From positions 64,537 through 128,536 of the forward strand of contig JBFWUP010000004.1 of the NCBI GenBank assembly GCA_050247195.1: a stretch of DNA of 64,000 bases, given 5' to 3'. Under the pieces are notes generated by a model. The model was not told the origin of the DNA, made no database searches, and saw only the letters and a program-made list of their open reading frames with translations. Positions 1 to 64,000 of the stretch are shown here, piece after piece. Each line of letters begins with the position of its first letter. The first letter of the stretch is position 1. The position numbers and the translations under genes were made by a program. The stretch is from Candidatus Melainabacteria bacterium. Lineage in GTDB: Bacteria; Cyanobacteriota; Vampirovibrionia; Vampirovibrionales; Vampirovibrionaceae.

Positions 1-442
1 ATTTTTTGAGACCCTGCTGGAAGAAGAACTGGCCGGCAGCAACCTGACCCTGCTGCTGGAAAATTATCTGGATGAAACGCCCATATATCTCAAAACCATA
101 CTCAGCCGGATCAACTCACCCCAGCTGCGGTGCTGTCTCGATATCGGGCACGTGAATATCTTCTCCAAGCGCTCACCACTGGAGTGGCTGGAAGACCTCG
201 GCAACTTTGTCGTCTATATCCATGCACACAACAACCACGGCGCCCTGGACAACCACCTGGGCTTTCAGCACGGTTCCATTGATATGAACGGCTTCCTCAG
301 CCATCTGGCGCTCTCCTCGCACCGGGTGCACCTGGCGGTGGAAACCGGGAGCGTCACGGATCTGAAAAGCAGCCACGAACAGGTATTGCCCTACCTGGAA
401 ATGCAGACCACCCAACTGCGCTCCAAAAGTTTTCTGGTGTAA
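1..442 (+). CDS. Sugar phosphate isomerase/epimerase (xylose isomerase-like TIM barrel), C-terminal part; the 5' end lies upstream of the window
   Basis: The open frame runs from the window edge. The translation (…LDIGHVNIF…YIHAHNNHG…) resembles AP-endonuclease 2 / xylose-isomerase-like TIM-barrel proteins. Confidence 0.45.
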   Translation, partial: FFETLLEEELAGSNLTLLLENYLDETPIYLKTILSRINSPQLRCCLDIGHVNIFSKRSPLEWLEDLGNFVVYIHAHNNHGALDNHLGFQHGSIDMNGFLSHLALSSHRVHLAVETGSVTDLKSSHEQVLPYLEMQTTQLRSKSFLV

Positions 443-446
443 GGCG

Positions 447-1373
447 CTAGCCCAGCATCACCATCATCACGGCGCCCATCACCCAGCAGTACACCGCAAA
501 AGGCGTCAGCGGGTTTTTGGCCAGGTACTGCAGAAAATATTTCACACAGTAGTAGCCTACCAGCCCGGCAACGGCTGAACCGGCAAGGGCCGCCGGCCAG
601 TTGTATTCGGCCAGGTTGGCGGTTTTTGAGAACTTATAGCCTTCATACGCCGTGACCAGCACAAAGGTGGGCAGGCTGAGCAGAAACGAATACCGGGTGG
701 CGGACACCCGGTCCAGACCGCTGAGCAGACCACCGGATATGGTGGAACCGGACCGGGAGATGCCATGAAAAATAGCGGCGCAACCCTGAAACAGGCCAAT
801 CACCACCGCGTTTTTCATCCCCACCGGTTTCAGCGCGCCATCACGGCGGGCGAGCAACCGGTCGGAAAATTTCTGGGTGCCGAAGAGCAGAAACCCGGTG
901 ATGATGAGATGCAGCGCCACAAAACGCGGGTGATGGAAATAATATTCCGACAAATCATGAATTCCCTGCTGCACCAGGCCCAGCTGCTGGCAGATGGGTT
1001 CAGACACGGCCAGCACGCCCTTCACCAGCACCACGGTCATCACCACGGAAACAGCCAGGTAAACCGGTAACTGCTTCAGGGGCAGCGTACTGGCGTACTG
1101 GCTGCTGAGGGCTTCATCCTGCCCGTTGGCCCGCCCTAACCACAAGCGAAAAATAGCCATCAGTTCGCGCCGGAAATAGATCACCACGGCCACCAGCGTG
1201 CCCACGTGCAGGAGAATATCAAAAAACTCTTCCTCGGCATGTCCGGGGGTGGGCATGCCCAGGCGACGCATCACCGCATCGGTAAACACCAGGTGGGCCG
1301 TGCTGCTGATGGGCAGAAACTCGCCCAGTCCCTGAACGATACCCTTAAACACTGCATACCCGATATCCACACT
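447..1373 (-). CDS. uppP: Undecaprenyl-diphosphatase (UppP/BacA)
   Basis: It is a multi-TM protein carrying the GLGEFLPISSTAHL and GISRSGSTISGGL signature motifs. The start was trimmed from the long ORF to remove overlap with arcC, so the start codon is uncertain. Confidence 0.85.
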   Translation of the reverse strand, partial: SVDIGYAVFKGIVQGLGEFLPISSTAHLVFTDAVMRRLGMPTPGHAEEEFFDILLHVGTLVAVVIYFRRELMAIFRLWLGRANGQDEALSSQYASTLPLKQLPVYLAVSVVMTVVLVKGVLAVSEPICQQLGLVQQGIHDLSEYYFHHPRFVALHLIITGFLLFGTQKFSDRLLARRDGALKPVGMKNAVVIGLFQGCAAIFHGISRSGSTISGGLLSGLDRVSATRYSFLLSLPTFVLVTAYEGYKFSKTANLAEYNWPAALAGSAVAGLVGYYCVKYFLQYLAKNPLTPFAVYCWVMGAVMMVMLG

Positions 1374-1416
1374 GACTCTCCTGGCGAACCCCCCTATTGT
1401 ATCGCAGGCGTGGTCC

Positions 1417-2349
1417 TCAGGCCACAATCGCCGTGCCGGCAGCCCCACTCATGGCCGCGCCGATGTTGGATAAATTGGTGATGATCGCGCGGCGGCCGCC
1501 CTGCTCAATAAAGCGCAGCAGGGCGTGAATTTTGGGCGCCATGCTGCCCTTGGCGAACTGATCGGCATCCATATGCCGGCGCGCTTCTTCCAGCGTAATC
1601 TCGGAAAGCGGGGTCTGGTTCTCCTGCCCGAAATTGAGATAGACCCGGTCCACACCGGTACAGATAATCACCGTGGGAATATCCAGCATTTCAGCCAGCA
1701 GGCAGGAGGTGTAATCCTTGTCCACCACCGCTTCAATATCCACCAGGCGACCCTGCTTCTCCACCACAGGAATTCCCCCGCCCCCGCAGCAGAGCGTGAT
1801 GGTCCCTTGCTGAATCAGCTGGCGGATGGCCTCGGCTTCCAGAATGGACTGCGGACGCGGTGACGGCACCAGCCTGCGGTAACCCCGGTTGGCGTCCGGG
1901 CCCACCACCCAGCCGCGTTCAATATAAAGGCGTTTGGCGTCTTCAATGGAAAGAAACTGGCCCACCGGCTTGGTGGGCGATTCAAAGGCCGGGTCCTCCG
2001 GATCAATCAGCACGGTGGTGTTGACGGCCACGATGGGCCGGTAGACACCTTCGGCCACACAGAGCCGGTGCAGCTCGTTTGAGAGGGCGTGCCCAATTTC
2101 TCCCTGCGTCCAGGAGACACAGGCATTGAGCGGGACCGGGTAGCCTACAAAGCGCGCGGAGGTTTCCACCATATCCAGCAGGTTGCCCACCTGCGGCCCG
2201 TTGCCAAAGGTGACCACCGGCAGGTAGCCCTGTTTCAGGACATCCACAATGCAGCGGCACACTTCGGCCACGCGGGCTTCGGACACGTTGGCCTGCAACG
2301 CAGGGTCATTCAGCGCATTGCCGCCAATGGCGATCAGAACCGGTTCCAT
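1417..2349 (-). CDS. arcC: Carbamate kinase
   Basis: The N-terminus reads MEPVLIAIGGNAL… and a GGGGIPV motif follows, over a length of about 310 aa. An internal Met was chosen as the start. Confidence 0.85.
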   Translation of the reverse strand: MEPVLIAIGGNALNDPALQANVSEARVAEVCRCIVDVLKQGYLPVVTFGNGPQVGNLLDMVETSARFVGYPVPLNACVSWTQGEIGHALSNELHRLCVAEGVYRPIVAVNTTVLIDPEDPAFESPTKPVGQFLSIEDAKRLYIERGWVVGPDANRGYRRLVPSPRPQSILEAEAIRQLIQQGTITLCCGGGGIPVVEKQGRLVDIEAVVDKDYTSCLLAEMLDIPTVIICTGVDRVYLNFGQENQTPLSEITLEEARRHMDADQFAKGSMAPKIHALLRFIEQGGRRAIITNLSNIGAAMSGAAGTAIVA

Positions 2350-2491
2350 GGTGGGGGGTGTTCTCCGCAACGCCGACGGGCGGCCCTTCCGCAAACATAA
2401 CGCGCCTTCCGGTACCATTGTACACCCGGGTTGCCTATAATGGCTCCACCCCTCTCCCAAACCCGCTATTTACAGGACCCGCCCAACCGCC

Positions 2492-3667
2492 ATGGCCACA
2501 GCCGGAATACGCCCGAATATTTACGCAGACCATGCGGCCACCACGCCCGTGGATCCGTTGGTGCTGGCGGCCATGCAGCCTTACCTCACCGATGATTTTG
2601 GGAACCCTTCCAGCCTGTACCGCCGGGGCAAAGCGGCGCGCAAGGCGCTGGAAGCCGCCCGGCAAACCCTGGCGGACTGCCTGAACACCCCGGCGGAAAC
2701 CCTGACGCTGACCGGCAGCGGCACCGAATCCGACAACCTGGCCATTCTCGGCGTGGCGCGCACGCTGGCCAACACAAGCGGCAGGCGGCATCTGATCGTC
2801 AGCGCCATTGAACACGCCGCCGTCCTGAACGCCGCCCGGCATCTGGAAGCCGAGGGCTGGACGCTGACCCTGCTGCCGGTCAATACTGACGGCGTGGTGT
2901 CGCTCAGTGACCTGGATGCCGCACTCCGGCCCGATACCGCCCTGGTGAGCGTGATGGCCGGCAACAACGAGGTGGGCAGCCTTCAGCCCGTTGAAGCCAT
3001 CGGCGCCCTGCTGCGGGAACGCGGCGTGCTGTTTCACACGGATGCCGTTCAGGTTTTTGGCAAGCTGCCGTTGGATCTGGCCACGCTCGCGGTGGATTAC
3101 CTGAGCGCCAGCGCGCATAAAATTTACGGCCCCAAGGGCATTGGCTTGCTGTACTGCCGCCCGGGCGCCCCCGCACCCACCCCGCTGGTATTTGGCGGCG
3201 GGCAGGAACAGGGTCTGCGCTCCGGGACGGAAAACGTGGCGGCCGCCGTGGGTTTTGCCGAAGCCGCCCGACTGGCCCATACCGCCATGGCGGAAGAAAC
3301 GCCGCGCCTGCGCCGGCTGCAGCAGCAGCTGATGGTGGCCATTGAGGCCCAGGTCCCTGGCGCCGTCATCAACGGCCCGCATGAGGTGGCCCTGCGCGTG
3401 CCCGGCAATGTGCATTGTTCGTTTCCGCCCGGCGAGGGCGAGGCGCTGGTTCTGCATCTGGATCTGGCGGGCATTGCGGCCTCCAGCGGGTCAGCCTGCC
3501 ACAGCGCGGTGATTGAACCGTCGCGCGTGCTGCTGGCGATGGGCAAAAGCGAGGCGGAAGCCCGCGCCACGGTCCGGTTTTCTCTGGGAAAATCCAACAC
3601 GGAAGCCGACATTCCTGTCATCGCCGCCGCCTGTGCGAAGGTGGTTACCCCCACCGGCTCAAGGTGA
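2492..3667 (+). CDS. Cysteine desulfurase (class V aminotransferase, NifS/IscS-like)
   Basis: It contains a PLP-lysine region (SASAHKIYGPKG) and the catalytic-cysteine loop SSGSACHS, over 391 aa. Confidence 0.85.
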   Translation: MATAGIRPNIYADHAATTPVDPLVLAAMQPYLTDDFGNPSSLYRRGKAARKALEAARQTLADCLNTPAETLTLTGSGTESDNLAILGVARTLANTSGRRHLIVSAIEHAAVLNAARHLEAEGWTLTLLPVNTDGVVSLSDLDAALRPDTALVSVMAGNNEVGSLQPVEAIGALLRERGVLFHTDAVQVFGKLPLDLATLAVDYLSASAHKIYGPKGIGLLYCRPGAPAPTPLVFGGGQEQGLRSGTENVAAAVGFAEAARLAHTAMAEETPRLRRLQQQLMVAIEAQVPGAVINGPHEVALRVPGNVHCSFPPGEGEALVLHLDLAGIAASSGSACHSAVIEPSRVLLAMGKSEAEARATVRFSLGKSNTEADIPVIAAACAKVVTPTGSR

Positions 3668-3692
3668 AGCAGAGAGACGCAGCCTGACAACA

Positions 3693-3815
3693 AAACCCTC
3701 TCCTCTCAGGAGAGGGTGGACTGCCGAAGGCAGGCCGGGTGAGGTCATGGAAGCGCTGACCGCAGCCCGTAAGAACCTCACCCCCCGGCCCCCTCTCCTC
3801 CATGAGGAGAGGGGG
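3693..3815. repeat. GC-rich palindromic REP-like repeats
   Basis: Two hairpins in the cysteine desulfurase-ruvB spacer (ccctctcctctcaggagaggg and ccccctctcctccatgaggagaggggg) belong to a family seen at at least six other sites in the window. Confidence 0.6.
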
Positions 3816-3877
3816 AGAACCCCACTCCACACCCGGCACTGCTTACGCTACAATGGGGCAAAGGGGACTGAGAGCGC

Positions 3878-4993
<1,116 letters not shown>

Positions 4994-5056
4994 ATGCATC
5001 GATGTTCACAATCGTGTATGCTGGGGGCATGCCAGAGATAACCGGGAGGACATGTT

Positions 5057-5263
5057 ATGGCTTCCAACGACCCTGCTGAACAGGCGGCCTTTTATCAGCA
5101 CCGTTCAGTTGAAGCACTGATTGCACAACAAAGGGTTCAGCCTGTTCAATCCCTAGAAGCGCTGCGCGGTGATTTCTGGCCGGAAGCGGAAAGCATGGAT
5201 GATTTCGTTGAGACGATCCGCCGCTGGCGGCAGGAAGGGACACCGGCTGAGGGGCTCCTGTGA
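5057..5263 (+). CDS. Type II antitoxin (VapB-like) paired with the downstream PIN toxin
   Basis: It is a 68-aa acidic protein whose stop overlaps the toxin start by 4 bp (GTGA). The sequence …DFWPEAESMDDFVETIRRWRQE… is typical of PIN-partner antitoxins. Confidence 0.6.
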   Translation: MASNDPAEQAAFYQHRSVEALIAQQRVQPVQSLEALRGDFWPEAESMDDFVETIRRWRQEGTPAEGLL

Positions 5264-5655
5264 GCGGAACGCTTCTGATCGACACCAACGTCATTTCATT
5301 TATTCTCAAGGGCGACACGCGGGCTGCACGTTATTCATCACAGTTGGTCGGAAACGCTCTGGCCATCTCGTTTATGACTCTGGCGGAGCTGGACCGCTGG
5401 GCAATTGCACATCGTTGGGGAGAGCGAAAAAAGGCGCAATTGGATCATTATCTGACTCAGTTTGTCGTGTTACCGGTGGATCGGTTACTCTGCGAACAAT
5501 GGGCGAAAGTCAGCGATCAGGCGGCCAGGGACGGAAAACCGATTCAATGTGCCGATGCATGGATAGCGGCAACCGCCATTCTTTATGACATTCCACTGGT
5601 GACGCACAACCCCAAGGATTTTAAGCACATTACCGGCTTAAAAATATTACATTAA
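5260..5655 (+). CDS. vapC: PIN-domain ribonuclease toxin VapC
   Basis: The N-terminus reads LLIDTNVISF and conserved acidic residues follow at …DAWIAATAI…PLVTHNPKDF…. Confidence 0.8.
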   Translation: MSGTLLIDTNVISFILKGDTRAARYSSQLVGNALAISFMTLAELDRWAIAHRWGERKKAQLDHYLTQFVVLPVDRLLCEQWAKVSDQAARDGKPIQCADAWIAATAILYDIPLVTHNPKDFKHITGLKILH

Positions 5656-5703
5656 TAGCAAAAAAAGCACTTGCTTTTGACATCGGTTCACTACAAGTGA
5701 GCG

Positions 5704-6138
5704 TCATTGACTTATGTCTTCCAATACTTTTTCCAGAAATTCTTGTGGGTGCTCTTTCGCTAATCTATTTCCATCAATCCCCCCACTCAATATGAAGAGA
5801 GCATTTAATGCAATACACCCATAAGACGAGATACCAAATGCAAGCAATAGCCATCCCAATGGATTTTTCAAGATTAGCATTACGCCACTAACAATAATCA
5901 ATATCAACCCACCAAGTATACTTTGCCAACCGAACCCCATTAACAAAGCACCGAAGATACGAAGTTCAATATTTGGTTGTATGAGAAATAATGCCCCAAA
6001 AATACCGACTAAACTCCGGTATTTGTATAGCTGACAATAAATCATGCGAAACAAATAAATAGAGGTATGTACTAACGTTGCTAAAACTAGCAAAATAAAA
6101 GCTGGTATAGCGAATATCATTGATAGTATCGATGACAA
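5704..6138 (-). CDS. Hypothetical 4-TM membrane protein in an AT-rich (about 38% GC) islet
   Basis: The 144-aa translation is strongly hydrophobic. Local GC is far below the window average, suggesting foreign origin. Confidence 0.5.
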   Translation of the reverse strand: MSSILSMIFAIPAFILLVLATLVHTSIYLFRMIYCQLYKYRSLVGIFGALFLIQPNIELRIFGALLMGFGWQSILGGLILIIVSGVMLILKNPLGWLLLAFGISSYGCIALNALFILSGGIDGNRLAKEHPQEFLEKVLEDISQ

Positions 6139-6265
6139 GTCGCAACTCCCAATAGTAGCTTATTACTGTTTGGATTATAGCAGCCGTTGTTTGAGAATGA
6201 GCCCTAGTGACGCGAACTCTCGCGTACCAAAAACTGCTTCAAAAGCTGCCCTAGAAATAGGTTGG

Positions 6266-6968
6266 TCACGAACCGCCGGAAGTACACCCTCGCAGCGTGT
6301 CGATCGCGTAGCCCAGGTAATCCTGGCCTTTGGTGGGCGAGTGCTCGCCCGGGGAGTTATCAATGGAACGGCCACCACCGGCATCACGCACCCGGGATAA
6401 AAATTCCACCGCAGCCGCCAGTGTCTGAGGATCGCGCGTCTGGTAACGCTCCCACTGGCCCCCGGCATTGAGAGTCTGCTTATCCGGGAAAAACGTCATC
6501 AGGCACTCAGAGGGCCAAACAAACAACTCTTCACGAGAGCCCATGTCCGGCAGGTTCAGCGCCGTATCACCAACATCGCTCACCTGGAAGGGTCTGGTAA
6601 TCTGCTTATAGACAATATCCGTCCCCAAACCGCCGCCGCCCCAACCTGTGGAAAAGAAAATCGCATTGCCTGACGCCCCATTGCGGGTGGTCTGAAACAC
6701 ATCCACCTGGGTGTTCTCATAATACGCCTTGTTGCTGCCCGTCAGTTGCGTCTGATTCATAAAATCCCGTATCAGGGCCGTCTCCGCCGGCGAAGCCTCA
6801 ACCATTGAGGCGCGTCTGCTGTCATCCCGGCCGGGTGACGGAATGGACGCGCTGACTACAGTCGTCTGGTCAGCGGGAGGGGGCAGACGCACCACCGCCG
6901 GAGCATGCTACCAGAGGCAGACAAAGGGCAGCGGCAGACGCCGATCGCAGACGTGTGGATGTTTTCAT
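6266..6968 (-). pseudogene. Lipoprotein gene split by a +1 frameshift at a C5/G5 tract
   Basis: The minus strand from 6968 reads MKTSTRLRSASAAALCLPLVAC/SGGGASAPSR, then stops at 6870. The next reading frame continues for 209 aa (…PPPADQTTVV…). Removing one C from ccccc (plus-strand G5 at 6880-6884) would fuse the two frames. Confidence 0.5.
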
Positions 6969-7066
6969 GAGGATCGAGGATGTTACGTAATTTGTAGTAT
7001 TTTAACCCGTCCAGCAACCCGCACAAGGGCCGGGCGATACCGGATATCCCTGACGGATAGACGATC

Positions 7067-9097
7067 CTACGAATTTGCCTCTTCGCGGGCCACAAACTGC
7101 TTTAAAAGCTGCCACTGATCGCGCAGCTGGGCGGCCTTCTCAAACTCCAGCATTTTGGCCGCCGCACGCATGTCCGCTTCCAGCTCCTCAATCAGCCCGG
7201 GCAGCTTCGCCGGGTCCATCGCCTGCAGGGCCGCCACTTCCTCGCGGAAGGCGGCGTTGGGTTTGGCCGCGTCATGCGGCGCATCGGCGCTGCTGTTCAC
7301 CAGGTCCAGCAGGCTCATGGATATTTCCTTCTGAATCGTGCGTGGCGTGATGCCATGCGCGGTATTGTAAGCCATCTGTTTCTCACGGCGCCGGGCGGTC
7401 TCATCCATGGCGCGGGCCATACTGTCAGTAATGGTATCCGCATATAAAATCACACGGCCGGCCGCATTCCGCGCCGCCCGGCCAATGGTCTGCACCAGGC
7501 TCTGCTCGCTGCGCAGAAAGCCCTCCTTGTCGGCATCCATAATCGCCACCAGCGTTACCTCGGGCAAATCCAGCCCCTCACGCAGCAGGTTCACGCCAAT
7601 CAGCACGTCAAAATTGCCCAGCCGCAAATCGCGCAGAATCTCCACACGCTCCAGCGCCTTGATGTCACTGTGCAGGTACTTCACACGAACCGCCAGGCCT
7701 TCAAAGTAATCGGTGAGATCCTCAGCCATCTTCTTGGTCAGCGTGGTGATGAGCACACGCTCGTTGGCCGCCACACGCAAGCGGATTTCATGCAGCAGAT
7801 CATCCACCTGGTTGGCCGTGGGCCGCACCGCCACCTCGGGGTCCAGCAGGCCGGTGGGGCGAATAATCTGCTCGGCCACCTGCTCGGAAACGTCCAGCTC
7901 GTATCTGGAGGGCGTGGCGGAAATATAAATGCGCTGGTCAATCCGCGCCAGAAACTCGTCAAAACTCAGCGGGCGGTTGTCCCGCGCGCACGGCAGCCGG
8001 AAGCCGTAATCCACCAGCGTCTGCTTGCGTGAGGCGTCCCCGTGGTACATGCCGCGCAACTGCGGAATGGTCACGTGGCTTTCGTCAATCAGCAATAGAA
8101 AGTCATCGGGGAAGTAATCAATCAGCGTTTTGGGAGGCGAACCCGGCGGGCGGTTTTCAAAAATGCGGCTGTAGTTCTCAATACCGTTGCAGTACCCCAG
8201 TTCTTTCATCATCTCAATATCGCGCCGGGTTCGCTGTAGCAGGCGCTGCGCCTCCAGGGGCTTGCCCACCGATTCCAGCCATTTCAGCTGTTCATCCAGC
8301 TCGACCTGAATCTGCTGCACCGCGCGCGCCACATCATCCTCATCGGCCACGTAGTGCACGGCCGGGTAAATCACCACTTCCTCGGGCATGCTCACCACTT
8401 CGCCCGTGTCGGGATCCACAATGCTCAGGCGCTCCACTTCATCGCCAAAGAGTTCAATGCGCTGAATCTGTTCATCGTGCGCAGGAAAGACCTCAATAAT
8501 ATCGCCGCGCACGCGGAAGCAGGCGCGCTTCAGATCGAGATCCTGCCGGTGGTACTGGTTGCGGATCAGCAGACGTAGAAGCTCATCACGCTCGATCACA
8601 TCACCCACACGCAGGCGCAGAGACCCTTTGAAATAATTCTCCGGCAGTCCCAGGCCGTAAATGCAGCTCACACTGGAGACCACGACCACATCGCGCCGTT
8701 CAAACAGGCTGCGCGTGGCCGAATGGCGCATGCGATCGATTTCTTCATTGATGCTGGCCGTCTTTTCGATGTACGTATCCGTCCGCGGGACGTAGGCTTC
8801 GGGCTGATAGTAATCGTAATAACTGATGAAGTACTCCACGGCGTTTTCGGGAAAGAAGCCCCGGAATTCGTTGTACAGCTGGGCCGCGAGGGTTTTGTTA
8901 TGGGAAATAATCAGCGTGGGCCGCTGCGTGTGCTGAATGAGATTGGCCATGGTGTAGGTTTTCCCGGAGCCTGTCACCCCCAGCAGGGTCTGGGCCTTCA
9001 TGCCCTCATTCAGCCCCCGCACCAGGGCGTCAATGGCGGCAGGCTGGTCGCCGGAGGGGCCGAAGTCAGCGGTGAGGACAAAGGGTTTTTCAATCAT
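7067..9097 (-). CDS. uvrB: Excinuclease ABC subunit B
   Basis: The 676-aa product has a Walker A motif (GVTGSGKT), a helicase core and a C-terminal UVR domain (…[12 protein letters not shown]). Confidence 0.95.
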
Positions 9098-9128
9098 CAG
9101 AGGAGTATTGTACCTGCTGCGGCGCAGG

Positions 9129-9161
9129 CTGTCCTGTCAGGAAGCCCGTCAGTCAGGACAG
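9129..9161. promoter_or_regulatory. Inverted repeat CTGTCCTG-N17-CAGGACAG, 30-65 bp upstream of the uvrB start; candidate operator
   Basis: A perfect 8-bp inverted repeat sits in the divergent uvrB promoter region. Confidence 0.3.
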
Positions 9162-9304
9162 GCTTTGTGCGCTCCGAATCGAATTTTTGTAACACTGGGC
9201 GCTGTTTGAGTGCAGGTGTGAAACTTTTGCCCGAAATAAGCGTATTAGCTACAGCAGTCCAGCTCCCGTCTTTGTCGTCTTAATGGTTAATGAGAGGTGC
9301 CCCC

Positions 9305-9982
9305 ATGAGCTCTAAAACCACTGCCAGCCTGCTGGCCGGCCTGTTTGCCCTGTCGCTGCCCGTCAGCCTGATGCTGAGCCAGCCCGCCATGGCTGAAAAC
9401 ACCCCAGCCAAACACCCTGCCATCAAGCGGGACAGGGTTGAAGACCACCACGACCGCCGCGAAGACCGCCGGGACAGAATGGAAGATAGGGCTGACCGGC
9501 GCGAGGACCGTTGGGATGCCAAACATGACGGTGGACGGGCCGACAAACGCGAGGACCGCCGGGACCGGATGGAAGACCGGGCTGACCGGCACGAAGACCG
9601 CTGGGACCGCCGCGAGGACCGTCGGGAAGGCAGACGTGAAGACCGGCGTGAAGACCGGCGCGACGATCGCCGGGAGAACCGGCAGGACCCGAAACAGCTG
9701 GGCGACAAACCCCACCCGAACCATCCCAACCACCCGGATCACCCCCGGGACATCAGTGGGCCGGTGAGTGAACACCGTCACGAAGAAATGCGTTACCGTC
9801 GCGAGGATCGGCGGGATCGCATGGAAGACCGGGCCGACAAACGCGAAGACCGTTGGGATCGCCGAGAAGATCGCCGGGATGCGATGCATGACGGTGGCCC
9901 GATGGACCGCCGCGAGGATCGCTGGGATCGGCGTGAAGATCGCCGCGACGAGCGCGAAGACAGACGTGACGCCCGGCACTAA
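9305..9982 (+). CDS. Secreted protein built of tandem highly charged REDRRDRMEDRADRREDRWD repeats
   Basis: A GAGAGG Shine-Dalgarno lies 6 nt before the ATG. The product has a signal peptide (MSSKTTASLLAGLFALSLPVSLMLSQPAMA) and at least four copies of a roughly 30-aa repeat that are visible as nucleotide tandem repeats. Confidence 0.6.
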   Translation: MSSKTTASLLAGLFALSLPVSLMLSQPAMAENTPAKHPAIKRDRVEDHHDRREDRRDRMEDRADRREDRWDAKHDGGRADKREDRRDRMEDRADRHEDRWDRREDRREGRREDRREDRRDDRRENRQDPKQLGDKPHPNHPNHPDHPRDISGPVSEHRHEEMRYRREDRRDRMEDRADKREDRWDRREDRRDAMHDGGPMDRREDRWDRREDRRDEREDRRDARH

Positions 9983-10092
9983 GACCGGCGCCCAGACAGA
10001 CACTGAAAACGGCATTCATTCAGGCTGACCCCCCCACTTCCCGCACGGGCCGTGGGGGGTTATGCTATTGGCACAAACCCGGGAGCAGAATC

Positions 10093-10584
10093 ATGAGCGA
10101 CGCCTCAACTGAAAAACAAAGCAAATGCCCGATGAAAAAACTGAAAAGCATTGATGAGATCACCTGGGCCCTGATGATCCTGAAACTGTTTCTCGGACTT
10201 CGGTTTATCCATGCCTTCTGGGGCAAACTAATCGGCGAAAGCGGGGTTCCGGCACTCGGCAATTTGGCCGCAATGGCGCAAAGCATGACGACCATGTTTC
10301 AGGGAAAACTGCCGGCCATGCTCGTTTCTCCCTATGCGTTTGTTCTGCCCTGGGTGGAGTTGACTCTGGGCCTGATGCTGCTGACCTGTTTTTATTCCCG
10401 GACTGTCCTGGTCCTCACGGGTTTCACGTATGTGTCTCTGGCCTTTGGCATGATGCTGCAGGGCAATTACAACACCGTCTCAGACATTGCACTGCACATC
10501 CTGATGGTGGCCACGGCGCTGATTCTGCTGAAACACGCGGGCTGCAAACAGAACGCCTGTCACGATACCGGCAGCCACGGGTAA
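10093..10584 (+). CDS. DoxX-like small integral membrane protein
   Basis: The 163-aa product has four predicted TM helices and a DoxX-like hydrophobic pattern. Confidence 0.45.
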   Translation: MSDASTEKQSKCPMKKLKSIDEITWALMILKLFLGLRFIHAFWGKLIGESGVPALGNLAAMAQSMTTMFQGKLPAMLVSPYAFVLPWVELTLGLMLLTCFYSRTVLVLTGFTYVSLAFGMMLQGNYNTVSDIALHILMVATALILLKHAGCKQNACHDTGSHG

Positions 10585-11123
10585 TATTGCCGCAGATGGC
10601 GGGGCAGCACCGGCATCGCCGCGTAATCGAAAGTGATCTCCTCACCGGGGGCAATATCGCGCCGGGCGTATAAACCCAGTTCACCGGGCAGATAATGCAC
10701 TTCCGCGTTGGCGAGCGTCGCAGGCTGGTGATTACAGAAATCAGACACGCAGAGTTCACTGGCGGCCAGCACCAGCATCTCTTCAGGCGATTCGGACATC
10801 GTGCCGAAGAGATAACCTATCAGGACAAACCGCCCGGTCTGACGGAATGCGTCGGGGAGGGTGGCCATGGTGGTAATCACCACCCGGGGGGGATCGGGAT
10901 TCCAGTCCGACAGTCGGGTTCCGGCTTCAAAGGCCCGCCGGGCAAACATACCCAGCCCGGCAATGACGCTTGCGCGCACCTCGCAGGCCGGCGCGTCCTG
11001 CCGCAAACGCTGCCTGAGACGGTCGCTATCCGTCGCATCCACAGCAGCCGCCATGGCCAGCCACTCGGCCTCACCCGGCAATACGGCGCTGGGCCGGTGC
11101 AAACGCGACTCGCCGGGAGACAT
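10560..11123 (-). CDS. SET-domain protein (putative protein-lysine methyltransferase)
   Basis: It carries an N-terminal GLGMFARRAFEAGTRL segment, a C-terminal FCNHQP…N motif and GEEITFDY, which resemble the SET GxG / NHSxxPN / ELxFDY signatures. Confidence 0.55.
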   Translation of the reverse strand: MSPGESRLHRPSAVLPGEAEWLAMAAAVDATDSDRLRQRLRQDAPACEVRASVIAGLGMFARRAFEAGTRLSDWNPDPPRVVITTMATLPDAFRQTGRFVLIGYLFGTMSESPEEMLVLAASELCVSDFCNHQPATLANAEVHYLPGELGLYARRDIAPGEEITFDYAAMPVLPRHLRQYYPWLPVS

Positions 11124-11191
11124 AGCGGAATACGGGCGCCTCAGAAAAACGGAAAACGGGAGCTGCGGGTGCCACCCCGCCAGAAAGCCGG

Positions 11192-12553
11192 TTACACCAA
11201 CTGGTGCCGGGCGATAAAATCAGTATACACGTCTTTTCCGGAAACAAATGTCTGATTTTCCATAATTTTCTGATGGAAGGGGATCGTGGTTTTCACACCG
11301 GTAATCACGTACTCACTCAGGGCGCGCCGCATGCGGGCAATGGCCTCGGTGCGCGTCGGCGCCCAGACGATCAGTTTGCCAATCAGGGAATCATAGTAAG
11401 GCGGAATTTTGTACCCGGTATAGGCATGGCTGTCCACCCGCACACCCGGACCACCGGGGGGTATGTAGCCGTCAATGGTGCCGGGGCAGGGCATAAACTG
11501 CTTATCGGGATCCTCAGCGTTGATGCGGCATTCAATGGCATGGCCGGTAATGGTCACATCGTCCTGGTGGAAACTGAGCACCTCGCCGGCCGCCACGAGA
11601 ATCTGTTCCCGGAGAAGATCGCGCCCGGTGATCATCTCGGTGACCGGATGCTCCACCTGAATCCGGGTGTTCATCTCCATAAAGTAAAAGTTGAGCTGGT
11701 CATCACACAGCAGTTCAATGGTGCCGGCGCCCTCATAGCCAATTTTGCGGATGGCCTTGAGAATGACATTGCCCATCGACTCGCGGATGGCGGGGGTCAC
11801 CACGGGCGAAGGCGCTTCCTCAATCAGTTTCTGGTGCCGGCGCTGAATCGAGCAGTCCCGCTCGCCCAGGTGCACCACATTGCCGTGCTGGTCGGCCATT
11901 ATCTGGTACTCAACGTGGCGCGGGTTCTTAATGAACTTCTCAATGTACACGCCATCGTTGCCGAAAGAGGCCTTGGCCTCGGAACGGGCCAGCTCCAGGT
12001 TGGCGGAGAGTTCTTCCTCAAACTCCACCACGCGCATGCCTTTACCGCCGCCGCCGGCCGTGGCTTTAATGATGATGGGATAACCCACCTCTCTGGCCCA
12101 GGCTTTTACCAGCTCCAGATCGCTTTCACCGCCGCCCAGCAGCCCGTCCAGACCGGGCACCACGGGCATGCCCACGTCCTTCATCGTCTGTTTGGCGGTG
12201 GCTTTGTCGCCCATAATGCGGATCATCTCCGCAGAGGGACCAATGAACTTGATCTGGTGATCGGCGCAGATTTCAGCAAACCCGGCATTTTCGGCCAGAA
12301 AACCGTAGCCGGGATGGATGGCGTCGACATTGGCCATCAGCGCCACGCTCATAATATTGGGAATATTCAGGTAGCTCTGGGCCGAGGGGCCAGGGCCAAC
12401 GCAGTAGGCTTCATCGGCCAGCTGAACGTGCAGGCTGTCCTCATCCGCCTGAGAATATATGGCCACCGACTGGATACCCAGCTCCTGGCAGGCGCGAATA
12501 ACGCGAAGCGCGATTTCACCGCGATTGGCAATCAGAATTTTCTGAAACATCAA
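11192..12553 (-). CDS. accC: Acetyl-CoA carboxylase biotin carboxylase subunit
   Basis: The N-terminus reads [20 protein letters not shown] and an ATP-grasp domain follows, over 453 aa. Confidence 0.95.
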
Positions 12554-12661
12554 AAACCACCTTTTGGAGAGTTATTCTCCCATAAAACCAACCAAAGACC
12601 TCCAATTGACCCACCAAGAAGCGATTCAGGGAGGGGGTTTGGGAAAGGAAACGACCCTCTC

Positions 12662-13180
12662 TCAAACAGACGTATCAATAATAAACAACGGCTGACCAAA
12701 TTCAACGGCCTGGGCGTCGTGCCCAAGAATGGCCACCACCTGGCCGGCCACGTCCGATTCCAGTTCGTTCATCATTTTCATGGCCTCAATAATGCAGAGC
12801 ACCTGACCCTGGGCCACGCGGTCACCCACCTTCACAAAGGCCGGCGCACCGGGGGAGGGGGACATATAGAAGGTGCCCACCATCGGGGCGGTCACTTCCT
12901 GCTGGCCTGGCGTCAGGCCGGCAGGACCGGCTGGCACTGAGGTCGCCGCGGCGGTGACCATGGGGGCCTGGGCAGCCACAGCAGCGGGCGCGGCGCCGGC
13001 CACGGGCAGTTTAATCGTGACTGATCGTTCGCCTTCCACCACCGTAATTTCGGCCAGGCCTTTTTCGTGGGCCAGGTCGGCCAGCTCGCGGATTTGTTCC
13101 TGATCAACGTGCATGGGGGGTTCCTTGTGTTGGGCGGCCAGTTTGCCGTTACCGGCGGACGGTTTATCTTTGGACATCAT
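12662..13180 (-). CDS. accB: Biotin carboxyl carrier protein
   Basis: It has a C-terminal EAMKMMNE biotinylation motif and an Ala/Pro-rich linker. Confidence 0.9.
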   Translation of the reverse strand: MMSKDKPSAGNGKLAAQHKEPPMHVDQEQIRELADLAHEKGLAEITVVEGERSVTIKLPVAGAAPAAVAAQAPMVTAAATSVPAGPAGLTPGQQEVTAPMVGTFYMSPSPGAPAFVKVGDRVAQGQVLCIIEAMKMMNELESDVAGQVVAILGHDAQAVEFGQPLFIIDTSV

Positions 13181-13200
13181 CTGCTCTCCTCGCGGTGGGT

Positions 13201-13758
13201 TCAGGCGCGGTCGAGGTACTGATGCGACCGGGTATCCACCCGGATCACGTCATCCACGTTCACGAAAAAGGGCACCTGGACCACGGCGCCGGTTTCCAGC
13301 GTGGCGGGCTTGGTGCCGCCCTGGGCCGTATTGCCTTTCTCGGAAGGCGGGGTTTCCACCACCTTCAGCTCCACGTGGGGCGGGATATCAATCCCGATAA
13401 TGCGAGTCTCATGCAGGAGCATGTAAACCACCATCTCTTCTTTGAGGTACTGAACGCCATCACCTATCTTGTCTCTCGGCACGGCAATCTGCTCAAACGA
13501 GGAGGTGTCCATAAACGTATAATCCGTACCATCATTAAAGATGTACTGCATTTCGCGCTTTTCCAGGTGCGCGGTTTCCACTTTTTCGCCGGCCCGGAAG
13601 GTTTTTTCCAGCGTCTGGCCCGTCTCCACATTCTTCAGCTTGGAGCGCACAAAGGCAGCGCCCTTGCCGGGTTTCACATGAAGAAACTCGACGATCTGCC
13701 ACAGACCGCTGTCGATCTTGATGGTCAGGCCGGTTTTAAAGTCATTGGAGGTAATCAT
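13201..13758 (-). CDS. efp: Elongation factor P
   Basis: The product begins MITSNDFKTGLTIKIDSGLW…KPGKGAAFVRSKLKN and is 186 aa. Confidence 0.9.
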   Translation of the reverse strand: MITSNDFKTGLTIKIDSGLWQIVEFLHVKPGKGAAFVRSKLKNVETGQTLEKTFRAGEKVETAHLEKREMQYIFNDGTDYTFMDTSSFEQIAVPRDKIGDGVQYLKEEMVVYMLLHETRIIGIDIPPHVELKVVETPPSEKGNTAQGGTKPATLETGAVVQVPFFVNVDDVIRVDTRSHQYLDRA

Positions 13759-13878
13759 GGCGAAATCAGGCTCCTGCAATGGATGGCATGACTGGTTTAT
13801 ACTCTCTCAAGCCCCCGACCGGGGAACCGCATGCCTTTAATGGCAGTAGGGTACCACAACCGGATTTTTTTCAATACG

Positions 13879-14355
13879 ATGACCCCCGCCCCTGCCGAAA
13901 CCCACACCCTGCAGTCCCTGGCCGATCTCGACGTCTGGGCCCGGCGCACATCTTCCCGATTTCAGGCGGGCCACGTGGTGGGCCTCAGCGGCCCCATGGG
14001 CGCCGGTAAAACAACGCTGGTGCAGGCCCTGACCCGTGCGCTGAACGTGGACACACTGCGCGAGACCGTGGCCAGCCCCACGTTTGTTCTGATGCACGAC
14101 TATCTCAGTGGTCGCCTCCCCATTCTCCATGCCGACCTCTACCGGCTGGGCGAAGACCGCAGCGGGGAGGCCGCCCGTGAACTGCTGGATGCCATCGCCT
14201 CCCGTCAGAGTCTGGTGCTGATTGAGTGGGTGGAACTCGCCGATTTTCTGACGCCCTGCCTGACACACCACATCACCCTGCAAGCCCGCCCCGATGACAG
14301 CCGGCTGCTGACCCTGAGGACGATGCGGCAGGAACCTGACCCAGGAAGCCCGTGA
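13879..14355 (+). CDS. tsaE: tRNA t6A biosynthesis ATPase TsaE
   Basis: It has a P-loop (GLSGPMGAGKTTLVQAL) and a YjeE-like size. An internal Met was chosen as the start. Confidence 0.75.
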   Translation: MTPAPAETHTLQSLADLDVWARRTSSRFQAGHVVGLSGPMGAGKTTLVQALTRALNVDTLRETVASPTFVLMHDYLSGRLPILHADLYRLGEDRSGEAARELLDAIASRQSLVLIEWVELADFLTPCLTHHITLQARPDDSRLLTLRTMRQEPDPGSP

Positions 14356-15056
14356 TGACCCCCACCCGGATACTTTACCTGGACACCACCGGCCACACCC
14401 TGATGCTGGCCCTGAGTGAAGGCGACACCCTGATTGACGAACACCGGCAGACCGCCGCCTCTCACCGGTACCATTCCGCGGCGCTCATTCCTTTGGTTCA
14501 CCAGATGCTGGGCGGGCATGGGCTCACGGCGGACAGCCTGACCGGCGTGGCCATTAACCGGGGACCGGGCAGCTTTACCGGCATCCGTACCGGGGTGATG
14601 ACCGCGCGGATACTGGCGCAGTTTCTGCCCCTGACCACCTACGCATTCACGCCTTTTGAACTGCTGGCCTGGGCGGTTCACCAGAAGGCGCCCCACCCGC
14701 AAGGCCGCTACACCATTGCGCTGGACGCCCTGCGGGGCCAGGCCTACGTGGCCGCGCTGACCGTGGCGCAGGGCATCCCCGTGCTGAAGGAGGCGCCTGT
14801 GCTGAAGGTGCTGCCGCCAGAGGCCCCTGCCGGCAAGGTTGTGGCCGATGACACGCTGCACAGCGCACTGAGTGGTTGTGATGTCACGACCGTTCAGACA
14901 CTGAACTGCTTCACGCCGGCAGCCATGCATGCCCTGCTGCGACAGGATGCAGCACGGTACACCCTGCCCTGGGAAGACCTCCTGCCCGTTTACCTGCAGG
15001 ATCCCAATATTACAATGAAGAAGAATGTCCTGGCGCCATCCGGCCCGGTTTGTTAA
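14352..15056 (+). CDS. tsaB: tRNA t6A biosynthesis protein TsaB (YeaZ)
   Basis: The N-terminus reads ILYLDTTGHTLMLAL and the gene overlaps tsaE by 4 bp. Confidence 0.8.
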   Translation: MMTPTRILYLDTTGHTLMLALSEGDTLIDEHRQTAASHRYHSAALIPLVHQMLGGHGLTADSLTGVAINRGPGSFTGIRTGVMTARILAQFLPLTTYAFTPFELLAWAVHQKAPHPQGRYTIALDALRGQAYVAALTVAQGIPVLKEAPVLKVLPPEAPAGKVVADDTLHSALSGCDVTTVQTLNCFTPAAMHALLRQDAARYTLPWEDLLPVYLQDPNITMKKNVLAPSGPVC

Positions 15057-16117
15057 TACCCGCCGGCGTAACCGCTGCCGGAGGACGAACTGTCCATGCC
15101 AAAGCCCTGCATCATCTGATTCATCATCATGGTGCGCAGAAAATTGGGGTCCATCGCCTGGGCGGGACTGGCCGACTGCTGCAGAATGCTCATGCCGCCC
15201 AGGTTGGCTGACTGCATGCCCGGCATCGTCTGCGCGTCATAGGGATTCTGAAAGGGGGAGGCCGCCGGCTGACCCGCGCCGCCGGGCTTGAAAATCTGTT
15301 CCATCGCCTGCCACATCGCCCAGTCATCCATGGATTGCTGAGCCGCCTGGCCTTTCGGGGTTTGTGCGGCGTACCCACCGGGCAGGGAGGAGGCGGCGCC
15401 GGCCATCCCGCCGTTTTTCAGCACGGCAGGCTCGGCAGGCCAGGCCGCAGCCTGCTCGACCGGGGCCACCGTGGCGGCATGAAACCCGTTATTCGTTGCT
15501 GTTGTCCCCGGTGTATTGCCTGTGGCCGGCTGAAACGCCGGCGGGAGGTCCAGGCCGTTTTTCTGCGACTGCGGCAGTTGCGCCAGACCACGCCGGGCCA
15601 GTTCGCGCAGCGTGGCGGCTTCCTGCCGGTCGGGGGCGTTGCCCGCCGACTGCAGAACAGCCGTGTAAAGGTCCCGGGCTTCGTCAAACTGTCTCAGCTG
15701 GGCATTGCTCATGGCCAGGTAATACTGCGCCTTGGGATTGCCCGGCTCCGCCTGGTGCACCTGGGTCAGCAGGGAAAAGGCGCGCGGATAATTACCGCTG
15801 CGGTAGGCCTGGATGCCGTTGGCCAGCAGGGTGGTTTTTAAGGGTGTATTCACCGGGCTCTCTGCCGGGTTATTGGCGGGCGCCTCAGGGCCCACCACCG
15901 GCACTTCTGAGAGACGGACAATCGGATCGCGCTCTGCAGTGGGCCCGGGAGCCGGGGTGGCTTTGGGCGGCACAAAGGGCAGGGGCCCGAATTCATACCA
16001 GGGCTCCAGCTGGTTATCCGCCAGCGCCACGCCGCTGCAAATAAGACTGCCCAAAAAACTGCTCAGGAGCAGGCCTGTCATCAGCCAGCGATTCGGACTC
16101 AGTCGCATGCGACCCAC
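15053..16117 (-). CDS. Secreted TPR-like repeat protein with a Met/Gln/Gly-rich low-complexity C-terminal tail
   Basis: It has a signal peptide, a TPR-like helix pair (YRSGNYPRAFSLL…AQYYLAMSNAQLRQFDEA) and a tail …TMMMNQMMQGFGMDSSSSGSGYAGGY. Confidence 0.5.
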   Translation of the reverse strand: MGRMRLSPNRWLMTGLLLSSFLGSLICSGVALADNQLEPWYEFGPLPFVPPKATPAPGPTAERDPIVRLSEVPVVGPEAPANNPAESPVNTPLKTTLLANGIQAYRSGNYPRAFSLLTQVHQAEPGNPKAQYYLAMSNAQLRQFDEARDLYTAVLQSAGNAPDRQEAATLRELARRGLAQLPQSQKNGLDLPPAFQPATGNTPGTTATNNGFHAATVAPVEQAAAWPAEPAVLKNGGMAGAASSLPGGYAAQTPKGQAAQQSMDDWAMWQAMEQIFKPGGAGQPAASPFQNPYDAQTMPGMQSANLGGMSILQQSASPAQAMDPNFLRTMMMNQMMQGFGMDSSSSGSGYAGGY

Positions 16118-16289
16118 ATCCCTTCTTTCCGCTCGTTCCGGAACGCACTACTCAAGAGTGTAGTGCGTTTTCACGCCATTTCAGCCCCCCCGGCGGAGGA
16201 GATTTCCGCGCAGGCTGGGGTATCGGCCGGAAAGCCGGGGACTTAAGGTTGTGATGTGGGGGCCATTCCCTCTCCCACACACCCCTTCC

Positions 16290-17003
16290 CTAGCGAATCA
16301 GCGCCTTCATGGCGGCCACAGCGGGGCCCAGTCCCGTAAAAATCGCTTCCGCGATGAGGCTGTGCCCGATATTCAGCTCATTCAGCCGGGGGAGGGCCAG
16401 CACCGGCGAGACATTTTCCAGTGTCAGGCCGTGGCCGGCGTTGACTTCCAGTCCCAGATCAACGGCCTGCCGACCGGCAACCATTAAATCCGACAGTGGC
16501 CGCTCATGCGCGCCTTCCAGAAACGCCTCGCAATACCGGCCGGTGTGCAGCTCAATAATTCCGGCGCCGCTCTCTTTTGAAGCCGCCACCTGCCGCGCAT
16601 CGGGATCAATGAACAGACTCACCAGAATCCCGGCGGCATCGCACTGACGCACGGTTTCTTTCAGGGCGTCCAGGTGCCGGACCACATCCAGCCCGCCCTC
16701 GGTGGTCAGCTCCTCACGACGCTCGGGCACCAGGGTGATCATGAATGGCTTGAGTTTAAGGGCGAGCGCCACCATTTCCGTTGTGTTGGCCATTTCCATA
16801 TTCAGGCGCGTGGCGATGGCCACCTTCAGGGCGAACATATCCTCGTCTTTCATATGGCGGCGATCTTCCCTCAGGTGCGCCGTAATGCCGTCAGCGCCGT
16901 ATTCCTCGGCCACCAGCGCGGCCCGGATGGGGTCCGGGTAGCTGCCGCCGCGCGCATTGCGCACGGTGGCCACGTGATCAATATTAACGCCGAGCAGGGC
17001 CAT
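16290..17003 (-). CDS. pdxJ: Pyridoxine 5'-phosphate synthase
   Basis: The product begins LGVNIDHVATVRNARG and contains …ITAHLREDRRH…. Confidence 0.9.
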   Translation of the reverse strand: MALLGVNIDHVATVRNARGGSYPDPIRAALVAEEYGADGITAHLREDRRHMKDEDMFALKVAIATRLNMEMANTTEMVALALKLKPFMITLVPERREELTTEGGLDVVRHLDALKETVRQCDAAGILVSLFIDPDARQVAASKESGAGIIELHTGRYCEAFLEGAHERPLSDLMVAGRQAVDLGLEVNAGHGLTLENVSPVLALPRLNELNIGHSLIAEAIFTGLGPAVAAMKALIR

Positions 17004-17367
17004 GGCGGGTTTCCTTGTGATGCGGGTGAGGGGTAAACACCGGCATTATAGGGCAAACGCAGGGACCGGGAAGCGCCATACCGGGCATGGCCACCGAACC
17101 TTTGACACAATTTTTTACATCAGGACAGCCCGCTCACCACCCGGTTACTTTCGGATCTGAAGGAAGGATTGGGCCACCAAACCGATTGACGGAGGTACCG
17201 GGGCATGGGGGTTTCTGTTATTCTCCGATCCGATTCAGCCGCACCGGTTTTGGACTCATTGACGCCGGTGCCCACGCTCCCGGTGAGCGTTCCGGGCAGA
17301 AGACCCCTCACCCACTGCCCCTCCCCCAGGAAACGATTGCGTTGCGAGAGAGAAAGGATATCTGCGG

Positions 17368-18342
17368 ATGAGATTGTTCCAAGGTGACCGCACTGCCAGA
17401 CTGACCCCATGGATTGCCCCCAAAGGCCTGACCCGGACCCAGTACCCGCTGAACCCTTTTTTCACCCGGTTTAACCCCGCCACCGCCCTGGCATGGCACC
17501 ATCAGTCGGAATCCCTGAGTCTCTTCCTCATTGCCATTATCAGCACACTGGTCATCCTTGCCGGGGCGCCGCAGCCCACCCGCGCCGCCATGGCCTATGA
17601 AGAACCCCTGCGCGAACAGCTGACCGCCGAGACCCTGAACGAGCCGGCCCGCGAACTGATTGAAGATCTGACCGGCATTGACCGCAACAGCGATGAACTG
17701 AACCAGGCCATCGCCCGTTTTCAGTCCTTTCAGCAGAACACCCTGCCCAAAGCGGCCACGGATCTGGCCCTGGAATCGCTCAGCCAGTACACCCGCACGC
17801 TGGTCTCCCTGAACGAAAGCATCCGGCAGGAAGCCGGTATTGATATGATGGACAACCTGCGCGTGGTGCCCCTGCCGCCCATGCTCACCAACGACGAGAC
17901 GACGCCCAAAGCCACCGAAAACGACCACGTGGCCTTTTTCAACCTCGGGCGCCCGGTCCAGACCGCCATTCTCACCTCCCACTTTGGCATGCGCCATGGC
18001 CGCCCGCACCAGGGCATCGATCTCGCCGCCCCCATCGGCACGCACATCACGGCGGCTGAAGCCGGCAAGGTGGTCTTCAGCGGCTGGTACGCCGGTTACG
18101 GCAACCTGGTCACCGTGGATCACGGCAACGGCATTCAGACCCGCTACGCCCACTGCAACAGCCTGGCGGTCAAAACCGGCATGCGTGTTGAGAAGGGCCA
18201 GCTGATCGCCACGCTGGGCACCACCGGCCACTCCACCGGCCCGCACGTTCACTTTGAACTGCTGGTGAAAAGCCACCCGGTCAACCCGGAACGCTTCCTC
18301 GCCAAAAACACCAGGCGCGCCACCCTGCTGGCAATGCACTGA
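17368..18342 (+). CDS. M23 family metallopeptidase
   Basis: It carries HQGIDLAAP…YAHCNSLAV…GTTGHSTGPHVHFEL and an N-terminal TM segment. The start codon is uncertain. Confidence 0.8.
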   Translation: MRLFQGDRTARLTPWIAPKGLTRTQYPLNPFFTRFNPATALAWHHQSESLSLFLIAIISTLVILAGAPQPTRAAMAYEEPLREQLTAETLNEPARELIEDLTGIDRNSDELNQAIARFQSFQQNTLPKAATDLALESLSQYTRTLVSLNESIRQEAGIDMMDNLRVVPLPPMLTNDETTPKATENDHVAFFNLGRPVQTAILTSHFGMRHGRPHQGIDLAAPIGTHITAAEAGKVVFSGWYAGYGNLVTVDHGNGIQTRYAHCNSLAVKTGMRVEKGQLIATLGTTGHSTGPHVHFELLVKSHPVNPERFLAKNTRRATLLAMH

Positions 18343-18364
18343 AAACGGTTTCTTCACCCTCAAA

Positions 18365-18396
18365 CGCCCCTCTCCTGCAAAGAGAGGGGCGTTTTG
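18365..18396 (+). terminator. Intrinsic terminator (cgcccctctc/ctgcaaa/gagaggggcg followed by TTTTG)
   Basis: A perfect 10-bp stem and a T-run lie right after the M23 peptidase stop. The stem also belongs to the REP-like repeat family. Confidence 0.5.
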
Positions 18397-18465
18397 TCGC
18401 CGGGGGATCATCCCGGATCAGCAAAATTTTTGGGTCTCCGGGAAATTGGAGGATAATGGGCGGTA

Positions 18466-18939
18466 ATGACAACCCTCCCCACCCAACCGCCACCCGCCCG
18501 GGAAACCGGCACGCCGTCCGAAACCGTCACGGATTTTTACCGCCTGCTGGAAATCGATCCGGCCGCCAGCCCCGAGGTGGTGAACAAGGCCTACCGGGCG
18601 CTGGTTCAGAAATACCACCCGGATCAGTACCATGTGAGTAAAAAGGCGCGCATGGAAAGCCTGATGAAAGACATTAATCTGGCTTATGAAACCATCAGCG
18701 ACCCCGGACGGCGCCGGGCCTACGACCGGCAACGCCGGCGCGCGGTTCTTGCTGATCATCCCCCCGGCAACTCGCCGTGGCGGCATCCGGTTGTGTGGCT
18801 GGGTCTTCTGGCCGTCATCCTTTTTATGCTGAAACGCACCGGCCGGGCCCTGCTGATGATACCGGCCGGCAAGCTGATGATGCTGGCCGGTCTGGTCATG
18901 CTGTTCTGGGTGTGGCGGCGCCGCAGGATGAAAGGTTAG
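18466..18939 (+). CDS. J-domain (DnaJ-like) protein with C-terminal transmembrane segments
   Basis: It has a J-domain (DFYRLLEIDPAASPEVVNKAYRALVQKYHPDQ) and two C-terminal hydrophobic helices. Confidence 0.7.
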   Translation: MTTLPTQPPPARETGTPSETVTDFYRLLEIDPAASPEVVNKAYRALVQKYHPDQYHVSKKARMESLMKDINLAYETISDPGRRRAYDRQRRRAVLADHPPGNSPWRHPVVWLGLLAVILFMLKRTGRALLMIPAGKLMMLAGLVMLFWVWRRRRMKG

Positions 18940-18943
18940 CCGG

Positions 18944-20020
18944 ATGCCCCTGAAGCCCGACAGCCGGATACTGATTGTGCCGCTCCGTTTTATCGGCGAC
19001 ACCGTGCTGACCATGCCGATGCTTGCCCGGCTGCGGGAACTGATGCCCAAGGCCCATCTCAGCATCCTGGTCAGCCGCGTGACCGAACCTCTGCTGACCC
19101 CCTGCCCGCTGATTGATGAGATACAGCGTGAGCCCAAAGGCATGCTGTCCACACTGCGTATGCTGAAAACCGGCCGGTACGACGCCGTGATTCTGCTGCG
19201 TAAATCCTGGACGATGGCCCTGCTCTGTCAGCTGGCCGGCATCCCTGTGCGGGCGGGCTACGACAAACAGCGCCTGCCCTGGGGTTACCGACGCCCGGGC
19301 ATGTTTCTGACACACCGGGCCATGTACCCGTCTTTAAAAACACGCACCCACCAGATTGAAAGCCATCTGGGTTTACTCACCGCGCTTGGCTTTCCACCGG
19401 CAGCAAACCCGCCGCCCCTGGCCCTGTGGACCACCGCGGAAGACGACCAGCGGGTGGATGCATTGCTTGGCGAATGCGGAATTCCCGCCGACAAACCGCT
19501 GGCGGTTGTGCACCCGGCCAGCGCCTCGCATGGCAAGCAGCTGCCGGTGGAAAAATACGTGGGCGCCATTGAGCAACTCCACCGCAGTGGTCACACCGTG
19601 CTGGCCACCGGGGTCACGCAGGATCAGCCGCTGATTGCCGGGTTGCAGCGGCTGGTGAATGTCCCCATCCATGACCTGAGCGGGCGGACCTCACTGCGGG
19701 AAACCGTGGCGCTTTACCGCCGTATCCGCTGCCTGCTGACAGTGGATTCTTCGCCGGTTCATCTGGCCGCAGCGGCAGGCGTGCCTGATGTGGTGGGCGT
19801 GTACGGCCCCACCAATGAACGCCAGTGGGGTGTGATTCAGCCGGGTGTGACTTTCATCCCGGTATACAACGATTTACCCTGCCGACCCTGCTATGCCAAA
19901 GTGTGCAGCCACAACAACTGCCGCATGCAACTCCCCGCCGAAAGCATCAAGAATGCCATCAAAAGCGTCTGTAAACCCGCTCTCCCTGCCGGAGAGGGTG
20001 GCTCGGGAGGAGCCGGGTGA
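18944..20020 (+). CDS. Glycosyltransferase family 9 (ADP-heptose:LPS heptosyltransferase-like)
   Basis: The N-terminus reads ILIVPLRFIGDTVLTMPMLARL, and …LTVDSSPVHLAAAAGVP… follows. Confidence 0.8.
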   Translation: MPLKPDSRILIVPLRFIGDTVLTMPMLARLRELMPKAHLSILVSRVTEPLLTPCPLIDEIQREPKGMLSTLRMLKTGRYDAVILLRKSWTMALLCQLAGIPVRAGYDKQRLPWGYRRPGMFLTHRAMYPSLKTRTHQIESHLGLLTALGFPPAANPPPLALWTTAEDDQRVDALLGECGIPADKPLAVVHPASASHGKQLPVEKYVGAIEQLHRSGHTVLATGVTQDQPLIAGLQRLVNVPIHDLSGRTSLRETVALYRRIRCLLTVDSSPVHLAAAAGVPDVVGVYGPTNERQWGVIQPGVTFIPVYNDLPCRPCYAKVCSHNNCRMQLPAESIKNAIKSVCKPALPAGEGGSGGAG

Positions 20021-20031
20021 GGGGTTAAACA

Positions 20032-21276
20032 TTACACGTTGCTGGTAATTGTCGAACCCATTTCAAAGATCGGCAGGTAGATGGCAATGGCGATACCGGC
20101 CACGATGGCCCCCACCACCACAATCATAATGGGCTCCAGCAGGCTGGTCATCGCATCCACGGCGCGGTCCACCTCCTGATCCAGAAAGTCGGCCGATTTG
20201 TTCAGCATCTCTTCCATCTGCCCGGTTTCCTCGGCAATGGCGATCATCTTCACCACCATCACGGGGAAAATACCCGTCTGCTCCAGCGGTTTACTGAGCG
20301 TGCCGCCCTGCAGCAGACTTTCACGCGCCTTCTCAAAGGCCACGCGCAATACATAGTTGTCCACCGTACCGGCCGCAGTCGCCAGGCCTTCCGTCAGACT
20401 GACCCCGGCGCCAATGACGGTGGCCAGCGTGCGGACAAACCGGCTGACATACAGTTTCTTGATCGTCAGCCCCAGAATGGGAATGGTCAGAATCCATTGA
20501 TCCACCAGGGCTTTGCCCTGACCCAGCCGGAAGGAGTTAAACCAGAACGTAAAGGTCGCAATGGCAATCAGCATTGCCCACCAGAACTTGACCGTGAAAT
20601 CACTCATCGCAATGACCACGCGGGTGGGCAGGGGCAGCTCCGCGCCAAAGCCGGCGAAGAAAGACTGAAACATGGGAATGACGAAGACCATGATGATGGC
20701 CACAACAAACACCACCACGCCAATGGTGAACGCCGGGTAAATGGTGGCGCCGGTAATTTTGCCCTGAAGCTGCATCAGTTTTTCCAGCAGGGCGGCCAGC
20801 CGTTTGCAGATGGTGTCCATCTCGCCGCTGACTTCACCCGCGCGGATAATGTTGACATACAGGCGGGGAAACAGCTTGGGGAATTTCATCAGCGCGCCGC
20901 TGAAGGATTCCCCGGCAATGACATCGGTACGAACCTGACGCAGGACGGTTTTCATTCCGTCGCTCTCGGACTGCTGCTCCAGCAGAAACAGACTTTCAAT
21001 CAGGGGAATGCCCGCGCTGAGCAGCACCTGGAGCTGCTGCGTCATCACGGTCACGTCTTTCAGGGTGGCCTGCGGTGACAGCATGTCGCCCAGAATCGGG
21101 ACGGACTGGAGCACGTTCTCAACGGAAACCGACTGGATGTCCTCTTCCACCCGGGTGGGAATATGCCCCAGTGTGCGGATCATCTCCTTGGCGACGCGCA
21201 GGTTTTCCGCTTCCACGCGGCCGTCAAACAGTTTGTTGCTGGCCGGGTCAATCGCTTCGTACAGATAGTAAGGCAT
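20032..21276 (-). CDS. pilC: Type IV pilus assembly platform protein PilC (GspF family)
   Basis: It has two T2SS-F repeats and three TM helices. The start was chosen at MPYYLYEAI. Confidence 0.85.
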   Translation of the reverse strand: MPYYLYEAIDPASNKLFDGRVEAENLRVAKEMIRTLGHIPTRVEEDIQSVSVENVLQSVPILGDMLSPQATLKDVTVMTQQLQVLLSAGIPLIESLFLLEQQSESDGMKTVLRQVRTDVIAGESFSGALMKFPKLFPRLYVNIIRAGEVSGEMDTICKRLAALLEKLMQLQGKITGATIYPAFTIGVVVFVVAIIMVFVIPMFQSFFAGFGAELPLPTRVVIAMSDFTVKFWWAMLIAIATFTFWFNSFRLGQGKALVDQWILTIPILGLTIKKLYVSRFVRTLATVIGAGVSLTEGLATAAGTVDNYVLRVAFEKARESLLQGGTLSKPLEQTGIFPVMVVKMIAIAEETGQMEEMLNKSADFLDQEVDRAVDAMTSLLEPIMIVVVGAIVAGIAIAIYLPIFEMGSTITSNV

Positions 21277-21301
21277 GTCAGTGTTTCCTTGGTGAGCAGC
21301 T

Positions 21302-23284
21302 TCAGAGATCCAGTTCGAAACCCAGCAGACGGGTGATTTCGTCAATGGTGGTGAGTCCCGACAGCACCTTGCGTTTGCCGTCCATGGCCAGGGTCAGCAT
21401 CCCGTTGCGCACTGCTGTGTCCTGAATAGCGTGAATGGAGGCGTTGCTGTCGATCAGTTCCTGAATTTCGCGGTTCACGTTCATAATTTCATACAGACCC
21501 ACCCGGCCTTCATAACCGGAATGTTCGCACCGGTCGCACCCCGTCCCGTGGTATAACGTCACCGGTTCGGGCGTCTGAATTTTCATCAGCATTTTCTCTT
21601 CCGGGCTGGCCTCGTAAGAGACCTTGCACTTGCTGCAGACTCGCCGGACCAGACGTTGCGCCAGAATGCCGATGACCGACGAGCTGACCAGATAGTTGGG
21701 CGCGCCCATTTCCAGCAGGCGGCTGACCGTTTTGGCCGAGCTGTTGGTGTGCAGCGTGCTGAACACCAGGTGACCCGTAAGTGCGGCATGAATGGCGGCT
21801 TCCAGCGTTTCCTCATCACGGATCTCACCCACCAGAATCACATCGGGATCCTGACGCAGAATGGCGCGCAGACAGGTGGCGAAATTCAGTCCGGCCTTGT
21901 GAGACACCTGGGTCTGGTTGACGCCCGACAAAGGATATTCCACCGGATCCTCAATGGTGGTGATGTTGAGTTCCGGCGTGTTGATTTCCCGCAGACAGGA
22001 ATACAGCGTGGTGGTTTTCCCGGAGCCGGTGGGGCCCGTGACCAGAATAATGCCGTGGGGCGAGCGGATCATTTTGCTGAGCTGGGCGATTTCCGACTTG
22101 GGCAGGCCCAGTTTTTCCAGCCCGCCGGAGGTGGCCGTGGGCTTCAGCAGACGGATAACGATTTTTTCACCATACTGGGTGGACAGAGCGTTCACCCGCA
22201 TATCAATTTCCGTGGCGCCGTAAGCCAGGCGCATCCGGCCATCCTGTGGGCGGCGGCGTTCGGCAATGTCCATGCCACTGGCCACCTTGATGCGTGAAAC
22301 AACGGCGCCGGCCATCTTCTTGGGAATGGAATGCATTTCGCGCAGAATGCCGTGAATCCGGAAGCGGACCTGCAGACGCTCCTTCTGCGGTTCAATGTGC
22401 ACATCGGAAGCGTCTTTCTCAATGGCGTCCATCAGCACGGAATTCACCAGCTGCACCACCGGCGCGTCATCGGCCGCCATCTCGGCTTCCAGTTCGCTGG
22501 TCAGCCCTTCGGCGTAAATGCTGTTTTCAATATTGCTGTTTTCTTCCTCAAAGCGGGCAATGGCCTCCTGGCTGTTGGCCCGTTTGGCATAATACCGGTC
22601 CAGCAGCTGCGTCAGCTCGCGGTGGGTGGAAACACGCGGAATCGGCCGGTAGCCGGTCAGCAGTGCAATCTCATCCAGCACCTGCAGGTTGTCCGGGTGG
22701 GCCATCACCACTTCCATGCGGCGCATGGCTTTGTCCACAGCAATGGGAATGACCATATAGCGCTTGATAAAGTCCTCAGGAATCAGCGCCATGACCTCGG
22801 GCTGCAGTTCCAGCGTGCCGACTTCAATATATTTCAGGCCGTGCAGGCTCGCCAGCGCACTGCCGAGATCCGCCTCCGTCACGTAGCCCAGCTTAATCAG
22901 CACCGCCCCCAGCGGTGCCCCTGTGGATTTGGATTCCGTCAGCGCCTGCTCCAGCTGCTTGGCCGTCACGCAGCCGCTGTCCACCAGAATATCGCCAATG
23001 CGCCGCTTACCCGGCGCGGCTTTCCCCGGCTTACCCGGGTTGGCGGGCGCGCCCGGTTTGCCGCCCTGAGGGGGCGCAGGCGCTGGCGCGGCGCTGGCGG
23101 CAGGGGTGACGGGCTGGGGGGCCGCCTGTGAGGCCACCGTGGGTTCTGGAATTTCCGCCTCAGGCGCCGTATCCGGCGATTCCACCGCCCCATGCTGGCT
23201 GGTCAGCGTGTCCATGAGAGGGTGCTCCTGAACCGCCGGCCTGAAAGGCTGGGGTGACGTGGGCATGTGGTGATGCTGGCTCAT
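21302..23284 (-). CDS. pilB: Type IV pilus assembly ATPase PilB (GspE family) with an Ala/Pro-rich N-terminal extension
   Basis: It has a GSPII_E N-domain, a Walker A motif (GPTGSGKTTTL) and a C4 zinc motif. The N-terminal roughly 90 aa is low-complexity. Confidence 0.9.
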   Translation of the reverse strand: MSQHHHMPTSPQPFRPAVQEHPLMDTLTSQHGAVESPDTAPEAEIPEPTVASQAAPQPVTPAASAAPAPAPPQGGKPGAPANPGKPGKAAPGKRRIGDILVDSGCVTAKQLEQALTESKSTGAPLGAVLIKLGYVTEADLGSALASLHGLKYIEVGTLELQPEVMALIPEDFIKRYMVIPIAVDKAMRRMEVVMAHPDNLQVLDEIALLTGYRPIPRVSTHRELTQLLDRYYAKRANSQEAIARFEEENSNIENSIYAEGLTSELEAEMAADDAPVVQLVNSVLMDAIEKDASDVHIEPQKERLQVRFRIHGILREMHSIPKKMAGAVVSRIKVASGMDIAERRRPQDGRMRLAYGATEIDMRVNALSTQYGEKIVIRLLKPTATSGGLEKLGLPKSEIAQLSKMIRSPHGIILVTGPTGSGKTTTLYSCLREINTPELNITTIEDPVEYPLSGVNQTQVSHKAGLNFATCLRAILRQDPDVILVGEIRDEETLEAAIHAALTGHLVFSTLHTNSSAKTVSRLLEMGAPNYLVSSSVIGILAQRLVRRVCSKCKVSYEASPEEKMLMKIQTPEPVTLYHGTGCDRCEHSGYEGRVGLYEIMNVNREIQELIDSNASIHAIQDTAVRNGMLTLAMDGKRKVLSGLTTIDEITRLLGFELDL

Positions 23285-23426
23285 CGGGCCGGGGCTTCCT
23301 CAACAATGGGCGCAGGGTCCAACAACACTCCTGGATGTGGTTTAAAACCAATGGGAGCTGCCGGATCTCGCCTGTTTCCGGTGATCTTCCCTTGGGTGTC
23401 GGAACCTTGGGTATAATTCTTGAATA

Positions 23427-24332
23427 ATGGCCCATTTCTCCCTCCCCCCCACCCTCCAGGCCCTCCAGACGGCTGTCGGTCAGGCATTACAGCCCGTCTG
23501 CCTCAGTGAGGCCCACTGCTGGGCGGAAACCCGGCTGCTGCTGGAGGGCATTGGCCTGAGCGCACAGGATATCCTGCTCAACCCAGCCGGATCCCTCAGC
23601 GACAACCAGCGGATGCAGCTTACCGGCTTTCTGGAACGCCGTATCACCGGCCGGGAACCGGTTCAGTACATTCTGGGGCGGGCCCACTTTTACGGCTTGG
23701 CGCTGTCGGTCAGCCCGGCAGTCCTCATCCCGCGCCCGGAGACGGAAACCCTGGTTGAGGCCGCGCTGGCGCACTGCCAGGCATTCCCACCTGAAAGCGA
23801 CCCCCTGCGGATTGTGGATGTCGCCACAGGTTCCGGGGCCATTGCCCTGGCGCTTTACCACGAGCTGACGCAAGAAATGGGCCGCAGCGTCGCCATGACC
23901 GCCACGGACCTTTCCCCCGACGCGCTTGCCGTGGCCCGCGCGAACGCCGGCGCCCTCGGGTATCCGGTGGAATTTTATGAGGGGGATGGTTTGGGCGCGC
24001 TTTCCTGTGAAGCAACCTCACCACGCTATCACCTCATCGTCTCCAACCCGCCGTATGTGGACCCCGTACTGCGTGAAACGCTGCAGCCTGAGGTGGTGGC
24101 GCATGAGCCCGCTATGGCGTTGTTTCCGCCGGGGGACCGACTGGCGTTTTACCGTCGTCTGGCTGAGGGCGCCAGAAAACTGCTCCGACCCGGCGGGGCG
24201 CTGATGGTGGAAATTGGCGATGACCAAGGGCCTGCGGTGCGCGATATTTTCTCCGCCAGCGGCTATCAGCAGGTCCGTGTTGTCCCGGACCTGGCCGGCC
24301 GAGACCGGGTGGTTACGGGAATTCAGCCTTAA
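23427..24332 (+). CDS. prmC: Release factor glutamine N5-methyltransferase PrmC (HemK)
   Basis: It carries IVSNPPYV and an SAM-binding VDVATGSGAIAL motif. Confidence 0.85.
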   Translation: MAHFSLPPTLQALQTAVGQALQPVCLSEAHCWAETRLLLEGIGLSAQDILLNPAGSLSDNQRMQLTGFLERRITGREPVQYILGRAHFYGLALSVSPAVLIPRPETETLVEAALAHCQAFPPESDPLRIVDVATGSGAIALALYHELTQEMGRSVAMTATDLSPDALAVARANAGALGYPVEFYEGDGLGALSCEATSPRYHLIVSNPPYVDPVLRETLQPEVVAHEPAMALFPPGDRLAFYRRLAEGARKLLRPGGALMVEIGDDQGPAVRDIFSASGYQQVRVVPDLAGRDRVVTGIQP

Positions 24333-24606
24333 CTGCCTCTGCGCGGCCCCCTGGGCGGAAGGGGCTTGGCCATCACCTCCCTGAGATGCGCCCTACCCGG
24401 TGAAGCGGCGGCTGTGTCGTCCGCAGCTTTAAGGCGGCGTCCGCTCGGCTCACCATCAGTATTTCCCTGAGTCTGGCCACGGCGGCCCAACCCAAACATC
24501 ACTTGCATGGTCACTTCCTCACTGCCGGACTTCCGGCCTCACATCACGCTACCCATGTTAGGTAGGCAGGCACAGCGCGTCAAGCAAGACAGGGAAAGAT
24601 TGTGGC

Positions 24607-25068
24607 TTATTGCGACCGGAAAGGGAGAATCGTGGCATCATTTGCAGCCGGGTTACTGCCGGTTTTAAATTTCGGCGTGCGGAAAGCACGCAGGGCGCGC
24701 GTGATCAGCGGGTCGGCGGCATGCAGGTCGGTGCAGCGAAGCCCATGAACCCATTCCCACCGGTCTTTACCGGCTAGCGGTATTCGTTTGAAAACAGGAT
24801 TATCCTGATATTCAACATCCAGTTTGAGTACCAGTTCGTTGTTAATGACCTGAGGTCTGTAGGACATCCAGTATGTTAGACCGGAGGGGTCCTCCAGTTC
24901 CAGATGACTTCTCCGCAATTGTGACCGATGGAGAAGGTATGGCGCCTCTTTGCCATCGCGTTCACGAAGGCGTGCTTCAGTGCGCCGGAGAAAACGCTCC
25001 ATTCGGAGTTTCAAACCAGGCTTTGCAAAGGGACGGATATGCGTGACAGACATCGGGAATATATTCAC
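24607..25068 (-). CDS. Hypothetical protein
   Basis: This is a 153-aa ORF divergent from dnaK. No motif was recognised. Confidence 0.35.
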   Translation of the reverse strand: MNIFPMSVTHIRPFAKPGLKLRMERFLRRTEARLRERDGKEAPYLLHRSQLRRSHLELEDPSGLTYWMSYRPQVINNELVLKLDVEYQDNPVFKRIPLAGKDRWEWVHGLRCTDLHAADPLITRALRAFRTPKFKTGSNPAANDATILPFRSQ

Positions 25069-25239
25069 CTTATCAATACGGAGGGCTTTCAGAGTTTAAC
25101 GCCGATCAACAAAATTCTGTGCTGAAAGGCCGCTCTGAAACGGCTCTCGAATCCTTAAAACAATCTAAAGAATGCCCGGCGGCCGGGGTTTTTGCGATAA
25201 ATTGAAGGCTGAACCCATCAAACCAAAAGGATTTTTTGA

Positions 25240-27087
<1,848 letters not shown>

Positions 27088-27115
27088 GCCGAGGCAGTCA
27101 CTGCAAAAACGCATC

Positions 27116-27142
27116 AGACCGGTCCATAGGCCGGTCTTTTTG
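27116..27142 (+). terminator. Intrinsic terminator after dnaK
   Basis: The sequence agaccgg-tccatagg-ccggtct is followed by TTTTT. Confidence 0.5.
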
Positions 27143-27147
27143 CCTGC

Positions 27148-27288
27148 AAAAAAAATGCCCGCCGGTGGCAGGCAAAGTCTTGAGTAGAGTAAGTAGTAGA
27201 GTTAGAGTGTGTAGAAAAAATTGGAGTTGAGGTTTGTGTGGTATCCGCATAAAAACAGTCTTTTGGGTTTTTGTGCTAGTTTGTAACG
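27148..27288 (-). ncRNA. Putative small RNA module R1 (promoter-like motif, G-poor roughly 90-nt transcript, intrinsic terminator)
   Basis: It is the reverse complement of R2, matching over about 140 bp with one or two mismatches. It contains the ctagcacaaaaaccc…tgtttttatgcggata motif and a gcccgcc-acc-ggcgggc hairpin with a T-run. Confidence 0.3.
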
Positions 27289-27346
27289 TCATGTGTTTTC
27301 TATTTTCAGAATTATTTTCTGTTTTTAACAAATTTCTGCTGAATTC

Positions 27347-28183
27347 TTGAGCCCTCCGACCCTTTCCGGCACAATGGCAGAGCAGGCCAGTGAATACGGA
27401 GAGCCCCGACAGATGCCCCACAACGCCATGGAAACCGCCTATGCCGCGCCAGAGATAGCCTTTGGCCCTTGCGGCGAGCCGTGCGATTCCCCATGTGACT
27501 CTCCCTGTGAGGGCGGTGGGGAGGCCGAAGGCCGCCAGGGCTGGCTGCAGAAACTCCTCTGTACGGGTTTCAACAACGCCATTGATCTCTGCTTTGACGA
27601 CGTGTACGCCGAACCCAAAACCATCCTGATGGTGGGCGGCTGCCGCCAGCGAACCTTTGCCCAGCGCCTCGCCCTGATGCTGCCCGGCGCCGAGATTGCC
27701 ATGGTGGATCCCAGTGAGGAAGAGGCTGTGCGCGCCAAACAGGAAATCTGCTGCCGTTTTGAGTTTTTTGTGGCCCCCATGGACCGGCTGCCCTTTGAGG
27801 ACGGCCAGTTTGACCTGGTACTGGCCCATAATCTGGCCGAACTGCTCCCGCCGCAAACCTGGGAAAGCGGCCTGAAAGAGGTGTTGCGCGTGGCCGGCAA
27901 AAACGTGCTGCTCAGCCATCATCGCGGGGGACTGACCCGGGGGATGGAAAGCCTGCTGGGCCTGTGGCCCGGCGCCCCCAGCCGTCCGGTTCAGGCCGCC
28001 CTGAAAGCCGGCGGAATAACGCTGCCGCAGACTCCGGCCCCCAACCCCGCCGATGTGAGGGCGCAACTGCGCCAACTGGCCCCGCAATACGATTTCACCA
28101 CGGAACTCACCCCCTTTCCCTGGCACTTATATATGGGGGTTCACCGGCAGATTCTGGCCGAACACACAGCCCGAACCGCCTGA
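27347..28183 (+). CDS. Class I SAM-dependent methyltransferase with an N-terminal CxxxCxxxCxxxC cysteine cluster
   Basis: It has a Methyltransf_11-like core (ILMVGGC…DLVLAHNL) and an N-terminal GPCGEPCDSPCDSPCEGGGE segment. Inverted copies of the R module flank it. Confidence 0.65.
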   Translation: MSPPTLSGTMAEQASEYGEPRQMPHNAMETAYAAPEIAFGPCGEPCDSPCDSPCEGGGEAEGRQGWLQKLLCTGFNNAIDLCFDDVYAEPKTILMVGGCRQRTFAQRLALMLPGAEIAMVDPSEEEAVRAKQEICCRFEFFVAPMDRLPFEDGQFDLVLAHNLAELLPPQTWESGLKEVLRVAGKNVLLSHHRGGLTRGMESLLGLWPGAPSRPVQAALKAGGITLPQTPAPNPADVRAQLRQLAPQYDFTTELTPFPWHLYMGVHRQILAEHTARTA

Positions 28184-28239
28184 TTACCATCAATTTCAGC
28201 ATTTTCGGGGTAAAAAACCGCCCAAAACGCTTTAAATAG

Positions 28240-28391
28240 CGTTACAAACTAGCACAAAAACCCAAAAGCCTGTTTTTATGCGGATACCACACAAACCTCA
28301 ACTCCAATTTTTTTCTACACACTCTAACTCTACTACTTACTCTACTCAAGACTTTGCCCGCCACCGGCGGGCATTTTTTTTGGCCGTGAGC
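28240..28391 (+). ncRNA. Putative small RNA module R2
   Basis: It has the same promoter-like motif, a G-poor region (ccacacaaacctcaactccaatttttttctacacactctaactctactacttactctactcaag), a perfect gcccgcc-acc-ggcgggc hairpin and a T8 run. Confidence 0.3.
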
Positions 28392-28451
28392 CATCGTGGC
28401 AAGAAAGCCCCAAGAACAGCACTGCAAGTGGCCTTTATTTTGTTAATTTAC

Positions 28452-28568
28452 GGTTACAAACTAGCACAAAATTCAAAAATGGGGGTTTTATGCCCACAGA
28501 CAACACACTCTACTACTTACTCTACTCAAGACTTTGCCCGCCACCGGCGGGTTTTTTATTGGGCGCGG
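28452..28568 (+). ncRNA. Putative small RNA module R3 (diverged, shorter copy of R2)
   Basis: It contains ttacaaactagcacaaaa…ggttttatgcc…acactctactacttactctactcaagactttgcccgccaccggcgggtttttt. Confidence 0.3.
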
Positions 28569-29149
28569 GCCCCTGAAGCCGTATGGGCGGCAATCTCGGC
28601 GGTCTGCAGCGCACCCAGATACCGCAGCGGGTTGAGATACTGCTTCTTATAGTGCACCTCAAAATGCAGGTGCGGTCCCGTGGAACGCCCCGTGGACCCG
28701 ACGCCGGCAATGACCTGCCCACGCTGAACGGTTTGCCCGGCCTGAACAACCCAGCGGCTGAGATGGGCATACATGGTGTACAGCTGCTCTCCGTGATACA
28801 CCCAGACAATATTGCCGTAGCCCTTGTAGGGGCCAGCATACATCACCACACCCGGCTGGGTCACCTGAACCGGGGTGCCGGCCTGGGCGGCGATATCAAT
28901 GCCGCTGTGAAAACGGCTCCCCCCGTGCATCGGATCCTTCCGCCAGCCAAACTGGGAGGAAAGACGGCCGGCAACCGGGGAATACCGGTAATCCGTGGCG
29001 CTGTCGGCGCCGGGCAGCAGGGCGCACAGCAGCCCCAACGATGCCAGAAGACCCAGCGCCACAGGGCGCCGACCCACGCATCTGCGTACGGCTTGCAGCA
29101 ATAAACTCAGTGCCGGATTCTCCGTGAGGGACCTGATCCCGTTGTAACC
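28556..29149 (-). CDS. M23 family metallopeptidase
   Basis: It carries HSGIDIAAQAGTPV…YAHLSRWVV…GSTGRSTGPHLHFEV and an N-terminal TM segment. An internal Met was taken as the start. Confidence 0.8.
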   Translation of the reverse strand, partial: GYNGIRSLTENPALSLLLQAVRRCVGRRPVALGLLASLGLLCALLPGADSATDYRYSPVAGRLSSQFGWRKDPMHGGSRFHSGIDIAAQAGTPVQVTQPGVVMYAGPYKGYGNIVWVYHGEQLYTMYAHLSRWVVQAGQTVQRGQVIAGVGSTGRSTGPHLHFEVHYKKQYLNPLRYLGALQTAEIAAHTASGARAQ

Positions 29150-29150
29150 C

Positions 29151-29888
29151 ATGCCGTGCGCCTCCCGACTCCTGCGCCCGGGGGAGATCCGCCAGACGAA
29201 AAGGATGTTTTTTTCACCCGGGCAGGCTATGCTGTTGGGTGTTTCATCACCCAAACCGGATACCATGACCACGGCCGCAGCCACCCTTCTGTTTGAAACT
29301 GACGCCCTGAGCCTGCACCACCACCGCATGCCGGCCGCCGGGGAGCTGACTGTGGAAAAAGGCCCGCTGGTCCATATTCTGGTGATTTCGGGCGCCCTGA
29401 AAAACGAAACGGATCGCATTCACCCGGGTGCCGTCCTGACCTGCCCGGCCGGTGAAACCACCGTGCTGTCAAACCCGGGCCAGGAGCCGGCCACTTTTCT
29501 CACCCTGCAATGGCGCGGACAGCCCCAAAGCGCCCTGCCGGAACAATCCCCCACGGAAGTCCGCCCCTGGGGCAGCTTTACCGTCATCAGCGATGACCCC
29601 GGTTACAAAGTGAAGACGCTCACCGTCAGCCCGGCCGGCCGCCTGAGCCTGCAGCGCCACCAGAAGCGCGAAGAGCACTGGTTTGTACTGGCGGGCGCGG
29701 CCACCGTCACCGTCAATGAAAAAACGGAAACATTCTCGCCGGGCAGTTATATTCATATTCCCCTGCATGCGTGGCACCGGCTTGCCAACGAATCAGCAAC
29801 GCCGGTTGTGATTCTGGAAGTTCAGCTGGGTAGTTATTTTGGCGAAGACGACATTGAACGCAGCGCGGATGATTACGGCCGACATTAA
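29151..29888 (+). CDS. Bicupin protein (mannose-6-phosphate-isomerase-type cupin fold)
   Basis: The C-terminal half (RPWGSFTVI…KVKTLTVSPAGRLSLQRHQKREEHWFVLAG…) matches the type II PMI cupin. The start is uncertain. Confidence 0.55.
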   Translation: MPCASRLLRPGEIRQTKRMFFSPGQAMLLGVSSPKPDTMTTAAATLLFETDALSLHHHRMPAAGELTVEKGPLVHILVISGALKNETDRIHPGAVLTCPAGETTVLSNPGQEPATFLTLQWRGQPQSALPEQSPTEVRPWGSFTVISDDPGYKVKTLTVSPAGRLSLQRHQKREEHWFVLAGAATVTVNEKTETFSPGSYIHIPLHAWHRLANESATPVVILEVQLGSYFGEDDIERSADDYGRH

Positions 29889-29894
29889 TCCTGT

Positions 29895-31337
29895 TCAGGG
29901 CATGCTGAGCTGACTGAGATCCAGAGCCGGCGCATCGTACACCTTCGTGAGCGTGGCGCTGTCGCGCGCCGTGGGCAGCGGGTTCACGGGCACCGTGACA
30001 TTACGGCGGGAAACCATCGGCACATAGGATCGCCGCAGCCATTTGGGCGGAATATCCACCTGCTCCTGAGCCAGCACGGGATACATCACATCCTGCGGAT
30101 CATCGCTGTGGCCCCACAGGCCCAGGGCATGCCCCAGCAGATGCTGAAGCAGATGCATCCGGTATTCGCCCTGCAGCGGCCGGGCCATGGACAGGTTGAC
30201 CAGCAGCACGGTCCTGATCACCTGGGCGCCGGCCGGCCCCTGCCCCAGCCGGGTCACCGGGCGGACCAGTATGCCGTCGGGCGGAGATTCGCCGGACCAG
30301 CTGGCAATAATGTCGGCTTCCTGCTGCGTGGTCACCAGGCTGACAGGGAAAGTCCGGCGCCAGGCGGCAATGGCCTGGGTCAGTATGTCGGACTCCTCCG
30401 CGTCACCACCCTGAACGAAGACATTCACCGGCAGGTCATTCCAGCGCAGCAGCTGATTGCTGGCGGGCTTATTAATATTGTGGAAATAATCCCCCACGCT
30501 GATGGCCGATCCATCCGGCGCCAGACGTTTGGCCGACATCACCACACCCGAGGCGGACACATCAATGGGTGTCAGCATCGGCGCTTCCCGGCGGGTTTCG
30601 CGGCCCGGACGGGGCGTGGCTTCCCGGGTGGTGGCGATCACTGTACCGGTCCGTGAAAGTTTCACCCCTTTGGCCATCAGGGGAATGGTATAGGTCAGGC
30701 GCTCCAGGCGATCCTCCCACGGCTGTGTGGGGTTGGAGCGGCCAAAGGTATGTGTTTCCAGCCGGGCAACCCGGTTTTCCACCGGCTCATCCCCGTAATT
30801 CATCTGAAAAAGGCGTTGCTCCAGATAGTCCACCATCTTCATCTGATCGCCGGCCTCTTTCGCCTGGTTCTGGTGGCTGACCAGACTGGACAGACGGGAC
30901 AGACGGTCCTGCAGTTTGCCGGGCTGGGCGACACCGAGCAGGGATTGTTCGAGACGCTTGATGCGCGTCTGTACGGACTGATCCGCGTAGGTACGGCCGT
31001 AGGTTTTCTGTTCCAGGGCATTCAGATCCTGATTCAGGAGCGTGGAGCGCGGCCCGGTGAACACCCCATCCGGCAGTGCGCCGGCAGCCGACTGCAGCGG
31101 CACCGAGTAACGAAACAGGGTATTCGGGGTGGGCGCTCCGATTAAGGCGCCCGGGGGCTCTGTCCCCTGCGAAAACCCGGGCAGGGGACAAGCAGCCAGT
31201 ACCACCAATACCAGGAGTGCGGTGGAAACCGCAGCCAGAGCAGGCCCTTGGACGGGGCGGCCAGAATATCGGGGGCTGATCGGATACGGGGTCATGGCAT
31301 CGGGAACGAGGGGGTGGGGCACTCTCCGCTTCATCAT
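29895..31337 (-). CDS. Secreted protein with N-terminal RxxRLEQ-type repeats and a C-terminal zincin-like HxxGHxxGxxxH motif plus Met-turn
   Basis: It has a signal-peptide-like hydrophobic segment, four RIKRLEQSL, RLSRLSSL, RVARLETH and RLERLTY repeats, and …HLLGHALGLWGHSDDPQDVMYP…. Confidence 0.4.
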   Translation of the reverse strand: MMKRRVPHPLVPDAMTPYPISPRYSGRPVQGPALAAVSTALLVLVVLAACPLPGFSQGTEPPGALIGAPTPNTLFRYSVPLQSAAGALPDGVFTGPRSTLLNQDLNALEQKTYGRTYADQSVQTRIKRLEQSLLGVAQPGKLQDRLSRLSSLVSHQNQAKEAGDQMKMVDYLEQRLFQMNYGDEPVENRVARLETHTFGRSNPTQPWEDRLERLTYTIPLMAKGVKLSRTGTVIATTREATPRPGRETRREAPMLTPIDVSASGVVMSAKRLAPDGSAISVGDYFHNINKPASNQLLRWNDLPVNVFVQGGDAEESDILTQAIAAWRRTFPVSLVTTQQEADIIASWSGESPPDGILVRPVTRLGQGPAGAQVIRTVLLVNLSMARPLQGEYRMHLLQHLLGHALGLWGHSDDPQDVMYPVLAQEQVDIPPKWLRRSYVPMVSRRNVTVPVNPLPTARDSATLTKVYDAPALDLSQLSMP

Positions 31338-31490
31338 CCCCCCCTTGCCGCCTCAGGACAACCCCCAGGCAGGGGTCTTTGCCAATCCCCCATGCTTATG
31401 CTACGCTCGTGCCTCTGTCAGGGTCCTCACTGTCTACCCCTGGCGTTGCGATATTGACGAGACCCTGTGTCCCATCTGGAGGTTGAACCC

Positions 31491-31952
31491 TTGAATACCT
31501 ATGAAATTGTCCTGATCCTCAAGCCCGTGGTGGACGGCGACAACATCGACAATAATATGCGAGTCGTCGAGAAATCTCTCGATACCCAGAAGGCCAAGAT
31601 TATCCGCCGCGAAAAACTGGGACGTCGTCGCCTCTCCCACGAGATCAACAAATATAAAGACGCCTTTTATATGTCTCTGGTGGTGGAAATGGACGCCGAC
31701 AAAGTCCAGGAATTCCGCCGCGACTGCCACCTGAGTGATGATGTGCTGCGCGTGATGGTGATCCGCCTGACCAAATTTGACCCCAACGCCGAGAGCCGTC
31801 GTTTCCGCACCGAACGGCCCGAGCGCGACGAGCGTGGTGACCGGGGTCCTCGCGGAGACCGGGGCGACCGGGGTCCGCGCCGTGATTTCGGCGATCGGGG
31901 CGACCGTCCGGATCGGGGCGACCGCCCGCCACGCGGACGCGTCTCGGCCTGA
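31491..31952 (+). CDS. rpsF: 30S ribosomal protein S6 with an Arg/Asp/Gly repeat C-terminal tail
   Basis: A GGAGG Shine-Dalgarno lies 8 nt before a TTG start. The product begins LNTYEIVLILKP… and ends in the tail …RGDRGPRGDRGDRGPRRDFGDRGDRPDRGDR. Confidence 0.85.
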   Translation: MNTYEIVLILKPVVDGDNIDNNMRVVEKSLDTQKAKIIRREKLGRRRLSHEINKYKDAFYMSLVVEMDADKVQEFRRDCHLSDDVLRVMVIRLTKFDPNAESRRFRTERPERDERGDRGPRGDRGDRGPRRDFGDRGDRPDRGDRPPRGRVSA

Positions 31953-32099
31953 CACAGATTTTCCGGAAACCCGCCCACAGTGGCGGGTTTCTCGTACCCA
32001 TTACAATTCCCGGCCGGGGCTTCATAAACCCTTCCCACACCGGGGTGTTCTGGCTACTCTTAAAAGCAAGCAATTGATTAACGATTTGGAGGGCAGTTT

Positions 32100-32603
32100 A
32101 TGAGTCTGGCCAAGGCAACGGTAACCGGCATTCTGGCATCCGATCCGGAAAAGCGGTTTACGCCGAACAACCATGCAGTCACCACCTTTAACATCACGGT
32201 GGAAAATCCGCCTTTCGGCAAGCAGACGGCGCCCACTTTCTTCCAGGTTCGCATCACCTGCTGGCGCGGTTTGGCCGAAAGCGCCGAACAGATGCTGAAA
32301 AAAGGCGACGTGGTTCTGATTGACGGCAAACTGATCATCAACAGCTACCAGACACCCGAAGGGGTTCAGAAGCGCAACTATGAAGTGGAGGCCAATACGC
32401 TCCACAAACTCAGCGGATCACCCCAGGCAATTCAACCGGCTGTAGGTACCCCGGCTGCGGTTCAACCGGTTTCGGTTCAGGCTGGCTCTGTGCCCGCACA
32501 GCAGGCAACGGTTGCCGCCGCACCGGCCCAGTCTCCGGCTCAGGCGCCGGCCGGCAACTATGATTTTCTCTCCGACACCACGGAAGATGACATTCCGTTC
32601 TAA
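32100..32603 (+). CDS. ssb: Single-stranded DNA-binding protein
   Basis: It has an OB-fold N-domain, a Gln/Pro/Ala-rich linker and the acidic tip DDIPF. Confidence 0.9.
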   Translation: MSLAKATVTGILASDPEKRFTPNNHAVTTFNITVENPPFGKQTAPTFFQVRITCWRGLAESAEQMLKKGDVVLIDGKLIINSYQTPEGVQKRNYEVEANTLHKLSGSPQAIQPAVGTPAAVQPVSVQAGSVPAQQATVAAAPAQSPAQAPAGNYDFLSDTTEDDIPF

Positions 32604-32632
32604 CCTGCACAAACGGTAAAAGGTCCACAAAA

Positions 32633-32659
32633 AAGTCGCCGGAACCGGCGGCTTTTTTT
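32633..32659 (+). terminator. Intrinsic terminator after ssb
   Basis: The sequence cgccgg-aa-ccggcg is followed by gcTTTTTTT. Confidence 0.5.
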
Positions 32660-33174
32660 ATGAAAAAACTTCCCTGTCTGACGATCCGTTTTGATCAAAA
32701 AGTGATCTCCGGTCGGCACGCGGGGTCAAAGGATCTACTGCATCCGGAGGAGTGGGAGCAAACCCTTGCTCGGATTGTTTGCAGAAGGGTTCACCACACA
32801 TGCGCTTTGCTGAAACATGCATGGTGATTGCGTTTTACATGCCGTTCTTTAAAAAAAGCGATCGCTTTTTCCGCTTGAATACTCTCCACCAAAAACCGGA
32901 TAAATTCGGTAACGCCCCAATTTAGGCTCAAAAAGTATTGACCTATTTCAGAATTAATGCTTCACTGAGGTATATTTTGTTTATTGATGGAAGTGTTTTT
33001 CACAACTGTCAACCCATTTTCCGGAAGCAATTTTGAAAAATGTGGAAGCAAGATATGTGGAAGTACAGTTGGAGTTGTCTGTAACGTTTAGTGAGTCAAG
33101 ATGTGTCGAATGGGTAGGAATTTTTAGGTTAGTTTAGGTTACCCCTGGATTCAGTAATGTAAGGAGTCAGAACC
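32660..33174. promoter_or_regulatory. A 500-bp AT-rich non-coding leader upstream of the H1-like gene, carrying TGGAAG direct repeats
   Basis: It is the lowest-GC non-coding stretch in the window and contains no ORF. Direct repeats atgtggaag occur at about 33042 and 33057, and tgatggaagtg at about 32988. Confidence 0.4.
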
Positions 33175-33918
33175 TTGAAAACGACTGCGAAGAAAAAACC
33201 CGCTGCGAAGAAACCCGCAGCCAAGAAAACCACCAAGAAAGTGGCCGCCAAAAAGCCCACTGCCAAGAAAATGACCACCAAGAAAGTGGCTGCCAAGAAA
33301 CCGGCTGCTAAGAAAGCAACCAAAAAAGTAGTGGCCAAAAAGCCCGCTGCTAAGAAAACCGCAGCCAAGAAGCCCGTTGCTAAAAAAGCAACCACCAAAA
33401 AAGTGACGGCCAAGAAAACCGCCGCTAAAAAACCGGCTGCTAAAAAAGCAACCACCAAAAAAGTAGTGGCCAAAAAGCCCGCTGCTAAGAAACCGGCTGC
33501 CAAGAAAGCAACCAAAAAAGTAGTGGCCAAGAAAACCGCTGCTAAGAAACCGGTTGCCAAAAAGACTGCCGTAAAAAAAAAAGTAGTCTCTAAAACCGCT
33601 GCTAAAAAGCCACTCGCAAAAAAAAAAGTAGTGGCCAAAAAGCGCTCGGCTAATACGAAAACTGCCAGTAAAGCGGCAAAACCGGTCAACACCTTGTCCT
33701 CGCGGATTAAGGCGACGATCCAGGGTTTTGTGAACGCTCACCGTCAGTTCACCGCCAACGACATTTACGTGGAACTCGCGAAAACTGTCCGCGGCGTGAA
33801 CAAGCAGTCCGTCATCACGTCGGTGCTCAAGCAGATGAAAAGCAACTTCGCCACCGTTCGGGTCACCGAACGGGCGGGTGCAGGCCCCAGACCGGTCAAA
33901 CTGTACATTCCGGCCTGA
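33175..33918 (+). CDS. Histone H1-like lysine/alanine-rich nucleoid protein (KKPAAKK repeats) with a C-terminal globular domain
   Basis: An AAGGAG Shine-Dalgarno lies 9 nt before a TTG start. The N-terminal roughly 160 aa are tandem (A/T)KKPAAKK repeats, and the last roughly 80 aa are non-repetitive. Confidence 0.7.
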
Positions 33919-33951
33919 AACTGTACGAAAAATCGAGAGCCTGTCACTTCG

Positions 33952-35874
33952 GTGGCAGGCTCTTTTTTACGGGCCGGACCCTATAATGGGAAGGTGCCCT
34001 CATCTGTAACAACCCACCCACCCCTTACGCGCGATCAGGCCGGGCGCGGGTTTGAGACGGCCCTGAAACCAGGCCGCCGTAAGCAACAAGGCCAGCACTT
34101 CACACCGGATGCCCTGTGCGACTGGATGATTGGCATAGCTGATCTCCGCCCGGGAGACCGGATCCTTGACCCGGCCTGCGGGACGGGCGCCTTTTTGCTG
34201 CGCACGCGCGCCGCGCTGGAAACCATGGGCGTGCCCACTGCCGCCATGGCCAAACAGCTGTTGGGCATGGAGCTGGACCCTGAGGCGGCCACCCTGTGCC
34301 GTCAGCAACTGGCGTTCTCTGAAAACTCGGTTTTCACCGGGGATTTTCTCACCCAGACAGTCTGGCCGGAAAACGCGATTGATGTCATTCTGGGCAACCC
34401 ACCGTATGTACGTCAGGAGATCCGCACCGGAAAAGATCACGCTCCCCGTGAGCAATGCGGGTTTGAGGATTACCTGCAGCACCACCCGGATCAGCGCCGT
34501 CTGTTCGGTCGGAGCGCCGATCTGTACATCCGCTTTCTTATTGAAGCCACCCGGTTGCTGAAACCCGGCGGGCGGCTGGTCTTTGTGCTCAGCAACAGCT
34601 GGCTGAACACGGCGCTGGGCGAACAGCTGCTCCGGTTTCTGGCGCACCATTACCAACTCGGTCAGCTGGTGGAAACCACCGCCGAAGCCTGGTTCCCCGA
34701 TGCCGCCGTACGTCCGGTCATCCTCAGCGCCACCCGCCGGCCCGGCTGGCGTAATGACTTTAAGGAAGAGACCGTTCAGTGCGTCACCCTGAGCCAACCC
34801 TTGCGCCAGCTGCTGTCGGATCCAAAGGGCCAGCCCCCCACGGGAGACACCCGGGTCGTTTCGCTCTTCGATCTGATCGGTCGTCAGCACCACCAGCCGC
34901 TGGCCAGCCGGGCCAGTTTTCTGCTGCGGTGCCCGGAGGCACTGGCCCGTGCGCTGGCAGGCATCCGTGATGGCTTCGTTCCGCTGAGTACGCTCGCCGC
35001 CGTCCGCTATCCGGTCAAAACCGGCATCAACGCGTTTTTCTACGTTACGCCGGAGATCATCCGGCAATTTGGCATTGAGCCCGACTACCTGCTGCCCGTC
35101 CTTAAGTCCGCCCGGCAGGCCAGGGGTCTTGAGCTCAATCCGGCAGAATCCCCGATCATGCTTTTTCATTGCCCGCATCCGCCCGAATTACTGAGGAAAA
35201 AAAAGCATCAAGGCGCACTGGGCTATATCCACTGGGGGCGTGGGCAACTGGCGCCGGTCCGCCAGAAGCGGGATCGGGCAGTCCCCTGGCCGGAGGTCGC
35301 CTCGGTTCAGGGGCGGCCATACTGGTACCAGGTCCCAAAGCCCAACGCGTCTCAGCTGTTCGCCCCACGCTTCGTGGACCAATCCGCACGCTTTTTGATC
35401 AGTGACACTCCCATGGTCGCCGATCAGACGTTTTACACCCTGCATCCCCAATCAACCGACCGGGTCCTGCTGGCCGCACTCCTCAACACCAGCCTGACCC
35501 GGCTGCTGCTGGCCCTGAACGGACGCACCAGCCTCGGCGATGGGGTGCTGCAGTTCAGCCGCGAGGACATCGCCCGCCTGGCCGTACCCATGCCCTGCAA
35601 CTACCCGAAAACAGAAAAACAGGCCATCATGGAAGCCTTCGGGGCCCTGGCGGCCCGGCCAGACGAGACAGCTGCCCGCCACCTGCTGGACCGGGCGGTG
35701 CTGGCGCCCCTCTTCAGACAAGACTGGCAGGACATCCAGGCGATGATTCTGGTGACGCTTGAACAGCTGACCACCGAACGGCGGCGTCTGGCGCATCAGC
35801 GAAAACGCCTCCAAAAAGAAAACGGTAACCTGCTGACGCAAATTACCGCTGAAGAGAGAAAAGAGAGCGAGTGA
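33952..35874 (+). CDS. N6-adenine-specific DNA methyltransferase (gamma class, TaqI/Eco57I-like), apparently orphan
   Basis: It carries motif I (ILDPACGTGAFLL) and motif IV (ILGNPPYV). The 640-aa product has a long C-terminal putative TRD, and no restriction endonuclease gene lies adjacent. Confidence 0.8.
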   Translation: MAGSFLRAGPYNGKVPSSVTTHPPLTRDQAGRGFETALKPGRRKQQGQHFTPDALCDWMIGIADLRPGDRILDPACGTGAFLLRTRAALETMGVPTAAMAKQLLGMELDPEAATLCRQQLAFSENSVFTGDFLTQTVWPENAIDVILGNPPYVRQEIRTGKDHAPREQCGFEDYLQHHPDQRRLFGRSADLYIRFLIEATRLLKPGGRLVFVLSNSWLNTALGEQLLRFLAHHYQLGQLVETTAEAWFPDAAVRPVILSATRRPGWRNDFKEETVQCVTLSQPLRQLLSDPKGQPPTGDTRVVSLFDLIGRQHHQPLASRASFLLRCPEALARALAGIRDGFVPLSTLAAVRYPVKTGINAFFYVTPEIIRQFGIEPDYLLPVLKSARQARGLELNPAESPIMLFHCPHPPELLRKKKHQGALGYIHWGRGQLAPVRQKRDRAVPWPEVASVQGRPYWYQVPKPNASQLFAPRFVDQSARFLISDTPMVADQTFYTLHPQSTDRVLLAALLNTSLTRLLLALNGRTSLGDGVLQFSREDIARLAVPMPCNYPKTEKQAIMEAFGALAARPDETAARHLLDRAVLAPLFRQDWQDIQAMILVTLEQLTTERRRLAHQRKRLQKENGNLLTQITAEERKESE

Positions 35875-35893
35875 GAGTAAAACTTACGTTGGC

Positions 35894-37108
35894 TCAGGCC
35901 GCCACACTGGGGTCAATAGCCCGATCCAGATAGATTCTGGCCTTGCTGGCCATTTCCGAGGCGTCAATGGTGCCGTCGCCATTCACATCACCACCGGAAT
36001 TCTGAGTGTAGGCCGCACCATCCGCCTGGGTATAAAACGCCACTGTGGGATTGGAGGCAACATCATCCAAATAGGCCGGGGCAAACACCACCGAGTAAGT
36101 GGCCGCCAGGGAGTTAATTTTGCCTTTGGCGCCGTTGTTTTCGAAGTATTTCTCCACAAAGGGCAGCTGGCTGATCGGATCCATCGTTGACAGCGCCTCG
36201 GTCGTGGTCCCTGAACTCTCTGCCGAAGAATCCATGAACTGAATCAGACCGGTGGCGCCGCTGTCCGGGTTAGACACGTTATAAATAAATCCGGCGGATT
36301 CAAAACCCATCACGGCAAGTATAAAATCGGGATCGCCACCGAGACGGGTGGCCATGGCCTGCACTTCATTGATGAAGGTTTTCACCTGCTGGTGAATTTC
36401 CTCATCGCTGCCCAGTTGTTTTTCGGCCGGCATCCGGCTGTTGGCCTCCTTAAAGCCGTTAAAAATCCAGTCTTCCCAATGCTCGGCGGTCAGCCTGCCG
36501 TCAAACTGGTGGGCATCGCCACCGGTTGCAGTCACGTCCGGCGCAGCTAACTGATCATCTGTGCCGTCATCCTGGGCGCTGTCGGGCTTATCATTTGAGG
36601 TAGATTCATCTTTCGGGATCTGAGCCGAAAGCGCGAGAATCTGATCCAGAATGCCGCCGCCACTGCCACCACCGGCCAGCGCAGACATCCCGCCGGCAGC
36701 GGAAGGCACCCCGCCACCACTCAGCATGTTGATGGCGCCCATCAGACTGCCAATCCCGGCCGAAATCTGCTGGCTCATCTCATACAAAGCTGCTGTCGGG
36801 TCCGTCGGCATACCGGGCATCAGCGGGGGAGACGCAAACATGCCCAGCAGATCCTGAGCGACAAACAGATCCCCGGCCGGCGCTGCCGAACCGAACGCTG
36901 ACCACTCAGCCGGCAGGGATGCCTGCGCCTGCTGTACGTTCAGCATTGCCTGAACCGCCTGCGGGCACGCACCAGATTGTGGGCAACCATTGATCATGCG
37001 TCTGAACGTCACTCCATCCAGAATCCACTGACACAGCAGCGATTCAACTGACTCCAACTCCGTTGCGGTGCGCGCCCGGGGCACGCGACTGTACTCCAAC
37101 TTTCCCAT
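35894..37108 (-). CDS. Hypothetical protein with Gly-rich region, SLT-like (…ATGLIQFM…) segment and a C-terminal dockerin/EF-hand-like GDVNGDGTIDASE motif
   Basis: The call rests on motif reading only. No signal peptide was recognised. Confidence 0.35.
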   Translation of the reverse strand: MGKLEYSRVPRARTATELESVESLLCQWILDGVTFRRMINGCPQSGACPQAVQAMLNVQQAQASLPAEWSAFGSAAPAGDLFVAQDLLGMFASPPLMPGMPTDPTAALYEMSQQISAGIGSLMGAINMLSGGGVPSAAGGMSALAGGGSGGGILDQILALSAQIPKDESTSNDKPDSAQDDGTDDQLAAPDVTATGGDAHQFDGRLTAEHWEDWIFNGFKEANSRMPAEKQLGSDEEIHQQVKTFINEVQAMATRLGGDPDFILAVMGFESAGFIYNVSNPDSGATGLIQFMDSSAESSGTTTEALSTMDPISQLPFVEKYFENNGAKGKINSLAATYSVVFAPAYLDDVASNPTVAFYTQADGAAYTQNSGGDVNGDGTIDASEMASKARIYLDRAIDPSVAA

Positions 37109-37248
37109 TCCGTTACAGTAATAAAAACAGCCGCGCTACCGGAATTGCCCGACCGGGGTTCAGGGCTGTCCATTCTGTTACATGTCGCCTTCCAGATGCC
37201 CTTCCTCTATACTGACGGCAAGCCCGCCAAGCCACACCGGAGCGCCTT

Positions 37249-39225
37249 TTGCCCCTGACTGCCCCACAATCCATCCTGCTAGCCCAGCTGAACCCCACCC
37301 CCGGGGATCTGGCCGGCAACGCTCAGCTGATTCTTGAGGCGCTGCGTCACGGCGAAGAACACGGCGTCGGGCTTGTCGTCTCGCCTGAACTGGCGCTGAC
37401 CGGCTACCCCATCCTGGACGCGCTGATGCGTTTTCCGGATCTGGGTGAGCAGAATTTATTGTGGCTGGATGCCCTGGCCCGCAGAACGGGAGAAACCCAC
37501 CTGCTGGTGGGCTTCGTGGAGCCGCGCCGGGTCCAGGCAGGGGATCAGCGTATCGGCAATCCGTTTTTTAACAGCGTGGCCTGGCTGGGCGAAGGCAAGC
37601 TGCTGGGTATCATCCGCAAAAGCCTGCTGCCTTGTTACGAAGAACTGAACGACCCACGCATTTTCGAAGCGTCGCCGGCCATCGGGGTTCACCCGCCGGA
37701 CACCCTGGCCAATAGCCGGTGGGGTTTTCAGCAGCCGACCGGGTCGCCGGGCGTCGCCGTCATCCACGGCGTCCGCTACGGTGTCGTTATTTGTGAGGAC
37801 TCCTGGAACGACGATACGTTTATGGAAAACACACGGTATACGCACGATCCCAACACGGAAACCGCCGCACTGAAGCCGGATGTGATCATGAACCTGTCGG
37901 CTTCCCCCTCACGCATGCGCAAGGAACAACTCCGCCACCATATGCTCGCCCACATCGCCCGTCGGCACCGGCTGCCCCTGGTGTATGTCAACCAGGTGGG
38001 CGCCAATGATGAGATTATTTTTGACGGCGCCAGCCGGGCGTATGACGCCGACGGCGCACTCACCCACCGCGCCCGGGTCTTTGCCACCGATCGCCTCATT
38101 GTGACGCCCGCCTTGCCGGGCCGGGTGGAACCATTGCCCGAGGGTCAGGATGAAACGCTCTCGGATCCCCGGCAGTATCTTCCCGGCGATCCGCATGATC
38201 TGGGCCGGACTTACGCCGCCCTCACACTCGGCATTCGGGACTACTTCGCCAAAACCGGATTCCGTCGGGCGGTACTCGGGCTTTCCGGTGGACTGGATTC
38301 CACCGTGACCGCCGTATTGCTGGCCGATGCGCTGGGACCGGAGAATGTGCTGGGCGTCAGCATGCCGTCCACCCTCACCCCGGCCGAAAACCGGGACGAT
38401 GCCCGGCAGCTGGCTGAGAATCTGGGCATTCTGTTTGAGGAGATCCCCATTGCAGATGCCGTGGCGGCCCTGCAGACAGCCGGCCAGTCGATCAGCGGCG
38501 CTCTCAGCACACACTGGGGTGGCATGAACCCCCAATCCGCCGCACTGGAGAATGCGCAGGCCATCACCCGCGCCACAGTGTTGCGCGGCATCGGCAATGA
38601 TTATGACGCGCTGCCCATCGCCACCTCGGATAAATCGGAACTGATGATGGGCTACGCCACGGTGAACGGGGATATGTCCGGCGCCATTGCCCCACTGGCC
38701 GATGTGGTGAAAACCAAGGTGTTTGCCCTGGCCCGCTGGCTGAATGGACATCGCGAGCGCAGGAATGTCATTCCTCAGCGCATCATTGATCGCAAGCCCG
38801 GTGCAGACCTTCGCCGAAACGCGGAGACCGGAGAACTGGTGCATGCGGAAGAAGACCTGATGCCCTACCTGTTTCTCGATGAAATTATCTGGCGTGAAGA
38901 GAACATTCGCCAGACGATGAGCGACATGCTGACCGAGCGGTTTGCGTATGAAGACACCCACCCGCTTCCGTCGGAAGAAAAGCAAGCCTGGCTGGAGCGG
39001 TATTACTTCCGGCGCGACCGCCTCGGCGTCTTCAAGTGGAAGGTCGCCCCGCCGGCCCTCATTACTGACGCCCACGGCATCAACACGGCCACTTACGCGC
39101 AGTCGATCGTCACGCGCATCCACCACCCCGGCCATACACGGGCAGAGATCGAACAGATCCTGAACAGCACCGGTGCGCTGAATGCCTCTCGCCCTCTCCA
39201 TACAGGAGAGTATGCTGGGGGGTGA
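37249..39225 (+). CDS. nadE: Glutamine-dependent NAD+ synthetase (nitrilase domain plus NadE domain)
   Basis: It has an N-terminal CN-hydrolase domain and a C-terminal GLSGGLDSTV PP-loop, over 658 aa. Confidence 0.9.
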   Translation: MPLTAPQSILLAQLNPTPGDLAGNAQLILEALRHGEEHGVGLVVSPELALTGYPILDALMRFPDLGEQNLLWLDALARRTGETHLLVGFVEPRRVQAGDQRIGNPFFNSVAWLGEGKLLGIIRKSLLPCYEELNDPRIFEASPAIGVHPPDTLANSRWGFQQPTGSPGVAVIHGVRYGVVICEDSWNDDTFMENTRYTHDPNTETAALKPDVIMNLSASPSRMRKEQLRHHMLAHIARRHRLPLVYVNQVGANDEIIFDGASRAYDADGALTHRARVFATDRLIVTPALPGRVEPLPEGQDETLSDPRQYLPGDPHDLGRTYAALTLGIRDYFAKTGFRRAVLGLSGGLDSTVTAVLLADALGPENVLGVSMPSTLTPAENRDDARQLAENLGILFEEIPIADAVAALQTAGQSISGALSTHWGGMNPQSAALENAQAITRATVLRGIGNDYDALPIATSDKSELMMGYATVNGDMSGAIAPLADVVKTKVFALARWLNGHRERRNVIPQRIIDRKPGADLRRNAETGELVHAEEDLMPYLFLDEIIWREENIRQTMSDMLTERFAYEDTHPLPSEEKQAWLERYYFRRDRLGVFKWKVAPPALITDAHGINTATYAQSIVTRIHHPGHTRAEIEQILNSTGALNASRPLHTGEYAGG

Positions 39226-39230
39226 GGTTC

Positions 39231-39290
39231 CTCCGGTGGCGCCGACCTCTCCCCGCCCCTTCGGGGCGACCTTCTCCTGCAAGGAGAGGG
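39231..39290. repeat. GC-rich palindromic REP-like repeat copy
   Basis: It contains ccgcccc-ttc-ggggcg and ccttctcc-tgcaa-ggagaggg between nadE and pckA. Confidence 0.5.
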
Positions 39291-39297
39291 TAAAACA

Positions 39298-40881
39298 CTA
39301 ACTGACCGACTGAGGGACTTTCGGGCCGGCGGCCACCAGGTGATCCACACCGGAGAACTTGCGGAAGTTTTCCACAAACATCGCCGCCAGTTTGGCCGCC
39401 TGCTGATCGTAGGCTTCCTTGTCCGCCCAGCTGCTGCGCGGGTCAAGAATTCCAGCCGGCACGCCCGGGCAGGCGGTGGGCACCAGAATGTTGAAGACCG
39501 GGTGGGTCACAAATTCCTGGGCTTCCAGCGTGCCATCCAGCGCGGCAGTCACCATGGCGCGGGTATGGGGAATGCTGACACGGCTGCCCACACCATAGGG
39601 GCCACCCTGCCAACCGGTGTTAATGAGGTACACGTTGGCCTGATGTTCGGCAATGCGTTTGGCCAGCATGCCGGCGTACACGGCCGAAGGCCGGGGCATA
39701 AAGGGTTCGCCGAAACAGGTGGAGAAAGCCGCCACCGGCTCGGTGATGCCGCGCTCTGTCCCCGCCAGCTTGCTGGTGTACCCGCTGATGAAGTGATACT
39801 GTGCCTGCTCAGCTGTCAGCTTGGCGATGGGGGGCAGCACCCCGAAAGCGTCTGCGGTCAGAAAAATCACCGTGGACGGGTGGCCCGCCATCCCTTTCAC
39901 ATCCGCATTGGGAATGTAATCCACCGGGTAGCCCACGCGGGAATTTTCCGTCAGGCGGGCGTCATCGTAATCAAACGAGCCATCGGCGCGCATCACAATG
40001 TTCTCGGCCAGCGCGCCATGGCGGATGGCGTTCCAGATTTCCGGCTCGTTTTCTCTGGAGAGCTTGATGGCCTTGGCGTAACAGCCGCCCTCAAAATTAA
40101 ACACGCCGTGATCCGACCAGCCATGCTCGTCGTCGCCAATCAGCACCCGGTTGGGATCAGCGGAGAGGGTGGTCTTGCCGGTGCCGGACAACCCGAAGAA
40201 GAGAGCGGACCGACCATCTTTGCCCACATTGCATGAGCAGTGCATGGGGAAGACATTGCGCTCGGGCATCAGATAGTTCATCACCGAGAAGATGCCTTTT
40301 TTCATTTCGCCCGAGTACTGGGTGGCGGCAATGAGGACCAGTTTGCGTTCAAAGTTCAGCAGCACGGCCGCTTCGGAGTTCGTGCCTTCTTTCGCGGCAT
40401 CCAGCAGTAAATCCGGCACGGCAATCACGGTGAATTCCGGCGCGAAAGTTTTGAGCTGTTCCGCCGTGGGGCGGATAAACAACTGGTGAACAAACAGATT
40501 TTGCGAGGCCAGCGTGTTGATAAAACGGACCGGCATGGCGTACTGCGGATCGGCACCACAGTAACCGTCAAACACAAAAAGGTCTCTGTCCTGAATGTGG
40601 GCCTGAATGCGGGCATACACCCGGTCAAACACCTCGGTGCTGATGGGCTTGTTGACCTTGCCCCAGTGCACCTGATCATGCACATCCGGCGTATCCACAA
40701 TAAAACGGTCGTTGGGCGAGCGGCCGGTGTACTTGCCGGTTTCCACGGCAAGCGCGCCGTTGTCGGCCAGTCTGCCTTCGCCGCGGGTCACGGCTTCTTT
40801 CACAAGGTCATCCACGGACCACTGGTAATGCTGGGCGCCCTCATGGTTCAGGCCGAGATGGGATAAATAATGGGTAGGCAT
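39298..40881 (-). CDS. pckA: Phosphoenolpyruvate carboxykinase (ATP)
   Basis: It has a Walker A motif (GLSGTGKTTLS) and the PEPCK-ATP signature. The start was taken at MPTHYL; the ORF extends to a TTG at 40914. Confidence 0.9.
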   Translation of the reverse strand: MPTHYLSHLGLNHEGAQHYQWSVDDLVKEAVTRGEGRLADNGALAVETGKYTGRSPNDRFIVDTPDVHDQVHWGKVNKPISTEVFDRVYARIQAHIQDRDLFVFDGYCGADPQYAMPVRFINTLASQNLFVHQLFIRPTAEQLKTFAPEFTVIAVPDLLLDAAKEGTNSEAAVLLNFERKLVLIAATQYSGEMKKGIFSVMNYLMPERNVFPMHCSCNVGKDGRSALFFGLSGTGKTTLSADPNRVLIGDDEHGWSDHGVFNFEGGCYAKAIKLSRENEPEIWNAIRHGALAENIVMRADGSFDYDDARLTENSRVGYPVDYIPNADVKGMAGHPSTVIFLTADAFGVLPPIAKLTAEQAQYHFISGYTSKLAGTERGITEPVAAFSTCFGEPFMPRPSAVYAGMLAKRIAEHQANVYLINTGWQGGPYGVGSRVSIPHTRAMVTAALDGTLEAQEFVTHPVFNILVPTACPGVPAGILDPRSSWADKEAYDQQAAKLAAMFVENFRKFSGVDHLVAAGPKVPQSVS

Positions 40882-41066
40882 GGCTTGGATCTCTGTGTTT
40901 GATAAATGGATCAAAGACGCCGGCGGTCTTTCTGATGTGTGAATGCATCAAACCGGAAATGGGCGGGTCGGTGCGGGCGACACGACACATTCAAGCATAA
41001 ACGTGGAGGCAGATAAACCCCTCAAACGGCCAATAGACGGGCTTTACTCCCTCCCACCCCGCCGGA

Positions 41067-41438
41067 TCAGGCCAGAATATCCCGGACGGCATGCCAGCCA
41101 TGGGAATCGGCGGAAAACACTTTGGCATTGGCCTCATAGGCCCGCGTCGCCGTCATCAGGGACAACAGGTCACCCACAAGGTCTGTCTGGCTGAAGATTT
41201 CCTGATACGGATACTCCGGTACCACACTGGGGTATGTTTCCAGCGAGACGGACGTGCTGGCGACACCACCCCCCTGCAGGGTAGCGGAATCAATCCGGCC
41301 AGGGGTGTAACCCGGTGTGGTCATATTGACGATGTTGTCCGCCGCCATATCCAGTCTCAGCTGCGCATCGCGCATCCCACTGGCGCTGATCCAGCCGGCC
41401 CGCGACGCGGACGTCATCCCTGTCACCTGAGACTCCAT
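41067..41438 (-). CDS. Flagellar basal-body rod FlgB/FlgC-family protein (stand-alone)
   Basis: It has an N-terminal rod motif (ISASGMRDAQLRLDMAADNIVNMTTPGY) and a C-terminal motif (DLVGDLLSLMTATRAYEANAKV). No other flagellar genes lie within the window. Confidence 0.5.
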   Translation of the reverse strand: MESQVTGMTSASRAGWISASGMRDAQLRLDMAADNIVNMTTPGYTPGRIDSATLQGGGVASTSVSLETYPSVVPEYPYQEIFSQTDLVGDLLSLMTATRAYEANAKVFSADSHGWHAVRDILA

Positions 41439-41543
41439 ACAATACGCCCAATGCTGCTTATCGTCATTGTCGTCCTGTTGCGGATTTCCTGAAGGGGGAT
41501 TGTGACACTTGTTTACCCGCCCGCGAGGCGGTAAAGTGGGGCG

Positions 41544-41828
41544 ATGGACGTTAGCAACCCGCAGTTTGAAACCTACCGCAGCCGGTTTGAGGCGCTGGCA
41601 GACCTGGTGCCCGTGGAGCCGGGACGCCGCCCCGAAGTCAGTTCAGCGCGACACTTTCTCTGCCTTTACGGTGACAACGGCCTGAGCGCCGCCGAGGAAT
41701 TCGCCCTGCTGGATATTCTGGACACCTATTTTCACAAGGGTTTGAAGCGGATGGACGTGGAAACGTCCTACTGGCAGGACATTATTCTCTACGTGCCCGA
41801 TGATACGAAAGCGCTGCCCCAAAGCTAA
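41544..41828 (+). CDS. Hypothetical protein
   Basis: This is a 94-aa ORF with no recognised motif. Confidence 0.3.
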   Translation: MDVSNPQFETYRSRFEALADLVPVEPGRRPEVSSARHFLCLYGDNGLSAAEEFALLDILDTYFHKGLKRMDVETSYWQDIILYVPDDTKALPQS

Positions 41829-41830
41829 TA

Positions 41831-41871
41831 CCCCTCACCCCCCAACCCCCTCTCCCCAAGTGGCGAGGGGG
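41831..41871. repeat. REP-like repeat copy (cccctcaccccccaaccccctctccccaagtggcgaggggg)
   Basis: It has the same orientation and near-identical sequence to the copies at 43586 and 59543. Confidence 0.65.
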
Positions 41872-41879
41872 AAAGCCGG

Positions 41880-42487
41880 TTAATCGAGGCGGGATTCCAG
41901 ATAGAAGTTGGACCCCCTGGGGGCATTGGGGTCGTGGCCTGCCGGGGTTTCATCCAGCAGGGCGTTGGGATAAAACACATCAAAGAGATCCGGCCCGATG
42001 ATACTGCGCAGAATCCGCATGCCTTCAATGGATCCATCGTTCATGGCGGTGCGGGCGATATCGCTGAGATCCTGCAGACGCGGCTGTTCGCCCAGGTCGT
42101 CACACACTTTGCCGTAAACGGACAACAGGCCAATGGCATCGCCCAGAGAAAAGGCAAAGGCAACCAGCCCTTCCCTGGGCAGAGTGTACAGGGTACCCAC
42201 CGCGCGCTGAAGCCGGGGGTGCTGGTCATACCAGCGATCCTGGCGGGTTTTGAACTGGTAGAGCGCCTCAATGCCCGGCAGGCCGATGGAGGTGACGCCC
42301 TTCTCGTTGGCGGCATGAATCTGGCGGCGGACCTGCTCAGCGACTGAATGGACAAGATCCGCGCAGAAATCCCGGATGGTCCGTTCGCCAATATCGCGGA
42401 TCTGACGGAGCAGCTCGCTGATCGCCGTTTCCTGGTCGTACCAGCGGCGGTAATTATCCGTGAGAAAAGGCCCGGTTGGCGTGTTCA
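41880..42487 (-). CDS. Hypothetical protein
   Basis: This roughly 200-aa ORF (internal Met chosen) has no recognised motif. Confidence 0.4.
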
Positions 42488-42604
42488 TGATGGTTGGCGG
42501 CTGCCCTTCCCAATCCCTTATGCTATGGTTACCCATTGTACCGTGCCGGCAGCACGATGCCATGCAACCGGAACGGGGCCGTCTCATTGCAAAGGAATTT
42601 TCCC

Positions 42605-43576
42605 ATGTCCAACACCGTGACCGCCTGTACCGGCGCACCCGCTGCACAAGACCTGATGGACCGGCTGCGGTCTGTGTACCATCTGCCGTTCACGGAACTG
42701 ATCTACCGCGCGCAGACCCTCCACCGCGAGCATCACCCGGCCAATACCGTACAGTTCTGTACGCTGGCCAACGTGAAATCCGGCAACTGCCCGGAGGACT
42801 GCACCTACTGCCCGCAGAGCGCCCGGTACAACACCGGCATCGAGACCTGGGATCTGCCTACCGTGGCGGATATCCGCGCCCAGGCCCGCGAGGCCAGAGC
42901 GAACGGTTCGACACGCTTCTGTATGGGCGCCGCATGGCGCACGCCCCCCAAGGCCCGTTTTGGCGAGGTGCTGGACCTGGTGCGCACCGTGGTGGACGAG
43001 GGCATGGAGGCCTGCGTGACGCTGGGGATGATTGATGACGCGCAGGCCGTGGCGCTGAAAGAGGCCGGCCTGACGGCTTACAACCACAACATTGATACGG
43101 CGCCGAGTTATTACGGCGAGATTATTACCACACGCACCATGCAGGACCGCCTGGATACCCTGAAGGCAGTTTCAGACGCCAATCTGCAGGTCTGCTGCGG
43201 GGGCATTCTGGGTATGGGCGAGACGGTGGAACACCGCCTCGAGATGATCGCCACGCTGTGCAGCCTGGAAACCCCGCCGGAATCCGTGCCGATTAACTGC
43301 CTGGTGCCCGTTGAAGGCACCCCGCTGGCCGATGCGCCGCCGGTGGACCCCATTGAACTGGTGCGCACCATCGCCGTTACGCGGATTTTTCTGCCGCAGG
43401 CGCGGGTGCGGCTTTCCGCCGGGCGGCTGAGTATGAACGACGAGACGCAGGCGCTGTGCTTTCTGGCCGGGGCCAACAGCATATTCACCGGCGAGAAGCT
43501 GCTGACCACTGAAAACCCGGGAAGCACGGCGGATCACGACCTGCTGGCGAAGCTGGGGATGATGGTGGAAGGGTAA
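42605..43576 (+). CDS. bioB: Biotin synthase
   Basis: It has a radical-SAM CPEDCTYCPQS motif and BioB-typical flanking sequence. An internal Met was chosen as the start. Confidence 0.9.
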   Translation: MSNTVTACTGAPAAQDLMDRLRSVYHLPFTELIYRAQTLHREHHPANTVQFCTLANVKSGNCPEDCTYCPQSARYNTGIETWDLPTVADIRAQAREARANGSTRFCMGAAWRTPPKARFGEVLDLVRTVVDEGMEACVTLGMIDDAQAVALKEAGLTAYNHNIDTAPSYYGEIITTRTMQDRLDTLKAVSDANLQVCCGGILGMGETVEHRLEMIATLCSLETPPESVPINCLVPVEGTPLADAPPVDPIELVRTIAVTRIFLPQARVRLSAGRLSMNDETQALCFLAGANSIFTGEKLLTTENPGSTADHDLLAKLGMMVEG

Positions 43577-43585
43577 GTAAACAAA

Positions 43586-43625
43586 CCCCTCTCCCCCAAC
43601 CCCCTCTCCCCAAGGGGCGAGGGGG
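43586..43625. repeat. REP-like repeat copy
   Basis: The copy reads cccctctcccccaaccccctctccccaaggggcgaggggg. Confidence 0.65.
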
Positions 43626-43668
43626 CTTTCAGGTCATCTTTGTAAACTAATATTAACCGCCGGACGCA

Positions 43669-43710
43669 TCAAAAACCAAATGATTGTTTTTATGCGGTTG
43701 TAATCATTTT
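43669..43710 (+). promoter_or_regulatory. Promoter-like motif copy (…caaaaacc-N-ttgtttttatgcgg…) upstream of paralog 1
   Basis: It shares the AAAAACC / TTGTTTTTAT core with seven other copies in the window. Confidence 0.4.
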
Positions 43711-43801
43711 TTTGTGTTTTCTTCGATATTGGGATGGATGGAAAAGACTGCGGTCTCTTTTTGGGCCGCCACAGGTTGGGATAACGATAGGGGATTTGGA
43801 A

Positions 43802-44878
43802 ATGGGAATTCTTCAGAATCTGAAACTGGGCCGTGATCTGATGCAGGCTGCCAAGGCCTTCTCCGGTGAAAAGGGCACTGCCGCCCGCTGGACCGGCGAT
43901 CTGCTCACCGGCGCCGAGGGTCAGGAGACGCTGACGGCCATTCGTGGCTTTGTCGGTCATATCGATCGCAAACTAGGCAGCCAGTGGGCCAGTGAACTGC
44001 GCCTGGGCAGTAACAATGCCCCCACCAGACTGAGCAATTTTCTGCGCAGCAACGGCGTCGATGTGGATTCGATCATCGCCAGCCACAGTTCGGCGCTGAC
44101 ACAAACGCGGTCTGAAAATAAAGCCTTCCGGGAAGCCATATCATCGCTCCGTAAGCCCGACGGCAGCATCAACCGCGAGGCGCTTTCACCGCAATACCGC
44201 AAAATGCTGGAGGCACAGGAAAGCAAACTCAGCGCTGTGCGCGAGCGACTGGCCAACAAAGGCGCCCAGGTCCCTCAGGGCTCAGCCAGCCATGGCCTGA
44301 CCAATACGCAGGCTCCTGGTGGTTCGGTTCATATTGGGGGCACGCCCAAAGCCAATGCGACAGCCGGTACACAAACGGCCAGTAAAGCGACAATAAAACC
44401 CGGAATTGAGACCCGCGCATTTGGCGGTGCTCCGATTAATCCAGCGACCAAAGCAACGGCAACGCCACACCCACAGGCCATCGCGGTGGACCCTGCAGGC
44501 GTAGCTACGCTACCCAGCACAACCTCTGGTGCCACTTCCGGTGAGAAGAAATCTTGGTGGCAGCGGCTGACAGGCGGTAGCGACAGCAGCAACCCTGCAC
44601 CAGTCCGGCCACTGACAACACAGGAACAGGCGCTGGCGGATGCAAAGCTGAAAGCGAACAAAAATGGTGAAGCACTAGAGTTGGCAACGAGATATCGCCA
44701 ACAGCAAGAATCAGCCGTCCGGCTGGGTGTCCAGATCAACCGACAGGGTGTGGGCAAACCGGATACATTCCGGCATAACCTGATGACTTCAATTCAGGAA
44801 AGACTGGCGGTGCGGGCTGCACGAAAAAACGGTCAATTTAAACTGCCCACACCACAAGAACTTGGCTTGGGCGCATAG
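43802..44878 (+). CDS. Low-complexity protein, member 1 of the tandem paralog array (starts MGIL…)
   Basis: Its N-terminus MGILQNLKLG resembles that of paralog 2. The centre is Ala/Thr/Gly/Pro-rich and the promoter motif lies upstream. Confidence 0.45.
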   Translation: MGILQNLKLGRDLMQAAKAFSGEKGTAARWTGDLLTGAEGQETLTAIRGFVGHIDRKLGSQWASELRLGSNNAPTRLSNFLRSNGVDVDSIIASHSSALTQTRSENKAFREAISSLRKPDGSINREALSPQYRKMLEAQESKLSAVRERLANKGAQVPQGSASHGLTNTQAPGGSVHIGGTPKANATAGTQTASKATIKPGIETRAFGGAPINPATKATATPHPQAIAVDPAGVATLPSTTSGATSGEKKSWWQRLTGGSDSSNPAPVRPLTTQEQALADAKLKANKNGEALELATRYRQQQESAVRLGVQINRQGVGKPDTFRHNLMTSIQERLAVRAARKNGQFKLPTPQELGLGA

Positions 44879-45004
44879 TGGCTTAAAACGCAAACCTGAC
44901 CGACTGGGCCGGAGCAATCCGGCCCTTTTACCATCAGTGCTAAATTGCCTATTCACGGCACTTTCAACCGATACCAATGTGTAAAATTACAGAAACAATG
45001 CGGC

Positions 45005-45070
45005 AAACCGCCCAAAACGCCTAGCACAAAAACCCACAACATTGTTTTTATACATACAGATAGGGACTAA
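45005..45070 (+). promoter_or_regulatory. Promoter-like motif copy (aaccgcccaaaacgc-ctagcacaaaaaccc-N8-ttgtttttatacatacagataggga)
   Basis: The module is conserved, and the RBS region caggggacaagggcaacc is conserved downstream. Confidence 0.45.
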
Positions 45071-45130
45071 TCCACACTGAACGGATCATCAAGGCATTAG
45101 GGAATTCAGGGGACAAGGGCAACCACAGAC

Positions 45131-45856
45131 ATGGGCATTCTGATTTCAAGAATTATTGGCAGTCTGAAGACCACGGGTCGCAACGTGGACGGCTGGAAAC
45201 CCGCACTCAGCGAACTGAAAGGCGGCACGTCCTTTGCCAGTGACATCAAAACGATGTTCACCCCGGGCAGAGCCGACAACCTGAGAAACATTTACAGGAG
45301 TTATGCCCAGGGCAACAACAGACTGCTGGCCGCCGTGGCCACCGTGCGCGATGCCGAAGGCAGCTTTACCGGGGTACGCAATGCACTGCTGAACGCCACC
45401 GGCGCACTGCAGGGCCAGGCGATGAAACAACCCAAAGCCGCACGCATGCTGGGCCTCGCCGCACTCGGCGTGGGCGGGGCAGGGGCGCTCTGGTGGCTCA
45501 ACAGCAAGGATCACACCGGCAGTTCATCCATTTACCCGCCGGGCGTCACACCAGGGGGCGTACCCGGTGGCGGATATCCCGGTATGCCGGGTTACCCGGG
45601 CGGTGGTGGTTACCCCGCCATGCCGGGCTACCCACAGCCATATCCTTTTCCGGGGCAAACCCCCATGCTGCCGGGCGGCGGCTATTACGCCCAGCCGGGT
45701 TACATGCCGCCCCCCACGCCACCGCTGGCATCAGGGCTGCCTCCGGTCAATGATTCACCGTTTCCGATTGATCCGGGACACGCCAACCCGCCGTCATCCA
45801 TTTACGTTTCACCGTACGACGACGAAGGCTACTTCAACTTCGGAACCACCGCCTGA
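45131..45856 (+). CDS. Gly/Pro/Tyr-rich protein, paralog 2 (N-terminal helical domain, Gly/Ala hydrophobic segment, GYPG-repeat tail)
   Basis: It begins MGILISRIIGSLK…, carries LGLAALGVGGAGALWWL, and ends …GYPGMPGYPGGGGYPAMPGYPQPYPFPGQ…. Confidence 0.55.
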   Translation: MGILISRIIGSLKTTGRNVDGWKPALSELKGGTSFASDIKTMFTPGRADNLRNIYRSYAQGNNRLLAAVATVRDAEGSFTGVRNALLNATGALQGQAMKQPKAARMLGLAALGVGGAGALWWLNSKDHTGSSSIYPPGVTPGGVPGGGYPGMPGYPGGGGYPAMPGYPQPYPFPGQTPMLPGGGYYAQPGYMPPPTPPLASGLPPVNDSPFPIDPGHANPPSSIYVSPYDDEGYFNFGTTA

Positions 45857-46037
45857 AAACGCATTTCACCAACCAATTCATCTCACTCCAAATAGTCCCA
45901 ATATCATCCCAACCAACCGGTTGACGTCCCATGACGGCAGCCGGCTTTTTATTGCCGTAAAACCTCTCAGAAAGCGGGTTTACAGGACACAACAAAAAGT
46001 AAAGATTGGGTAACATGCCGGCAAAACCGACCCATCG

Positions 46038-46086
46038 CCTAGCATCAAAGTCCTCAGAAATGTTTTTATATGTACAGATAGGGACA
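46038..46086 (+). promoter_or_regulatory. Promoter-like motif copy
   Basis: The copy reads cctagcatcaaag…aatgtttttatatgtacagataggga. Confidence 0.4.
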
Positions 46087-46118
46087 GTCAGAAACATCAA
46101 TAAAAGACAGGGCACGGT

Positions 46119-46871
46119 TTGCTCCGGCAAACCCAAGGAACAGGGGACAGGGTCATTAGCATTCTCTCCACAATCAGTGACGTTGGCATGCACCTGAAGC
46201 TGGGTAAAAGCAGCTGGAAGGCATCGCGCATCATCAAGAAAGGCCTGAACAATGGCAAGGCCATTAATGATTTGCAGAAGGCCGCGCTGAAGAGCAGCAA
46301 GCCCCATTTTAACAACGCCTGGCTGAACGCCGAAGGCGACCTGAAACTCGCGCAGAGACTACTGAACCGCAACCTGCTGAAACCGACGCAGGGTCAGGCA
46401 CAACGCAAACATCTTTTGAATGCGCTGACAAACGCCTGGGAAGCCAGCGGCAAGGATCTTGAAAAAGGCATCCGCGAAGGCCTGCCGTTCTGGAACAGCC
46501 TCACGCTGGTCAAAAGCGGCGAGGCGTCCCGCGTCCTGAGTCAGATTTCACCCACAAAACTGGCGCTGGGTGCGCTGGCAGCCGGCGGGGCCGGCCTGGC
46601 CTACCTGAAGTGGGGACAGGACGTGCAGGCGCTGAACCTGGGTTATCCCGGTCAGATTCCACCCAGCCAGTGGTCACCGTTTTATCCGGCGCCGGGCAGC
46701 ACCGGCTACCCCGGAAACAATCCGGGCGCTTACCCCGGCTATCCGGGTCTCACGCCCGGCGGGCAAACCAACAATTTTCCGGGCGCAGACCCTTCGCTGA
46801 GCGGTGGCGGCGCCTATAACCCGGACGGCACCTTCCGGCTGAACGCCCTGAACAACGGCATTCTCAGCTAA
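46119..46871 (+). CDS. Gly/Pro/Tyr-rich protein, paralog 3
   Basis: It aligns with paralog 2 (ISILSTISDVG…, LALGALAAGGAGLAYL, …GYPGNNPGAYPGYPGLTPGG…). The aligned start position is an ATT at 46155; the ORF ATG at 46119 adds a 12-aa extension. Confidence 0.5.
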   Translation: MLRQTQGTGDRVISILSTISDVGMHLKLGKSSWKASRIIKKGLNNGKAINDLQKAALKSSKPHFNNAWLNAEGDLKLAQRLLNRNLLKPTQGQAQRKHLLNALTNAWEASGKDLEKGIREGLPFWNSLTLVKSGEASRVLSQISPTKLALGALAAGGAGLAYLKWGQDVQALNLGYPGQIPPSQWSPFYPAPGSTGYPGNNPGAYPGYPGLTPGGQTNNFPGADPSLSGGGAYNPDGTFRLNALNNGILS

Positions 46872-46883
46872 AAAAGCTATACG

Positions 46884-46932
46884 GCTAGCACAAAAAACCC
46901 CTTATTTGTTTTTATATAAACGTATAGGGATT
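46884..46932 (+). promoter_or_regulatory. Promoter-like motif copy
   Basis: The copy reads ggctagcacaaaaaacccc-ttatttgtttttatataaacgtataggga. Confidence 0.45.
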
Positions 46933-46951
46933 ATGGGAACAGGGACCAACG

Positions 46952-47464
46952 ATGTCAACCACATCCTCAGGATTTGAAGCGTTTCTGAAACTGGGCGGCC
47001 AATGGCTTAAAGGCTCAGGCAAAAAGGGCGCCGCCCGCAAAGCTGGCGCGCTGTTTTCTGTTGCGCTACCCACCCTGTTGGCGGCCCGAGGGGTTTATAA
47101 AGCCTACGCCAAAAACGTGGCCCGAACGGCCGTTAAAACCACCGCCAGCCAAGCCACGCATGGCGTGTGGCGCTCCGCTGCCGGACTGGCCGTGGGCGCC
47201 GTGGTTGGTGGCCTGGTTCTTGAAAAAGGCATTGGCATGCTGGCCAACCGCGGTGGCGGTGGCGCAACCGGTTTTGACGCAATGGCTCCGGGCGGCTACG
47301 ACCCGGCCATGATGGGCGCCGGTCTGGATCCATACGCGGCGATGGCAGGGTATCCCGGCGGCGGTTCCGCAATGGGTTCCGAATTCGGCCAGGCCATACC
47401 GGCCTCGGGCGGCAGCACCCTGGATGACGCCTGGCGCGCTTACAACAGCCTGGGCGTGGGCTAG
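46952..47464 (+). CDS. Gly/Ala/Met/Pro-rich protein, paralog 4
   Basis: It carries AAGLAVGAVVGGLVL and a tail …GGYDPAMMGAGLDPYAAMAGYPGGGSAMG…. The conserved leader acagggaccaacgATG lies upstream. Confidence 0.5.
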   Translation: MSTTSSGFEAFLKLGGQWLKGSGKKGAARKAGALFSVALPTLLAARGVYKAYAKNVARTAVKTTASQATHGVWRSAAGLAVGAVVGGLVLEKGIGMLANRGGGGATGFDAMAPGGYDPAMMGAGLDPYAAMAGYPGGGSAMGSEFGQAIPASGGSTLDDAWRAYNSLGVG

Positions 47465-47501
47465 GCAATAAAGAAGGCGCCGGCCATGCCGACGCCTTCT
47501 G

Positions 47502-47573
47502 TGCGAGTTCTGGGATTCGAACCCAGGGCCTATCCCTTAAAAGGGGAGTGCTCTACCGCTGAGCTAAACTCGC
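47502..47573 (-). tRNA. tRNA-Lys (anticodon TTT)
   Basis: It folds by hand into a cloverleaf: acceptor GCGAGTT/AACTCGC, D-arm GCTC/GAGC, anticodon loop CTTTTAA, T-arm CTGGG-TTCGAAT-CCCAG. CCA is not encoded. Confidence 0.8.
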
Positions 47574-47671
47574 AGATACGGGTGAGTGGGTGCGCCGTCA
47601 ACAGGCCTCTCGGGGAACAGCGCAGTATCCGATATTCTACCGTCTGAACGGTGGGGGTCAACTGTTCCTCG

Positions 47672-49012
47672 TCAAATCAACGTCAGGCTGGGCGTCAGAC
47701 CCAACGCCCGCGGTGCGCCGTGGAGCGGGTTGTCCAGCAGGATCGTCTGCACGCGTTCCGGCCCCACGCTGACCATGCTGATGGGACAGCCAATCAGTTC
47801 ACTCAGTCGCTTCAGATAACTGCGGGCATTCGCCGGTAAATCGTCCCAGGTGCGCACATCAGCAGTGGTGGTTTTCCAGCCGGGCAGGGTTTCATACACG
47901 GGCGTCATCCGGCTGAGATCGCTCAGGCGCGCCGGAAAGGCGGTGGTGACTTCCCCGGTGGCGTTGCTGCGGTAGCCTGTGCAGATCTGTATCGTCGCCA
48001 GATCATCCAGCACATCCAGCTTGGTGATGGCCACGCTGTTGAGTCCGTTCACCATCACGCTGTAACGGCCGATGACGGCGTCAAACCAGCCGCAGCGTCT
48101 GGGCCGGCCCGTGGTGGTGCCAATCTCCTGACCGGTTTCCATCAGGTAGCGGCCGGTCTCATCGGTTAATTCGGTAGGGAAGGGACCTTCACCCACGCGG
48201 GTCAGATAGGCTTTCATCACACCCAGCACATGATCCAGCTGGGTCGGCCCGATGCCCGAGCCGGTGCAGGCGCCGCCGGCCGTGGCGTTGGAGCTGGTAA
48301 CGTACGGGTAGGTCCCGAAATCAACATCCAGCAGCGTGCCCTGGGCGCCTTCCACCAGAATTTTCTGTTTTCCGGAGAGCGCTTCGTGAATCAGGCTGAC
48401 CGTATCGCAGACAAACGGCTTGAGCTGTTCAGCATAGTCGGCGCACAGGTTCATCAGCGCCTCCACATCCACAGGCGGCAGCTGATGCCCTTTGACCAGC
48501 AGGGGGTTTCTGGCGCCGGCAATTTCCGTCAGGCGGGCGCGGAGGCCCTCGGGGGTGTCGTAGAGATCGCCCACACGCAGGCCGGTGCGACCCACTTTAT
48601 CCATGTAGGTGGGGCCAATGCCGCGACCGGTGGTGCCGATTTTATGGCCGGTCCGCTCGGCTTCCTGGGCTTTGTCCAGCGCCACATGAAAGGGCAGGGT
48701 GATGTGGGCGCGGTCACTGATTTTGAGGTTGGTGACGGCAAAGCCGCGGCCCACCATTTCAGTCACTTCGCGCATCAGCACCGTGGGGTCAATCACCGTG
48801 CCGTTGCCAATCACGCAGAGCGGGTTGGCGTAAAGCAGACCGGAGGGGATCAGGTGAAACTTAAACAGCTGGCCTTCATGCTTGACGGTATGGCCCGCAT
48901 TGCAGCCCCCCTGGCAACGGACCACGATGTCGGCCTCGCTGGCCAGCATGTCCGTAATTTTGGCCTTGCCTTCGTCGCCCCACTGGGCGCCCACAATGAC
49001 AACATTGGCCAT
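47672..49012 (-). CDS. purA: Adenylosuccinate synthetase
   Basis: The product begins MANVVIVGAQWGDEGKAKITD…GHTV. An internal Met was chosen as the start. Confidence 0.9.
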   Translation of the reverse strand: MANVVIVGAQWGDEGKAKITDMLASEADIVVRCQGGCNAGHTVKHEGQLFKFHLIPSGLLYANPLCVIGNGTVIDPTVLMREVTEMVGRGFAVTNLKISDRAHITLPFHVALDKAQEAERTGHKIGTTGRGIGPTYMDKVGRTGLRVGDLYDTPEGLRARLTEIAGARNPLLVKGHQLPPVDVEALMNLCADYAEQLKPFVCDTVSLIHEALSGKQKILVEGAQGTLLDVDFGTYPYVTSSNATAGGACTGSGIGPTQLDHVLGVMKAYLTRVGEGPFPTELTDETGRYLMETGQEIGTTTGRPRRCGWFDAVIGRYSVMVNGLNSVAITKLDVLDDLATIQICTGYRSNATGEVTTAFPARLSDLSRMTPVYETLPGWKTTTADVRTWDDLPANARSYLKRLSELIGCPISMVSVGPERVQTILLDNPLHGAPRALGLTPSLTLI

Positions 49013-49187
49013 CGGTACGGCTTCCTTCCTGATACTGCATATGGTTACGAAATGGACCCACTGAGGATACCCCGGCCGGTGCCGGCTGGCAAGCCGCAGC
49101 ACGCTGCGCCACCGGCAGAACGCCATTGACTTACCCGCGCGGAAGGCTTACTGTAATGGGGCCTGCCGACCAACAGGACAAACCCAC

Positions 49188-49280
49188 GGAGAGGTGGCTG
49201 AGTGGTCGAAAGCGGCTTCCTGCTAAGAAGTTACAGGGTCAAAAGCTCTGTCGAGGGTTCGAATCCCTCCCTCTCCGCCA
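49188..49280 (+). tRNA. tRNA-Ser (anticodon GCT)
   Basis: It folds as GGAGAGG…CCTCTCC-G-CCA, with anticodon loop CTGCTAA, a long variable arm, T-arm GAGGG-TTCGAAT-CCCTC and an encoded CCA. Confidence 0.85.
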
Positions 49281-49301
49281 CTTTCCCCTTCTGATCCATC
49301 C

Positions 49302-49493
49302 TTACCGGACTTTGCGGTAGAGTGCGCGCCCTTCGCCGCGCTGGTCCTGCTCGGTCAGCCAGTCCAGAAAAGCCTCCTGGGAGTGCTCCAGACGGACTTC
49401 CACGTCCCGTGCAAAAGCCACCGGCAGAACATCCACCGTCAGGGGCTGCGCCATCCAGCGCTGCATCCAGTCATCAAAGGGGTTAAATGCCAT
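49302..49493 (-). CDS. Small hypothetical protein (63 aa) preceded by a copy of the TTGTTTTTATA promoter-like motif
   Basis: The ORF has no recognised motif. The promoter-like copy lies at 49598-49632 on the same strand. Confidence 0.3.
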   Translation of the reverse strand: MAFNPFDDWMQRWMAQPLTVDVLPVAFARDVEVRLEHSQEAFLDWLTEQDQRGEGRALYRKVR

Positions 49494-49755
49494 GAGAGCG
49501 GCCTCGGGGTCCGTTCCGTGGAACGGGGCGTGATGGTGTCGGTTCTCGTATCTGCTTTTCCGTCACCCGGCCTTTTCGACCTGATCAGAAGGTCCGGGTA
49601 ATATATATACTACAGATATAAAAACAATTTGTCATCCCCCCGTGCGCAAAATCAAACCCTATGTAACAAACATGTTACGTCTGGCGCGCTCACCCAGACC
49701 TTCAGCAAAACCGCAGCGCCGTTACCAGGCGTCCGGCTGCGCGCAAAGGCCCCGT

Positions 49756-50820
49756 TCAGGCGTTCAGCAGGGCCACTTTCAGGGCCTGACCCCGCTCCAT
49801 CTGCAACAGCGCGTCTTCAAACCCGGCCATCGGCATCCGGCTGGTGATCAGGGGGGTGGGGTCAATCCGGCCGCTCACCAGCGCACTCACCGCCGCCGCC
49901 ATATCGGCCGGCGTGTGATGAAAAGCGCTCACCAGGGTGATTTCATCATAGTGCAGGCGCCGGGTATCCACGGGCACGGTGGTTCCCGCCGGGCAACCCC
50001 CAAACAGGTTCACCAGGCCCCCACGGCGCACCAGATCCACCGCCAGGCCCCAGGTTTCCGGCTGTCCCACCGCCTCAATCACGCGGTCAAACCCACGCCC
50101 GGCTTCGGTCAGCTCAGAACGGACCCGGTCGGCGTCACACCCTCCCGAAACATCCACCGTATGCGCCGCGCCGGCAAAACTGCGGGCCAGCGCCAGTTTG
50201 TGCGCGCTGCGCCCCAGCACCGTCACCACAGCCCCCATCCCGGTGGCGGCAACGGCCAGAAGCAGACCAATCGGACCGGGGCCGATGACGGCCACATGCA
50301 TACCGGGTTCAATACGGCTGACCGCCACCCCGCGCAGGGCAATGGCCAGGGGCTCGGCAAAGGCGGCTTTCTCACTGGGAAAATCCGGCGGCAGCCGGTA
50401 GGTATTGCGCACCACAATCGGCGCGGGCACCAGCAGATACTCAGCATAGGTGCCGTTGAGCAAATCCAGCGATTCACAGAGATTCTCCTGACCCTGCCGG
50501 CAGAAGAAGCACCCCCCGCAGGGGGCGGAATTGGCCGAAACCACGGCATCTCCCACAGCAAAGGCGGTCACCCCGGCGCCCACGGCGGCCACCACCCCGG
50601 CACCCTCATGCCCGAAAGGACTGGGAAAATTTTTCAGCAGGACGGGATGCCCCCGCCGGTAGCATTTCACATCGGTCCCGCAGGTCAGCGCGGCCCGCAT
50701 GCGCACCAGCAGCTCTCCGGGGCCCGGCAGGCGCAGGGGCACTTCTTCCCAGGCCACTTGTCGCGGCGCATGGAAGCGCGCCGCATGCATCGTACCGGGC
50801 AGCACGGCCGGGGCGCTCAT
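49756..50820 (-). CDS. Zinc-dependent alcohol dehydrogenase family (MDR) oxidoreductase
   Basis: It carries GHEGAGVVAAVG, a CGGCFFC structural-Zn cluster and a GxGxxG NAD fold. Confidence 0.8.
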   Translation of the reverse strand: MSAPAVLPGTMHAARFHAPRQVAWEEVPLRLPGPGELLVRMRAALTCGTDVKCYRRGHPVLLKNFPSPFGHEGAGVVAAVGAGVTAFAVGDAVVSANSAPCGGCFFCRQGQENLCESLDLLNGTYAEYLLVPAPIVVRNTYRLPPDFPSEKAAFAEPLAIALRGVAVSRIEPGMHVAVIGPGPIGLLLAVAATGMGAVVTVLGRSAHKLALARSFAGAAHTVDVSGGCDADRVRSELTEAGRGFDRVIEAVGQPETWGLAVDLVRRGGLVNLFGGCPAGTTVPVDTRRLHYDEITLVSAFHHTPADMAAAVSALVSGRIDPTPLITSRMPMAGFEDALLQMERGQALKVALLNA

Positions 50821-51929
50821 GCCCCGCCCACCTGTTTAAAAGCCATCGCGCCTTCGGCCGGAATGGTCAGCATCAGCTTAATCGCCTCGCCGCGTCCGTA
50901 GCGCTCCACCGCCTGCTGAATATCCGTCAGCGGCAGGGTCTCCTGCACCAGCGGTTTTACAGAGACCCGGCTGCGGGCCATCAGCATCAGGGCTTCACGC
51001 TGATCCGCCAGGGAAGGCGAATAACTGGTGATCAGGGAAATCTCTCTGAAATACAGCGCGTTGAGATCCAGTTGCGGCGCAACCGCGCCGGCGCCGGCGA
51101 AAACCAGAATCTGACCGCCGTCCCTCACCAACGCCAGCGCCTGATCGAGGCTCGCCTGGTTCAGCACGGTGAGAAAAACAATATCCACGCCACCAACAAC
51201 GGTTTCATGTTGCACGGCAACACGCAGGGTTTCTGAATCCAGCATGGGATCCCAGGCCGAACTGACCCAGCCCTCGCGCAGCGCAAGCTCCCGGCGCACT
51301 GCCAGCGGGTCCAGACCGATCACGCGATCGCCGCGCAGCCGGTAAAGCTGAGCCGCCAGCAAACCGATAAATCCCAGCCCAACCACAGCCACGGCGCCAT
51401 TCTTCAGCGTCCGCGTCCGGTTCACGCCGCGCAGCACACAGGCCAGCGGCTCCATGCAACTCGCCTCAGCATCAGAGAGGTTGGAGGGCACACCCTGAAC
51501 CGTCTGCTGCAAATGCGCCGCGCTCAGGGCAATCACCTCGGCAAACCCACCGGGATCCAGCCGGGTTACCTTGAATTGACGGCACATCGACTCGCTGTCA
51601 TTGCGGCAGTAATGGCACACGCCACAGGGCACGTGGTGAGAGGTCACCACCCGGTCGCCCACCTGAAAAGGCGACCGGTGATCATCTGCAAGGGCCAGAA
51701 TGCGGCCCACCACTTCGTGCCCCAGCACGGTGCCTTCAGGCACTTTCAGGCTTCGCAGCTTGTCGAGATCGGACCCGCACAGACCACAGCCGGTTAAGGC
51801 CAGCAAAGCGCCGCCCGGCGGCAGGGTGGGCAGATCCCGCTCCTGAAGGCGCAGCCCGGCCATCAGGGCAGGCTGCCGTGCCGCACCAGACTGGGCGTTT
51901 GTCGGAATTGTGACTTCAGCGACCAGCAT
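50817..51929 (-). CDS. Zinc-dependent alcohol dehydrogenase family (MDR) oxidoreductase
   Basis: It carries GHEVVGRI, CGVCHYCR and VVGLGFIGLL. The gene overlaps the downstream paralog by 4 bp. Confidence 0.8.
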   Translation of the reverse strand: MLVAEVTIPTNAQSGAARQPALMAGLRLQERDLPTLPPGGALLALTGCGLCGSDLDKLRSLKVPEGTVLGHEVVGRILALADDHRSPFQVGDRVVTSHHVPCGVCHYCRNDSESMCRQFKVTRLDPGGFAEVIALSAAHLQQTVQGVPSNLSDAEASCMEPLACVLRGVNRTRTLKNGAVAVVGLGFIGLLAAQLYRLRGDRVIGLDPLAVRRELALREGWVSSAWDPMLDSETLRVAVQHETVVGGVDIVFLTVLNQASLDQALALVRDGGQILVFAGAGAVAPQLDLNALYFREISLITSYSPSLADQREALMLMARSRVSVKPLVQETLPLTDIQQAVERYGRGEAIKLMLTIPAEGAMAFKQVGGA

Positions 51930-52046
51930 ACCGGGTCACCTCGCAGATTGGCAAAGCGGAATGTAAACAATCGTCGCCGGACCGGCGCGTGGCATTTACC
52001 CGGAGCCCGGCAACCAGTATGATACTACCAAGACACAGGCTCCGCT

Positions 52047-52571
52047 ATGCCCGGTCAGCGTCAATTCAGGGTCAGGCCCTTGCCCAATCCACTCTTAAAA
52101 CAGGACTGCCTGGACATCCACGCCTTCCTGATTCAGCCGGGTAGCAGTTTTTCCACCACCGGCCTGTATCGTTACGAGGACATTGACAGTGCCGGCGACC
52201 TCCGCTGTGACTGGAAAATCCGTAAAAGCGCCCTGGGGCTGGCCGTTCATGGCGCACTGAATGGCACGCTGCTGCTTAACGATGCTGAAAGCGCACAGGC
52301 TGTTGAACATCCGGTAAACCTGATTTTTGACGAGCAGTTTTATCTGACACCGGCTGAAAACACCCGGCACAGCGGCAGTCGCACCCCCCGCCACGAGGAC
52401 GACGGTGAGGCCGGTAAACCGGTCTCCGGCGTGCGGGAGCAACAGCTGGACGACCTGATGGAAAGCCTGGCCGAGGACAGCATGCTGGATTTACGCGACC
52501 TGGCCAGGCAGTACCTGGTGATGGAGATCACAGGGCTGCCGATGCTGCCCTCCGGCAGCCCCCCTGCCTGA
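52047..52571 (+). CDS. yceD: YceD/DUF177 family protein (23S rRNA accumulation protein)
   Basis: It lies immediately upstream of rpmF-plsX-fabH and has an acidic C-terminal half and a YceD-like size. Confidence 0.65.
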   Translation: MPGQRQFRVRPLPNPLLKQDCLDIHAFLIQPGSSFSTTGLYRYEDIDSAGDLRCDWKIRKSALGLAVHGALNGTLLLNDAESAQAVEHPVNLIFDEQFYLTPAENTRHSGSRTPRHEDDGEAGKPVSGVREQQLDDLMESLAEDSMLDLRDLARQYLVMEITGLPMLPSGSPPA

Positions 52572-52705
52572 GCAACCCACTTGCCAGTCTCCCTTGTTTT
52601 TGTGAGAATGCCCCTACTTTTCCGCATCAGGCGGTGTTTGCCGCTCCATGCGTTACCTCTGAGCCAACCTTACACACAACCTGACATTAGATAGGGAAAC
52701 GACCC

Positions 52706-52942
52706 ATGCCAGTACCCAAGAAGCGCCTCGGTCATTCGGATCAGGCCCACCGCCGCGCCAACTGGAAAGCCACCGTGCCGGCCAGCACCACCTGCCCCCA
52801 TTGCGGCGCTGTGAAACTCCCCCACGTGCTGTGCGTGGAATGTGGTTTTTACAAAAACCGCATTGTCAGCGAGAAACTGCATGCCAACCATGCGCATGGT
52901 CACGACCATGACCACGGGCATGAACACAACCACGATCATTAA
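52706..52942 (+). CDS. rpmF: 50S ribosomal protein L32 with a His-rich C-terminal extension
   Basis: It begins MPVPKKRLGHSDQAHRRANWK, has a C4 zinc ribbon (CPHCG…CVECG) and ends in the tail HANHAHGHDHDHGHEHNHDH. Confidence 0.85.
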   Translation: MPVPKKRLGHSDQAHRRANWKATVPASTTCPHCGAVKLPHVLCVECGFYKNRIVSEKLHANHAHGHDHDHGHEHNHDH

Positions 52943-52998
52943 GCGGCCAGCTTACCGGCCGGATCGCAACTGCGTGCCGTTTACCGAGCATTGAGCCG

Positions 52999-54033
52999 AT
53001 GACTCTGACCAGCCCCATCCGAATTGCCGTGGATGCCATGGGTGGTGATCATGCCCCGCGCGAAGTGGTTCGCGGCGCCGTACAGGCTGCCCGCGAATAT
53101 CGCTGCGGTATTCTGCTTGTGGGCAAACCCGGGGCCATTGAGGACGAGCTGGCCAAGTGCCGTGCCGAACAGGACCTGAGCGGACTGGATATTGAGGTGG
53201 TTGCCGCCTCGGAAGTGATTGATATGGGGGAATCGCCGGGCACGGCCATCCGCAAAAAACGCGATGCCTCAATCATTATTACGGCCCAGTGCGTTAAAAA
53301 AGGCAAAGCCCAGGGCATGGTGGCCGCCGGCAGTACCGGCGCCGCCATGGCTGCCGCCCTGCTCCATATCGGCCGCATTGACGGGGTGGATCGTCCCGCC
53401 ATTGCCGTGGTGATGCCCTCAGTGGGCAACCGCTGCCTGCTGATTGACGCCGGCGCCAACGTGGACTGCATACCGGAAATGCTGGTGCAGTTTGCCCGCA
53501 TGGGCGCCGTATACATGGAAAACGTATACAAAATACCCAACCCCAAAGTCGGCCTGCTCAATATCGGTGAGGAATCCGGCAAGGGCAACGCCTTTGTGAA
53601 TTCGGCGTACAAATTGCTGGAGAGCGACCCGACGGTTAATTTTTCCGGCAATATTGAAGGTCGTGATATCTTCTTCGGGACGGCGGCCGTGGCTGTCTGC
53701 GACGGCTTCACGGGCAACGTGGCGCTCAAATCCGCCGAAGGCGTGATGCGGATGTTTAAAGCCATCATGAAAAAAGAAATGCGCAAAACAATTCTCAGTA
53801 AAGCCGCCTACCTGCTGGCCAAACCCGCGTTTGAAGCCGCCGGCAAGGAAGTGGACCCCGAGGAATTCGGTGGTGCGCTGCTGCTGGGAATCAACGGCCT
53901 GTGCGTCATCAGCCATGGCAGCAGCAAGGCGCGCGGCATTAAAAACGCCATCCGGGTCGCCAAGGAAGCGGTTGAAAACGACGTCCTCGGCAAAACCGCA
54001 CAACGTATCCGCGAAGGACTCACCCCTGTATGA
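52999..54033 (+). CDS. plsX: Phosphate acyltransferase PlsX
   Basis: The N-terminus reads IRIAVDAMGGDHAP and the full-length PlsX pattern follows. Confidence 0.9.
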   Translation: MTLTSPIRIAVDAMGGDHAPREVVRGAVQAAREYRCGILLVGKPGAIEDELAKCRAEQDLSGLDIEVVAASEVIDMGESPGTAIRKKRDASIIITAQCVKKGKAQGMVAAGSTGAAMAAALLHIGRIDGVDRPAIAVVMPSVGNRCLLIDAGANVDCIPEMLVQFARMGAVYMENVYKIPNPKVGLLNIGEESGKGNAFVNSAYKLLESDPTVNFSGNIEGRDIFFGTAAVAVCDGFTGNVALKSAEGVMRMFKAIMKKEMRKTILSKAAYLLAKPAFEAAGKEVDPEEFGGALLLGINGLCVISHGSSKARGIKNAIRVAKEAVENDVLGKTAQRIREGLTPV

Positions 54034-54113
54034 CAAACGCATCCGGTAACGGTAAAAATCCCCAACGCCGGCCCACCGGCAAACCGCTTGCCCCAGGCCT
54101 GAAAGGCGCCAAA

Positions 54114-55154
54114 ATGATCGGCGTCGGCGCTTTTGCGCCACCCTCGGCCATTACCAATGATGACCTGACCCAGCTGGTGGAAACCTCTGACGAATGGATC
54201 ACGACCCGTACAGGCATACGGGCCCGCCGCGTGGTCAGCGGGGATATGAGCGTGGCCGACATGGCCACCGAGGCTTCCAGACAGGCGCTGCTGAGCGCCG
54301 GGATTGACGGCAGCGAAATCGATCTGATTGTCTGCGCCACCTCCACGCCGGACGCCATTTATCCTGCCACGGCCTGCCAGGTGCAGGCCAACATCGGTGC
54401 CATGCAGGCAGCCGGATTTGACATTGCCCTGGCCTGTTCCGGCTTTGCCTACGGCATGGTGATTGCCCAGCAGTTTCTGCGCACCGGCGCCCGCAGGCGC
54501 GCCCTGGTGATTGGCGCCGACATCCATTCCCATGCCGTGGACTGGACCGACCGCAACACCTGCGTGCTGTTTGGCGACGGCGCCGGCGCGGCCATCCTGG
54601 AAGCCACTGACGATGCCGACTATTTTCTCGGGAATGATTTTCAGCTGGACGGCAGCAAGGGAATGTACCTGACCCTGTTTGCGCCCGGGGAAAACTGCCC
54701 GCTGGTGGAGCCCAAAACACCGGCCAACCAGTTTGTGTACATGAACGGCCGCGAAGTGTTCAAGTTTGCCGTCAACCAGGTGCCCAAAACCCTGGAGGCC
54801 GCGCTCTGCCAGGCAGGCCTGACCATGCAGGATATTGACCACATTGTACTGCACCAGGCCAACATCCGTATTATGGAAGCCATCTCGGAACGCTACGGCA
54901 TTCCGCAGGAAAAAATGGTGGTCAACCTGCAGCACTACGGCAACACCTCTGCCGCCTCCATTCCCCTGGCGCTTAATGAAGCCGTGCTCTCCGGCCGGAT
55001 AAAGCCGGGAGACAAAGTGCTGATGTGCGGATTCGGCGCCGGCATGGCCTGGTCCACCACCGTGCTGGAGTGGACCGCCGTGGATCAGCGCCGCCCCGCC
55101 GATCTTTCCAACGATATGCGCGCCACCGTGCCCGATTTTGTGCCCGCCCTGTAG
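54114..55154 (+). CDS. fabH: 3-oxoacyl-ACP synthase III
   Basis: It begins MIGVGAFAP…TNDDL and has an active-site C…H…N pattern. The start was trimmed from the ORF at 54030. Confidence 0.9.
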   Translation: MIGVGAFAPPSAITNDDLTQLVETSDEWITTRTGIRARRVVSGDMSVADMATEASRQALLSAGIDGSEIDLIVCATSTPDAIYPATACQVQANIGAMQAAGFDIALACSGFAYGMVIAQQFLRTGARRRALVIGADIHSHAVDWTDRNTCVLFGDGAGAAILEATDDADYFLGNDFQLDGSKGMYLTLFAPGENCPLVEPKTPANQFVYMNGREVFKFAVNQVPKTLEAALCQAGLTMQDIDHIVLHQANIRIMEAISERYGIPQEKMVVNLQHYGNTSAASIPLALNEAVLSGRIKPGDKVLMCGFGAGMAWSTTVLEWTAVDQRRPADLSNDMRATVPDFVPAL

Positions 55155-55202
55155 CGTCACATACCCTTCCCCGTCACGCCCCGCAACCGGAGTTTTACAT
55201 TT

Positions 55203-56195
55203 ATGTCTGCCGAAAAAACCCCCGTCATAGCCTTTGTGTTTCCCGGTCAGGGCGCCCAGACGGTCGGCATGGGCAAAGCGCTCTGCGCGCAGGCGCCAAG
55301 CGCCAAAGCCGTCTTTGAGACATTCAATGCCATTGTGGCCGACGATCTTACCCGGGTGACCTTTGAAGGCCCGGAAGACACTTTGCGACGAACCCTCTAC
55401 ACACAACCCGCCATTCTGGCGACCAGCCTGGCAGCGCTGGCCGCATTTCAGGCCGTCTGCCCGCTTCAGCCGGCTGTGACGGCCGGGCACAGCCTCGGTG
55501 AGTATGGCGCACTGGTGGCCGCCGGTGTGCTGGACTGGCCGACAGCCGCCCGCCTGATTCACAAACGCGCCAGCCTGATGGAAGCCGCCGATCAGGGCGC
55601 CATGGCCGCCGTGCTGGGCCTTGGTAAACCGCAGGTGGAAGCCGCCCTGAAAGACCTGCAGACCAGCGAGACCGTTGTGGTCGCCAATGACAACAGTCCG
55701 CTTCAGGTAGTGATTTCCGGCACGCCGGCAGGTGTTGCCATGGCTGAGGCCCCGCTGAAAGCCGCCGGCGCCAAGCGCGTGGTCTCCCTGCCTGTCGGCG
55801 GGGCGTTCCACTCCCCGCTGATGCAGCCCGCCGCGCGTGAATTCAACGCCTTTCTCAAGGACTTCACGTTTGGTGACGCCGCCTGCCCGGTCATCACCAA
55901 CGTGGATGCCGCCCCCACCACGGAGGGCGCCCTGCTTCAGGAAAAACTCGCCCGTCAGATTGATCACGGCGTGCAGTGGACCGACACGATGGCCGCCATG
56001 GTGAATGACCTGGGCGTGACCGTGGTGATTGAATTCGGCCCCGGCAAGGTCCTTACCGGCCTGATCAAGAAGACCCATCCCGGGGTCACCGTTTTCAACG
56101 TCAGCGATACGGAATCGCTGGACGCCACACTGGCCGGACTGAAAGAACTGCCCGGCTGCTGCAATCCCCAGACCCCCAACGCCTGCCTGGTTTAG
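55203..56195 (+). CDS. fabD: Malonyl-CoA:ACP transacylase
   Basis: It carries FPGQGAQ and GHSLGEY motifs. Confidence 0.9.
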   Translation: MSAEKTPVIAFVFPGQGAQTVGMGKALCAQAPSAKAVFETFNAIVADDLTRVTFEGPEDTLRRTLYTQPAILATSLAALAAFQAVCPLQPAVTAGHSLGEYGALVAAGVLDWPTAARLIHKRASLMEAADQGAMAAVLGLGKPQVEAALKDLQTSETVVVANDNSPLQVVISGTPAGVAMAEAPLKAAGAKRVVSLPVGGAFHSPLMQPAAREFNAFLKDFTFGDAACPVITNVDAAPTTEGALLQEKLARQIDHGVQWTDTMAAMVNDLGVTVVIEFGPGKVLTGLIKKTHPGVTVFNVSDTESLDATLAGLKELPGCCNPQTPNACLV

Positions 56196-56259
56196 AAATC
56201 AGCGAGGGCGCGGAGGAGGAACGTCCCCTGCGACACCGTTTACCCGGAGAGAGAAGATC

Positions 56260-56991
56260 ATGACCCAGGAACAGAAAGTCGCCATCGTCACCGGCGGATC
56301 GCGCGGGATAGGCCGCGCCATTGTGATTGCCCTGGCTGAAGCCGGGTTTGACGTCGCCTTCAGTTACGCCAGCAACAAGGCCGCCGCCAGCGAGGTGGAG
56401 CAGACCGTCAACGTGCTGGGCCGCAAATGCCTGCCCGTTCAGGCCAACGCCGCCAACCCGCTGGAAGCCCAGTCGCTGATTGATCAGACCCAGGAGACGC
56501 TGGGCCGGGTGGATGCACTGGTCAACAACGCCGGCATCACCCGCGACGGGCTGCTCATTCGCATGAGCGACGAAGCCTGGCAGGAGGTGATCGACACCAA
56601 CCTGAGCGGCGCGTTCTACACCACACGGGCCGCCGTCAAGCTCATGATGAAGCAGCGCAGCGGCGCCGTTGTGAACATCGCCAGTATTTCCGGCGTGTAC
56701 GGCAACGCGGGCCAGGCCAACTATTCAGCCAGCAAGGCGGGGCTCATCGGCTTCACCAAGGCGGTCGCCAAGGAGGTGGGCAGCCGGGGCATCACCGCCA
56801 ACGTGGTGGCCCCCGGGTTTATCGCCACCGACATGACCGACAACCTGCCCACCGATCAGATTCAGGAGCATATTCCCCTCAAGCGCATTGGCAGGCCCGA
56901 GGATATTGCAAAAGCCGTTTTGTTTCTGGTAACATCGGGAGATTATGTGACCGGACAGGTCTTGCAGGTTGACGGCGGGCTGACGCTCTAG
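56260..56991 (+). CDS. fabG: 3-oxoacyl-ACP reductase
   Basis: It has an SDR TGGSRGIG motif and a YSASKAG catalytic motif. Confidence 0.9.
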   Translation: MTQEQKVAIVTGGSRGIGRAIVIALAEAGFDVAFSYASNKAAASEVEQTVNVLGRKCLPVQANAANPLEAQSLIDQTQETLGRVDALVNNAGITRDGLLIRMSDEAWQEVIDTNLSGAFYTTRAAVKLMMKQRSGAVVNIASISGVYGNAGQANYSASKAGLIGFTKAVAKEVGSRGITANVVAPGFIATDMTDNLPTDQIQEHIPLKRIGRPEDIAKAVLFLVTSGDYVTGQVLQVDGGLTL

Positions 56992-57109
56992 TCCCCACCG
57001 GTTTCGGGGCCAATCACAGAATACTCTGCCCAACCGGCGCCGCCTTTCTCACCACTGCCTGTTCACCCGCAAACCCATCATTTAACAATCACTTGGAGGC
57101 TAACCACCC

Positions 57110-57361
57110 ATGACCGTGACCACCGATAAAGAGATTTTCGAACGCGTGAAGAAAGTCATCGTTGACCAGCTCAGCGTTGATGAATCTCAGGTGACTGAAA
57201 ACGCCAGCTTCACCCAGGATCTGGGCGCCGACTCCCTCGACACCGTTGAGCTGGTTATGGCGTTTGAAGAAGAATTCGGAACTGAAATTCCGGACGAAGA
57301 AGCCGAGAAAATTCAGACCGTCAAAAACGCGGTGGATTACATCGCCAAGCATCAGGGCTAA
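57110..57361 (+). CDS. acpP: Acyl carrier protein
   Basis: It carries the [21 protein letters not shown] phosphopantetheine site. Confidence 0.92.
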
Positions 57362-57517
57362 ACACCGCCCGGTTTTTTTTCAGGAAAGACGGTCGGAAAC
57401 CTAGCCTCTGGCTGCTTACCGACCGTCTTTCCCGGTTTTACCCCCTGAGCCAGGCAGGGCTCACTCACCTGCCGAGAGATTGATTTGTAAACCCCCTGAT
57501 TGATAGGACGAACGGTG

Positions 57518-58804
57518 ATGGCTGCTGATTCTGCCGCACAAACTTCAAATGCCACCGGCAAACGTCGGGTGGTGATAACCGGCCTGGGCGTTATCTGCCC
57601 GCTCGGCGACTCCCCGGATGAGCTGTGGGGCAACCTGATGGCCGGCAAAAGCGGTATCCGCAACACCACGCTGATTGACGAAGACGAACTCACCTGCCGC
57701 ATCTCGGGGGAGTGTACCGATTTTGACCCGAAAGCGTTTCTGGATCCCAAAGACGCCAAGCGCATGGATCGCTATATTCAGTTTGCCGTGGCGGCTGCCG
57801 GGCTGGCTTATCAGGACGCCGGCCTGACCCCAGAGAACGTGGATGCAGAACGTTTTGGCGTGGTGGTGGGCACAGGCTCCGGCGGCATTATCACCATTGA
57901 GAACCAGCTGAAGCGGGCGCTGAGCCTTGGCTTCCACAAAACCAGCCCTTTCCTCGTGCCGATGATGCTCTGTGATTCGGGCGCCGGCCGCATCTCAATT
58001 GAATTCAACGCCAAAGGCCCCAACCGGGCCGTGGTGACCGCCTGCGCCACGGGCGCGGACTCCATCGGCGACGCCTTCAAAATGATTCAGCACGACCAGG
58101 CGGATGTGATGTTTGCCGGCGGCGCCGAAGCCCCGATGTGCTCGCTGGCTGTGGCCGGTTTTGCCGTGGCCCGGGCGCTCTCCCAGCGCGAAGGCGACCC
58201 GACGAAAGCCAGCCGCCCGTTTGATAAGGACCGTGACGGCTTTGTAATGTCGGAAGGCGGCGCCATTCTGATTCTGGAAGAGTTGGAGCACGCCAAAAAG
58301 CGTGGTGCGCGCATTTACGGTGAGATTGTCGGTTACGGCGCCTCAGCCGACGCCAATGATATCGTCGCCCCCTGTGAAGACGGCGACGGCGCGGCCCGGG
58401 CGATGAAAATCGCACTGAAGGATGCCCGCCTGCAACCCGAAGACATTCAGTACATCAATGCCCACGGCACCAGCACCCCCCTGGGTGATATTGCCGAGAC
58501 CACCGCCATCAAACGGGTGTTTGGCCCGCATGCCAAAGGCAGCCTGAAAGTCAGCTCCACAAAGAGTATGCACGGCCACCTGCTGGGCGCCGCCGGTTCG
58601 CTGGAAGCCATTATTTCCCTGCTGGCCATTAAAAATAAAACGGCCCCGCCCACCATTAACCTGGACAACCCCGATCCGCAGTGCGACCTGGATTATGTGG
58701 CCAACAAACCCGCACCGGTCGCCAATATGAATGCGGTGATGTCCAACTCCTTCGGCTTTGGCGGCCACAACGCCTCACTCCTCTTCAAGGCGTACGAGGG
58801 TTAG
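57518..58804 (+). CDS. fabF: 3-oxoacyl-ACP synthase II
   Basis: It begins KRRVVITGLGVICPLG and has a KAS II C-H-H triad pattern. Confidence 0.9.
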   Translation: MAADSAAQTSNATGKRRVVITGLGVICPLGDSPDELWGNLMAGKSGIRNTTLIDEDELTCRISGECTDFDPKAFLDPKDAKRMDRYIQFAVAAAGLAYQDAGLTPENVDAERFGVVVGTGSGGIITIENQLKRALSLGFHKTSPFLVPMMLCDSGAGRISIEFNAKGPNRAVVTACATGADSIGDAFKMIQHDQADVMFAGGAEAPMCSLAVAGFAVARALSQREGDPTKASRPFDKDRDGFVMSEGGAILILEELEHAKKRGARIYGEIVGYGASADANDIVAPCEDGDGAARAMKIALKDARLQPEDIQYINAHGTSTPLGDIAETTAIKRVFGPHAKGSLKVSSTKSMHGHLLGAAGSLEAIISLLAIKNKTAPPTINLDNPDPQCDLDYVANKPAPVANMNAVMSNSFGFGGHNASLLFKAYEG

Positions 58805-59503
58805 ATGAACCCCGCAGCCCCCGATTTGGGGCAGCACTTTGACGCCATGAGCGAAGGGTATGACGCCCTGATTGCCCGCACGTGGCCGGTATACAAAGAA
58901 GTCTTCCAGACGATGCTGGACTTCTCCTTTGTGGATCGCAGTGCGCCCCTCAATGTGCTGGACCTGGGCTGCGGCACCGGCAACCTGGCCCTTTTCTTGA
59001 GCCAGCAGCTGCCCAACGCCCGCTTCACGCTGCTGGATCTCTCGCCGGAGATGCTGGCGATTGCCGAGCGGAAAATCACCGACAACGTGGCCGATGTGCA
59101 GTTGGTGAATGCCGGCTTTATGGATGCTGAGCTGCCGGAAAACCACTATGATTTTATTGTGAGCAGCATTGCGCTACACCATTTACCCAACGATCAGAAA
59201 GCCGAAATGTACCGGCGGATTTTCCGCTGGCTGACGCCGGGCGGTCAGTTCCGCATGGCCGACGGCATGCACGCCCTGCCGGTCGCGCCTTCGCATGAGG
59301 TCATCTGGGCTGGCTGGGAAGCGCTGGCCACCAGCGCCACCCCCGAAGAAGTGACGATGTGGAAAGCGCACGAAGCGGAGTATGATCACTTTGTGCCCCT
59401 GCGCCAGCACTTTGCCTGGCTGGACGAGGCCGGCTTTGAGAACGTCGAGATTTACTGGAAGAAACTGCTCTGGGGCGTCTTCGGCGGCCAGAAACCGGCC
59501 TGA
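58805..59503 (+). CDS. Class I SAM-dependent methyltransferase, translationally coupled to fabF
   Basis: Its ATG overlaps the fabF stop as TAGATG. It has a VLDLGCGTGNLALFL motif I. Confidence 0.7.
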   Translation: MNPAAPDLGQHFDAMSEGYDALIARTWPVYKEVFQTMLDFSFVDRSAPLNVLDLGCGTGNLALFLSQQLPNARFTLLDLSPEMLAIAERKITDNVADVQLVNAGFMDAELPENHYDFIVSSIALHHLPNDQKAEMYRRIFRWLTPGGQFRMADGMHALPVAPSHEVIWAGWEALATSATPEEVTMWKAHEAEYDHFVPLRQHFAWLDEAGFENVEIYWKKLLWGVFGGQKPA

Positions 59504-59539
59504 ATTCCGGCCCGTCAGGTCAGGACAGAATTTCCAACG

Positions 59540-59929
59540 TTACCCCTCACCCCCCAGCCCCCTCTCCCCAAGGGGCGAGGGGGAGCAAGTCAATCTTTCG
59601 ATTGTCGTTTTCAGGTAACTCAAAAAACATTCCGGCGAGTTCAGAACGACGGCATTGGCATACCGGATAACAACATACCCCATCGCCTCCAAAATTGCCT
59701 GTCGTTCCCGATCATACCCTTCCACATCGGGCAGATTGTGAACTGAGCCGTCCAACTCCAGAACCAGCCTTAGCTCGGGGCAATAAAAATCCACCACAAA
59801 GTACTCAACCGGCTTCTGGCGGTAAAATTTGTAACCCATCACCTGGCGATTGCGAATCAACAGCCAGCAGGCCTGTTCAGCGGGGGTTTCCCGGTGACGC
59901 AGTAGTCGGGCTTTCTGGGTTGCCTCCAT
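59540..59929 (-). CDS. DUF559 (Vsr-like, restriction-endonuclease-fold) protein
   Basis: The sequence …GYKFYRQKPVEYFVVDFYCPELRLVLELDGSVH…ERQAILEAMGYVVIRY… is a typical DUF559 core. The C-terminal 17 aa derive from the REP-like repeat. Confidence 0.65.
   Translation of the reverse strand: MEATQKARLLRHRETPAEQACWLLIRNRQVMGYKFYRQKPVEYFVVDFYCPELRLVLELDGSVHNLPDVEGYDRERQAILEAMGYVVIRYANAVVLNSPECFLSYLKTTIERLTCSPSPLGERGLGGEG
59543..59583. repeat. REP-like repeat copy (cccctcaccccccagccccctctccccaaggggcgaggggg)
   Basis: The copy is in direct orientation and encodes the last residues of the DUF559 ORF on the opposite strand. Confidence 0.65.
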
Positions 59930-59951
59930 AGCAACATTCTAGCAAACGTTT

Positions 59952-60016
59952 CTCCCCCTCGCCCCTTGGGGAGAGGGGGCTGGGGGGTGAGGGGTCAAAG
60001 GTTGGGGGGTGAGGGG
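59952..60016. repeat. REP-like repeat copy, inverted orientation, with tandem ggggggtgagggg units
   Basis: The copy reads ctccccctcgccccttggggagagggggctggggggtgaggggtcaaaggttggggggtgagggg. Confidence 0.65.
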
Positions 60017-60021
60017 TTAAA

Positions 60022-60870
60022 CTACCCCGTGAAATCGGTGCCGAAGAAAATCCAGCTCAGGAAGAAATCAGCGATGATGATGGCGATGGCGATGCCGATG
60101 ACCGCGCGGGTGGTGGAAGAACCCACGTCCTTCGCCCCACCCTCAGTCATCAGTCCGCGCGTGCAGCTGATGGCCACCAGAATGAGACCAAAGATGACCG
60201 CCTTGACCAGGCTGACCGTGATATCCTTGCGGCCCAGGTACAACCAGATGGAATCCATATATTTCACGTAGCGGATGTTCGCCACGCTCTGCGCCACCAC
60301 CATGCCCGCCAGCACGCCCATCACCTCACCGAGAAACGTCAGCAGCGGCAGCACCAGCACGGCGGCAATCAGCCGCGGCACCACCAGGTAACGGATGGGG
60401 CTCACATGCAGAATCTGCATTGCAGAAACCTGCTCGGTGACTTTCATGTTGGCGATCTGCGCCGTAATGGCCGTACCGCTGCGCGCGCCCACCGTCAGCG
60501 CCGTAAAAATGGGCGACATCTCGCGCACCATCGCCACAGCCACCATACCGCCCACATAGCCGTCGGCGCCGTTGTTAATAAACTGTTCGGCCGTTTGCAG
60601 CGACAGAATGGCCCCGGCGATCATACAGATCAGGATGGCAATGGGAATGCTGTCATACCCAATGCTGGCGGCCTGCTGTATCGTCTGTCCCCAGTCAATA
60701 CGACCGCGGATAATCAGCCAGAGCCCAGCCCAGAGGTTGGCCACAATCAGGCCCATATACTCCAGCCACACCAGCACGGCGGTCAGCGGTTGCGTGAGCG
60801 CCCGGAGGAGCCTCCGGCGGCGTCGCTCCCGGAAGAGAACGATCCACCGTCGGGTGCTATAGGGTAACAA
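60022..60870 (-). CDS. mlaE: MlaE-family ABC transporter permease
   Basis: It is a multi-TM protein with an MlaE/Ttg2B-like pattern (…GARSGTAITAQIANMKVTEQV…). Confidence 0.75.
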   Translation of the reverse strand: MLPYSTRRWIVLFRERRRRRLLRALTQPLTAVLVWLEYMGLIVANLWAGLWLIIRGRIDWGQTIQQAASIGYDSIPIAILICMIAGAILSLQTAEQFINNGADGYVGGMVAVAMVREMSPIFTALTVGARSGTAITAQIANMKVTEQVSAMQILHVSPIRYLVVPRLIAAVLVLPLLTFLGEVMGVLAGMVVAQSVANIRYVKYMDSIWLYLGRKDITVSLVKAVIFGLILVAISCTRGLMTEGGAKDVGSSTTRAVIGIAIAIIIADFFLSWIFFGTDFTG

Positions 60871-61963
60871 GCGTGATCCAATCCTGGTACTTGGGCACTT
60901 TGTTTCTCACCACATCAAAGTAGAGTTCCTGAAGCTGTTTGGTGAGCTTGCCCACCTGGCCATCGCCAATAGCACGCAGGTCAATTTTGGTGATGGGCGA
61001 CACCTGGGCGCCGGTGCCGCAGTAAAAGGCTTCATCGGCGTGGTAGAGTTCCGTGCGGTCAATCACGCGCTCTTCGGTATCCATTCCCAGTTCTTCCTTG
61101 GCCAGGCGCATAATGCAGTGGCGCGTGATGCCTTCCAGAATGTTCTGGTTGACGCCCGGCGTAATCAGCTTGCCGTCGCGGATCAGGAACAGGTTCATCG
61201 CACTGCCTTCCGAGACATGTCCCTGCTCGGTGAGGAAAATGGCTTCATCAAAGCCCATTTTCTTGGCGTCGGTCACGGCCAGCGCCGTGTTCATATACGC
61301 CCCGCCCGCCTTGGCGCGCGGCGGAATGCTGTTATCCGACAAACGACGCCAGGAAGAGACGCACACACTGAGGCCCTTGGTGATATCCACGTAATTGCCC
61401 AGCGGGTTGGTCCACAGGCAGAACTCGGTTTTGGTGGCTTCCAGGTTGGGGCCGATGTTGGTGCCGGTTTTGTAGAGCGTCGGGCGGATGTAGGTATCCG
61501 TACGCGGCGCGTTTTTGCGGATGAGCTCCACGGTCACATCCATCAGCTTATCCAGGCTCAGCCCCAGGTCATGGAAGGGATCCATGTGGAAGATGTGGGC
61601 GTTGCGAATCAAGCGCTCGTAATGCTCGCGCATACAGAAAATCGCGATGGCGTTGGACTCCGGCAGGTAATACCCGCGAACGCCTTCAAACAACGAGGTG
61701 CCATACAGAAAAGCATGCGTTTTGATGCTGATTTTGGCGTCTTCAAGCGGGACAAACTGCCCCTCAAAATAGGTATACTCGGACACGGGGGCTTCCTTAC
61801 TGGATTTTGCGGCTGAGGCGGATGCAGGGGCCTCGCCCGACTTTGATTTTTTCGACGGGGTCTTCGGCTGCGTGAGGCTCATGACGAGGGTGAACCACCT
61901 TTCGTTGGGATGGCTTCTATGATACGCTGATCCGCACGGAGTGACAAGCATCCGGAAGCCCAT
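60857..61963 (-). CDS. ilvE: Branched-chain amino acid aminotransferase (with a Lys/Ser/Ala-rich N-terminal extension if the first ATG is used)
   Basis: It shows a class IV aminotransferase pattern (…FEGVRGYY…, PLP-lysine region). An internal Met at 61882 is an alternative start. Confidence 0.85.
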   Translation of the reverse strand: MGFRMLVTPCGSAYHRSHPNERWFTLVMSLTQPKTPSKKSKSGEAPASASAAKSSKEAPVSEYTYFEGQFVPLEDAKISIKTHAFLYGTSLFEGVRGYYLPESNAIAIFCMREHYERLIRNAHIFHMDPFHDLGLSLDKLMDVTVELIRKNAPRTDTYIRPTLYKTGTNIGPNLEATKTEFCLWTNPLGNYVDITKGLSVCVSSWRRLSDNSIPPRAKAGGAYMNTALAVTDAKKMGFDEAIFLTEQGHVSEGSAMNLFLIRDGKLITPGVNQNILEGITRHCIMRLAKEELGMDTEERVIDRTELYHADEAFYCGTGAQVSPITKIDLRAIGDGQVGKLTKQLQELYFDVVRNKVPKYQDWITLVTL

Positions 61964-63551
61964 TATGACCCCACAAGCGCCTCACCTGGCCCATCAGCCC
62001 GTCGTCCTCCTCATTCTCGACGGCTGGGGAATCCGCGACAACGGCCCCTACGCCAAAGAGGGCAACGCCATCGATCTGGCCCACCCGTCCCGTTACGATG
62101 CGCTGATGGCGAAATACCCGCATATTGCCGTGGACGCCTCCGGCAAAGCTGTGGGACTGCCCGACGGCCAGATGGGCAATTCCGAAGTGGGACATTCCAT
62201 TATCGGCGCCGGCCGCATTCTTTATCAGGATTACGTGCGCATTAACACCGCCATTGAAGACGGTTCGTTTTTCACCAATCCGGTGCTGACCGACGCCGTG
62301 AAGCACGTTCAGAAGACCGGCGGCACGCTGCATCTGATGGGTCTGGTCAGTGACGGTGGGGTGCACAGCGATCTGGGACACCTGCTCAGCCTGCTGGATC
62401 TCGCGCATGACAACAACCTGAAAAACGTGCGCGTGCATGCGTTCCTGGATGGCCGCGATGTGTCGCCCAAAAGCGCCGAAGCCTATCTGCGCACGGTGGA
62501 GGAAAACCTGCTGGCCATGGATTACCCGCAGATCGCCACGGTGGCCGGTCGCTATTTCGCCATGGATCGCGATAACCGCTGGGACCGTGTACAGAAAGCT
62601 TACGAAAACCTCGTGGCGCCCAAGGGCGAAATCTACAGCCCGCTCTCGCTGGATGCCGTGCAGAGCAGTTATGAAAACCACGGCAAAACGGATGAATTCG
62701 TGGAGCCCGCAGTCTGCGACATCACCTATGGCGGCATGAACGACGGCGATGCGATTATTTTCTTCAACTTCCGGCCGGACCGCGCCCGCGAGATCACCCG
62801 CGCCTTCACGCAGAAAGATTTTGACGGCTTTGAACGCAGCAAGGTGCTGAACAACCTGTACTTTGCCTGCCTCACCACCTACGACGAAACCTACGGTCTG
62901 CCCGTGGCGTTTCCCAAGGTCCGCGTCACCCGGATTCTGGGCGAACTGCTGAGCGAGGCCGGCCTGAAACAGTTCCGCACGGCGGAAACGGAAAAGTACG
63001 CCCACGTGACGTTCTTTTTTAACAACGGGCGCGAGGAACCTTTCCCCGGCGAGGACCGCAAACTGGTCGCCTCACCCAAGGTGGCCACGTACGATCTCCA
63101 GCCGGCGATGAGCCTGCCTGCCGTGCGCGATGCCCTGGTGGAGGCCATTGGCAGCGGTCAGTATGCATTTCTGGTCGCCAACTTCGCCAACCCGGACATG
63201 GTGGGCCACACCGGTGTGCTGAACGCCGCCGTGGAAGCCGTGCAGGCGATTGACGAAGCGATTGGCATGACGGCCGACGCCGTGCTGAAAGCGGGCGGCG
63301 TGCTGCTGCTGACGGCGGATCACGGCAACATTGAAACCATGATTGACGCCGACGGCGGCCCGCACACGGCGCACACCACCAACCTGGTGCCGCTGCTGAT
63401 GGTCAGCAACGACGCCGCGCTGGGGCTCGACACTGCAACCACGCACGGACTAAGCACCATCGCCCCTACCATCCTGGCGCTCTTGGGCCTGCCCCAGCCG
63501 CCGGAAATGACGGCCGAAAGCATCCTCACCAGAGCGAGTGTCAGCGTTTAA
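61941..63551 (+). CDS. gpmI: 2,3-bisphosphoglycerate-independent phosphoglycerate mutase
   Basis: The N-terminus reads VVLLILDGWG, …SDGGVHS… follows, and the product is 536 aa. Confidence 0.9.
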   Translation: MTSIRKPIMTPQAPHLAHQPVVLLILDGWGIRDNGPYAKEGNAIDLAHPSRYDALMAKYPHIAVDASGKAVGLPDGQMGNSEVGHSIIGAGRILYQDYVRINTAIEDGSFFTNPVLTDAVKHVQKTGGTLHLMGLVSDGGVHSDLGHLLSLLDLAHDNNLKNVRVHAFLDGRDVSPKSAEAYLRTVEENLLAMDYPQIATVAGRYFAMDRDNRWDRVQKAYENLVAPKGEIYSPLSLDAVQSSYENHGKTDEFVEPAVCDITYGGMNDGDAIIFFNFRPDRAREITRAFTQKDFDGFERSKVLNNLYFACLTTYDETYGLPVAFPKVRVTRILGELLSEAGLKQFRTAETEKYAHVTFFFNNGREEPFPGEDRKLVASPKVATYDLQPAMSLPAVRDALVEAIGSGQYAFLVANFANPDMVGHTGVLNAAVEAVQAIDEAIGMTADAVLKAGGVLLLTADHGNIETMIDADGGPHTAHTTNLVPLLMVSNDAALGLDTATTHGLSTIAPTILALLGLPQPPEMTAESILTRASVSV

Positions 63552-63572
63552 TTTTTTTGCTCTGCAGGCGTT

Positions 63573-63968
63573 CTAGCGCAGCGTGAGTTGTTCCCCGCGC
63601 AGGCGCCAGGTCAGCGGCTGAGAAGTCGTCGGTAGCGCCAGCGGCTGCAGCCACTGCAGGCGGCCATCCACCGGCGATTCTCCCACGCGCAGCGGGCAGT
63701 CATCCGCCTGACCCAATGGCACACTGGTGCTCAGCGCTTCCACACAGAAGCCGCCCAACCGCAGGGAGAACAGCTGCCCGGCATCCCGGTTGTTCAGCGC
63801 GGCCAGCAGGGGCTGGGCAGACCACCGATCGGCGGGCGGCGCCAGCGTGAGCGCGCCGCGATCCGCCAACACGACTGTTCGCCCGGGCAGCAGGGCATCC
63901 AGTTTTGCTTTGGCCGTCAGCAGTGTTTCAGGAATCACCACACTCTGCGTCCGGGTTTCACTCAGCAC
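63573..63968 (-). CDS. Hypothetical protein (may extend beyond window edge)
   Basis: It is an ORF only and no motif was recognised. Confidence 0.25.
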   Translation of the reverse strand: MLSETRTQSVVIPETLLTAKAKLDALLPGRTVVLADRGALTLAPPADRWSAQPLLAALNNRDAGQLFSLRLGGFCVEALSTSVPLGQADDCPLRVGESPVDGRLQWLQPLALPTTSQPLTWRLRGEQLTLR

Positions 63969-64000
63969 GGGCTTCAGCGCCGAAGCAAGCGCTGTGTGGC

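What the first reader, a model, noticed from the sequence alone, without database searches (positions are those of the whole stretch)
43669..47464. Tandem array of four co-regulated low-complexity Gly/Pro/Tyr-rich paralogs with conserved promoter and leader, ending at tRNA-Lys
Four consecutive same-strand genes start at 43802, 45131, 46119 and 46952. Each is preceded by the same composite upstream module, which is not found in front of housekeeping genes in the window. The module consists of aaccgcccaaaacgc, then ctagcacaaaaaccc, then ttgtttttata, then ..cagataggga, and then a conserved leader and RBS, caggggaca-agggc-N8-ATG. Paralogs 2 to 4 share one architecture. They have an alpha-helical N-domain, a Gly/Ala-rich hydrophobic segment such as LGLAALGVGGAGALWWL, and a GYPG/PGY-repeat tail reminiscent of eukaryotic low-complexity or elastomeric sequences. 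Paralog 1 shares the MGIL N-terminus but is longer and lacks the hydrophobic segment. The array sits between bioB and a tRNA-Lys gene and is bounded upstream by a REP-like repeat. This is the typical placement of an acquired or rapidly evolving island. No homologous family of this kind is known to me.
Basis: partly seen in the sequence, partly recalled or inferred. Interest (0 to 1): 0.8.

Follow-up and report, generated by a model that had tools for sequence, protein, structure and literature searches.

The report
Orphan gene array behind order-wide promoter
Four neighbouring genes for unknown, partly disordered Gly/Pro/Tyr-rich proteins in a non-photosynthetic cyanobacterial relative (Melainabacteria) each carry their own copy of a 31-bp promoter-like element that turns out to be shared by many orphan genes and small RNAs across the whole order Vampirovibrionales, pointing to an undescribed, lineage-wide gene-expression programme.

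Summary
Four same-strand ORFs lie between bioB and a convergent tRNA-Lys, and each follows a conserved module, CTAGCAC(A)AAAA-N9-yTGTTTTTAT (degenerate before gene 1).

The module is a bipartite promoter-like element specific to Vampirovibrionales:
- A scan of 185,579 species genomes gave 66 intergenic sites in 65 Vampirovibrionales-type loci. The other 37 hits were mostly chance matches inside coding sequence.
- The window holds three more copies, in front of G-free small-RNA genes.
- In the only relative found, the gene-2 promoter is 100% identical over about 50 nt, while the gene-1 protein is about 55% identical.

The proteins are true orphans, with no hit in 5.8 billion or 1.84 billion proteins, Pfam, NCBIfam, PHROGs or PDB.

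"Paralogs" is only partly supported. The N-domains show no significant similarity; only the low-complexity tails and the 5' modules do. The hydrophobic Gly/Ala segments are marginal transmembrane candidates. There is no GC signal of an acquired island.

Best reading: four independent transcription units of a lineage-wide regulon, driven by an alternative sigma factor or an activator, that is enriched in orphan low-complexity and glycine-zipper proteins. Their biochemical function remains inferred, probably envelope-associated and stage-specific.

The parts
43582..43625 (.). REP-like GC-rich hairpin repeat after bioB (CCCTCTCCCCAAGGGGCGAGGGGG preceded by a half copy)
   Evidence: 4 copies in the window (41848, 43602, 59560, 59954), 0 expected; a near-identical copy in L061, from another Vampirovibrionales MAG. 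It is a dispersed intergenic repeat, not an island border.
43663..43693 (+). Degenerate copy of the promoter module before gene 1 (GACGCATCAAAAACC-N6-TTGTTTTTAT). Predicted TSS is G at 43700, giving a 102-nt leader with 3 GGGA motifs.
   Evidence: (family D3). The TSS position is inferred from the order-wide position statistics.
43802..44878 (+). Gene 1: 358-aa basic (+18) protein with helical N- and C-terminal regions and an Ala/Gly/Ser/Thr-rich disordered centre. It has no hydrophobic segment.
   Evidence: One ortholog, P0003, at 55-62% identity, with conserved blocks and indels confined to the low-complexity centre. No Pfam, NCBIfam, PHROG or PDB hit. AF2 pLDDT 42.
44906..44929 (+). Terminator-like hairpin after gene 1 (GGGCCGGA-GCAA-TCCGGCCC + TTTT)
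   Evidence: Read directly from the sequence. The hairpin is kept in the ortholog with compensatory changes (GGTCCGGAG..CTCCGGGCC).
45021..45051 (+). Canonical promoter module before gene 2 (CTAGCACAAAAACCCACAACATTGTTTTTAT). Predicted TSS is A at 45058. The 73-nt leader AGAUAGGGAC...UUAGGGAAUUCAGGGGACAAGGGCAA carries 3 GGGA motifs.
   Evidence: It is 100% identical over about 50 nt in the ortholog locus L107.
45131..45856 (+). Gene 2: 241 aa. It has a basic helical head (1-106, +9), the Gly/Ala-rich segment LGLAALGVGGAGALWWL (107-123), and an acidic P/G/Y-rich disordered tail containing a 36-nt tandem duplication (GGYPxMPGYPGG).
   Evidence: It hits only itself in 5.8e9 proteins and 1.84e9 proteins. 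In the ortholog N-terminus, 24 of 28 aa are identical by BLAST, with 10 synonymous against 4 non-synonymous codon changes by my own count.
45917..45953 (+). Terminator-like hairpin after gene 2 (CCGGTTG...CAGCCGG + CTTTTTATT)
   Evidence: Read directly from the sequence. Inference only.
46039..46069 (+). Promoter module before gene 3 (CTAGCATCAAAGTCCTCAGAAATGTTTTTAT). Predicted TSS is A at 46076. The leader starts AGAUAGGGAC and ends CAGGGGACAGGGUC.
   Evidence: The 87 nt upstream of genes 2 and 3 are 70% identical (family D2).
46119..46871 (+). Gene 3: 250 aa from TTG 46119. Alternative starts are ATT 46155/46161 and ATG 46188. It has a Lys/Leu-rich basic head (+14), the segment LALGALAAGGAGLAYL, and a G/P/N/Y-rich tail.
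   Evidence: called as 227 or 250 aa; no homolog but itself. GC3 is 0.73, typical of genes in this genome.
46885..46915 (+). Canonical promoter module before gene 4 (CTAGCACAAAAAACCCCTTATTTGTTTTTAT). Predicted TSS is G at 46922. The 30-nt leader GUAUAGGGAUUAUGGGAACAGGGACCAACG carries 3 GGGA motifs.
46952..47464 (+). Gene 4: 170 aa, with a basic head, the segment AAGLAVGAVVGGLVL, and a Gly/Ala/Met/Pro-rich tail with few Tyr.
   Evidence: weak 28% match to gene 2, E 0.002 for the single comparison; not above shuffles, Z 2.0.
47501..47573 (-). tRNA-Lys(UUU), convergent with the array. It has its own canonical sigma-70-type promoter, TTGACC-16-TAGAAT, at 47661-47634.
28249..28381 (+). Same promoter module, followed by a G-free sRNA-like unit of about 96 nt (predicted TSS 28286) with CUCUAC repeats, the conserved 10-mer CUCUACUCAA and a Rho-independent terminator.
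   Evidence: No Rfam family matches.
27146..27279 (-). Second, divergently oriented copy of the promoter plus sRNA unit
28461..28558 (+). Third, shorter sRNA copy behind a degenerate module (CTAGCACAAAATTC...GGGGGTTTTAT)

Best explanation
**Organism.** The window comes from a Melainabacteria MAG (GCA_050182425.1).

**Transcription.** The four genes are four separate transcription units. Each is driven by its own copy of a bipartite promoter that is specific to the order Vampirovibrionales.
- The upstream block, (CTA)GCAC(A)AAAA, sits where a -35 element would.
- Exactly 9 nt later comes the downstream block, yTGTTTTTAT, which reads as an extended -10 (TG-n-TTTTAT).
- Transcription most likely starts at the invariant purine 7 nt after TTTTAT.
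- This element differs from the canonical TTGACC/TAGAAT promoter of the neighbouring tRNA-Lys. It is therefore probably read by a dedicated alternative sigma factor, or by the housekeeping sigma together with an activator bound at GCACAAAAA.

**Leaders.** The mRNAs begin with purine-rich, weakly structured leaders carrying 2-3 (A/U)GGG(G)A motifs. The last motif serves as the Shine-Dalgarno sequence. The others may be ribosome stand-by sites or sites for an RNA-binding regulator.

**Regulon.** The same promoter drives a family of G-free small RNAs and, across the order, many other mostly orphan genes. These are enriched in Gly/Pro/Tyr-rich and glycine-zipper proteins and also include a subtilase, a LysM protein and an endolysin-like protein. 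The array is therefore one local cluster of a lineage-wide, condition- or stage-specific regulon.

**Products.**
- Genes 2-4 encode lineage-specific proteins with a basic helical head, a short Gly/Ala 'zipper' segment and an acidic disordered Gly/Pro/Tyr tail.
- My committed guess, with low confidence, is that they are envelope-associated. They would be weakly membrane-anchored, head inside and tail outside, self-associating through the Gly/Ala segment, and would contribute a disordered aromatic/proline layer during that stage.
- Gene 1 is a soluble basic partner sharing the N-terminal MGIL..LKLG peptide.

**Shown:** the ORFs, motif conservation, the taxonomic range, intergenic placement and orientation, orphan status and the composition of the proteins.

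**Inferred:** the TSS, the sigma factor or activator, the role of the GGGA motifs, the topology and the function.
For: **Motif in the window**
- 5 strong copies against 0.02 expected.

**Order-wide occurrence**
- The GTDB-wide scan returned 102 loci, of which 65 come from Vampirovibrionales-type MAGs, with up to 7 per genome.
- Only 5 of the 66 sites in those MAGs lie in open frames of 150 codons or more, against 29 of 37 hits in other taxa (Fisher p = 2e-13).
- Of the 66 sites, 53 have a same-strand ORF with an SD-like sequence within 330 nt. Others are followed by terminator-ended sRNA-like units.

**Unconstrained positions are conserved**
- Position +37 is a purine in 64 of 64 sites.
- Position +36 is a pyrimidine in 59 of 64.
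- Position +31 is a purine in 63 of 64.

**Ortholog locus L107**
- The promoter and the start of the leader are identical over about 50 nt, while the gene-1 protein is 55-62% identical.
- Gene 2 shows mostly synonymous change.

**Contrast with a housekeeping promoter**
- The tRNA-Lys promoter is a canonical sigma-70 type.

**GGGA motifs**
- GGGA is enriched 3-fold in the predicted leaders: 69 observed against 23.5 in shuffles (maximum 34). GGAG and GAGG are not enriched.
- The leaders are weakly folded, and no G-quadruplex is predicted.

**Arrays elsewhere**
- Tandem same-strand arrays of promoter-plus-orphan-gene units recur in L094, L025, L005 and L033. L094 holds three G/Y/P-rich glycine-zipper proteins.

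**Regulon ORFs**
- 10 of 46 have G+P+Y >= 25%, against 12 of 246 control ORFs (p = 6e-4).
- Only 8 Pfam families were hit by the 46 ORFs, each by one member.

**Protein anatomy**
- Head charges are +9 and +14 and tail charges -5 and -2 for genes 2 and 3.
- Helices are predicted up to residue 125, followed by coil.
Against: - No transcript data exist, so the TSS and even promoter function are inferred from conservation alone.
- The -10-like hexamer TTTTAT lacks the near-universal A at -11. The -35/-10 assignment may therefore be wrong.
- No sigma factor, CsrA, FliW or flagellin gene was found in the window or in about 0.7 Mb of regulon loci. The regulator is unknown.
- The hydrophobic segments are marginal. 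Kyte-Doolittle 17-residue maxima are 1.56 (gene 2) and 1.35 (gene 3). A crude Hessa-type sum is +1.7 for gene 2 and about +4 for genes 3 and 4. Membrane anchoring may be wrong.
- Both AlphaFold models are unusable, with pLDDT 44 and 42.
- Most regulon ORFs are not G/P/Y-rich, so regulon membership says little about biochemical function.
- Genes 3 and 4 have no ortholog, so their coding status rests on ORF length, GC3 (0.73 and 0.66) and the promoter/SD context.
Confidence: 0.55

Rival explanations
1. The module is a housekeeping-sigma promoter under a dedicated transcription factor, not the target of an alternative sigma. GCACAAAAA would be the operator of a class-II activator or a repressor overlapping the -35 position, and TGTTTTTAT a weak extended -10 that needs that factor.
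For: TG lies at -15/-14 relative to the inferred TSS, and the hexamer is T-rich, which is typical of extended -10 promoters that lack a -35 element. Relaxed variants keep GCACAA and TTTTAT while the flanking bases vary. No sigma gene is linked to any regulon locus.
Against: The upstream block has no dyad or direct-repeat symmetry of the kind usual for activator sites. The strictly fixed spacing and single orientation fit sigma recognition equally well. TTTTAT lacks A-11, which the housekeeping sigma normally needs.
Confidence: 0.3
2. The proteins are exported effectors or toxins of a predatory or host-associated lifestyle, acting on prey membranes or mimicking eukaryotic PY-rich low-complexity regions. 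The regulon would then be an 'attack' programme, analogous to the FliA-driven attack-phase regulon of Bdellovibrio.
For: Vampirovibrio chlorellavorus, the one cultured member of the order, is an obligate predator of Chlorella, with a T4SS and a flagellum (PMC4451040). Regulon ORFs include a subtilase, a LysM protein and an endolysin-like protein, and most are lineage-specific orphans, as effector repertoires typically are. All four proteins share an N-terminal peptide (MGIL..LKLG, partly encoded by the same DNA, CTGAARCTGGG; D17). The glycine-zipper segments resemble those of pore-forming effectors (my own knowledge, not tested here).
Against: No Sec signal peptide and no recognisable T4SS-type C-terminal signal is visible (sequence reading). 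No secretion genes lie nearby. The lifestyle of this MAG is unknown. The composition similarity to annexin/ALIX-type PY regions is recalled from memory, not tested.
Confidence: 0.2
3. The proteins are cytoplasmic, intrinsically disordered stress or dormancy proteins, either protective hydrophilins or condensate/gel formers. In that case the Gly/Ala segment would be a self-association motif rather than a membrane anchor.
For: The hydrophobic segments are too weak for confident membrane insertion. The tails are disordered and rich in aromatic residues, Gly and Pro, a composition typical of self-associating low-complexity regions (my own knowledge). Sub-threshold Pfam hits of related regulon proteins go to stress-associated families: the YMGG/OsmB-like glycine zippers and ABA_WDS. 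Co-regulated sRNAs are common in stress regulons (my own knowledge, not tested here).
Against: The charge asymmetry (basic head, acidic tail) fits a membrane topology. Related regulon proteins such as L094a have clearly hydrophobic glycine-zipper segments (Hessa sum -0.3).
Confidence: 0.2
4. The array is a recently acquired or mobile island, for example a tRNA-linked island, integron-like cassettes or a prophage remnant.
For: The array lies next to a tRNA gene and holds orphan genes in tandem, each with a repeated flanking element. GC3 of gene 1 is 0.58, against 0.73-0.81 in housekeeping genes.
Against: No integrase, transposase or phage gene lies within 10 kb. There is no PHROG hit. The repeated element has no dyad symmetry and is dispersed singly across many genomes in front of unrelated genes. 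Coding GC equals that of the flanks. Gene 1 / gene 2 adjacency and the promoter are conserved in a relative. The viral-contig scan gave only chance hits.
Confidence: 0.05

Closest known systems
Alternative-sigma regulons with a lineage-wide signature promoter, e.g. the FliA (sigma-28) attack-phase regulon of Bdellovibrio bacteriovorus, which also includes a highly expressed small RNA (from my own knowledge of Karunker et al. 2013; not read here)
   Same: A bipartite motif with fixed spacing lies in front of many functionally unannotated genes and non-coding RNAs in a (presumed) predatory lineage. Genes in tandem each carry their own copy.
   Different: The sequence (CTAGCACAAAAA-N9-yTGTTTTTAT) matches no sigma consensus I know, whether sigma-28, sigma-54, ECF, cyanobacterial SigF or the J-box. 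No cognate sigma has been identified, no flagellin lies behind it in the loci sampled, and there are no expression data.
Glycine-zipper membrane proteins (Pfam Gly-zipper_YMGG PF13441, Gly-zipper_Omp PF13488, Rick_17kDa_Anti PF05433; OsmB/SlyB-like stress lipoproteins)
   Same: They are small proteins with Gly/Ala-rich GxxxG-type hydrophobic segments. Other members of the same regulon reach sub-threshold hits (L092, E = 7e-5 to PF13441).
   Different: The window proteins give no such hit even at E <= 1. They have no lipoprotein signal peptide. They have a 100-150-aa helical head and a G/P/Y tail that these families lack.
Unnamed Vampirovibrionales family seen here: G/Y/P-rich N-terminus, then a glycine zipper, then the C-terminal motif RDAxDDG(R/K)xNGS (L056, L092, and two of the three L094 genes, here called L094a and L094b)
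   Same: They share the promoter, the GGGGGA-type SD, the amino-acid palette and the tandem-array organisation.
   Different: The domain order is reversed (low-complexity region first). There is no detectable sequence similarity to genes 1-4. The C-terminal motif is at best faintly echoed in genes 2 and 4.
CsrA/RsmA-controlled leaders and Rsm-type sponge RNAs
   Same: Several single-stranded A/U-GGG(G)A motifs lie in short leaders, with the last one overlapping the SD. The L039 leader has 13 GGGA motifs in 245 nt, arranged as repeated hairpin units.
   Different: The motif is GGGA/GGGGA rather than ANGGA in hairpin loops. No csrA or fliW gene was found in the sequence available. The motifs may simply be SD-like stand-by sites.
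Eukaryotic Pro/Gly/Tyr low-complexity regions (annexin A7/A11 N-termini, the ALIX proline-rich region, resilin/silk GPGGY-type elastomers), from memory
   Same: The composition and short repeats (GYPG, PGYP) of the gene 2 and gene 3 tails.
   Different: The resemblance is in composition only and homology cannot be tested. The weak Pfam hit of gene 3 to ALIX_LYPXL_bnd (E = 0.086) lies in the helical head and is noise.

Membership tests
Sigma-factor-type bipartite promoter | Two conserved blocks at a fixed distance, in one orientation | tested here: met
   The fixed N12 spacing between the searched blocks CTAGCAYMAA and TGTTTTTAT recovers all copies. There are 66 sites in Vampirovibrionales MAGs.
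Sigma-factor-type bipartite promoter | Intergenic location upstream of same-strand genes or RNAs | tested here: met
   5 of 66 sites lie in long open frames, against 29 of 37 for chance hits elsewhere. 53 of 66 have a downstream ORF with an SD. Others precede terminator-ended RNAs.
Sigma-factor-type bipartite promoter | Transcription start at the expected distance (pyrimidine-purine at -1/+1) | tested here: inconclusive
   A purine occurs in 64 of 64 sites and the preceding pyrimidine in 59 of 64, 7 nt after TTTTAT. No transcript ends are available.
Sigma-factor-type bipartite promoter | Identified cognate sigma factor or regulator | not testable with these tools
   tblastn found no sigma-70-family gene in the window or the loci.
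   Smith-Waterman against 300 shuffles gives Z between 0.5 and 2.1 for every pair of N-domains. BLASTP finds nothing for gene 1 against gene 2.
   The upstream 87 nt of genes 2 and 3 are 70% identical, and 53 nt of genes 2-4 are 75-77% identical. Genes 1 and 4 share the exact 13-mer TCTGAAACTGGGC at the LKLG codons. The gene 2 / gene 3 tails give Z 4.6.
Pfam glycine-zipper families (PF13441, PF13488, PF05433) | HMM match at or above the gathering score | tested here: not met
   No hit for genes 1-4 at E <= 1.
Pfam glycine-zipper families (PF13441, PF13488, PF05433) | Lipoprotein or Sec signal peptide | tested here: not met
   The N-termini are amphipathic and charged (MGILISRIIGSLKTTGRN...). 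There is no hydrophobic core and no lipobox.
Bitopic (single-pass) membrane protein | A hydrophobic segment sufficient for insertion | tested here: inconclusive
   KD17 maxima are 1.56 (gene 2) and 1.35 (gene 3). The crude Hessa sum is +1.7, +4.3 and +3.9 for genes 2, 3 and 4, against -2.9 for glycophorin A. The charge asymmetry fits a head-in, tail-out topology.
CsrA/Rsm-regulated leader | Multiple unpaired GGA-containing motifs, one of them at the SD | tested here: met
   GGGA occurs 69 times against 23.5 in shuffles. Each of the four leaders has 2-3 copies, and the leaders are weakly structured.
CsrA/Rsm-regulated leader | CsrA (and FliW) encoded by the organism | tested here: inconclusive
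   There is no tblastn hit in the window or in 102 loci, but only a small part of each genome was available.
Phage structural or mobile-element genes | Match to phage protein families, or presence on viral contigs | tested here: not met
   PHROGs gave no hit. The viral-contig scan with the module gave only chance coding hits in AT-rich phages. There are no integrase or phage neighbours.
Known RNA families (for the co-regulated sRNAs and the leaders) | Rfam covariance-model match | tested here: not met
   Only tRNAs reach the gathering score. The best sub-threshold hits have E of 0.4-0.6.

The most novel reading that the evidence does not exclude
The 31-bp element is the recognition sequence of a so-far unknown sigma specificity that acts as the master switch of the Vampirovibrionales lifestyle programme (for example prey attack or attachment). 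Its regulon would be a fast-evolving, largely de novo repertoire of disordered Gly/Pro/Tyr and glycine-zipper proteins, some mimicking eukaryotic PY-rich regions, together with a conserved G-free sRNA family (seed CUCUACUCAA) and GGGA-based translational control. The four genes here would be species-specific members deployed at the cell envelope or into prey.
Probability: 0.2. Interest if true: 0.85.

Novelty: new variant of a known kind. Interest (0 to 1): 0.62.

Why it matters
Melainabacteria are the closest non-photosynthetic relatives of cyanobacteria, and almost nothing is known about their gene regulation.

- **A computable handle on a regulon.** A single, nearly invariant promoter element across an order whose loci sampled here range from AT-rich to about 60% GC marks a complete regulon in uncultured organisms. 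Scanning any MAG for the motif lists the genes and sRNAs of one expression programme.
- **A route to experiment.** In the cultured predator Vampirovibrio chlorellavorus this makes the question "what is switched on during predation or stage change?" directly testable.
- **A possible case of gene birth.** The regulon is dominated by orphan, low-complexity proteins arranged in tandem promoter-gene units. This may be a natural case of rapid gene birth or divergence behind a fixed, portable 5' module (promoter, leader, N-terminal peptide).
- **The four proteins themselves.** They remain functionally unknown. Their value lies mainly in being the entry point to this regulon.

Tried and rejected
1. 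**sRNA-leader pairing.** RNA duplex prediction of the G-free sRNA against the four leaders gave weaker energies than shuffled sRNAs. Rejected.
2. **RNA G-quadruplex in the GGGA leaders.** Not predicted for the window leaders and only marginal for L052.
3. **Sigma-54 reading (TGGCAC-N5-TTGC).** The -24 GG and -12 GC dinucleotides are absent in the consensus. Rejected by inspection.
4. **HLR1/RpaB-like direct repeat.** GTTACAAA-CT-AGCACAAA occurs only before the sRNA copies, not before the four genes. Not general.
5. **Metagenome scan.** The promoter-plus-leader pattern returned 6 unrelated loci without the upstream block.
6. **AlphaFold.** Gene 2 (single sequence) and gene 1 (2-sequence alignment) gave pLDDT 44 and 42. 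The models were too poor for a fold search, so none was run.
7. **Linked regulator genes.** tblastn with probe sequences written from memory for CsrA, FliW, flagellin, FliA and RpoD against the window and loci gave no hits.
8. **Shared C-terminal motif.** DDG(R/K)xNGS is clear in L056, L092 and L094a/b. It matches genes 2 and 4 only under a loose regular expression. Not claimed.
9. **Island or phage origin.** No support.
10. **Literature.** Searches for Vampirovibrio or Melainabacteria promoters, sRNAs or transcriptomes found nothing relevant in the held library. One search with a malformed term failed.

Full report
**What is in the sequence**

The window has 59.7% GC. It belongs to a MAG labelled Candidatus Melainabacteria bacterium (GCA_050182425.1, contig JBFXCH010000004.1).

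Four same-strand ORFs lie between bioB (Radical_SAM + BATS) and a tRNA-Lys(UUU) gene that sits on the opposite strand, followed by purA:
- 43802-44878 (358 aa)
- 45131-45856 (241 aa)
- 46119-46871 (250 aa from TTG)
- 46952-47464 (170 aa)

Each gene has its own upstream copy of a conserved element. The repeat finder reports a 53-nt family before genes 2-4 (75-77% identity), an 87-nt family before genes 2 and 3 (70%) and a 28-nt core before all four. Genes 1 and 2 are followed by hairpin-plus-T-run terminators. The gene-4 promoter starts 14 nt after the gene-3 stop. The genes are therefore separate transcription units rather than an operon.

The REP-like hairpin after bioB is a dispersed repeat. 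It has 4 copies in the window, against 0 expected, and one in another genome.

**The upstream module is an order-wide promoter**

TTGTTTTTAT with at most one mismatch occurs 12 times in the window, against 1.7 expected. Reading the contexts showed the full module, CTAGCACAAAAACCC-N-yTGTTTTTAT, at two further places, 27279(-) and 28249(+), with a degenerate copy at 28461(+). None of these precedes a protein gene. They precede G-free units, about 96 nt long at the two full copies and about 60 nt at the degenerate one, that end in a GC hairpin and a T run, which makes them small-RNA genes. A relaxed scan gives 5 strong copies in 64 kb, against 0.02 in shuffles.

I then scanned one genome for each of 185,579 species with CTAGCAYMAA-N12-TGTTTTTAT. 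About 17 chance hits are expected, by my own estimate. The scan returned 102 loci, and 65 of them come from MAGs labelled Vampirovibrionales, Vampirovibrio or Melainabacteria, or from clearly related 'Cyanobacteria bacterium' MAGs. Up to 7 loci come from one genome.

In those genomes the motif is intergenic. The median open frame across it is 61 codons, and only 5 of 66 sites lie in frames of 150 codons or more. In all other taxa 29 of 37 hits lie inside long ORFs, as chance matches should (Fisher p = 2e-13). A viral-contig scan gave only such chance hits.

**Anatomy of the promoter**

I examined positions that the search pattern did not constrain, across the 64 sites with enough flanking sequence. 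The consensus is CTAGCACAAAAAnCCnA...aTTGTTTTTAT-R-C-W-n-A-T-R.
- The base 7 nt after TTTTAT is a purine in 64 of 64 sites.
- The base before it is a pyrimidine in 59 of 64.
- The base right after TTTTAT is a purine in 63 of 64.

This is the signature of a transcription start at that purine. It places TTTTAT at -12 to -7, TG at -15/-14 (an extended -10) and CTAGCAC at the -35 position. Relaxed variants in tandem arrays keep GCACAA and TTTTAT.

The neighbouring tRNA-Lys has an ordinary TTGACC-16-TAGAAT promoter, so the module is a distinct promoter class. The hexamer lacks A at -11 and the upstream block resembles no sigma consensus I know. I therefore favour a dedicated alternative sigma factor, with an activator-dependent housekeeping promoter as the main rival. 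No sigma gene is linked to any site.

**Conservation in orthologs**

Gene 1 has exactly one homolog in 5.8 billion proteins: P0003, about 55% identical by BLAST and 62% over the aligned columns, from JGI metagenome 3300009873.

On that 1.3-kb contig (L107), gene 1 is followed by a terminator hairpin kept through compensatory changes. Next comes a promoter identical to the gene-2 promoter over about 50 nt, including the first 10 nt of the leader. The conserved leader segment UUAGGGAAU..AGGGACAAGGGCAAC follows, and then an ORF starting MGLLISRIIGSLKTTGRNLDGW.

Of the 28 comparable codons of gene 2, 10 changed synonymously and 4 non-synonymously, by my count. Gene 2 is therefore a real protein-coding gene under purifying selection. 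The promoter is more conserved than the coding sequence. The co-regulation claim passes the test.

**Leaders**

From the inferred start sites the leaders are 102, 73, about 43-112 (depending on where gene 3 starts) and 30 nt long.

Leaders of genes 2-4 begin (A/G)(G/U)AUAGGGA. Each of the four leaders contains 2-3 (A/U)GGG(G)A motifs, and the last lies at SD distance.

Across 45 predicted leaders of the regulon, GGGA occurs 69 times, against 23.5 in shuffles (maximum 34) and at 4.7 times the locus background. GGAG and GAGG are not enriched. One leader (L039) has 13 GGGA motifs in 245 nt, arranged in repeated GGGA...UCCCGUGGGGA units.

The window leaders fold weakly and no G-quadruplex is predicted. 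GGGGGA can pair with the anti-SD through one G·U pair. The extra copies may be stand-by sites or binding sites for a CsrA-like protein. No csrA or fliW gene was found in the limited sequence available.

**The proteins**

None of the four matches Pfam, NCBIfam, PHROGs or PDB sequences. Gene 2 finds only itself in the word-indexed 5.8-billion set and in an exhaustive HMMER pass over 1.84 billion representatives. Gene 3 likewise finds only itself.

Composition and layout:

| Gene | Head | Gly/Ala segment | Tail |
|---|---|---|---|
| 2 | 106 aa, charge +9 | LGLAALGVGGAGALWWL | 118 aa; P 25%, G 19%, Y 10%; charge -5; 36-nt tandem duplication |
| 3 | 147 aa, charge +14 | LALGALAAGGAGLAYL | 86 aa; G 20%, P 16%, N 10%, Y 7% |
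| 4 | smaller basic head | AAGLAVGAVVGGLVL | Gly/Ala/Met/Pro-rich, few Tyr |

Gene 1 is basic (+18). It has conserved helical ends, a variable Ala/Gly/Ser/Thr centre and no hydrophobic segment.

AlphaFold gives helices for residues 2-125 of gene 2 and coil afterwards, but at pLDDT 44. Gene 1 reaches pLDDT 42. I did not run fold searches on such models.

The Gly/Ala segments are only marginally hydrophobic. KD17 is 1.56 for gene 2 and 1.35 for gene 3. A crude Hessa-type sum is +1.7, +4.3 and +3.9 for genes 2, 3 and 4, against -2.9 for glycophorin A. The charge asymmetry would fit a head-in, tail-out topology, but membrane insertion is not established.

**Are they paralogs?**

Outside the low-complexity regions, similarity is not significant. 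Smith-Waterman scores of the N-domains give Z between 0.5 and 2.1 against 300 shuffles. The BLASTP match of gene 2 to gene 4 (28% over 151 aa, E 0.002 for a single comparison) does not exceed shuffles. Only the gene 2 / gene 3 tails do (Z 4.6), and they are repeats.

What is clearly homologous is the 5' module. That module comprises the promoter, up to 87 nt upstream of genes 2 and 3, the leader motifs and the first codons:
- MGIL.. in genes 1 and 2;
- ..SIL.. after an in-frame ATT in gene 3;
- the LKLG codons, with the exact 13-mer TCTGAAACTGGGC shared by genes 1 and 4 and CTGAAGCTGGG in gene 3 (D17).

Either the genes arose by tandem duplication and diverged beyond recognition, or a portable 5' module was joined to different bodies. 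The ATT in gene 3 sits where gene 2 has ATG, so the gene-3 start is uncertain. The candidates are TTG 46119, ATT 46155/46161 and ATG 46188, and annotators disagree.

**What else the promoter drives**

In other Vampirovibrionales genomes, 53 of 66 sites have a same-strand ORF with an SD-like sequence within 330 nt.

The 46 such ORFs I scanned hit only 8 Pfam families, each in one member: Peptidase_S8, LysM, endolysin-like, Gly-zipper_YMGG, DUF745 and three EF-hand families. The rest are orphans.

Ten of the 46 have G+P+Y >= 25%, against 12 of 246 control ORFs from the same loci (p = 6e-4). Low-entropy segments are also about 3 times more frequent.

Tandem same-strand arrays of promoter-plus-gene units recur in L005, L025, L033 and L094. 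L094 has three consecutive G/Y/P-rich genes with hydrophobic glycine-rich segments. Two of them share a C-terminal motif, RDAxDDG(K/R)xNGS, with L092 and L056. None of these is detectably homologous to genes 1-4.

The window array is therefore a species-specific instance of a recurrent theme, not a unique oddity.

**The co-regulated sRNAs**

The three window copies and units behind the same promoter in L068, L080, L088 and L091 share an exact 10-mer, CUCUACUCAA. It lies 10-25 nt before a Rho-independent terminator and follows G-poor repeats (CUCUAC or CGACUAC).

No Rfam family matches. They do not pair with the four leaders better than shuffled controls do.

**Interpretation and limits**

Well supported:
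- Four independently promoted genes belong to a Vampirovibrionales-wide regulon defined by a new promoter motif.
- The proteins are lineage-specific.
- Genes 1 and 2 are conserved in one relative.

Inferred:
- the TSS and the type of regulator;
- the role of the GGGA motifs;
- the membrane topology;
- the biological role.

The only cultured member of the order is an obligate algal predator with a flagellum and a T4SS (PMC4451040). An 'attack or attachment stage' programme is an attractive analogy to the Bdellovibrio FliA regulon, but nothing here tests it.

I found no description of this motif, these sRNAs or these proteins in the searchable literature. That search is limited to the held library.

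The island hypothesis has no GC support. Gene 1 does have an atypically low GC3, 0.58 against 0.73-0.81 in housekeeping genes.

**Verdict**

The key object is the promoter and its regulon, not a paralogous protein family.

Novelty: a new variant of a known kind, namely a lineage-specific regulon of the alternative-sigma or activator type with an undescribed motif and an orphan protein and sRNA content.

Interest: 0.62.

Noticed in passing
window 27146-27279 (-), 28249-28381 (+), 28461-28558 (+); also L068, L080, L088, L091: A family of G-free small-RNA genes (about 96 nt at the two full copies, about 60 nt at the third) sits behind the same promoter. The body consists of CUCUAC or CGACUAC repeats. 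An exact conserved 10-mer, CUCUACUCAA, lies just before a Rho-independent terminator. The window has three copies flanking a methyltransferase-like ORF (27375-28183). No Rfam match.
   Followed up: partly
L039 (about 245 nt between the promoter and the ORF at 5512-5868, minus strand): This leader has 13 GGGA motifs arranged as repeated GGGA-N-UCCCGUGGGGA hairpin units, resembling an Rsm/Csr-type sponge. It lies upstream of a conserved coiled-coil protein of about 110-120 aa (MGLAASQARLLGLTARKSDLELQ...). That protein family also sits behind the promoter in L057 and L061.
   Followed up: partly
L014, L018, L065 (downstream of the promoter): A second sRNA-like type: about 100 nt, starting RCAnACACAGGGACAAACAC, containing GGGGGGACAUA and ending in a terminator. 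It is conserved between three MAGs.
   Followed up: no
window 41848, 43602, 59560, 59954; L061 4612-4634: A dispersed REP-like palindromic element, CCCTCTCCCCAAGGGGCGAGGGGG, sits at the 3' ends of genes. A near-identical copy lies in another Vampirovibrionales genome directly upstream of a promoter copy.
   Followed up: partly
L094 1297-3352 (-), L092 5777-6226, L056 3222-3827: An unnamed protein family with a G/Y/P-rich N-terminus, one or two glycine-zipper segments and the C-terminal motif (K/R)DAxDDG(K/R)xNGS. Two members, plus a third G/Y/P-rich gene lacking the motif, lie in tandem in L094, each with its own promoter copy.
   Followed up: partly
L015, L065, L077 (labelled Coleofasciculaceae cyanobacterium SMAG_U16478) and L056 (Oculatellaceae cyanobacterium SMAG_U16497): MAGs labelled as photosynthetic cyanobacteria carry several typical copies of the Vampirovibrionales promoter with GGGA leaders. 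The bins may be mislabelled or contaminated with Vampirovibrionales contigs.
   Followed up: no
window 46155-46163: Gene 3 has in-frame ATT codons exactly where gene 2 has its ATG (ISILST against MGILIS). This suggests an ATG-to-ATT change, with either a non-canonical start or a shift of the start to TTG 46119 or ATG 46188.
   Followed up: partly
window 43802-44878: Gene 1 has GC3 of 0.58, against 0.73-0.81 for housekeeping genes in the window, although it is conserved in a relative. Its codon usage is atypical.
   Followed up: no
window 41067-41417 (-): A flagellar basal-body rod gene (weak Flg_bb_rod / Flg_bbr_C hits) lies about 2 kb upstream of bioB, so the organism is probably flagellated. 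No copy of the promoter module precedes it.
   Followed up: partly

Follow-up and report, generated by a model that had tools for sequence, protein, structure and literature searches.

A DUF559 nuclease gene and the inverted box-plus-hairpin repeats that flank it form a specific unit, which recurs across many bacterial phyla. The copy described here lies in a stretch of 64,000 nt (the window) and is flanked by arms that, judged by sequence pattern, are a long-stem variant of the BoxC/PIT/TMECO intrastrand triplex motif. This link between DUF559 and BoxC/PIT/TMECO appears unreported: our literature search found no paper connecting the two, although such a search is not proof of absence.

The DUF559 Cassette and Its Repeats

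The cassette and the other copies of the repeat in the window are the following.

59540..59929, minus strand: ORF of the DUF559 protein (Vsr-like PD-(D/E)XK), 129 aa, core at residues 1-115
59542..59588, plus strand: 3′-side repeat arm of the DUF559 gene, with C-box 59543-59555, spacer AG and hairpin 59558-59583
59949..59995, minus strand: 5′-side inverted repeat arm of the DUF559 gene, with hairpin 59954-59979, spacer CT and G-box 59982-59994
60004..60016, minus strand: additional outer box copy, GGGGGGTGAGGGG on the plus strand
41829..41872, plus strand: solo arm (box and hairpin), 95% identity to 59541-59584
43583..43626, plus strand: solo arm (box variant CCCCTCTCCCCC and hairpin), past the stop of ORF 42494..43576
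3695..3815, no strand assigned: two diverged units with boxes facing each other, one with hairpin 3695-3717 and ..GGGTGAGGTC, the other with AACCTCACCCCCC GG and hairpin 3789-3815
39186..39236, minus strand: diverged solo unit (hairpin and GGGGGGTGAGGTT), overlapping the end of ORF 37249..39225

The preliminary description had placed the gene between an inverted pair of repeats, and this is indeed the arrangement: an intact 129-aa ORF stands between two arms of 47 nt each that are 98% complementary and separated by 360 nt. The inner end of the 5′-side arm is ~20 nt from the ATG, and the hairpin of the 3′-side arm reads CCCCCTCTCCCC AA GGGGCGAGGGGG. The latter arm also supplies the end of the ORF, encoding its last ~15 residues (SPSPLGERGLGGEG), with the TAA stop abutting the repeat end; the contribution is about 15-16 codons (..CSPSPLGERGLGGEG) and not the 17 initially given. 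The stop codon of mlaE (60022-60024) is found 5 nt past the outer box, and the DUF559 copy, just past this stop codon, is probably expressed by read-through from ilvE-mlaE. DUF559 is the sole ORF in the cassette, in which no recognised transposase (DDE, HUH, serine, or tyrosine) is found.

Copies of the 25-nt core CCCCTCTCCCCAAGGGGCGAGGGGG are located at 41847 (plus strand, one mismatch), 43601 (plus), 59559 (plus), and 59954 (minus), where shuffled sequences lead one to expect 0.00 occurrences. This agrees with the copies first noticed near 41831, 43586, and 59543 in one orientation and at 59952 in the other. The box CCCCTCACCCCCC is present at 41831 and 59543 on the plus strand and at 59982 and 60004 on the minus strand, and the 11-mer CCCCTCNCCCC is found 12 times against 0.48 expected. 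Among the hairpins proposed as relatives, those of 3695-3815 and 39186-39236 are real box-plus-hairpin copies, but the one at 18365 lacks a box and precedes a T-run, and thus resembles an ordinary terminator. The copies are not all intergenic, as had been stated: the solo arm at 41829-41872 occupies the whole gap between two convergent genes, but 59542-59588 lies within the DUF559 ORF and 39186-39236 reaches into an ORF end.

Several copies had also been thought to double as terminators. No canonical terminator was called at the repeats of the window, their hairpins are not followed by a U-run, and no sigma-70-like promoter was found at them, so both a terminator and a promoter role were dropped. 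The RNA folds of the repeats are unexceptional when compared with shuffles (z of -0.6 to -2), and a search of Rfam returned only sub-threshold microRNA matches, none of them meaningful. The stems in the window contain a T.C mismatch; a Vsr-type T:G mismatch in the hairpin was considered as a general feature and rejected, because the stems are perfect in other phyla.

The Predicted Nuclease

The 129-aa protein matches PF04480 (DUF559) with E = 3.1e-30 and 104.7 bits (cut-off 20.6), and it belongs to a very large family, with 7,859 clusters at 50% identity for E ≤ 1e-10 against the window protein. Pfam matches for the locus are limited to DUF559 and MTES_1575, with no HUH/Y1 enzyme. The structure with PDB code 3hrl (chain A) is matched with E = 5e-13. 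In the predicted structure (pLDDT 87.6, with a low-confidence tail) the protein has a Vsr-like fold: 3hrl comes first among the structural matches (TM 0.91, normalised to the target), the homing endonuclease I-Bth0305I second (3r3p, E = 5e-4), and Vsr third (1vsr, prob 0.99).

All 15 invariant residues of an alignment of 23 DUF559 sequences are present in the window protein, among them T15, E18, W22, R37, Q38, D47, E58, D60, H64, D73, and R76. Hence, the predicted nuclease is not obviously dead. We infer that its acidic and histidine residues correspond to D51, H69, and D97 of Vsr.

Kinship of the Repeat

BoxC/PIT/TMECO units consist of a box, a C-arm, a loop, and a G-arm. The window repeat has the same three G/C blocks (CCCTCNCCC .. 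GGGNGAGGG .. GGGNGAGGG), is likewise multi-copy, mostly intergenic, and arranged singly or in inverted pairs, and shares the stronger conservation of stems relative to loops. It differs from TMECO by its longer stems of 12 nt; if these are read as 9-nt stems, the second spacer is of 7 nt and not 3. Accordingly, the strict TMECO pattern (CCCTCNCCC N3-6 GGGNGAGGG N3 GGGNGAGGG) has no match among the window repeats, whereas the pattern with relaxed loops (spacers of 2-8 and 1-8 nt) has three exact matches in the window against 0 expected, the arm at 59542-59588 fitting it on the minus strand. Because matches arise only with relaxed spacers, we class the repeat as a long-stem variant.

Catalogues of these repeats go back to 1992, and counts exist for hundreds of genomes; Bergler 1992 and Hoyne and Maher 2000 are among the papers on them. 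The formation of an intrastrand triplex in vitro was shown for the E. coli TMECO sequence only (PMC4666352). PIT elements had neither promoter nor terminator activity according to the account of an earlier study given by Holder et al. (PMC4666352). The latter authors reported in 2015 that no mobility function had ever been found near TM motifs, described TM loci as hot spots of rearrangement lacking any mobility gene, and called the origin and the mechanism of spread of BoxC/PIT/TMECO unanswered; neither DUF559 nor ycjD is named in the TMECO paper (PMC4666352).

Association across Genomes

The best flanking inverted-repeat score is at least 18 in 34 of 80 DUF559 loci, against none of 366 random placements and 3 of 689 control ORFs. 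Among the 72 DUF559 loci with full flanks, drawn from many phyla, C-first hairpins are found upstream in 53 and downstream in 54 (7% and 6.6% of random placements, respectively). Both sides carry them in 42 loci (58%), against 0.5% of random placements. The positional association that the preliminary description had asked to be tested is specific, but DUF559 is not always flanked on both sides. Most boxes are on the side away from the gene, whereas in a minority of loci they face it, and in one case (L033) the gene stands between two complete doublets, so that layouts are not uniform.

Another account is local chance: a small, horizontally acquired gene would have come to lie between two ordinary GC-rich hairpins that belong to the ends of mlaE and of the methyltransferase gene. 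The cassette does lie between convergent genes, as does the solo copy at 41829. But these hairpins lack terminator features, the two arms match over 47 nt at 98% where shuffles give 0 expected, and dozens of unrelated genomes show this arrangement as well. Such a coincidence is extremely improbable, and the cross-genome statistics (34/80 versus 3/689, and 42/72 versus 0.5% at random) refute it.

The repeats beside DUF559 are those dispersed in its own genome, and most copies are solo arms or gene-less doublets, many of them in the genomes that carry the cassette. Among arms sampled from metagenomes, ~8% adjoin DUF559, with the hairpin side towards the gene in eight cases and the box side in none, and ~92% adjoin no DUF559. 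Pairs of arms 370-560 nt apart enclose a DUF559 gene in five of six cases; the ~36 pairs no more than 190 nt apart enclose no gene at all. Conservation breaks off abruptly at the borders of the arms, within which the loops are hypervariable. The arms are more conserved than the gene: between L047 and L055 the arm is identical at 47 of 47 positions, whereas the DUF559 gene can be aligned only in patches. One gene-less doublet (L024) has 119 nt in common with the left end of a cassette, at 96% identity, and is a non-autonomous derivative of it.

Alternatively, DUF559 might be inactive on the repeats, and the recombination-prone, structure-forming TM units might be moved by host recombination and replication slippage, serving as linkers, insulators, or homology arms next to a protein engaged in Vsr-like mismatch repair, defence, or toxicity. 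We consider this rather unlikely. It is consistent with the rearrangement reported at TM loci that have no mobility gene, with the tie between Caulobacter VsrA and a cytosine methylase, and with the fact that the type of repeat sometimes tracks the host lineage and not the DUF559 clade (L054/L076 versus L012/L002). Because the flanking hairpins are palindromic, the left and right ones are also direct repeats, and slippage between them could delete or copy the gene. Yet a passive association has to contend with its own exclusiveness, since only 3 of 689 other ORFs are so flanked and five of the six medium-spaced pairs hold DUF559 and no other gene. The arm also forms part of the ORF, whose stop falls within the repeat or directly at it, and across phyla the sequences of box and stem have stayed conserved together with a protein that is 40-50% identical.

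Insertion within Host Genes

Whole DUF559 cassettes are found in frame inside the genes of PriA, UvrC, HsdS, HsdM, HsdR, and type IIG and type ISP enzymes. Their presence as complete units within unrelated host genes indicates that they were inserted as such. In PriA the cassette is located before the Walker A motif, and in UvrC, HsdS, HsdM, HsdR, and the type IIG enzymes it is flanked on both sides by Pro..Gly linkers. Homologous type-ISP enzymes carry in-frame cassettes at two different sites, each being the empty site of the other. Some genomes have multiple copies (L029/L041 and L013/L047), and one protein (P0055) has two. The cassettes of L029 and L041, which share a genome, are 92% identical and were considered as a case of recent transposition; this was set aside, because the neighbouring DNA is duplicated too and the pair is thus not clean evidence of transposition.

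Neither 18 loci with strong inverted repeats nor 129 metagenome arms revealed a target-site duplication or a target motif; possible exceptions are a duplication of TTA in the window and one of the 8-nt ATCTTAAC in L072. No empty site for the window copy was found among relatives. The nearest relatives of the flanking methyltransferase are at most 55% identical, and synteny stops right after the methyltransferase gene, so that the window copy allows no comparison of filled and empty sites.

ycjD and TMECO in Enteric Bacteria

The E. coli member of the family, ycjD, runs at its 3′ end into a TMECO-type repeat, and its homologue in Enterobacter asburiae, at a different locus, runs into an inverted TMECO doublet; in these enteric genes the repeats are at the 3′ end only. 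The founding E. coli copies of TMECO/BoxC adjoin ycjD, upstream of fabI, and BoxC was reportedly first described upstream of envM (the same gene as fabI). Relatives of YcjD bearing names come, among the matches listed, from the TMECO-rich genera Escherichia, Shigella, and Enterobacter. Salmonella, a genus without TMECO, is absent from the named ones among 120 listed matches.

In E. coli the gene is single-copy and at one fixed locus in 3378 of 5426 genomes, and hence gives no sign of recent mobility there. The median number of TMECO-like sites is 21 in ycjD-positive genomes and 16 and 5 in the two ycjD-negative locus types, a comparison confounded by phylogroup. Two or more independent eef-to-ycjD replacements are known in E. 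coli (PMC12817139). Genomes of the O157-like type lack ycjD and retain ~16 TMECO-like sites.

Taken strictly, the idea of the preliminary description would make DUF559 a domesticated analogue of REP/RAYT, a vertically inherited single-copy host enzyme that generates, maintains, or processes TM repeats for the cell, the flanking arms being merely its nearest substrates and the cassette not selfish. The fixed locus in E. coli, the larger number of TMECO-like sites in ycjD-positive genomes, and the great majority of sampled arms away from any DUF559 are all in line with such an enzyme, which we nevertheless find unlikely. Cassettes at several independent sites in PriA, UvrC, and restriction-modification genes, genomes or proteins with several copies, and the differing loci in Enterobacter and E. 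coli are better explained by a mobile element than by a housekeeping gene.

Proposed Mechanism and Relation to Known Systems

The reading that we propose, and to which we give an even chance, is a partnership of nuclease and repeat with a REP/RAYT-like layout, mobile as a cassette, in which DUF559 would cut the repeats. In the compact cassette, where two BoxC/PIT/TMECO-type units in inverted orientation enclose a Vsr-like nuclease gene, DUF559 would recognise the arms, either by their sequence or by a hairpin or triplex extruded from them. The enzyme may then nick or cut at the arms, and the break could help the cassette to be copied, whether to other sites of the repeat or to new ones, in a manner resembling homing or transposition. 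The same activity might spread or erode solo arms, as RAYT does with REPs, and arms that code for Pro/Gly and are mostly stop-free would let the cassette survive within coding regions. PD-(D/E)XK nucleases are DNA hydrolases, and we know of no strand transfer by them, which counts against the proposal.

Other points against it are the non-uniform layouts, the failure to find target-site duplications, a target motif, or an empty site for the window copy, the single fixed locus of ycjD in E. coli, the confounding of the E. coli comparison by phylogroup, and the TMECO sites of O157-like genomes without ycjD. The reading of Caulobacter VsrA, a DUF559 protein, as a repair or methylation-linked nuclease is a further one.

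The likeness to REP/RAYT suggested by the preliminary description is real as regards layout, and far more general than the window. In both systems a small nuclease gene lies between inverted units of a dispersed box-plus-palindrome repeat, most copies of the repeat (as for REP/REPIN) are solo or in doublets far from the gene, and the gene is single-copy in E. coli. However, the enzyme is a Vsr-like PD-(D/E)XK hydrolase, whereas RAYT is an HUH/Y1 transposase, and the repeat, although analogous in its box and palindrome, is unrelated in sequence and not of the GTAG type. Lacking both an HUH/Y1 enzyme and a GTAG-type REP, the window element falls outside the REP/RAYT family. The DUF559 cassette can also be multi-copy and inserts in frame within genes; such insertion of gene and repeats is, to our knowledge, not known for RAYTs.

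EDxHD homing endonucleases such as I-Bth0305I share the Vsr-like active site, and homing endonuclease genes resemble the relatives of the window protein in lying inside genes for DNA metabolism and restriction-modification. But DUF559, with its 129 aa, has neither the N-terminal NUMOD/HTH DNA-binding region nor any additional domain. Introns and inteins are also lacking, which leaves the inserted sequence as part of the host protein, and homing endonuclease genes can do without repeat arms such as those of the cassette. Like the cassette, MITEs and Rickettsia palindromic elements are equipped with terminal inverted repeats, have short derivatives without genes, and are tolerated in frame in protein-coding genes. 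The cassette differs in that its full-length form encodes only a 115-aa nuclease and not a DDE transposase, and in that no target-site duplication was seen in the loci and arms given above.

NGO0050 of N. gonorrhoeae (PDB 3hrl), YcjD of E. coli, and VsrA of Caulobacter are small stand-alone proteins of the same family and fold, and we know of no demonstrated substrate for any of them. VsrA has been treated as a repair nuclease linked with a methylase and not with repeats, and DUF559 has been scored as a predicted target of programmed inversion.

If DUF559 acts on the repeats, this would be a repeat-nuclease system whose enzyme class is not that of REP/RAYT. Such an activity would also explain why DUF559 domains are found mid-way along proteins of restriction-modification, repair, and replication, as well as the score for programmed inversion. 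A broader version, in which DUF559 is the missing partner of BoxC/PIT/TMECO in a hitherto unrecognised pan-bacterial class of mobile elements, with a 115-aa nuclease and structure-forming arms whose Pro/Gly linkers allow residence in frame within genes such as those of PriA, UvrC, and restriction-modification, is possible though doubtful; if true, solo repeats and the instability of TM loci would be by-products of the nuclease. The coupling makes a large family with a solved structure a testable candidate enzyme. Its recurrence across phyla gives both the family and the repeats a concrete and cheap test, for which E. coli K-12 is suitable, as ycjD and 23 TMECOs are both present in its genome.

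A DUF559 Gene between BoxC/TM-Type Arms

A Vsr-like nuclease gene is specifically, polarly, and widely coupled to arms of the BoxC/TM type. In the window, which comes from a Candidatus Melainabacteria MAG, the gene and the copies of the repeat are the following:

59540..59929, minus strand: DUF559 ORF, 129 aa
59542-59588 and 59949-59995: inverted arms around the DUF559 ORF, 47 nt each, 98% complementary, spacing 360 nt
60004-60016: additional outer box
41829: solo arm, between convergent genes
43583: solo arm
3695-3815 and 39186-39236: diverged units

The inverted pair that the preliminary description placed around the gene is real. Each arm consists of a C-rich box (CCCCTCACCCCCC), a 2-nt spacer, and a hairpin of C-arm, loop, and G-arm (CCCCCTCTCCCC-AA-GGGGCGAGGGGG), with the hairpins gene-proximal and the boxes gene-distal. 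The 3′ arm is translated as the C-terminal tail of the protein (..CSPSPLGERGLGGEG), the TAA stop abutting the repeat end. The 5′ arm ends about 20 nt ahead of the ATG, and the frame that it encodes is closed off from the DUF559 ORF by a stop codon. The cassette (the gene plus both arms) begins 5 nt beyond the stop of mlaE, in the same direction as ilvE-mlaE and convergent with the methyltransferase-fabF operon. An empty site for this copy was looked for among relatives and none was found. The 25-nt core of the repeat has four copies in the window (0.00 expected), and the 11-mer CCCCTCNCCCC has 12 (0.48 expected). At the window repeats neither terminator-like nor promoter-like sites were called, and the earlier suggestion that several copies double as terminators is not upheld. 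In single-strand folds of 59530-59600 and 59940-60025 the G-arm has the box as an alternative pairing partner to the C-arm, which is the three-block redundancy underlying the triplex proposed for this repeat (see following).

The protein matches Pfam DUF559 (E = 3.1e-30, Pfam search) and, more weakly, the enteric YcjD model. At each of the 15 positions where 23 aligned homologs are invariant (T15, E18, W22, R37, Q38, V46, D47, F48, C50, L55, E58, D60, H64, D73, and R76) it has the conserved residue, and its sequence matches the DUF559 structure of N. gonorrhoeae (PDB 3hrl, E = 5e-13). The AlphaFold model is of high confidence (pLDDT 87.6) and poorly defined only in the repeat-encoded tail; its best structural match is 3hrl, followed by the catalytic domain of I-Bth0305I, a homing endonuclease, and then by RAP-domain proteins and Vsr. 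Given these residues and matches, the protein looks like an intact Vsr-type nuclease.

The Repeat and Its Enteric Relatives

In E. coli, tblastn finds the DUF559 gene ycjD, whose C-terminus (..SPSP*) is encoded by CCCTCTCCC-TGAAA-GrGCGAGGGGG; after its end, upstream of fabI, lies CCCCTCGCCCC-TCT-GGGGAGAGGG-TTA-GGGTGAGGGG. The repeat at this 3′ end is the BoxC element, later named PIT and then TMECO (intrastrand triplex motif, TM). The published TMECO pattern is CCCTCNCCC N3-6 GGGNGAGGG N3 GGGNGAGGG (PMC4666352), and with a relaxed loop it has three matches in the window (0 expected). Judged by sequence, the window copies are a long-stem variant of this known repeat.

Holder et al. (NAR 2015; PMC4666352) counted 3,610 TMECO copies in 262 proteobacterial genomes and described related G/C-rich motifs in cyanobacteria, Neisseria, and Pseudomonas. 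The triplex forms in vitro, and its formation in vivo was not demonstrable; an earlier study cited there found neither promoter nor terminator activity. They reported elevated rearrangement at TM loci, noted that no transposase or integrase had ever been found near the motifs, termed the origin “unclear,” and mention neither DUF559 nor ycjD. Our literature search found no paper tying DUF559 to BoxC/TM repeats. The repeat itself is known; the link appears to be unreported, and it brings two long-standing puzzles together in a single hypothesis that can be tested. An indirect echo of it is the enrichment of “DUF559 domain-containing protein” (odds ratio 14.3) among predicted programmed-inversion targets, i.e., CDSs overlapped by inverted repeats, which was left unexplained there.

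Of 5426 complete E. coli genomes, 3378 have ycjD, a single-copy gene in the order sapF-ycjD-fabI; the remaining 38% have the eefRABC efflux operon at that site. A BLAST query made of one TMECO and its unique flank showed, for each genome, which state the locus is in and how many TMECO-like places there are.

TMECO-like places in E. coli records by type of locus
Full ycjD-type locus: 36 records, median 21 (range 15-29)
O157-like locus: 7 records, median 16
eef/B2-like locus, including CFT073: 15 records, median 5

The counts differ between locus types (rank test, p ~2e-7, phylogeny-uncorrected and heavily confounded by phylogroup). Because of this confounding, the tie between ycjD and a higher TMECO-like count is only suggestive. 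Among the matches listed, the YcjD relatives with a name belong to Escherichia, Shigella, Enterobacter, Kluyvera, Klebsiella oxytoca, and others. They include one from E. asburiae, whose genome is the richest in TMECO in Holder et al. (PMC4666352); there the homolog is at another locus (hemW-yggM), and the ORF again ends within an inverted TMECO doublet. Salmonella, from which TMECO is absent (PMC4666352), is not found among those of the 120 matches listed that carry a name. The “12-nt insertion” reported at the ycjD 3′ end in ST69 and ST182 corresponds to a strain-to-strain indel of one box unit. At two sapF-ycjD-fabI loci (L207:1790-2070 and L209:2330-2560) the reading frame of ycjD terminates within a BoxC/TMECO hairpin; behind the gene comes a degenerate duplicate of its 3′ end together with the hairpin.

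Flanks of DUF559 Relatives

With each species represented by one genome, a scan gave 80 loci with DUF559 relatives 37%–51% identical. These loci were picked by similarity to the window subfamily, so no claim is made for the whole DUF559 family. Controls were placements within the same loci (random placements or other ORFs). The best ungapped flanking inverted repeat scores at least 18 at 34 of 80 DUF559 loci, compared with 0/366 random placements and 3/689 control ORFs. Hence, DUF559 does have a positional tie to the repeat, and a merely local coincidence in the window is highly improbable. C-first hairpins (stem ≥8 bp, at most one mismatch, 5′ arm ≥60% C) lie upstream at 53 of 72 DUF559 loci (7% of controls), downstream at 54 of 72 (6.6%), and on both sides at 42 of 72 (0.5%).

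The clearest loci, in Gemmatimonadota, Chloroflexota, a Cylindrospermum, a Rubricoccaceae MAG, and a gammaproteobacterium, share the window architecture and often near-identical sequence (CCTCACCCCC-N3-CCCCCTCTCC-loop-GGAGAGGGGG .. gene .. hairpin-N3-GGGGGTGAGG). Elsewhere one finds other C-run/G-run hairpins, such as CCCCCC..GGGGGG in cyanobacteria and CCCCCTTT..AAAGGGGG in β- and γ-proteobacteria. The downstream hairpin usually starts 20-45 nt ahead of the end of the protein match, i.e., the ORF reads into it, and ORF tails running from Pro-rich to Gly-rich are already present in DUF559 homologs of other phyla. Layouts are heterogeneous: recognizable boxes are mostly gene-distal and in a minority of loci gene-proximal, one gene (locus L033) lies between two doublets, and the enteric repeats are 3′ only.

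No target-site duplication was established across cassette loci; the sole candidate is a possible 8-nt direct duplication (ATCTTAAC) immediately outside the arms at L072 (flanks of 9836 and 10350). On plasmid pAQ6 of the model cyanobacterium Picosynechococcus PCC 7002 (L206:2780-3640), several CCCCC-loop-GGGGG-N3-GGGGG units surround a DUF559 gene located between PIN/DUF499 and DUF1156 genes, in a defence-like cluster.

Solo Arms and Doublets

Besides cassettes, there are solo arms and doublets that lack the gene. When metagenome contigs were scanned for exact occurrences of the pattern CCTCACCCCCNNNCCCCCTCTCC, at least 120 contigs with at least 145 arms matched. Among the matches listed, 107 arms are followed on the hairpin side by 600 nt or more: a DUF559 ORF lies within 300 nt on that side in eight, on the box side in none, and 99 have no DUF559. 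In the 707 kb of contigs listed, every DUF559 match adjoins an arm. Approximately 62 of the arms listed lack an inverted partner within 900 nt, approximately 36 have one at most 190 nt away with no gene between, and six have one at 370-560 nt, enclosing DUF559 in five. By these counts the distribution is REP-like: solo arms and doublets are numerous, and the units that bear the gene are few and have a fixed geometry. The REP/RAYT analogy drawn earlier is apt for the layout and hypothetical as a mechanism; the locus is not a member of that family, and a domesticated RAYT-like system seems unlikely. In the arms listed, conservation has a sharp edge at the outer box end and past the G-arm, the loop measures 4 to 25 nt, and no flanking target motif is visible.

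Among the gene-less derivatives, a 200-nt doublet in L024 has 119 nt (96%) in common with the left end of the full cassette. A Phototrophicaceae genome (L033:9390-11340) has many MITE-like doublets of about 180 nt, with 18 arm copies within 20 kb, built as boxes, hairpin, a conserved core of about 75 nt, hairpin, and boxes; its DUF559 gene is between two doublets and not within one. Cassette arms are more conserved than the gene: between L047 and L055, from different MAGs, the arm is identical at 47/47 positions and the genes are alignable in patches only.

Insertion of Whole Cassettes into Unrelated Genes

The whole unit of gene and arms has inserted into unrelated genes. Stop-to-stop translation around the matches reveals cassettes in frame within large ORFs. 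In two cases (L054, 9881-10385, and L076) the host is PriA, which has gained a 3hrl-like domain ahead of the Walker A motif, and both arms encode Pro/Gly linkers. L001 and L012 encode homologous type-ISP-like enzymes, and the cassette is after the block DIFHYVYALLHHPGYRQRY..LPRIPL in the former and before it in the latter; these are thus two independent insertions with reciprocal empty sites. Among the best 150 family cluster representatives, 19 exceed 300 aa. A Pfam scan of ten long ones identified a UvrC with a split RNase H domain, four HsdS, an HsdR, an HsdM, a pair of type IIG enzymes (DUF559 being present twice in one of them), and a type ISP enzyme. Pro..Gly linkers lie on both sides of the DUF559 domain in all six host proteins read. 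Hosts are mostly restriction-modification genes; the in-frame cassettes described here lie in L001, L002, L012, L054, and L076 and in proteins P0055, P0061, P0132, P0135, P0154, P0165, P0168, P0172, P0181, and P0188.

We give even chances to the reading that DUF559 acts on these repeats and that the unit is mobile; a passive association, with DUF559 not acting on the repeats, is rather unlikely in our view. The nuclease would recognize and cut the arms, and either of two routes would agree with the data. By homing, a resident TM site would be cut and repaired from a filled copy, with box and arm as homology, which would account for arm types that sometimes follow host lineage. Transposon-like excision and insertion would account for arms tracking the protein and for insertions at new sites within genes. 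Because the hairpins are palindromes, the two that flank a gene can equally be read as direct repeats of one another, and slippage from one to the other would remove the gene, the product being a lone hairpin boxed at both ends. Single-hairpin units boxed on both sides do occur.

Other Repeats in the Window

A 142-nt inverted repeat (27147-27288 and 28240-28382, 99% complementary, with a third partial copy at 28507-28560) encloses a segment of about 950 nt with an ORF (27347..28183, plus strand, 278 aa); 27147-28382 may be another bracketed or invertible unit. A second dispersed intergenic family, GCACAAAAACC..GTTTTTATGC, an A/T hairpin preceded by TAGCAC, is found at 28252, 28464, 43666, 45024, 46035, and 46881, one copy being 40 nt past the solo arm at 43583. 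Within coding regions, 9416-9990 contains CGCGAAGACCGCCGGGAC-type repeats of 21-nt and 12-nt period, and 33143-33680 contains repeats of 15-nt period encoding a Lys/Ala-rich protein segment (KKAAAKK-type, histone-H1-like).
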